A stretch of 24,007 nucleotides of DNA, filler included, from an uncultured Methanosarcinales archaeon (GTDB lineage: Archaea; Nanobdellota; Nanobdellia; Woesearchaeales; BS150m-G63), in the NCBI GenBank assembly GCA_964630685.1. It is 11 parts of 11 records of this genome, joined end to end, with 100 filler letters (N's around TTAATTAATTAA, not from the genome) between each part and the next. Parts side by side here need not be neighbours in the genome. Positions count along the whole stretch, not along the records: positions 8,777 to 11,409 come from CAZVVW010000023.1; positions 11,510 to 13,071 come from CAZVVW010000026.1; positions 13,172 to 14,689 come from CAZVVW010000027.1; positions 14,790 to 16,264 come from CAZVVW010000028.1; positions 16,365 to 17,759 come from CAZVVW010000030.1; positions 17,860 to 19,177 come from CAZVVW010000031.1; 5 more parts are not named here. One strand, written 5' to 3'. The notes under the pieces are model-generated. The model was given only the letters and a program-made list of their open reading frames with translations, was not told where the DNA came from and made no database searches. Shown in pieces: positions 1-24,007 of the stretch. The translations under genes and the position numbers were made by a program. Positions within the stretch are counted from its first letter, which is position 1, and each line of letters starts with the position of its first letter.

Positions 1-3000
1 AACACCACATCATCAGCAGTTATATTTATGATATAATCATTAGTACAACCAGTTAAGTTTTCACTTAAAGTTGTTGATTCATTTATCTCCCAACCACATC
101 TACTTTCTAAAGTAAACATCACTTCAGAATTTCCTGTGAGATTAACAACACTCATTCCAGTAATATAACTAGGTTTAGAGACATTTATAGTATAATTATT
201 GAAATAATCATGGGAATCTTCACCATTTTGAATATACTCAGTAAAACTCTGCCCAATTATCCATCCAGAACTATTAGTAAGATTACTAAACTCTTGGCTA
301 CTATTTGTCTGCCATCCAGTAACATTAACACCACTCAGATTATCACCATTAGTATTATTCACATAAACATCTAAGTACCATTGCACATGAAGATTTCCTC
401 CATCAAGTCCAAAACTAACATCTGTTGAATTAAAGCTCACATTTCTGAAATAAACATCATTAATGCCATACTCAGAACTTATTGAAATATCATTCCCACT
501 TGGAGCAATTATTTCAGAATCAATAAAGTAATTTGAATCATCCCCTGTAGTATATATAATAACTCCACTACTATTTGTTGAATTAATATGCTCATTTCTA
601 AATGTATTATTCCCACTATTAATTATTTGGATTACTTTGTTGGAACTTCCAATTGAAACCCATTCATTATTTTCTAATAAATTATTATTTGCTTCATCAA
701 CATATAATGCTTTATCAGAATGATTGCTACTGATATTATTTCCAATAATATTTCCATAATCACCTTCTAAATGGACCCCTATTTTGCCAAAATTACTAAT
801 TACATTAGAAGTGATATTTACCCCATCATTATACACAGCCAACCCCCAATATACATCCTCAATAGTGTTATTTTCAATTAAAGCATCTGTAGTATTAATC
901 TCAAGTCCTCTCTGTCCAACACTACCACCCCATCCAGCTTCACTCAAATAACTATCCATCATTGTAAAGTTAGCCCCATCATTAACAATAAAGCCAAAAT
1001 GAGCACTCGCATTATCGCCATTAGTGATATTAGCACCACTAAAAATTGTAAAGTTAGCCCCATCATTAACAATTATATTTACTTCACCATCATAAGTTCC
1101 ATTCATAATATGAGTGTCATTTGTAGTAACATCTCCATTGATAGTCCAGTTTCCGTTATGATAAATAGTGTGCCCTCCACTAATTATCATATAACCATTA
1201 ACTTCTAATTCCCCAACAGTCAAAGTAACGTTAGTCAGGTTTAAACTACTATTATTTTCAACGACCATTAATTGCCCATCAGGAACAGTGATAACTTGAT
1301 TCGCTTTCGCACACGAAACTCCACTTATATCATAAGTATCATAAATACTCAAAGGCACATCACATTTATGAATCAGCGAAACATTCACAGTATCATTAAA
1401 GGAAAGATTAATTGATTTAGATCTATAATCTGTTTTAGTTAAATCTAAAGTATATGAATAAGAATTTGTTCCACTATTTGTCATTTTATATTTAGTTAAT
1501 ACACTATTTACTTTGCCTTTATTATTAGTTATAAGGTTAGCAATAACTCCACCACTTACACGATTCACAACAATATTTGCAGACTCAATAGTTGAATCAC
1601 TATACAAATCTTTAATATTAAAATCAATACTTATTTTATTAATAAGACTCCCTTCACCACTAACATTAATATTAGAATCATTAAAAGAAACATCCACCAT
1701 ATCATTTTCTCCCTCATTCACCCCATAAATTTTTAAATCATCCAAAGAACAATTAATCAAAGTAGAATTCTCTACAGTATTATTAGCACCATCAAGGATA
1801 GAAATACATACCTCAGAATTAGCAACATAAGTTTCACTTAAATAATTCCCTAAACTTGTAGATAGTCCAATCCCATATTCTGTATTATTGTTTAAATTAT
1901 TATTTGTAAGGTTATTGTAATTAGAACTAGATACTATAAAAATACCAAATAAAAGATTATCAAAAATAGTATTATTGTTCAATAAATTATTCTCCGAAGC
2001 TCCACCCAAAAAGATCCCATAATCATTATTGTTATGCACAGTATTATTTTCTATGGTTCCACCATCCACATTATTAAGATTAATACCTCTCTCAAATCCA
2101 CTGATATTACAATCAATTATACTGCTTCCATTATACCCATCAACATCAACCCCATTCCCAGTTCCATTACCAATTATACTATACCCCCCACAATCAAACA
2201 CAACATCATTAGCACCAATAATTATTCCAGTTCCATTACAATTCAAATCAGAATAAAGACTATCAGAACCATTTAATATATCCCCACAACTCAAAGTATA
2301 AACACCAACACTATAAGTTGTAAATCCAGTAACATCAAAGAAATAATCATCACCAACATTACTAAATCCGCTACAGAATTCACCACAATCAGCACCATTC
2401 CTGTAAGCCACAGCAGTACCACTCACACTAACATCATAGAAACTCAAATTAGCAGATTGATTTAATCCATTAAACATGCTGGAATTCACAAATATACTAT
2501 TATTGTCAATTTCCACTCCACTTCCAAAGTAAAGAGTTCCAGCATCAGAAATAGATAAATCAGTAGAATTCCATTTAACCTCTCCATAACTATTGTTATA
2601 AATTAAAACGTTTGTATAATGAATAGTATTATCTTCAATTAATACACCATTCAAAGAACTTAGATTATTATTTAACAAAACATAATCCTTACAATAACTA
2701 CCACCCAATTCAATAGTAGTAGAATTAGCATGAAAATTATTATCTTCTAATAAATTACTATGTGAAGAGCCCCCATAAGTTTTAATTGCATATTGGTTAG
2801 TTACAGAAATATCATTACCCATTAAAATATTATTTGAAGTATAACTACCAAAATAAATTCCATATGAATCGGCAGTAATAATATTATTTGTAAAGTTATT
2901 CCCAGATTCCATAACTGCATAAACCCCATAATCTCCTTCTACAGAAATATTATTGTTAAATATATTATTATAATTAACATTAAGATTCATATAAACTCCA

Positions 3001-3620
3001 TTATTAGAAGAGACATTAATTCTATTATTAGAGATATTAGTATATTCAACTATTAAGTATAAGCTTATACCTGTATCTGATGCAGAAATAGTATTATTGT
3101 TTAAAGTATTATTATAACTAAAAGAACGTATTGATATCCCTTTAAAATCCTCAACAACTATATCATTATCAGAAATAGTGTTATTAGAACCACTTTGAAC
3201 TAATATTCCAATATCATCACTAACATAAATAGTATTATTAATTATTGTATGATAATCTGAATCTTTTAAATAAATCCCATAATCCCCATCAACACCATTC
3301 AAATTAATATCACAATTCTTAACAGTTATATTATCAAATCCATCCACATAAATACCATAATCTCCATCGCCTTGTATTGTATACCCAGCACAATCAAACA
3401 CAATATTTGAAGCATTGATAGTAAAAGAATAATTACCACATCCAGTAACATTTCCAGTGAGTATAGCATTCTCATTAACATAACTTCCACAGTCAGAGCT
3501 GTTATTAAACACAACATAACCCACAGCACCATCCCCAAAGCCGAATGAATAAAACACACCAATAATGGAGATGGCAAGTAGAGTGAACACTAACAATCTC
3601 ATGTTCTCTTTCCAACTCAT
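1..3620 (-). CDS. Very large secreted/surface protein with right-handed parallel beta-helix (NosD/CASH-like) repeats; runs off the left edge (>1200 aa)
   Basis: Absent from the ORF track, apparently because it has no stop in the window. Hand translation from ATG 3620 gives MSWKENMRLLVFTLLAISIIGVFYSFGF (signal/TM). It then has recurring modules NIVFDCAGYTIQG and NDVVFDCGGYSIIG, many GIYL/NNTI repeats and N-x-S/T sequons. The same frame reads INITADDVV at the window edge. Confidence 0.88.
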   Translation of the reverse strand, partial: MSWKENMRLLVFTLLAISIIGVFYSFGFGDGAVGYVVFNNSSDCGSYVNENAILTGNVTGCGNYSFTINASNIVFDCAGYTIQGDGDYGIYVDGFDNITVKNCDINLNGVDGDYGIYLKDSDYHTIINNTIYVSDDIGILVQSGSNNTISDNDIVVEDFKGISIRSFSYNNTLNNNTISASDTGISLYLIVEYTNISNNRINVSSNNGVYMNLNVNYNNIFNNNISVEGDYGVYAVMESGNNFTNNIITADSYGIYFGSYTSNNILMGNDISVTNQYAIKTYGGSSHSNLLEDNNFHANSTTIELGGSYCKDYVLLNNNLSSLNGVLIEDNTIHYTNVLIYNNSYGEVKWNSTDLSISDAGTLYFGSGVEIDNNSIFVNSSMFNGLNQSANLSFYDVSVSGTAVAYRNGADCGEFCSGFSNVGDDYFFDVTGFTTYSVGVYTLSCGDILNGSDSLYSDLNCNGTGIIIGANDVVFDCGGYSIIGNGTGNGVDVDGYNGSSIIDCNISGFERGINLNNVDGGTIENNTVHNNNDYGIFLGGASENNLLNNNTIFDNLLFGIFIVSSSNYNNLTNNNLNNNTEYGIGLSTSLGNYLSETYVANSEVCISILDGANNTVENSTLINCSLDDLKIYGVNEGENDMVDVSFNDSNINVSGEGSLINKISIDFNIKDLYSDSTIESANIVVNRVSGGVIANLITNNKGKVNSVLTKYKMTNSGTNSYSYTLDLTKTDYRSKSINLSFNDTVNVSLIHKCDVPLSIYDTYDISGVSCAKANQVITVPDGQLMVVENNSSLNLTNVTLTVGELEVNGYMIISGGHTIYHNGNWTINGDVTTNDTHIMNGTYDGEVNIIVNDGANFTIFSGANITNGDNASAHFGFIVNDGANFTMMDSYLSEAGWGGSVGQRGLEINTTDALIENNTIEDVYWGLAVYNDGVNITSNVISNFGKIGVHLEGDYGNIIGNNISSNHSDKALYVDEANNNLLENNEWVSIGSSNKVIQIINSGNNTFRNEHINSTNSSGVIIYTTGDDSNYFIDSEIIAPSGNDISISSEYGINDVYFRNVSFNSTDVSFGLDGGNLHVQWYLDVYVNNTNGDNLSGVNVTGWQTNSSQEFSNLTNSSGWIIGQSFTEYIQNGEDSHDYFNNYTINVSKPSYITGMSVVNLTGNSEVMFTLESRCGWEINESTTLSENLTGCTNDYIINITADDVV

Positions 3621-3631
3621 CTGTTCATCAA

Positions 3632-4078
3632 TCATCTATCCTTACCGCCTAATTTCTTCTCATCACGTTTTTTCTTAGCCCTATTATAACAAGTCCAAAT
3701 AGTACGATCATTCCGACCTAAAAGCACAGCCATCTCGTGATAACTAAACCCACGTTCATCTTTCAGATATTCAGCAATCGCTTCCAACACACTAACCTCT
3801 CTGTCTAAGAACACAGTACTCGGTACACTTTCACCTTCATCACCAACAACAACATGTTCAACACCGCCACGAGATTTCCTTTTTTTCTTAGCCCGATTGT
3901 AACAAGTCCAGATTGTTCTATCATCCCTGTTCAACAACACAGCTATCTCGTGATAGCTCATTCCTTTCTCGTCCATAAAATATTCAGAAACAGCTTCTAG
4001 GACGCTAATACTTCTATCCAAAAATACCTTCAAAGGTATAAGAATTACATTTTCCTCTCTAATTTTAGCTAAAACCAA
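3632..4078 (-). CDS. Tandem-duplicated HTH DNA-binding protein (sigma70 region 4/Tfx-like), probable transcriptional regulator
   Basis: Two near-identical ~55-aa repeats: VFLDRSISVLEAVSEY...GMSYHEIAVLLNRDDRTIWTCYNRAKKKR and VFLDREVSVLEAIAEY...GFSYHEMAVLLGRNDRTIWTCYNRAKKKR. The TTG start lies ~24 nt after a TATA box. Confidence 0.8.
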   Translation of the reverse strand: MVLAKIREENVILIPLKVFLDRSISVLEAVSEYFMDEKGMSYHEIAVLLNRDDRTIWTCYNRAKKKRKSRGGVEHVVVGDEGESVPSTVFLDREVSVLEAIAEYLKDERGFSYHEMAVLLGRNDRTIWTCYNRAKKKRDEKKLGGKDR

Positions 4079-4116
4079 TACTTACAATGTAAGTATGCTA
4101 ATATTTAAACCTTTCG
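4078..4116 (-). promoter_or_regulatory. Archaeal promoter (BRE+TATA) with perfect palindromic operator
   Basis: Minus strand reads CGAAAGG-TTTAAATA (TATA 4102-4109). A perfect 9-1-9 inverted repeat ATACTTACA-a-TGTAAGTAT at 4078-4096 abuts the start codon. Confidence 0.7.
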
Positions 4117-4158
4117 AAGAATATCGATTAAAACCAACAAAAACACACAAAAAAACCA

Positions 4159-4198
4159 ATACTCACATTGTAGGTATATCAAATATTTAAATCTTTTG
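4159..4198 (-). promoter_or_regulatory. Second, degenerate copy of the promoter/operator unit
   Basis: ATACTCACA-t-TGTAGGTAT (4159-4177) plus TTTAAATA (4184-4191, minus strand). It sits 81 bp from copy 1 and has the same AAAACCA flank. Confidence 0.6.
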
Positions 4199-4302
4199 GT
4201 AAAAAATCTCAAATTTTTTTCGAAAGGCTTGAAAATAAAATCTTTTTGGTTTTCGGTAAAAAACAACAAGTTTTTTAATAACCTTTTACAAATAACTAAA
4301 TT

Positions 4303-5148
4303 ATGAAAAACTTAAAAGAGTCATTTTTGATATTTCTCAGAGGACTTTTCATGGGTACAGCTGACGCTATACCAGGAGTTTCAGGCGGCACAATAGCTTT
4401 AATAACAGGAATTTACGAACGTCTAATTTATGCAATCAATAACATAAACAACTTAATTCTAAAAGAATTATTCCACCTAAACATAAAAAAAGCATTCAAA
4501 AACCTAAAAAAATTAGATTTTAAATTATTCATCCCACTCGCATTAGGAATTATAATGGCGTTATTTACTTTTGCCCACATAATCAGTTATCTCTTAACAA
4601 ATAAGACAGCAATAACATACTCATTTTTCTTTGGCCTAATACTCTCTTCATCAATTTTAGTATACAAACACACACACAACAATCACTTAAAAAACATACC
4701 ATCACTACTCATAGGAATTCTTTTAGCAATAATACTGACAGGATTAACAAAAACAGCAACAAACCACTCAAACATAATCATATTCCTTTCAGGCGCAATA
4801 GCAATATGTGCAATGATCCTACCAGGAATCTCAGGAGCTTTCATACTTGTCCTATTAAATCAATACGAATTCATAATAAACTTAATAAAAACACTTCAAA
4901 TAGATAAAATTATTATATTCGCAGTAGGAGCATTAGTGGGAATCCTATCTTTCTCAAAAATCCTGACATACTTATTAAAATCCCATAAAAAACAAACAAT
5001 GGCATTATTGACAGGACTCATGATAGGTTCATTAAGAATCCCATTTTACAAAATCATCACAACATACACAAACATCTGGCCAACAATCATTTCAACAATA
5101 ATTGGATTTACAATAGTATTTATTCTAGAAAAAAAATTCACTTCTTAA
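4303..5148 (+). CDS. DUF368 family membrane protein (putative polyprenyl-phosphate transporter)
   Basis: Family motifs MGTADAIPGVSGGTIALITGIYERLI and AICAMILPGISGAFILVLLNQYE; multiple TM segments. Confidence 0.9.
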   Translation: MKNLKESFLIFLRGLFMGTADAIPGVSGGTIALITGIYERLIYAINNINNLILKELFHLNIKKAFKNLKKLDFKLFIPLALGIIMALFTFAHIISYLLTNKTAITYSFFFGLILSSSILVYKHTHNNHLKNIPSLLIGILLAIILTGLTKTATNHSNIIIFLSGAIAICAMILPGISGAFILVLLNQYEFIINLIKTLQIDKIIIFAVGALVGILSFSKILTYLLKSHKKQTMALLTGLMIGSLRIPFYKIITTYTNIWPTIISTIIGFTIVFILEKKFTS

Positions 5149-6382
5149 TCTTTATCTCCTCAACTCTCTCGTTAATATAACTACACTTAACAATCTTCCC
5201 AACAAGCTCTTCAGCCCGTCTAAACTCTCTTTTTAGTTTAGTATACACACGATCATCACGAACATAAGTATTATCATGTTTTTTCTTAAAGCTTTCAACA
5301 CGATTCTTTTCACTCAATGGAGGTCCACTCCATTCATACTCAGCATCCAAAACTTCTTTCTTTAAAATATACCAAAACAAAGCCTTTTGGCCTTTGTCCC
5401 ACTCCCATCCATCACCAATCACAGTAAAATCAAATTTTCTAAACGCCATTCCAATATGCTCAAACACTTTAAGTAATTTAGCACCAACAACATCTTCTTT
5501 TCCTTCAAGCGCACTGACATCAAACACCACTAACACATCCTTACCACTCAGTTTCTTAAGCGCACCAAGATCTATTTTCTTAACTTTAAAAAAATCAGCA
5601 CTAGGATTTTTCAAAAAAGCACGAGCCTGCTCAATAAACAACTTAAATTTATCTTTACCAAGTGCGGCAGCAGCATTCCTTTCAGGCATTATTGGATCAA
5701 CAACAACCAGTGGAGAGACCAATTTAGATTTATTCATATTATCCAACACGCCACCCCCATAAACATTATGATGATCAACAACAACCCTCTTCCCCCAATT
5801 ATTAACATTTTCCAAAAGCTTCAAAAATCCACCATAATGAATCACTAAAATATCCAACACATGCCCAGAAAAACCTTTGATATAACTCTCAGCACCATAA
5901 ACTCCAATCCCCTTACAGAATTGTTTAGCTAATCTGATATCATCCCTCAATTTAACATCACTATTCTTAAGCACCCAATCAACATGCATTGGACTCATAT
6001 CTGTAACATTTTTAGCATCTTTAACGTCTTTTATATCCAACACAGGTACAATCTCAAAACAAAAATTTTCAACAACCTTAAAATAATCTCTACTCCCATG
6101 CACTAATTCAGGCTCCAACAACTCCAACACGCCTTCCAAAAGTTCGCTGATATCATCACCAACATAATTTAGATTAAATTTAACAAAAACATCCACATCA
6201 TGATCTCCTTTAAGAAATGTTCCTTTTGCAATAGAACCCCCAGCAACAACTTTAGCATCAACATCAGATTTCTTTACAAGTTTCTTGAGTCTATCTAAAA
6301 ACCTTTCAATTTCTTTATCAACACGTCCAGGTTTAATTTCACCCAAAACATCTTTCAGTAGTTTCATACACGTCATCAACAC
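5138..6382 (-). CDS. cca: CCA-adding tRNA nucleotidyltransferase, class I (archaeal type)
   Basis: GGSIAKGTFLKGDHDVDVF nucleotidyltransferase motif, GVYGAESYIKGFSG, LVVVDP...RNAAAAL and GPP near the C-terminus. The true start may be a few codons downstream. Confidence 0.92.
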   Translation of the reverse strand: MLMTCMKLLKDVLGEIKPGRVDKEIERFLDRLKKLVKKSDVDAKVVAGGSIAKGTFLKGDHDVDVFVKFNLNYVGDDISELLEGVLELLEPELVHGSRDYFKVVENFCFEIVPVLDIKDVKDAKNVTDMSPMHVDWVLKNSDVKLRDDIRLAKQFCKGIGVYGAESYIKGFSGHVLDILVIHYGGFLKLLENVNNWGKRVVVDHHNVYGGGVLDNMNKSKLVSPLVVVDPIMPERNAAAALGKDKFKLFIEQARAFLKNPSADFFKVKKIDLGALKKLSGKDVLVVFDVSALEGKEDVVGAKLLKVFEHIGMAFRKFDFTVIGDGWEWDKGQKALFWYILKKEVLDAEYEWSGPPLSEKNRVESFKKKHDNTYVRDDRVYTKLKREFRRAEELVGKIVKCSYINERVEEIKIKK

Positions 6383-6486
6383 ACACTCTTATAAAAACCT
6401 TACCAAAACAAAAACCAAGTTATGTCACTACTTATCCATACTCAAAAACAGAAAACTTTAAATACTCTTTACCATAAATTTTTAAG

Positions 6487-7260
6487 ATGGAACCAAAAGA
6501 AACCTATTATTCAAAAGTAAATATACCTTGGAGATTAAGTTATGATAATGTAGATAATTTTAGGTTGGCAACAAACGACCCAAACGAAGTTCACGACCCA
6601 AAAAAATACATCCCTCCAATCACCCTAGGATTCCAGTTAGAATCTCTTATTGCAGAACATGCAGGAAAACATATTTCTTTAATTTATCCAAAACACCAAT
6701 TAAACAAAATAACCACCAAATTTAAATCGCCTTTATTTGCAGATACATCTTTTAATCTAGAATTATTAATAGACCACGAAAATGTTGAAGCAAAATTATA
6801 TGATGACAAAAAAATCTTTGTAATATCAAATTTAAATTACGCCATCACAAACTCATTACAATATAATGATAAATCCACCACTTCTATAAAAATAAAAAAG
6901 AAAGACACAAATAGATTTTACAAAGGAATAAATGTAAAATCAAATTCAAAATTCCCTATAATGATGCTACCGAGTATGAGTTCTTCATTATTGGCAGAAC
7001 ATATAACTCAGAATAAAGAACACTATAAAGGAATTCCAATTTATCTAAAACATAGTATAGAATTCACTCGTCCAGTGGAAGAATTTAAAGCAAACAAAAA
7101 ATTAAATCTTTCTCTAGATTCACATAAAAGCAACCGAATAGCACACACATTTAATATTTCAGGATCTTATAAAAATCACAATCTGTTTAAAGCAGAGTTA
7201 TTAATCTCTTTCTTACCAGAAGAAAAATTCAACGAAATTATCAAAAAAACAAAACTTTAA
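6487..7260 (+). CDS. Hypothetical protein with possible MaoC-like (double) hot-dog fold
   Basis: FRLATNDPNEVHD resembles the MaoC hydratase motif (F..xSGDxNPxH), and KFKSPLF resembles the hot-dog F..PV strand. AAAACTTTAAATA lies ~25 nt upstream. Confidence 0.5.
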   Translation: MEPKETYYSKVNIPWRLSYDNVDNFRLATNDPNEVHDPKKYIPPITLGFQLESLIAEHAGKHISLIYPKHQLNKITTKFKSPLFADTSFNLELLIDHENVEAKLYDDKKIFVISNLNYAITNSLQYNDKSTTSIKIKKKDTNRFYKGINVKSNSKFPIMMLPSMSSSLLAEHITQNKEHYKGIPIYLKHSIEFTRPVEEFKANKKLNLSLDSHKSNRIAHTFNISGSYKNHNLFKAELLISFLPEEKFNEIIKKTKL

Positions 7261-7296
7261 TAAATCTCTCACCCCTTGATATAATTTAATATAACA

Positions 7297-7331
7297 TAAC
7301 ATAATTATTAACATAATTATTAACATAATTA
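7297..7331. repeat. 12-bp tandem repeat (TAACATAATTAT x~3) upstream of the antiporter RBS
   Basis: Read directly; followed by AAGAGGT (SD-like) and ATG 7345. Confidence 0.75.
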
Positions 7332-7344
7332 AAAAAGAGGTAAA

Positions 7345-8547
7345 ATGCAAACACTATATCTGTTAACTTCATTAGCAGTCCTTCTTCTTATAGGTATTTT
7401 ATGCTCTATAATTGCAAATAAACTTCGTATTCCCAACGTTTTACTTTTAATTCTAACAGGAATCTCGTTGAGTTATATAAAATACAACAACAAACCCCTT
7501 CTTCAATTTGACCCAATATTTCTCACAAGCATAAGTATAATAGCATTAGTTATGATTTTATTTGATTCCAGTTCAAGATTAAAATTAAAAACTTTTGACA
7601 CTCTTTCATTCAAAGCTATAAAATTAACTTCTGTTTTTTTACTATATAATATCTTATTACTAACTCTTCCAGTCTTATTTCTTTATGGAATTTATGCAGA
7701 ATCTCTTTTTCAGCAATTTATTTTAGCACTTGTTTTTACAACATTAGTCTCAGCAACAGATTCAGCATCAGTGATGGTACTTCTCCAAGGCGTAAAAAGT
7801 AAAGTGGCAAAGCTTCTTGAAATAGAATCTATCTTGAACACCCCATTAGCAATTATTCTCCCATTTATGTTAATAGATCTTCTAGATAAAACAAAAGAAA
7901 AAGTAGTGATGTCTACTTTTTTACTAGATCAAATTCTTCCATTTCTGGCACAGATTGTAGTGGGAATTGGATCGGGTGTATTCATAGGATTGATTATTTT
8001 CAAATTAATGAGGAAAAAATATTCAGAACAACTTAGCCCAGTCGCATTAATAACAGCAGCTCTTTTAACATATATCATAGCAGAAAATCTTCAAGGTTCT
8101 GGAGTTTTAGCAGTTGTAGCACTAGGATTATTCTTTGGAAACGTTTATGTAAAACAAAAAGAAACTCTAAAAGAGTTTTCACTAATGTTTTCAAATTCCT
8201 TAGAGATATTAGTGTTTATCCTAGTAGGATTCATAGTCAACATCCCTCTATCATTAGAATTCTTCTTAAAATCATTTGCACTCTTTATAATTTACTTAAT
8301 CATAAGGTTTTTGGCAGTAAACTTGACTTTTAGAAATGAAAATTACACTAAAAAAGAACTAATTTTCATGAGCTTAAATGTTTCAAAAGGAATTGCAGTC
8401 GCAGTTGTAGCATTTACATTAATGACCACAAAGATACCTGGAATAGAACATATCCTTCACCTAATTCTTGCTTTCATGGTATATGGTATAGCAACATCAA
8501 CTATCGCAGAAAGATATGCATCAAAATTTCTTAATCATCCAAAATAA
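7345..8547 (+). CDS. Cation:proton antiporter, CPA1/NhaP family
   Basis: Many TM helices, with motifs VSATDSASV, LLEIESILNTP and GSGVLAVVALGLFFGN. Confidence 0.85.
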   Translation: MQTLYLLTSLAVLLLIGILCSIIANKLRIPNVLLLILTGISLSYIKYNNKPLLQFDPIFLTSISIIALVMILFDSSSRLKLKTFDTLSFKAIKLTSVFLLYNILLLTLPVLFLYGIYAESLFQQFILALVFTTLVSATDSASVMVLLQGVKSKVAKLLEIESILNTPLAIILPFMLIDLLDKTKEKVVMSTFLLDQILPFLAQIVVGIGSGVFIGLIIFKLMRKKYSEQLSPVALITAALLTYIIAENLQGSGVLAVVALGLFFGNVYVKQKETLKEFSLMFSNSLEILVFILVGFIVNIPLSLEFFLKSFALFIIYLIIRFLAVNLTFRNENYTKKELIFMSLNVSKGIAVAVVAFTLMTTKIPGIEHILHLILAFMVYGIATSTIAERYASKFLNHPK

Positions 8548-8618
8548 TTTAATATCCAGGTTTTAACTCTATAAAGCATCAGAAAATTATTTAAACAATT
8601 AAAGACCTTATAAAATAC

Positions 8619-8676
8619 ATGCAATCAAATCAATCAAATCAATCAAATCAATCAAATCAATCAAATCAATCAAATC
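8619..8676 (+). repeat. 9-bp tandem repeat (CAATCAAAT x6) encoding M-(QSN)n at the start of a truncated ORF
   Basis: ATG 8619 is followed by in-frame CAA TCA AAT units up to the contig end. AGAAAATTATTTAAA (BRE/TATA-like) lies ~25 nt upstream. Confidence 0.75.
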
Positions 8677-8776
8677 NNNNNNNNNNNNNNNNNNNNNNNN
8701 NNNNNNNNNNNNNNNNNNNNTTAATTAATTAANNNNNNNNNNNNNNNNNNNNNNNNNNNNNNNNNNNNNNNNNNNN
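8677..8776. other. Artificial contig linker (first of 10)
   Basis: 44 N + TTAATTAATTAA + 44 N. Identical linkers occur at 11410-11509, 13072-13171, 14690-14789, 16265-16364, 17760-17859, 19178-19277, 20412-20511, 21644-21743 and 22855-22954. Confidence 0.98.
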
Positions 8777-11233
8777 CACTCAAGTTCAGAAAATACTCTT
8801 GGTGCACAATATATTGCATCATTAACAGATGAACAATTATCAGCTGTAGAACAGTTGGAAATACCTGGAGTAATGGATGTAATAAATACTGTTAGAGAAA
8901 ATCCAACTACATTTAGACAATCTCAATTTAGAGAAGGAGATGATTTGGTAGATAATCCTGTTTATGAAAGAGTGCAAGAAGCCTTAGGTAAAATCTGCGG
9001 TCATTACCTTGAACATGGATCTGAAAGAGAAAAGTATTTCTCAGTGGGTGTTGCAGTGGACTTGTCGTTTATGGGTTATTCAGATAAACCAAGTGAACAA
9101 AGAGAGACTCTCATTGAAATACTATCAAAGAATATTGGTTTGGATGATAATGCACAGACAAATTTTAGAAAACATTATGGATTATTCTCAAGACATATTG
9201 GAAGTAATTCACGAAGATCAACCAATTTGAGTGATTATAAAGGGGATTTGGTGGCTCTTAGTGGTTATTTTGATAATCTTGATGACCTGCTTCAAACTAG
9301 TCGAGATTCAGAAAGAGTTCGTGAAGAAGCAACATCCATGCAAAGTGATTCAAATTATATTCACGATGTTAGAAAAGATTTACCAAACTTGATAGCATAT
9401 TTGAAAGGGTTTGATGCAGAAGTAGTTCAAACGCAATTGGAAGATCAAGAATATGGTGAAAAATTCAAGACAAGATTGTGGAAAGTTAAAGAACAAATAT
9501 TCAAAAGTAGTGATACTGAAATTGATGATGTGACTGGATACGTTGTTTCCAACTTTGAAGAATTTAGGCGTTTTATTGATACAACTAATGAACAAATTGG
9601 TGGATCAGCAGTTTGCGATGTTCTAAAATCAGAGCAGGCAAGATTATTGGACAGTCTTGTATACAGTGATAATCTAGTCGGTGAAACTGAATACATCGTA
9701 GAATATTTTAGAGCATTGGATGACACAAACACAGCTGAAAAATTTAATTGGTTTGATGGTCAAAGAAGACATGGAATAGCAGGATTAGCATCAAGAGCTT
9801 ATTCAATTGATAGCGAACTTCTAACTCCTTTAGTTAGGAAAGCTATTGAAAAAGAAAAATCACCTAACAAAATCTACTTATTACAAACTGGTCTAGCAGT
9901 AATTGAAGAAAGTGAAGATTTGAATAGACATGTAAATCAATTATTTCAGGAACAGCCAAATGCAGGATATGATGTACTAAGTAATCTTTGTATGGTAAAA
10001 CAAAGTTTGGATGATCAATTTGATGAAGACATTTCAAGAATCTTTCATAATGGTAAAAATATTGGCGAATATAATTTAGGTTCAAAAGCAGTTCAATCTG
10101 TTGAACAGCAAGGATTGTCAGAAGATTCAGAGATCTTGGCTTACTGTAGTCTTGTTCAATTACAAGGAAAAAAGATCAAAGATAAAAAAGTGCTTGGTCT
10201 GGCAAAATTAAAGGGTCAGATTTCAAGATATGAAGCTGAAGTTGAGAAGCATCCAGAAAATGAAGTATTGAGAAAACAATTGAATGAAAGGATGGATAAA
10301 GTAGATTTGTTGTTACGAAATGAAAGAACAGCTTCGATATATTCATCTATGTTAAATTCTTGTTCAAGAGCACTTGACGATATTGTTGGAGAACCAGTTC
10401 AGGTTACAGAAATTAATGAAGACTTAATTAATGGAATTCTTACTTACTATCAAATTAATGATAATAAACAATTACTTTCTGGTTTAATAAAAGATTCAGT
10501 AACAGGAAATTCAACAATTTCATATACTGATGATAAAAATCAAGAAGCTTTACAAAGATATGCTTCAAAAGGTATTGATACATCTAAATGGGTCGAAGGA
10601 ATTACTCGAACCTATAGTCCAGAACGAATTGAAGATGTTGTAGCGGAAAAAGAAACTCAAATTAGACATCACAGAGATGAAGCTATTGGATTATTTACAT
10701 ATTATGGAATAGAAGTAGCTGATGAAACAATCTTTGATTCCTACAAAGAATTTAGACAAAGAGCAGATATTGATGAAGATGTCAAACGAGATTTGAAAAC
10801 TCAACTAAACGCAATAAAAAGTCTTGAGAATCAGACCTATAATTCCAAAATGGGAGAAGTAACTATTTATGCTGAGAAAGATCCTTTGAAAGTTTTACAG
10901 ATGGGCAATGTTGTATCTGGCAGTTGTTTAGGACTTGGAAAAGGAAATACATTTTCAACTGTAGCTAATGCAGTGGACTCAAATAAACAAGTATTATATG
11001 CTGAAATGAATGGAGAAATAGTAGGTAGAAAACTGAGTGCATTAAATGATGATGGAGAAATTGTTCAATTTAGAACTTATAATAATAGATTGGATTTAAA
11101 TATTGATAGTATGTTTAGACAGTATTTAACTGATTTATCTTCAGAAACAAATGCAAAACTTGGAAATGGGGGCAATGTATCCAACATTGTTGCACAAAAA
11201 TGGTATAATGATGGAATTGTGCCATTTAATTAA
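8777..11233 (+). CDS. Large hypothetical protein, 5'-truncated (>818 aa); helical body with a probable conserved C-terminal domain
   Basis: The frame is open from the contig edge (HSSSENTLGAQY...), so TTG 8855 is probably not the real start. The C-terminus EKDPLKVLQMGNVVSGSCL...STVANAVDSNKQVLYA...GEIVGRKL looks like an enzymatic module. Confidence 0.8.
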   Translation, partial: HSSSENTLGAQYIASLTDEQLSAVEQLEIPGVMDVINTVRENPTTFRQSQFREGDDLVDNPVYERVQEALGKICGHYLEHGSEREKYFSVGVAVDLSFMGYSDKPSEQRETLIEILSKNIGLDDNAQTNFRKHYGLFSRHIGSNSRRSTNLSDYKGDLVALSGYFDNLDDLLQTSRDSERVREEATSMQSDSNYIHDVRKDLPNLIAYLKGFDAEVVQTQLEDQEYGEKFKTRLWKVKEQIFKSSDTEIDDVTGYVVSNFEEFRRFIDTTNEQIGGSAVCDVLKSEQARLLDSLVYSDNLVGETEYIVEYFRALDDTNTAEKFNWFDGQRRHGIAGLASRAYSIDSELLTPLVRKAIEKEKSPNKIYLLQTGLAVIEESEDLNRHVNQLFQEQPNAGYDVLSNLCMVKQSLDDQFDEDISRIFHNGKNIGEYNLGSKAVQSVEQQGLSEDSEILAYCSLVQLQGKKIKDKKVLGLAKLKGQISRYEAEVEKHPENEVLRKQLNERMDKVDLLLRNERTASIYSSMLNSCSRALDDIVGEPVQVTEINEDLINGILTYYQINDNKQLLSGLIKDSVTGNSTISYTDDKNQEALQRYASKGIDTSKWVEGITRTYSPERIEDVVAEKETQIRHHRDEAIGLFTYYGIEVADETIFDSYKEFRQRADIDEDVKRDLKTQLNAIKSLENQTYNSKMGEVTIYAEKDPLKVLQMGNVVSGSCLGLGKGNTFSTVANAVDSNKQVLYAEMNGEIVGRKLSALNDDGEIVQFRTYNNRLDLNIDSMFRQYLTDLSSETNAKLGNGGNVSNIVAQKWYNDGIVPFN

Positions 11234-11253
11234 AATTGAACGCCTCAATTAAT

Positions 11254-11363
11254 AATAAATTCTTTTACGTAGTAAAAGTGTATATGTCCGTCAGGACTAA
11301 GGAACTCCCTTATCAAAAATAAATTTCTGCGAAGCAGACTATATGTGCGAAGCACGAACTCCC
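11254..11363 (+). repeat. Two tandem copies of a double mini-hairpin module
   Basis: AATAAATT-[CTTTTAC gta GTAAAAG]-tgTATAT-[GTCC gtca GGAC]-taagGAACTCCC, then AATAAATT-[TCTGC gaa GCAGA]-cTATAT-[GTGC gaa GCAC]-GAACTCCC. Confidence 0.8.
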
Positions 11364-11393
11364 CAACTTTACCGTCTAAGAAATGGAAATTTT

Positions 11394-11409
11394 ATTGTAT
11401 TTAACATCG
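11394..11409 (-). repeat. attC-like core end (CGAT-GTTAAATACAAT) at a contig break
   Basis: The same ATTG-N4-TAACATCG motif occurs at 17687 and 17899. GTTAAAT fits the GTTRRRY core consensus. Confidence 0.55.
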
Positions 11410-11524
11410 NNNNNNNNNNNNNNNNNNNNNNNNNNNNNNNNNNNNNNNNNNNNTTAATTAATTAANNNNNNNNNNNNNNNNNNNNNNNNNNNNNNNNNNN
11501 NNNNNNNNNAATTTATAGGCGTCT

Positions 11525-12994
11525 TTAAATCTTCAAGTCCTTCAAAGCTTCAATTATCTTATTTTCATAATCTAATATTTGCTTTTTTATCACTTCTGGC
11601 TTTTCGTAAACAACTTCTTCGTATTCTATTTCTTTATATTTTGAAATGCTTAAATCAAAATTATTCTTTTTGATTTCTTCAAATGGAACAAAGAAAGCTT
11701 TTCCTTTTCTATCTGTTGGTTTTTCGTCATGTCTTTTCTTAAATTTTTCAAGAATATCAGGAATATCATTCTTTTCAGGCTGAGGAGTTCTTTTATCATC
11801 TAAACTAAAACCATCTGCTTGCATATCATAAAACCAAACTTCTTTCGTAGATTCTCCTTTAGTAAAAAATAATATTGCTGTTGAAACTCCTGCATAAGGT
11901 TTGAAAACTCCAGAAGGCATTGAAATAACTGCATCTAATCTGCACCTTTCCAAAAGTAATTCTCTTATTTTTTTATGTGCTTTAGAATTTCCAAACAAAA
12001 CTCCGTCTGGAACAATAACTGCACTCTTTCCACTATTGTTTAATAAATTATAAATAAGTTCTAAAAATAAAAGTTCTGTTTTTTTAGTTTTTGTTCTAAA
12101 ATTTTCTCCAATATCTGATTCGTCAATACTTCCTTTAAATGGAGGATTCGCTAGAATTACTTCATAACAATTGGATTCATCAAATCTTTTTGAAAGAGTA
12201 TCTTTTCTTTCAACATTAGGATTATTAATTCCATGCATCATCAAATTCATTAATGAAATTTTAAGCATTACTTCATCAAAATCATAACCGTAAAGTGTTT
12301 CATCCCTTAAAATTCTCCATTGATTATCATTAAGTTTATCTCCTGCATAATTTCCTTCTTTAACTAATTCTTTAGAAGTATTATTTTTAAGGATATGTTC
12401 AAAAGCTGAAACTAAAAATCCAGCAGTTCCACAAGCAGGATCACAAATTTTATCCCCATATTTTGGGTTGAGAAGTGCAACCATCATCTTAATTATATGT
12501 CTTGGTGTTCTAAATTGTCCGTTTTTACCTGCTGTTGATAGCTGTCCCAAAAGGTATTCGTAAATATCTCCTTGTGCATCTCTATTCTGTTCTTTAATGT
12601 GCATATCATTAATGATTTTTACAGCTTCTGACAATAAAGAAGCAGTAGGAATTGCAAAAGAAGCATTTTTCATATATTTAGAATAAATTGATTTTTCTCC
12701 ACCATTAAGTTTTCTAAGAAATGGAAAAACTTCATCTCTAACATAATCAATCATTTGATCTCCAGGCATTTGCGTCCAAACAGACCATTTTAAATCATTC
12801 TTCGGAAACAATGAAGTAAATTCTTCTCCTAAAAGTTTAGCATTTTGTTCTTTGGAATTATCTTCATCTTCTAATCTTTTCATAAAGATTAAGTAAGACA
12901 TTTGCTCAATTGCATTAAGTGGATTACTAATTCCACCACTCCAAAATTTATTCCATAACAAGTTTATTTTTGATTTTAATTCTGCATCTAACAT
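11525..12994 (-). CDS. hsdM: Type I restriction-modification N6-adenine methyltransferase subunit
   Basis: FWSGGISNP N-terminus, GQFRTPRHII, DPACGTAGFL (motif I), LANPPF (motif IV) and VIVPDGVLF. Confidence 0.95.
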   Translation of the reverse strand: MLDAELKSKINLLWNKFWSGGISNPLNAIEQMSYLIFMKRLEDEDNSKEQNAKLLGEEFTSLFPKNDLKWSVWTQMPGDQMIDYVRDEVFPFLRKLNGGEKSIYSKYMKNASFAIPTASLLSEAVKIINDMHIKEQNRDAQGDIYEYLLGQLSTAGKNGQFRTPRHIIKMMVALLNPKYGDKICDPACGTAGFLVSAFEHILKNNTSKELVKEGNYAGDKLNDNQWRILRDETLYGYDFDEVMLKISLMNLMMHGINNPNVERKDTLSKRFDESNCYEVILANPPFKGSIDESDIGENFRTKTKKTELLFLELIYNLLNNSGKSAVIVPDGVLFGNSKAHKKIRELLLERCRLDAVISMPSGVFKPYAGVSTAILFFTKGESTKEVWFYDMQADGFSLDDKRTPQPEKNDIPDILEKFKKRHDEKPTDRKGKAFFVPFEEIKKNNFDLSISKYKEIEYEEVVYEKPEVIKKQILDYENKIIEALKDLKI

Positions 12995-13071
12995 TTTAGT
13001 TCCCCCTTGAAAGCTTTTTGCATTAAAGCATTAAATAGATTGTCAATTTGATTTTTTGAATGTTTCTGTTG
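12988..13071 (-). CDS. hsdS: C-terminal fragment of type I R-M specificity subunit
   Basis: Hand translation QQKHSKNQIDNLFNALMQKAFKGELKC* matches the typical HsdS ending (L..KAF.GEL). Its stop overlaps the hsdM start. Confidence 0.8.
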   Translation of the reverse strand, partial: QQKHSKNQIDNLFNALMQKAFKGELKC

Positions 13072-13172
13072 NNNNNNNNNNNNNNNNNNNNNNNNNNNNN
13101 NNNNNNNNNNNNNNNTTAATTAATTAANNNNNNNNNNNNNNNNNNNNNNNNNNNNNNNNNNNNNNNNNNNNC

Positions 13173-14689
13173 TACATCAGATGTAACGACAGCTTTGGAA
13201 ACACAATGACAAGTTCTGCTTTAATTATCTTCTGGGTAGATTCTATTGCTCCAGAAGCACCATTATTGATTAGCCCAACAAATAACACTTACACAAACGA
13301 TAGCTCACCTTTACTGACATGGAGCAGTGTTGCAGATGCAGATTTCTATATATTAACAATAGACAACAGCGAATACACAATAAATCAAACGAGTTATGCA
13401 CCATCACCTGGAGCTAGTTTACATAATTGGAGCGTAAAAGCACAGGACAAAACAAATAACACCAGTCCAGATTCAGAATTATGGTTTTTCACAATAGACT
13501 CAACACCACCAACTCTTTCATCACCACTACCAACAACAACCCAGACCTCTCGTTCGTTCATTGTTTCAGTAAACGCAACAGAATCAGACCTCACCTGCAA
13601 ATATTCTTTAAATGCAGATGTTGATTTTTCTGCAATGGGTTTCTTCTTGACAGACTTAGAAAACAACAAATATCAATCAACCCTAACAGTGCCCCAAGAG
13701 GGTTCACATACAATCTACTTCGCTTGCCAGGATTCAGCAGGAAACATAAATACCACAAACACAAGTTCATTTATAGTTGATTCAACTGCTCCGACAATCA
13801 CTGCTTCAAGTCCAGATGGCTACACCACATCCAGCCAAAATCTTACACTCACAACAGATGTTTCTGCTGTATGTAAATATGATACTTCAGATAAAAATTT
13901 CTTACAGATGGCAAACACATTCGGAAGCGCAAAAATATCTCACTCAGTAAACGCTTCACCATACATAGAAGGATTAAATATATTTTATGTTAGATGCAAT
14001 GATAGTTATGGAAACATAATGAGCTCTTCTATAATGATTGATTTTTATTTGGACTCAAATTCACCATCAATATCAAATATCATCCCAACAAACAATTCCA
14101 AAACAGATTTAAAAATAATCTCTTTTACTTTAGCTGACTCAGGTTCAGCAGTGAATCAATCAACAATAACAGTAGTCTGGAATAACAGTCAGCCAGACAC
14201 TAATTTTAATTATTCAACAGATTGTACAGAAAATGGTTTAGGGGGATATGATTGTTCTTACACTGAAACAAACATTACAGAAGGAATAAACAACATCACA
14301 ATATCTGCAGAAGACAATGCAGGAAATTCAATGTCTCAGGTTTTCATAAATTTCAGCTATGATACAACAAACCCTTCTGTTACAATAAACACTCCAACAA
14401 CAGACTCAAATCACACAACACTCTCACTTACATTAAATGTAACAACAGGTGAATCAGCACTTTGTAGATATAGCACATCAAATGTAGATTACAACAGCAT
14501 GGGCAACTCTATGACTAACACATCATCAACACAACATTTAGCAAATATCATTGCTGTTCAAGGTTCAAACACTTATTATACAAAATGTATAGATTCAGTT
14601 GGAAATCAAGGAACAGATTCAGTAACATTCAATATAGATTCAATAGCCCCATACATTACAGCAACAGCCCCAGAAGGAACACAAACAAC
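13173..14689 (+). CDS. Internal fragment of a large Ser/Thr-rich surface protein with Ig-like repeats
   Basis: Open at both contig ends. Recurring DSxAP/DTTxP...C(K/R)YS...(Y/F)xxCxDSxGN modules and many N-glycosylation sequons. Confidence 0.8.
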
Positions 14690-14789
14690 NNNNNNNNNNN
14701 NNNNNNNNNNNNNNNNNNNNNNNNNNNNNNNNNTTAATTAATTAANNNNNNNNNNNNNNNNNNNNNNNNNNNNNNNNNNNNNNNNNNNN

Positions 14790-14801
14790 GTTATACGCAA
14801 T
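14790..14801 (+). repeat. attC-like core end (GTTATACGCAAT) at contig start
   Basis: GTTA-N4-CAAT, the reverse complement of the ATTG-N4-TAAC motif on contigs 2, 6 and 7. Confidence 0.5.
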
Positions 14802-14844
14802 TAAATTTTCACTTATCTTCTTTTAGAAAAAGAAGCAAAAGAGG

Positions 14845-14905
14845 GGGAGTCCAGGTGCTACGCACATATTGACTTTTACTTCGTAAAAGAAATATATTAA
14901 GGGAG
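14845..14905 (-). repeat. Double mini-hairpin module (GNA loops on the minus strand)
   Basis: Minus strand: CTCCC-ttaatatattt-[CTTTTAC gaa GTAAAAG]-tcAATAT-[GTGC gta GCAC]-ctgGACTCCC. Confidence 0.75.
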
Positions 14906-15121
14906 TGTGAAAACAGCATACAATCTCACAATTTCACATGTCAACCGTTTTACATTGGTTGGAGCTTTTATCTGATTCTGTTCTAAATTAAAAATTGTCA
15001 TCCTATAAGAAGTATCCACATGTCTTAATATAAATGCACTTGTAAATATGCCAGTTATATTTATCAAAAATTTTCGAATATGGAAAAGATTAAATACCAA
15101 TATTTTTATTATCGATATAAA

Positions 15122-16189
15122 ATGGTTAATTCAGGAAAAATACTTCTATTATTGCTCATGATGTTTTTTTTTACTTCTTGTGTACACGAAGCTAATGTTA
15201 CAATGAAAAATGTAATTGAGTCTGCAACATGTTATCAAGATGAAATATTTTTCACACTTCACTCTAGTTATCGACACGAGCCTACTGAATTGGGTAGTTT
15301 TCCGGACGGTGGTTATTCAATAGTTATTAAGAACGAACGACATTTCTTTAGATTAGATCTTAAAACCATGGAAATTGATGACTGGGATTTTGTTCTTGAA
15401 CCAATCTATAATGACCAGCAATTTTTTGGAAATTTATCGAAGGATGATTTTGGAATGCATATTGTAAATTTTCCAATAAGAGTAAAAAAAATATCAGAAA
15501 ACTTCATACTTATTGCCTCGAAGTATGATTTCAATTCAGCCAATATATATGTTTATGATACCAGAAATGGGAAGATGGTAAAAGTAATTGATAATATCCA
15601 CATGGATGGTTTTTCTCCAAGTTTGGAAAAAGGTTTTATAGTGCTTTCTTTATCTCAGAACCCATATTCTACGGATATGAATGAATTACGAACCGTCTTT
15701 TCTAAGTTTTCGATGGATGAAGACTCTGAATACATACTTTTTCCACAAACAACGTACTGCAATTATGATTCTCGAACTGACCCCAAAGAAAAAGGGTGTT
15801 CAACTTGGGATTTTATAAGATTCAATGTAAATACACAAAATATTACTAAGATGGACAAAGCTGAATATGAGAATATATCATTCACATTAGATTATTTTGA
15901 CAAGATTGAAAATGAATATAATACCAGCATAATCTTAAGAGAATGGAAAAATTCCGGAATAAAAGATGTGGTATTTGCATCCAAAGGATACAAAAAAATT
16001 TTGCCAATAGGAGATTTCCTTGGCAAGGAGTGCAGGGAAAGATTTCAATCATACAAAAATTCTCAAAAAAAGAATCAACCGATCATTCTATACCAATATG
16101 GTGATCAAAATGTAACCTTTACAGCGGAAGATTTTGGATTAACAGATCCTTATCATTTCAAAAACATATGGAAATACCATGATGATTAA
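15122..16189 (+). CDS. Hypothetical lipoprotein-like secreted protein
   Basis: ATG 15122 gives MVNSGKILLLLLMMFFFTSC, a signal with a lipobox-like Cys. The ORF-track start at 15080 is probably too long. Confidence 0.7.
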   Translation: MVNSGKILLLLLMMFFFTSCVHEANVTMKNVIESATCYQDEIFFTLHSSYRHEPTELGSFPDGGYSIVIKNERHFFRLDLKTMEIDDWDFVLEPIYNDQQFFGNLSKDDFGMHIVNFPIRVKKISENFILIASKYDFNSANIYVYDTRNGKMVKVIDNIHMDGFSPSLEKGFIVLSLSQNPYSTDMNELRTVFSKFSMDEDSEYILFPQTTYCNYDSRTDPKEKGCSTWDFIRFNVNTQNITKMDKAEYENISFTLDYFDKIENEYNTSIILREWKNSGIKDVVFASKGYKKILPIGDFLGKECRERFQSYKNSQKKNQPIILYQYGDQNVTFTAEDFGLTDPYHFKNIWKYHDD

Positions 16190-16231
16190 TCATCTGATTT
16201 ATTCGGAGTACCAAAATTAAAACCCTCTCTA

Positions 16232-16259
16232 TTTTCTTTTTAAAAAAAGAAACAAAAAA
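16232..16259 (+). terminator. T-tract/A-tract hairpin downstream of the gene, with a related copy on contig 7
   Basis: TTTTCTTTTT-AA-AAAAAGAAACAAAAAA. A related motif follows the contig-7 gene in its sense orientation (18069-18101), and a variant lies at 14817-14841. Confidence 0.45.
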
Positions 16260-16364
16260 TCTGGNNNNNNNNNNNNNNNNNNNNNNNNNNNNNNNNNNNN
16301 NNNNNNNNTTAATTAATTAANNNNNNNNNNNNNNNNNNNNNNNNNNNNNNNNNNNNNNNNNNNN

Positions 16365-16488
16365 TGACTTGTTCTGAGTAATCCTTCTTCTCATCATGGA
16401 TTTTCTCACCATAAAGCATACCACAACCAGATAGAACAAGTAATGAAATCATAAGAAATGAAAAAAGAGCTTTTTTGTGTTTTCTCAT
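16365..16488 (-). CDS. 5' fragment of a putative lipoprotein
   Basis: MRKHKKALFSFLMISLLVLSGCGMLYGEK..., with an LSGC lipobox. Its ATGA overlaps the upstream stop. Truncated by the contig end. Confidence 0.7.
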
Positions 16489-17594
16489 TTTCTCTTCGCC
16501 AAGTTTATTGCAGCATTAACATCTTTAGCGGCATATCCTTTTGAAAGTAAATATTGCTTGATTTGTGCTTCAGACTGTCCTGCATTCTTATATTGTCTGA
16601 TATAATCAACAAGTTGATTTAGATATTTCTGTTGAGGAGTTCTCACTTGGGTTTTTGGATCAAAATCTGATTTATTCATATGTAAATAATTTGTTAATTC
16701 TCCCCTCATATCTTTGGTAATAACCATCGGTCTTGTGATTGAAGTATAGAATATTGTAAAGTAAATGACTTTTATAGACTCTACAATCTTTTTTATTATT
16801 CCGCCAAAGACTGCTATTATGTAAATCATGATTAAAACAGGAACCCATGAAAAAGAGAATCCGCTGATTGTAATCATTGTTGCTTCAGTTGACATAGCGA
16901 TTAAATATCCTATCCCAACAGAAATGGCAAGCAAGACTAGATAAATAGGGAATAACAATCTTCCAACAACATTTCCAACAAAATCTATACCAAATACTCC
17001 TGCAAGTGTGGCTGGAACATTTGTTTTTAATGCTTTAATTTCAGGTACAATTTCTTTGAGTTTTTTTTGCTCAATAACTACAGCTGGAAGCATGTAATGG
17101 CTTAGTAAATCCCAAATCTCTGTTAATGCTACTAAAAACAAATTGATTAAAAATGCTCCAATACCACCTTTATTGCTTCTTTGACTTCCAGCATATTTCA
17201 TTAGAATATCAACAAATGCAATAAACCTTAATTTTCCTTTTTCAGATTTTGTATGGTTGTGAGCATCAGCATAACTTATATCTTTTCCAGAAATTGTATT
17301 ATACACTATCCAACTTTGGTCTGCCTTTTGTCTTGTATTGTAAAAAAATCTGAATGGGACAAGTATAAAGATAGTGAATAGGAGTGCTAAAACTCCTAAG
17401 AAAACAAATTTTCCTAAAAAGAATGTTGCAATTGAACCCCAAAAAAGAGTGCTAATAATAATTGATAGGATAACCATATGTATTGTTGGTTTTTTAATAT
17501 CTTCGTCTTTGCCGATGATAGTAAAAGAGTTCTTAATCAGAAATCCAGTATCTTTTAATCTTTCCTTAAATGGCTTTTTTATTAATCCATCCAT
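16485..17594 (-). CDS. Hypothetical multi-pass membrane protein with a small C-terminal helical domain
   Basis: Several TM segments and C-terminal LVDYIRQYKNAGQSEAQIKQYLLSKGY. It has its own TATA (TTTATATA 17619-17626, minus) ~25 nt upstream of the ATG. Confidence 0.8.
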   Translation of the reverse strand: MDGLIKKPFKERLKDTGFLIKNSFTIIGKDEDIKKPTIHMVILSIIISTLFWGSIATFFLGKFVFLGVLALLFTIFILVPFRFFYNTRQKADQSWIVYNTISGKDISYADAHNHTKSEKGKLRFIAFVDILMKYAGSQRSNKGGIGAFLINLFLVALTEIWDLLSHYMLPAVVIEQKKLKEIVPEIKALKTNVPATLAGVFGIDFVGNVVGRLLFPIYLVLLAISVGIGYLIAMSTEATMITISGFSFSWVPVLIMIYIIAVFGGIIKKIVESIKVIYFTIFYTSITRPMVITKDMRGELTNYLHMNKSDFDPKTQVRTPQQKYLNQLVDYIRQYKNAGQSEAQIKQYLLSKGYAAKDVNAAINLAKRK

Positions 17595-17686
17595 ATATTT
17601 CTTTTATAAACTATTTCTTATATAAAGTTTACTATTTCGTTTTACACATCAAGGGCGGGGAATTTTTTTTTAGGAACTCAAATTTT

Positions 17687-17718
17687 ATTGAAACTAACAT
17701 CGGGATCCTTGTTATGTG
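17687..17718 (-). repeat. Short attC-like site: CACATAAC-AAGGATCCCGAT-GTTAGTTTCAAT
   Basis: Inverted AAC...GTT cores only 12 nt apart, upstream of the minus-strand gene. Confidence 0.55.
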
Positions 17719-17898
17719 AGGGTCGACCGAAGGGAGAAGCGCAGCGTCCCCTTGAGTCTNNNNNNNNNNNNNNNNNNNNNNNNNNNNNNNNNNNNNNNNN
17801 NNNTTAATTAATTAANNNNNNNNNNNNNNNNNNNNNNNNNNNNNNNNNNNNNNNNNNNNCGAGAGTATAATTCTTGATTTAATTTTAGCGAGGAAAAA

Positions 17899-17934
17899 AT
17901 TGAGTTTAACATCGGGCTAAGCCCTGTTAGTTTC
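17899..17934 (-). repeat. Short attC-like site: GAAACTAAC-AGGGCTTAGCCCGAT-GTTAAACTCAAT
   Basis: Hairpin AACA-GGGC-tta-GCCC-ga-TGTT with a 2-nt bulge; GTTAAAC fits GTTRRRY. Confidence 0.6.
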
Positions 17935-18151
17935 GTCCGAATACTTGGAGGACTTGATTTTTAGTGCAACGATGCCGAAGGCAAAAAATCAAAGTTTTTG
18001 AGAATGCCGTTTTTAGTATTTTGAAATAATATTTTTTTGGGTGGGCTATGTATTAGAGAGACGCGCGCTTTTTTGTTTCTTTTTTTCCTAAAAAAAGAAA
18101 ATGGGGATTTCCGTCTTTTTGGTTATCTGAATAATCTGCTAAACTATTTTA

Positions 18152-18880
18152 TTACTTATCCTTAGAAGTCCTTTTCTTTCTTTCAAGATACTTAAATCTC
18201 TGACTTACTTTGTATCCATTTCTAATATCTTGTGAATTGTGATATAGTTGATTTAATTGACTTGCAATAGTACTCCAATTTGGTTGTCCCCTATGTTTAT
18301 CCTCCGCAGAATATTGAAAATCAGAAGATTCTTTCATTTCATAGATCGATAGGTCTTCTTCTAAAGAATAAGGTATTTGCCCTCTAGATCTCGCAGCCTT
18401 CTTCCCCGCACTACTCAGCTCATGACTACTCATAGCATGTACGCCCTTTTTCTTATCTCTAGTTACATTTCCACCTATTCTTCCTATTTCTTCTCTTCTT
18501 TCTAATAATGCATCTAAAGAATTAATCAAAGCCCTTTCTCTAGCCTCTTGAGGAATATTTTTTGCACTTTCTTCTAAATGCAACCTTGCTATCTTCTGAA
18601 ATTCGTCATACTCTATAAGACCCTCATATTGTGGCATATTTTCAAAATATCTTTTTTGAACACCTGCTAAGGCAAATCTAGTTGCGCTTATGGAAGAAGA
18701 AGATTTGAGTCCATAGTTTTCTTCTAAATTGAGTTGTTCAGATATTTCTTTTAATGAATGTCCATTTCGATAAAGTTGTTCAATTTCAGGATGTTCTTGT
18801 TGTAGAGTTCTACCTAGCTTTGCGCTTCTAAGAATAGCAGCTATTTGAGATTCTGTTAATTTTCCTCTAGGTGATAACAT
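18152..18880 (-). CDS. Hypothetical basic protein, possibly DNA-binding
   Basis: HTH-like LYRNGHSLKEISEQL, KGG-like segments EIGRIGG/SSAGKKAARSRG and NWSTIASQLN near the C-terminus. It has its own TATA (TTTATAAA 18903-18910). Confidence 0.7.
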   Translation of the reverse strand: MLSPRGKLTESQIAAILRSAKLGRTLQQEHPEIEQLYRNGHSLKEISEQLNLEENYGLKSSSSISATRFALAGVQKRYFENMPQYEGLIEYDEFQKIARLHLEESAKNIPQEARERALINSLDALLERREEIGRIGGNVTRDKKKGVHAMSSHELSSAGKKAARSRGQIPYSLEEDLSIYEMKESSDFQYSAEDKHRGQPNWSTIASQLNQLYHNSQDIRNGYKVSQRFKYLERKKRTSKDK

Positions 18881-18969
18881 TTTAATAAAAAACCTAAATA
18901 AGTTTATAAATCTTTGTATTTGTCACCACTATTTAGTTGTTATTAATCACTTATATAAATAACTTAAAT

Positions 18970-19041
18970 GTCCGTAGGACTAAGGAAATCCCCTAATAAA
19001 TCCAAAAACGAAGTTTTTGCTATCTGTCCTGAAAGGACTAA
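18970..19041 (+). repeat. Mini-hairpin module (one and a half units)
   Basis: [GTCC gta GGAC]-taagGAAATCCCC-tAATAAATc-[CAAAAAC gaa GTTTTTG]-cTATCT-[GTCCT gaa AGGAC]-taa. Confidence 0.75.
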
Positions 19042-19123
19042 GCGCGTCTCTCCTATTGGGTGGGAGAAAAAATATTATTTCCTATTTCTTTGTCTTTACT
19101 CTAACTTGTAGGCATTCTCAAAA

Positions 19124-19177
19124 ATTGAAACTAACGCGCGGGATAAGCATAGTTTTTGATTTTAACTTCTTAGGGCG
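19124..19177 (-). repeat. Half of a longer attC-like site, cut by the contig end
   Basis: Minus strand ...AAAATCAAAAACTATGCTTATCCCGCGC-GTTAGTTTCAAT. GCTTATCCC parallels GCTTAGCCC in the 17899 site. Confidence 0.5.
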
Positions 19178-19310
19178 NNNNNNNNNNNNNNNNNNNNNNN
19201 NNNNNNNNNNNNNNNNNNNNNTTAATTAATTAANNNNNNNNNNNNNNNNNNNNNNNNNNNNNNNNNNNNNNNNNNNNTAATAATTATTTAGTACTAATAT
19301 ACAGAATAAA

Positions 19311-19463
19311 ATGCGTGTCGTTGTAAGCAATAATCAATTTAGAATAACTCTGCCAAAGGATTTGGTAGAAGAGAAAGGCTGGAAAGCTGGAACTAAACTT
19401 CGTTTTGTTGAAGATTTAGAGGGGAATGTGCATTTGAAAGAGATAAAAAAAAGTAAGAAATAA
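19311..19463 (+). CDS. AbrB/MazE/SpoVT-family small DNA-binding protein (50 aa)
   Basis: Not in the ORF track. MRVVVSNNQFRITLPKDLVEEKGWKAGTKLRFVEDLEGNVHLKEIKKSKK matches the QFRITLPK...GW..G..L swapped-hairpin pattern. Confidence 0.8.
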   Translation: MRVVVSNNQFRITLPKDLVEEKGWKAGTKLRFVEDLEGNVHLKEIKKSKK

Positions 19464-19486
19464 ATTTATATAAGAGGTGAAATGAA

Positions 19487-20317
19487 TTGTTAAATATTTA
19501 TATAAGTAAATGGAAAATAGTATTGGTTATACTTTTTGGGGTGTTATTACTTGGGGGAGTTAGATATTTCTTAATGGGTTATTTCTCTAATGATGGTGTT
19601 GATGTGAGTTTTAAAACTCAAGAAGTGGAACTTGTCGAAGGCGAACATTTAACTGAATGTGGTGTTTTGGATAAAGTAAATACTACTTATTATCTTGATA
19701 AAAATATTGAAAGTAATGGAAGCTGTTTTGTTGTTGAAGCTGATAATGTTGTGTTAGATTGCTCAGGGTATGAGGTTAAAGATGTTGGGTTATTTAATGA
19801 TAGTGTTGGGGTGTTATCTGACGTTGGTTTTACTAGTGTAAAAAATTGTGTTATTAATAATTTTGATATTGGCGTTTATTTTAAGAGTAATAAAGGGGGA
19901 GAGTTGTTAGATAATTTACTTGAATGGAATAGGGAAGGGATTTATCTGTGGATCTCTAAAGATAATGTTGTTAGAAATAATCTTGTTAACAACAATAAAG
20001 ATTTTGGTGTTCATTTACGGCTCGCTGATGGAAATATTATTGAGGGGAATTATTTGAAAGGGGATGGATATGGTATTTACTTATCTAGTTCGAATGGAAA
20101 TAAAATTATATTAAATGAAGGTTATGAAAATAATTGGTATGGTGTGTATTTGTTTAAATCTATTGATAATCTTGTTAGTGGAAATAAATTCTGTTTGAAT
20201 AGTCACACAGATATTAGGGTTGATAGAGGAGAGGTTATGGATGGGGAAAATAATAGTTGTGAAAGTGTTTCATATTTTAATGATGTTGGAGTTGTGGGGT
20301 GTAGTTTAAGTTGTTAA
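19487..20317 (+). CDS. Membrane-anchored parallel beta-helix (NosD/CASH-like) protein
   Basis: N-terminal TM, ADNVVLDCSGY, VKNCVINNFDIGVY and GIYL/N repeats. SD GAGGTG precedes the TTG. Confidence 0.85.
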   Translation: MLNIYISKWKIVLVILFGVLLLGGVRYFLMGYFSNDGVDVSFKTQEVELVEGEHLTECGVLDKVNTTYYLDKNIESNGSCFVVEADNVVLDCSGYEVKDVGLFNDSVGVLSDVGFTSVKNCVINNFDIGVYFKSNKGGELLDNLLEWNREGIYLWISKDNVVRNNLVNNNKDFGVHLRLADGNIIEGNYLKGDGYGIYLSSSNGNKIILNEGYENNWYGVYLFKSIDNLVSGNKFCLNSHTDIRVDRGEVMDGENNSCESVSYFNDVGVVGCSLSC

Positions 20318-20319
20318 AT

Positions 20320-20411
20320 TTGAAGAATAGTATTTGGATTGTTGTATTGATTGTTTTAGTTAGTGCTGTTTATTCTATAGAAATACCTTGGCCAGATAAT
20401 GTGCCCTATGG
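20320..20411 (+). CDS. 5' fragment of a secreted protein
   Basis: TTG 2 nt after the upstream stop gives MKNSIWIVVLIVLVSAVYSIEIPWPDNVPY... (signal peptide), open to the contig end. Confidence 0.5.
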
Positions 20412-20511
20412 NNNNNNNNNNNNNNNNNNNNNNNNNNNNNNNNNNNNNNNNNNNNTTAATTAATTAANNNNNNNNNNNNNNNNNNNNNNNNNNNNNNNNN
20501 NNNNNNNNNNN

Positions 20512-20594
20512 CAGCAGGAGGCCGGTCAGTGCGAGTAGTGGTGGCAGTTTGTGGGTCAAAATTTATTGTATCCGAGTGCATGCGTTTGTTAGCC
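20512..20594 (-). repeat. Left part of a canonical bacterial-style integron attC site
   Basis: Immediately after the hsdR stop the minus strand reads GGCTAAC-AAACGCATGCACTCGGA..., an R''/L''-like arm. The matching R' arm is lost at the contig break. Confidence 0.6.
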
Positions 20595-20597
20595 ATT

Positions 20598-21643
20598 TTA
20601 TACATCAAGTGTAATCTCATTTGCAATAAGCTCTGCCTGTTTCAGCACTGTTTCTGTAGCCAGTTTCTGCATATCAGGTGGATAGCCATATTGCCTTAGT
20701 GTTCGTTTTATTATCACTTTTAACTTAGCCCTAACACTCTCTTTTATTGTCCAATCTATTGAAGCATTTTGTTTCACTCGTTCCGTCAAAACAACAGCCA
20801 ATTCTCTCAATTTATCTTTTTGCATCAGTTCTTTGGCACTTCTATTATCGGCGACTGCGGTATAAAACGCATACTCAAAATCACTTAAACCCAATTCGCT
20901 TGCTTCAGAATCCATATTAACAATTTCTTGACTCAATTTAATGAGTTCATCCATCACTTCGGCGGCGGTTAATACCTTGTTGTGGTATTTATTAATCGCA
21001 TTCTCTAACATTTCCATAAGTGATTTGCTTTTCACCAGATTTTTCTTTGAGCGTGATTTTATTTCGTCATTTAGCAGTTTTTTCAATACCTCCAAGGCAA
21101 TATTCTTATGTTCCATACCTTTGAGTTCGATTAAAAACTCTTCTGAGAGAATAGAAATATCAGGTTTTTTAATCCCTGATGCATCAAATACATCAATCAC
21201 TTGCTCAGAAACCAAGGCCTTGTCAATTACTTGACGAATGGTTGTTTCTATCTCTTCATCACTACGCCCAAAGCCTGTTGCATCAAATTTGACCAGGCGT
21301 GCTTTCACTGCCTGAAAAAAAGCTACCTCATCTTTAATATCCATCGCCTGCTCATTAGGTATGGCGATAGCAAATGACTTTGATAAAGCGGTTACTTCAT
21401 TGATAAAGCGTTTTTTGCCGTCTTCCAATCCAAGAATATGATCCTCAGCTGCCAAAATCAGGGACAGCTTTATAGCCGTATCTGCGTCAAAATAGTCCTC
21501 ATAAGCAAAACCATGAAACAGTTGTGAAACGACTTCCAGCTTCTCCAGCATAAGCTCAACAGCTTGGTCTTGCAGAATGGTTGGATCACCTTTGCCACCC
21601 GCATCAGAATAAAAAGACAGGGCTTTTTTCAAGTCAGAGGCTA
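20598..21643 (-). CDS. hsdR: Type I restriction endonuclease R subunit, C-terminal part (DUF3387-type), 5'-truncated
   Basis: KKPDISILSEEFL, LGLSDFEYAFY, SIDWTIKESVRAKL...LRQYGYPPDMQ; the frame is open to the contig edge (ASDLKKALSFYS). Confidence 0.92.
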
Positions 21644-21743
21644 NNNNNNNNNNNNNNNNNNNNNNNNNNNNNNNNNNNNNNNNNNNNTTAATTAATTAAN
21701 NNNNNNNNNNNNNNNNNNNNNNNNNNNNNNNNNNNNNNNNNNN

Positions 21744-22688
21744 AAAATGATACACAGACTGATCCCAAATTCCAAACCCCTAAAAGGTTTTGCAAAATTA
21801 GTGCCCGTTCCGTGAACACGATGTTAAAAGAGGAGAAAGGCTACAAGGAAGGTACATTTAAAGTGCGAACGATGAGCAACATTCTAAACCGTCTGGGTTA
21901 CACTTTAAAAAAACTCTAAAAATACGTCCGCTCAAAAAAATACCAGAAACAGACGCTATTTTTGATAATCTTCGTCAGGAAAATCAAGCCTCAGATAGCA
22001 ATCCTAGGTCATTGAGAATCTCTCTTGATTGCAAAGCAAAAGTGAAAGTTGGGAACTTATCCAGAGGTGGAAAATCTCGTTGCAAAGAAGCCCCGAAGGC
22101 AGATGATCATGATATGCATTGGGATGGTTCGATGGTTCCCTTGGGAATTCATGATGTTGTTGATGGTGATTTGAATTTATTTTTTGGGATCTCGAATGAA
22201 ACGTCAGATTTCATTGTAGATTGTTTGGAAATGTGGTGGGATAGAAACAAAGAACGATATTCGCATATTGAAGAATTGGTCATTAATTTGGATAATGGTC
22301 CATCACAAATGAGCAGTCGAACACAATTTATAAAACGAATGGTGAAGTTTTCCAAAAAGATAAATATACCGATTCATCTCATTTATTATCCGCCCTATCA
22401 TAGCAAATACAATCCGATTGAGCACACCTTTGGAGTCCTCGAAAACTATTGGAACGGGGCCATCCTTGATTCTGTTGATGCGGTTTTGGGATTCGCCTCT
22501 AACATGACTTATCGTAGTAAACCCCCTTCAGTTGAACTCGTTAAGGGCGAGTATCCCACAGGGGTTAAACTGAAACCAAAAGAACTAAAGCCTTTTTTGG
22601 AATCTTTCAAACACTCTTCTCATCTCCCCAAGTGGGATGTTTTAATTTCTCCATACTAAAATGTACACATTACTTCTTGTTATTGTCC
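21744..22688 (+). mobile_element. ISAzo13-family insertion sequence (left end missing)
   Basis: Transposase plus a probable right IR TTACTTCTTGTTATTGTCC ending at 22688. Confidence 0.8.
21746..22659 (+). CDS. ISAzo13-family DDE transposase with a -1 frameshift near 21904-21913
   Basis: Frame A: QTDPKFQT...LNRLGYTLKK(L*). Frame -1: TLKIRPLKKIPETDAIF...RISLDCKAKVKVGNLSRGGK...LDNGP...YYPPYHSKYNPIE. Confidence 0.85.
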
Positions 22689-22954
22689 TCAGGGGATGGT
22701 TCGTAAAATACGATCCTCCATAAAGAAAGCTGTCTGTATATTCTTTGCTGATTACACACAATCCAAAGGTATTGAAATTAGAACAAAAGGAGCAACTCTC
22801 CTTCTGGGAATTCTTTATCCCACTTTTTTGGTAACTTATTTCTTGCTAAGTCCCNNNNNNNNNNNNNNNNNNNNNNNNNNNNNNNNNNNNNNNNNNNNTT
22901 AATTAATTAANNNNNNNNNNNNNNNNNNNNNNNNNNNNNNNNNNNNNNNNNNNN

Positions 22955-23461
22955 AACCCACACAGTGATGTGTGACTGAACGGTCAGAAGTCAGCCGACG
23001 TCATAGTAGAAAGAAAATGAGCAGGTATCAGAAGTAAATCCCGAGGACTCAGCTTTCGAAGGACTGAACGTTAGGGAGTACATAACTCCGTAGAGAAAAC
23101 CAAAATGTAAACGGCAGAAAACGAGGAAACTCGCCTACCAAGGGAAAATAGAACCATAAGTTCGAATATATCGAGGAGGAGCTAGCATAAAGGATAACGC
23201 TACGAAGGAAAAAGAATGTGCACGGAAGAAGAAATTCTTTCAGAACAATAGCCTAACGGCGAAAGATTGAAATCTAAGATTTCAGCAATACTAATCTATT
23301 AGTATAACTCCTTAGTAGTTGCAATACTGCTGCATTTGCAGGGTTTACGAAGAAGATTGAAATTCCGATATACTCAACCTAACGAACCGCCGTATACGGA
23401 TCCGTACGTACGGTGGTGTGAGAGGACGGGAGGACCTAACGGTCACTCCCTCCTACTCGAT
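22955..23461 (+). ncRNA. Group II intron (class IIC-like), ORF-less, 5' end missing
   Basis: GAAGTCAGCCGACGTCATAGTA (22987-23008), GAAGGACTGAAC (23058-23069), domain V GAACCGCCGTATACGGATCCGTACGTACGGTGGTGTG (from 23384) and domain VI ending CCTACTCGAT. Only ~310 nt are available for domain IV, and they contain no RT ORF. Confidence 0.88.
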
Positions 23462-23493
23462 TATTCAAAAATTTTTACTTCGTGAAATTTTAA

Positions 23494-23910
23494 GGGGAAA
23501 GAATCAAAGAATTGAGAGAGCGAAACGAAACCGTTTTTAAAAAACTCGAAATTCTGAGTAATCCCACTCTTATCAAAAAGACGGAAGAGGAATATGAAAA
23601 AATTCAGGAAGAACTCGCTTTACTCGAATCTGAAAGGATTCAGAAGGTTTATTCTGAGGAAGATGTGAAGCGAGTAGTGAGGTTCGGTAAAAACTTCATC
23701 GAACACATCGATGAACTGGTACTTGAATCACCTGACCAGGAGACATTAGCAGGGTTTTGGGAGCTAATTTTTCCAACCCCTCCAACCCTCGCAGAAATCA
23801 AGAATCGAACACTCAAAATATCCCCTATTATAGAGCGTAAAGACTGTTTCGAAATGTCCGAAAACCGGGTGGCATCGCCAGGGGGAATCGAACCCCCGTT
23901 GCCGGAATGA
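23494..23910 (+). pseudogene. C-terminal remnant of a large serine recombinase, reading into the tRNA
   Basis: Coiled coil RIKELRER...SNPTLIKKTEEEYEKI followed by EHIDELVL...FWELIFPTPPTLAEIKNRTLKISPI. This resembles the ends of tRNA-adjacent recombinases (recognised from memory, not searched). An in-frame TAA lies at 23491 and there is no catalytic domain. Confidence 0.5.
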
Positions 23911-23944
23911 GAATCCGGTGTCCTAACCACTAGACGATGGCGAC
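23870..23944 (-). tRNA. tRNA-Glu (anticodon CTC) with encoded CCA
   Basis: GTCGCCATCGTCTAGTGGTTAGGACACCGGATTCTCATTCCGGCAACGGGGGTTCGATTCCCCCTGGCGATGCCA. Anticodon arm CCGGA-ttCTCat-TCCGG; T-loop GTTCGATTC. Confidence 0.95.
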
Positions 23945-24007
23945 TCGTCGGACATGACTCCATATCTCCGATAATTTTCTATCGAAAATGATCTCCGATA
24001 TTCCGTA

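Follow-up and report, generated by a model that had tools for sequence, protein, structure and literature searches.

The window, as we call the whole stretch of 24,007 nucleotides analysed here, consists of 11 contigs joined by spacers of the form N44-TTAATTAATTAA-N44, and four of these contigs carry GTTA-N4-CAAT at or near their ends (Table 1). An exact-match scan of the window returned eight copies of this motif against 1.54 expected (sd 1.3; none of 100 shuffles reached eight), and with four further A/T bases added there were six matches against 0.37 expected. Five copies lie, in coordinate order, 4, 0, 61, 39 and 42 nt from a contig end, exactly where the initial annotation had placed them, and the bases it had read in front of them are also there: CGAT at 11406-11409, where contig 2 ends, CCCGAT at 17699-17704 and 17911-17916, and a single CCCGCGC. 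The remaining three copies (867, 13989 and 19985) fall within ORFs, and the site profile gave no match at them.

The reading directions given earlier for the neighbouring genes hold as well, with the ORFs of contigs 5, 6 and 7 pointing away from GTTA and that of contig 2 antisense to its own site. The contig-2 ORF matched no Pfam family and had no tblastn match in the 119 related loci described below. For the contig-5 ORF, which likewise had no match in these loci, an Atlas search returned only unnamed clusters, among them beta-propeller leads at 0.87-0.89. The membrane-protein ORF of contig 6 shares its edge with the start of a second, overlapping ORF (16365-16488), which is lipoprotein-like and continues past the contig end. 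The contig-7 product gave a Myb-like match below cut-off (E = 0.009) and, in a separate search, helix-turn-helix and GcrA leads only, the best at 0.78. The archaeal TATA promoters annotated upstream of the contig-6 and contig-7 genes are visible by eye as TATA-like boxes, which in DNA of 30% G+C are weak evidence. Among the 15 window ORFs scanned, none showed a Phage_integrase domain, in keeping with the earlier observation that the window lacks an integrase, and the sole transposase in that scan is a DDE (ISAZ013) fragment on contig 10. The four motif contigs, which may be pieces of one array as the initial annotation proposed, showed no overlaps at their ends.

Table 1. Features of the four motif-bearing contigs and of two genes in related loci, named after the cassette organisation proposed in the text
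Feature	Coordinates	Strand	Remarks
Contig 2	8777-11409		
Cargo ORF	8855-11233	+	at least 792 aa; frame open to contig start
'AATAC'-class leader, noncoding	11255-11393	-	many small hairpins with 3-nt loops, e.g. GTGCTTCGCAC
Motif copy	11394-11405	-	
Cassette joint, contig end	11394-11409	-	CGAT, then GTTAAATACAAT; site profile match at 11405; upstream half of site cut away by contig end
Contig 5	14790-16264		
Motif copy	14790-14801	+	starts on first base of contig
Cassette start and conserved 'TACGC'-class leader	14790-14904	+	GTTATACGCAAT; contig opens exactly at G
Cargo ORF	15080-16189	+	369 aa; lipoprotein-like N-terminus
Start of cassette trailer	16212-16264	+	A/T hairpin, then CAAAAAA; contig breaks within
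Contig 6	16365-17759		
Cargo region	16365-17594	-	membrane-protein ORF 16485-17594, 369 aa
Right arm and cassette start	17683-17698	-	GTTAGTTTCAATAAAA
Motif copy	17687-17698	-	
Short-form site	17695-17714	-	TAACAAGGATCCCGATGTTA; profile score 21.5
Trailer end of preceding cassette	17715-17759	-	TCACA is the 5 nt before TAAC
Contig 7	17860-19177		
Right arm and first 39 nt of next cassette ('AACTC' class)	17860-17910	-	GTTAAACTCAAT; contig ends here
Motif copy	17899-17910	-	
Short-form site closing cassette	17907-17929	-	TAACAGGGCTTAGCCCGATGTTA
Cassette trailer	17930-18151	-	GAAAC before TAAC, reverse complement of own start GTTTC
Cargo ORF	18152-18880	-	242 aa; weak helix-turn-helix leads
Cassette leader	18881-19119	-	imperfect inverted repeat of trailer
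Motif copy	19124-19135	-	
Start of complete cassette	19120-19135	-	GTTAGTTTCAATTTTT; preceded by variant CCCGCGC at 19136-19142
PF00589 recombinase gene, L033	1705-2538	-	divergent, 135 nt from first site
PF00589 recombinase gene, L035	1512-2267	-	divergent, 95 nt from first site

Sites and their pairing in related loci

In reference genomes the extended motif turned up in at least 119 loci, from which 41 were chosen by eye as Woesearchaeota-, Pacearchaeota- or Nanoarchaeota-type contigs with the flank conserved too; all of these are labelled archaeal except L056 and L112. Homology between the window and these loci is limited to the cassette ends and the cargo differs. The contig-2 leader is 84% identical over 177 nt to L070:1718-1894, immediately behind the L070 site at 1722, and also matches L030, L024, L115 and L094. 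The contig-5 leader is 81-90% identical to stretches behind the sites L055:7696, L056:1822, L020:2745, L035:2362 and L103:307 and 76% identical to that behind L033:2673, with different genes following in contig 5 and in the matching loci, and its trailer resembles window 18069-18105 in inverted orientation, L035:5832-5888 and L041. Window 17681-17757 on contig 6 is 88% identical to L055:8850-8923. On contig 7, 17918-18124 is 95% identical to L115:28-234 and 18969-19135 is 74% identical to L069:257-460, and the 'AACTC' class at the contig end recurs at L014:6376, L033:3493, L067 and L096.

These loci define a 30-bp core, ACTTCnnTWAA-KCCCGATG-TTAnnnnCAAT, in which two inverted 11-bp arms surround an 8-bp centre whose positions 2-8 are conserved at 66-77 of 77 sites. 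GTTA-N4-CAAT, previously taken for the core itself, is only the last base of the centre plus the right arm, and this arm belongs to the next cassette. In its long forms the core closes an imperfect palindrome of 80-174 nt with the attC-like layout R''-L''...L'-R'. The palindrome begins with TAACA and ends with TGTTA; between these, the arms L'' and L', each 12 nt long, flank 50-130 nt of small hairpins, and an unpaired GA follows L'. The L'' and L' arms pair at 91% of positions in 26 distinct arm pairs (shuffled mean 71%, maximum 79%). In 18 aligned long sites 93.8% pair, versus 84.4% in shuffles (0/500) and 29-49% when the partner is slid along. Six pairs have changes on both sides, 24 cells altogether (0/500 shuffles); pairing of the palindrome is kept by compensatory changes.

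The attC-like sites claimed for the window are there in two fully visible examples, but both are short forms without the palindrome middle. That of contig 6 retains the R''/R' pair with its L boxes shrunk to GGATCC, a form shared with L030:10016, and the TCACA before its TAAC predicts GTTATGTGA as the start of the preceding cassette. That of contig 7, aligned with L115 and L089, is without the entire central part of their long forms.

A further relation spans the genes. In 20 of 29 neighbouring site pairs, contig 7 among them, the pentanucleotide behind GTTA is perfectly reverse-complementary to the one in front of the next TAAC, and in 25 it is so at four or more positions. Within one site, perfect complementarity occurs in 2/29. 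For the count of 20, 100,000 shuffles gave a mean of 1.8 and a maximum of 10, and none gave 20. Complementarity is imperfect in the other nine pairs, four of which match at three positions or fewer, and perfect pairs number 18/22 among sites called automatically and 2/7 among those read by hand. Six further consecutive pairs were left out, the bases before TAAC not being placeable (L014 twice, L035 7988 to 10007, L045 twice, L070 8269 to 9275). On contig 7 the joined leader and trailer ends fold at -80.1 kcal/mol (z = -9.8).

Array heads and cargo

By the site profile, 17 loci hold two or more sites, 51 in all, and within every locus these lie on one strand (0/51 reversed). Five related arrays (L033, L035, L047, L014 and L002) open beside a divergent gene, or gene remnant, for an XerA-family tyrosine recombinase; the window itself has no recombinase. 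The L047 copy has an in-frame stop, and in L014 and L002 a C-terminal remnant is left, about 130 nt away from the first site. The linked recombinase scores 187 and 167 bits against the IntI model TIGR02249 (cut-off 265) with the match split in two pieces, and its alignment to the solved IntI4 structure skips residues 174-247, so that it is without the IntI-specific insert; its closest solved relative is XerA of P. abyssi. No further PF00589 proteins were found among the 151 locus ORFs scanned. The family of the linked recombinase, with proteins of about 275 aa, is large and well conserved in these archaea: 6881 relatives passed E<=1e-20 among the 8000 candidates scored, the best 120 listed being mostly 59-66% identical. 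The linked gene may simply be a housekeeping XerA that adjoins the array for another reason.

The units between sites have a median length of 1225 nt (35 units). Two, of 150 and 232 nt, are without an ORF, and one of 329 nt has a single short antisense ORF only. Cargo is accessory in kind in the single-gene units (GNAT acetyltransferases, NUDIX, ASCH, RibD_C), and units with several genes include GmrSD with HEPN, and Fic. Several observations speak against a cassette model: the inter-site genes of L016 are of housekeeping type (deoxyhypusine synthase, arginase family, arginine decarboxylase), a 6.5-kb unit of L070 holds Hsp70 and AAA proteins, likewise of housekeeping type, 28 of the 68 ORFs that reach 60 aa run antisense to the array, and the minimum-energy DNA fold is closed by TAAC/GTTA in just 25 of 59 sites, by a rule that we set. 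The motifs GGTTC, CCCAAAT and ACTTC, conserved in leaders, trailers and the palindrome middle, lie outside what such a model explains.

A probable cassette array and its alternatives

We consider it likely that each motif copy marks a joint in a tyrosine-recombinase gene-cassette array, integron-like in design but built from another lineage of parts, in a DPANN-type (Woesearchaeota-like) archaeon. The initial annotation had proposed a cassette system whose lineage-specific attC-like sites break assemblies, and co-orientation, the covarying palindrome, pairing across genes and the recombinases at array heads support it; its integron reading stands for the cassette architecture, but with an XerA-type recombinase that lacks the IntI-specific insert the system is integron-like rather than a canonical integron. 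The array is apparently run by this recombinase, unlike a bacterial integron, and such a system has probably not been described before; it may be an undescribed gene-swapping route for these archaea.

A cassette would begin with TTA-N5-AAT and a leader, continue with its cargo, which is usually one gene or a few, and a trailer that leads to N5'-TAAC, and end in the imperfect palindrome. Strand exchange, presumably performed by the linked XerA-type recombinase, would take place in, or at the edge of, KCCCGATG, which would account both for everything right of the G belonging to the next cassette and for a cassette's first bases pairing with those before its own TAAC. In the excised circle, a presumed intermediate, the two cassette ends would meet and complete a stem of 9-10 bp. 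Integron attC and CTX-phage attP work as folded single strands, and covariation in the L arms suggests that the present site may work in the same way. Comparison between species, in which no excised circle, empty site or strain variant was seen, suggests that the cassettes may be mobile: L047 and L068 share one cassette (84% over 1768 nt) preceded by different ones, and L035:7792-8002 matches L056:2137-2349 at 92% identity, followed by different units in the two loci. Contigs would break at the joints because leaders, trailers and sites repeat in the genome or differ between strains. The stretch of array in the window may be inactive, as it has no recombinase and no long-form site, its short forms lack L boxes and one joint reads CCCGCGC.

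Non-autonomous inverted-repeat transposons (MITE-like, some with genes), inserted one after another at a favoured palindromic target, are an unlikely alternative that would suit the inverted repeats at unit ends (9 nt generally, about 230 nt in contig 7), the near-empty units of 150-330 nt and the many small hairpins with 3-nt loops. Target-site duplications are absent, however, the unit flanks being ...CCCGATG and A(A/G)GG...; no transposase was found next to the sites, nor in the scan of 151 locus ORFs; no site is reversed; the palindrome after TAAC moves with the upstream unit, as the L035/L056 match illustrates; and arrays begin beside a tyrosine recombinase gene. We judge it least probable, and very improbable, that the sites are immobile conserved intergenic signals, either structured RNA or terminator/promoter modules. 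They are intergenic, several elements (CCCAAAT, ACTTC and A/T hairpins downstream of genes) show conservation between species, and the A/T-rich bases that follow CAAT may represent a TATA box; yet such signals do not predict pairing across a gene between successive sites, mosaic joints, ORF-less units or a recombinase at the array head, and no Rfam family matched the window (E<=1) or eight related loci (gathering score).

Scarcely more probable is a canonical integron with divergent attC sites, its true IntI encoded elsewhere and the neighbouring XerA-type gene incidental, although the AAC...GTT pair, L boxes, unpaired bases, co-oriented arrays and a GTT boundary with the following bases in the next cassette all fit. 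Against it stand the XerA-type head genes of five arrays, with their sub-threshold TIGR02249 scores and the skipped IntI4 residues, and the absence of a second PF00589 protein among the 151 locus ORFs scanned. The 8-bp centre is nearly invariant here, and canonical attC is not known to have such a centre. IntI integrons are reported from archaeal MAGs, Nanoarchaeota included (PMC9668308), but six contig prefixes from older loci do not appear in that survey's supplement.

Likeness to known systems

Like integrons, including the archaeal ones of Ghaly et al. 2022 (PMC9668308), the arrays are co-oriented with mostly one-gene units and accessory cargo such as acetyltransferases and toxin/defence-type genes. 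Also shared are imperfect R''-L''...L'-R' palindromes with AAC...GTT at their ends and an asymmetric run of unpaired bases that separates L from R boxes. In both, the bases behind GTT form part of the next cassette and are complementary to its own inverse core, a simpler first site adjoins a divergent gene for a tyrosine recombinase, and within a lineage the sites are more uniform than the cargo. They differ from integrons in their recombinase, in the nearly invariant centre and flanking motifs, in long forms of 80-174 nt with conserved internal motifs, and in long leaders and trailers that are mutual inverted repeats. CCCGATGTTA is absent from the example attCs in Data S9 of the archaeal survey.

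With Xer/dif the arrays have in common an Xer-family recombinase and a core whose two 11-bp arms are inverted. IMEX such as CTX phage, which exploit Xer/dif recombination, likewise accumulate in tandem at one site, and CTX phage uses a folded single strand, as the present sites may. In Sulfolobales the predicted dif is located near xerA (PMC2958812), as the first sites here are near the XerA-type gene. In contrast to Xer/dif, there are many sites per array rather than one, the central region is 8 bp rather than 6, and gene cassettes take the place of phages or plasmids as units. Vibrio VCR arrays are sedentary chromosomal integrons with uniform attC; as in them, near-identical sites and flanks recur here with unrelated cargo and short-read assemblies break, whereas the recombinase family and site sequence differ and the host is archaeal. 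Discrete gene modules bounded by Xer-type sites are also known from Acinetobacter plasmids, but there the pdif sites alternate in orientation around modules, whereas here all have the same orientation and each forms part of a long palindrome.

Arrays and their cassette signature

The window consists of 11 contigs (24,007 bases, longest first) joined by N44-TTAATTAATTAA-N44 spacers, and GTTA-N4-CAAT is found in it eight times against 1.54 matches expected, or, together with four A/T, six times against 0.37, which rules out chance occurrence of the motif. The initial annotation had described five copies as pieces of a fragmented integron-like array, and these five are real: they are intergenic, lie 0-61 nt from contig ends and carry the prefixes ascribed to them, namely CGAT, CCCGAT twice and CCCGCGC. 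The remaining three exact matches lie within ORFs and are without flanks. On contig 7 two sites (a site being the joint that has the motif as its right edge) lie on the same strand at a distance of 1225 nt, well under 4 kb. For chaining the contigs through shared ends, the window offers only an 18-nt inverted match between contigs 5 and 7.

A scan for CCCGATGTTANNNNCAATWWWW in one genome per species, across Bacteria and Archaea, returned at least 119 loci, the majority of which are single chance matches inside bacterial genes. In 41 of them, picked by eye for a conserved flank and low G+C, the upstream 60-140 nt is also conserved. These loci are labelled Woesearchaeota, Pacearchaeota, Nanoarchaeota/Nanoarchaeia, Aenigmarchaeota, 'archaeon' or 'Methanosarcinales', and two are labelled as bacterial. 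The latter two (L056 and L112, labelled Thioploca sp. and Bdellovibrionales) have typical sites and arrays at 28-33% G+C and are probably DPANN contigs misbinned with bacteria; several of the 'Methanosarcinales' labels look similarly doubtful.

A joint profile, derived from 58 sites and applied to the window and to every locus, picked up weaker additional copies in archaeal loci only. Seventeen loci hold at least two sites, as in L070 with seven in 16 kb, and none of their 51 sites is opposed to another within any locus. The 35 units between neighbouring sites have a median length of 1225 nt (range 150-6547 nt, three above 4 kb), and 16 of them contain a single ORF of at least 60 aa, which in 11 cases is co-oriented with the sites. 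Against a cassette reading stand the 28 of 68 ORFs that are antisense to the array, the housekeeping-type genes in some units, and the window's own array stretch, which has short or variant sites only and no recombinase.

The signature of cassettes is a complementarity that spans the cargo. In 20 of 29 consecutive site pairs, the five bases that follow GTTA where a unit begins reappear as their exact reverse complement directly ahead of TAAC where that unit ends; 25 pairs agree in at least four of the five positions, and the nine imperfect pairs count against the cassette reading. When partners were shuffled 100,000 times, the number of perfect pairs averaged 1.8 and peaked at 10, so that 20 was never reached. 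Perfect complementarity was seen in 18 of 22 pairs called automatically and in two of seven read by hand, and six more consecutive pairs were not counted, as the palindrome's left end could not be located in them. Complementarity across the gene is exactly what is predicted for integron cassettes, since the site is split on integration: what lies right of the crossover is part of the following cassette and matches the far end of that same cassette. Furthermore, the variable 5-mers covary within otherwise conserved families of trailers (the noncoding cassette ends, up to TAAC), which argues for selection on pairing. A complete example is the contig-7 cassette, GTTAGTTTC...GAAACTAAC. When its ends are joined in silico, the trailer and the leader (the noncoding cassette start) form one long hairpin of -80.1 kcal/mol (DNA parameters), with z = -9.8 relative to 60 shuffles.

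The window resembles the related loci at cassette ends only (see the table), and the cargo ORFs of contigs 2, 5, 6 and 7 have no homologues in any fetched locus; an Atlas search with the window cargo gave weak leads only. A unit of L035 and one of L056 agree (92%) over their initial 25 nt and final ~215 nt and differ in the genes inside. L035:6110-7988 and L056:3949-2151, a candidate for the same cassette in two arrays, were accordingly rejected as such, sharing the frame only while their genes differ. L047 and L068 do have one unit in common, 84% identical over 1768 nt, and the unit preceding it differs between them in its gene, its palindrome arms and its matched 5-mers.

Several other kinds of element were weighed against cassettes. 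Independent palindromic elements inserted between genes were rejected, since the same comparison made within one site gives perfect complementarity in 2 of 29 cases, whereas across the gene it holds in 20. An inverted-repeat transposon or MITE would explain the inverted ends, but the flanks are not duplicated and opposed sites number 0 of 51. Neither beside the sites nor in the scanned locus ORFs was a transposase found, and the DDE fragment on contig 10 is unlinked. A CRISPR array or other tandem repeat was rejected on the lack of regular spacing, tandem arrays being present solely elsewhere in the window, and a known phage or plasmid on the lack of any match of contig 7 to either collection in distant mode. 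For a tRNA-derived att site, ARAGORN found no tRNA at the sites of 13 loci, and only a tRNA-Ser (L035) and a tRNA-Ala (L045) near array ends.

Positions of features in the window and in related loci
Feature	Position	Remark
Contig 2, cassette end	11255-11409	84% to L070
Contig 5, cassette end	14790-14904	76-90% to six loci
Contig 7, cassette end	17918-18124	95% to L115
Contig 7, cassette end	18969-19135	74% to L069
Contig-7 cassette, start GTTAGTTTC	19135-19127	
Contig-7 cassette, ORF		242 aa
Contig-7 cassette, end GAAAC-TAAC	17934-17926	
Small C-G-closed hairpins	11255-11390, 14810-14900, 17930-18150, 18890-19110	3-nt loops
PF00589 protein, L033	1705-2538(-)	
PF00589 protein, L035	1512-2267(-)	
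tRNA-Ser, L035	733-818	upstream of recombinase gene
tRNA-Ala, L045	9868-9942	63 nt beyond last array site, same strand
Beta-helix (NosD-type) gene, contig 1	3-3635	off contig end
Tandem repeat, contig 1 end	8622-8676	CAATCAAAT x 6.1, perfect, running off contig
Type I restriction hsdM, contig 3	11510-13071	contig breaks 15 nt beyond stop codon
Beta-helix (NosD-type) gene, contig 8	19487-20317	off contig end
Group II intron domains and tRNA-Glu(CTC), contig 11	22954-23064, 23385-23461, 23870-23944	

Architecture of the sites

The long form of the site is an imperfect palindrome whose left part runs N5'-TAACA, a 12-nt arm and a middle of 50-130 nt in which GGTTC, a variable hairpin, CCCAAAT, a second hairpin (3-nt loop) and ACTTC follow one another, and whose right part consists of the complementary arm, again of 12 nt, followed by an unpaired GA and by TGTTA-N5-AAT. 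From TAAC to GTTA the 35 long forms span 80-174 nt, with 30 not exceeding 141 nt, and the short forms 20-23 nt; known attC sites have lengths of ~57-141 nt. TAAC...GTTA is found in the 35 long-form and several short-form sites and does not vary in 17-18 of the 18 long sites that were aligned, and the purine/pyrimidine pattern of RYYYAAC/GTTRRRY is not kept.

Pairing of the two halves is conserved beyond what shuffling produces. The L'' and L' arms pair at 91% of positions over 26 distinct arm pairs, whereas shuffles average 71% and do not exceed 79%. Among the 18 aligned sites 93.8% of cells pair against 84.4% in shuffles (0/500), six pairs have changed on both sides in a compensatory manner, affecting 24 cells (0/500 shuffles), and sliding the partner by 1-3 columns reduces pairing to 29-49%. 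The unpaired GA is constant and lies on the 3' side only. Covariation was used as the test of a site because MFE folding gave the TAAC/GTTA closure in 25 of 59 sites and failed in 34, some of which are without left-hand sequence and others of which adopt different pairings; the low rate of closure counts against the cassette reading.

At the right edge of the palindrome lies a 30-bp core made up of an 11-bp left arm (ACTTCnnTWAA), an 8-bp centre (KCCCGATG, positions 2-8 conserved in 66-77 of 77 sites) and an 11-bp right arm (TTAnnnnCAAT), whose reverse complement has the outer A.T. and the inner TAA in common with the left arm. Judged from its sequence, this edge is, as a duplex, a standard tyrosine-recombinase core. 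GTTA-N4-CAAT, which had been taken for the core itself, is a real motif but covers only the last base of the 8-bp centre and the right arm. Both sites that are fully visible in the window are short forms, which are without the left core arm and are taken to be decayed sites. Compared with L115 and L089, the contig-7 site c7a keeps the trailer, TAACA and GGGCTTA, the whole middle is absent, and the sequence resumes at GCCCGATGTTA.

In many long-form sites (e.g. L026:3391, L094:307 and L103:307) the left arm is directly followed by GGTTCGAA or GGTTC, which recalls the tRNA T-arm; ARAGORN and Rfam gave no tRNA-like calls on these sites. Rfam 15 had no matches at the sites of the window and of eight loci, its searches returning only tRNAs and the group II intron pieces of contig 11. 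The positions of the two tRNA genes make a link between array ends and tRNA genes possible. The inner motifs of the site and the leader and trailer hairpins (C-GNA-G loops, or C-TNC-G on the other strand) are left unexplained by the cassette model. In the window the small hairpins have GAA, GTA or GCA loops on one strand. Leader and trailer hairpins often precede ATAT and a GGGGAGTYC-like motif, and two such modules stand in tandem on contig 2.

The array-linked recombinase and its place among known systems

A domain scan of 15 window ORFs found none with a recombinase domain, in agreement with the earlier remark that no integrase is visible there. In related loci, genes for PF00589 proteins that are 48% identical to each other lie 135 nt (L033) and 95 nt (L035) from the first site and point away from the array. 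In L047 a full-length copy, interrupted by an in-frame stop, precedes the first site by 1.7 kb, and L014 and L002 have divergent C-terminal remnants ~130 nt from theirs; the L002 unit that starts at the first site closes correctly 3.5 kb away. The best family for the array-linked proteins is XerA_Arch NF040815 (221, 203 and 169 bits; cut-off 220), while the IntI model TIGR02249 gives 187, 167 and 111 bits (cut-off 265) and matches in two pieces. The best solved relative, P. abyssi XerA (4A8E), aligns over the full length; the alignment to Vibrio IntI4 (2A3V) skips residues 174-247, the location of the IntI-specific insert. Most of the best 120 relatives listed are 59-66% identical and are named XerD, XerC or 'tyrosine recombinase/integron integrase' in their sources. 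In these archaea this large family is well conserved, and the array-linked enzyme may be the housekeeping one. Several close relatives (among P0002-P0019 and others) lie on contigs of ~1-1.3 kb that barely exceed the gene; breaks in assembly seem to occur at either side of it, as fits a neighbourhood prone to them.

In L035 and L002 the first site is a simple perfect hairpin to which GT or AT and then GTTA are joined; its centre differs from that of other sites (6 bp in L035, by reading of the sequence), and it resembles an attI-type partner. In relatives, a divergent recombinase gene or its remnant beside a first site (95-135 nt in L033, L035, L014 and L002, 1.7 kb in L047) repeats the integron layout of integrase gene and attI. 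Likewise as in integrons, the sites have AAC...GTT inverse core and core ends and the R''-L''...L'-R' plan with unpaired asymmetry, GA being the possible equivalent of the extrahelical bases; the cassette boundary falls in GTT with the next bases matching the cassette's own inverse core; and two or more co-oriented sites lie less than 4 kb apart on contig 7 and in relatives. The enzymes differ: IntI has a specific additional domain, whereas those linked to the arrays in relatives are XerA-type. The integron-like reading of the initial annotation stands for structure: the array would function like an integron and has its structural features, but the recombinase linked to it in relatives is not the IntI that defines one. 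Xer/dif uses a Xer-family recombinase, and one is linked to the arrays in relatives. Its core has inverted arms of ~11 bp around a 6-bp centre and occurs once per chromosome; array sites have 11-bp arms too, with an 8-bp centre (except in the first site of L035, as read above) and many copies per locus.

We propose, as the most likely mechanism, that the XerA-type recombinase would exchange strands in or at the edge of KCCCGATG and that circular cassettes would be inserted or excised at the array head or within the array. Covariation of both stems suggests that the site would be used in single-stranded, folded form, like attC and CTX-phage attP; the alternative is a duplex reaction at the 30-bp core.

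It is possible, though in our view a little short of probable, that archaea of the Woesearchaeota, Pacearchaeota and Nanoarchaeota type have a native integron counterpart, in which cassettes that each end in a long hairpin-forming palindrome are captured and shuffled by the lineage's own XerA-type recombinase at a site beside its gene (possibly the chromosomal dif), independently of IntI and unseen by integron software. Integrons are the textbook gene-capture device and are defined by one integrase family. If this native counterpart exists, cassettes would be captured in a second way that evolved separately from the first, and an XerA-type equivalent in tiny-genome archaea would mean that such capture arose, or was rebuilt, on more than one occasion. 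The recurrence of one noncoding frame around unrelated genes would offer a view of cassette making, and surveys keyed to IntI and bacterial attC would undercount archaeal gene-cassette systems. DPANN archaea depend on hosts and on gene exchange, and their accessory gene pool would gain a concrete mechanism, testable with a small protein and short DNA. The array would also account for the assembly of these genomes into many 1-2 kb single-gene contigs.

Full-text literature searches found no description of such arrays and no paper combining Woesearchaeota and integron. On DPANN integrons, and on archaeal integrons from 2022 onward, the sole relevant work found was an archaeal integron survey (PMC9668308), which relied on HattCI with Infernal and on IntegronFinder and made the IntI-specific domain a requirement; its listed example attCs differ from the site family here, and six contig prefixes of the older loci are absent from its supplement. 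Papers found on XerA with archaeal integron cassettes were, judged by title and abstract, not relevant, a search for an 'integron-like' archaeal tyrosine recombinase gave one classification paper only, and DPANN, cassettes and hairpins are not treated in a review of archaeal tyrosine recombinases (PMC8371274).

Host and remaining contigs

An archaeal-type CCA-adding enzyme is encoded on contig 1, and two loci labelled Woesearchaeota match the window: L048 is 83% identical to contig 3 in DNA (86% for the hsdM protein) and L115 is 95% identical to the contig-7 trailer. On these grounds the host is a DPANN-type archaeon of the Woesearchaeota group. Contigs 1-8 have 29-36% G+C and contigs 9-11 38-43%. 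The latter carry a C-terminal fragment of a HindI-like type I restriction protein (contig 9, 39%), an ISAZ013-type DDE transposase fragment (contig 10, 38%), and group II intron pieces with a tRNA-Glu (contig 11, 42.5%; RF01998 62.7 bits, RF00029 44.6 bits), and they may originate in another organism of the same bin.

The hsdM relative in L048 lies immediately behind the site at 7720, antisense to it, so contig 3 may be a further piece of the array. Right-handed beta-helix surface-protein genes run off the ends of contigs 1 and 8, and a gene for an Ig-like repeat protein runs off the end of contig 4.
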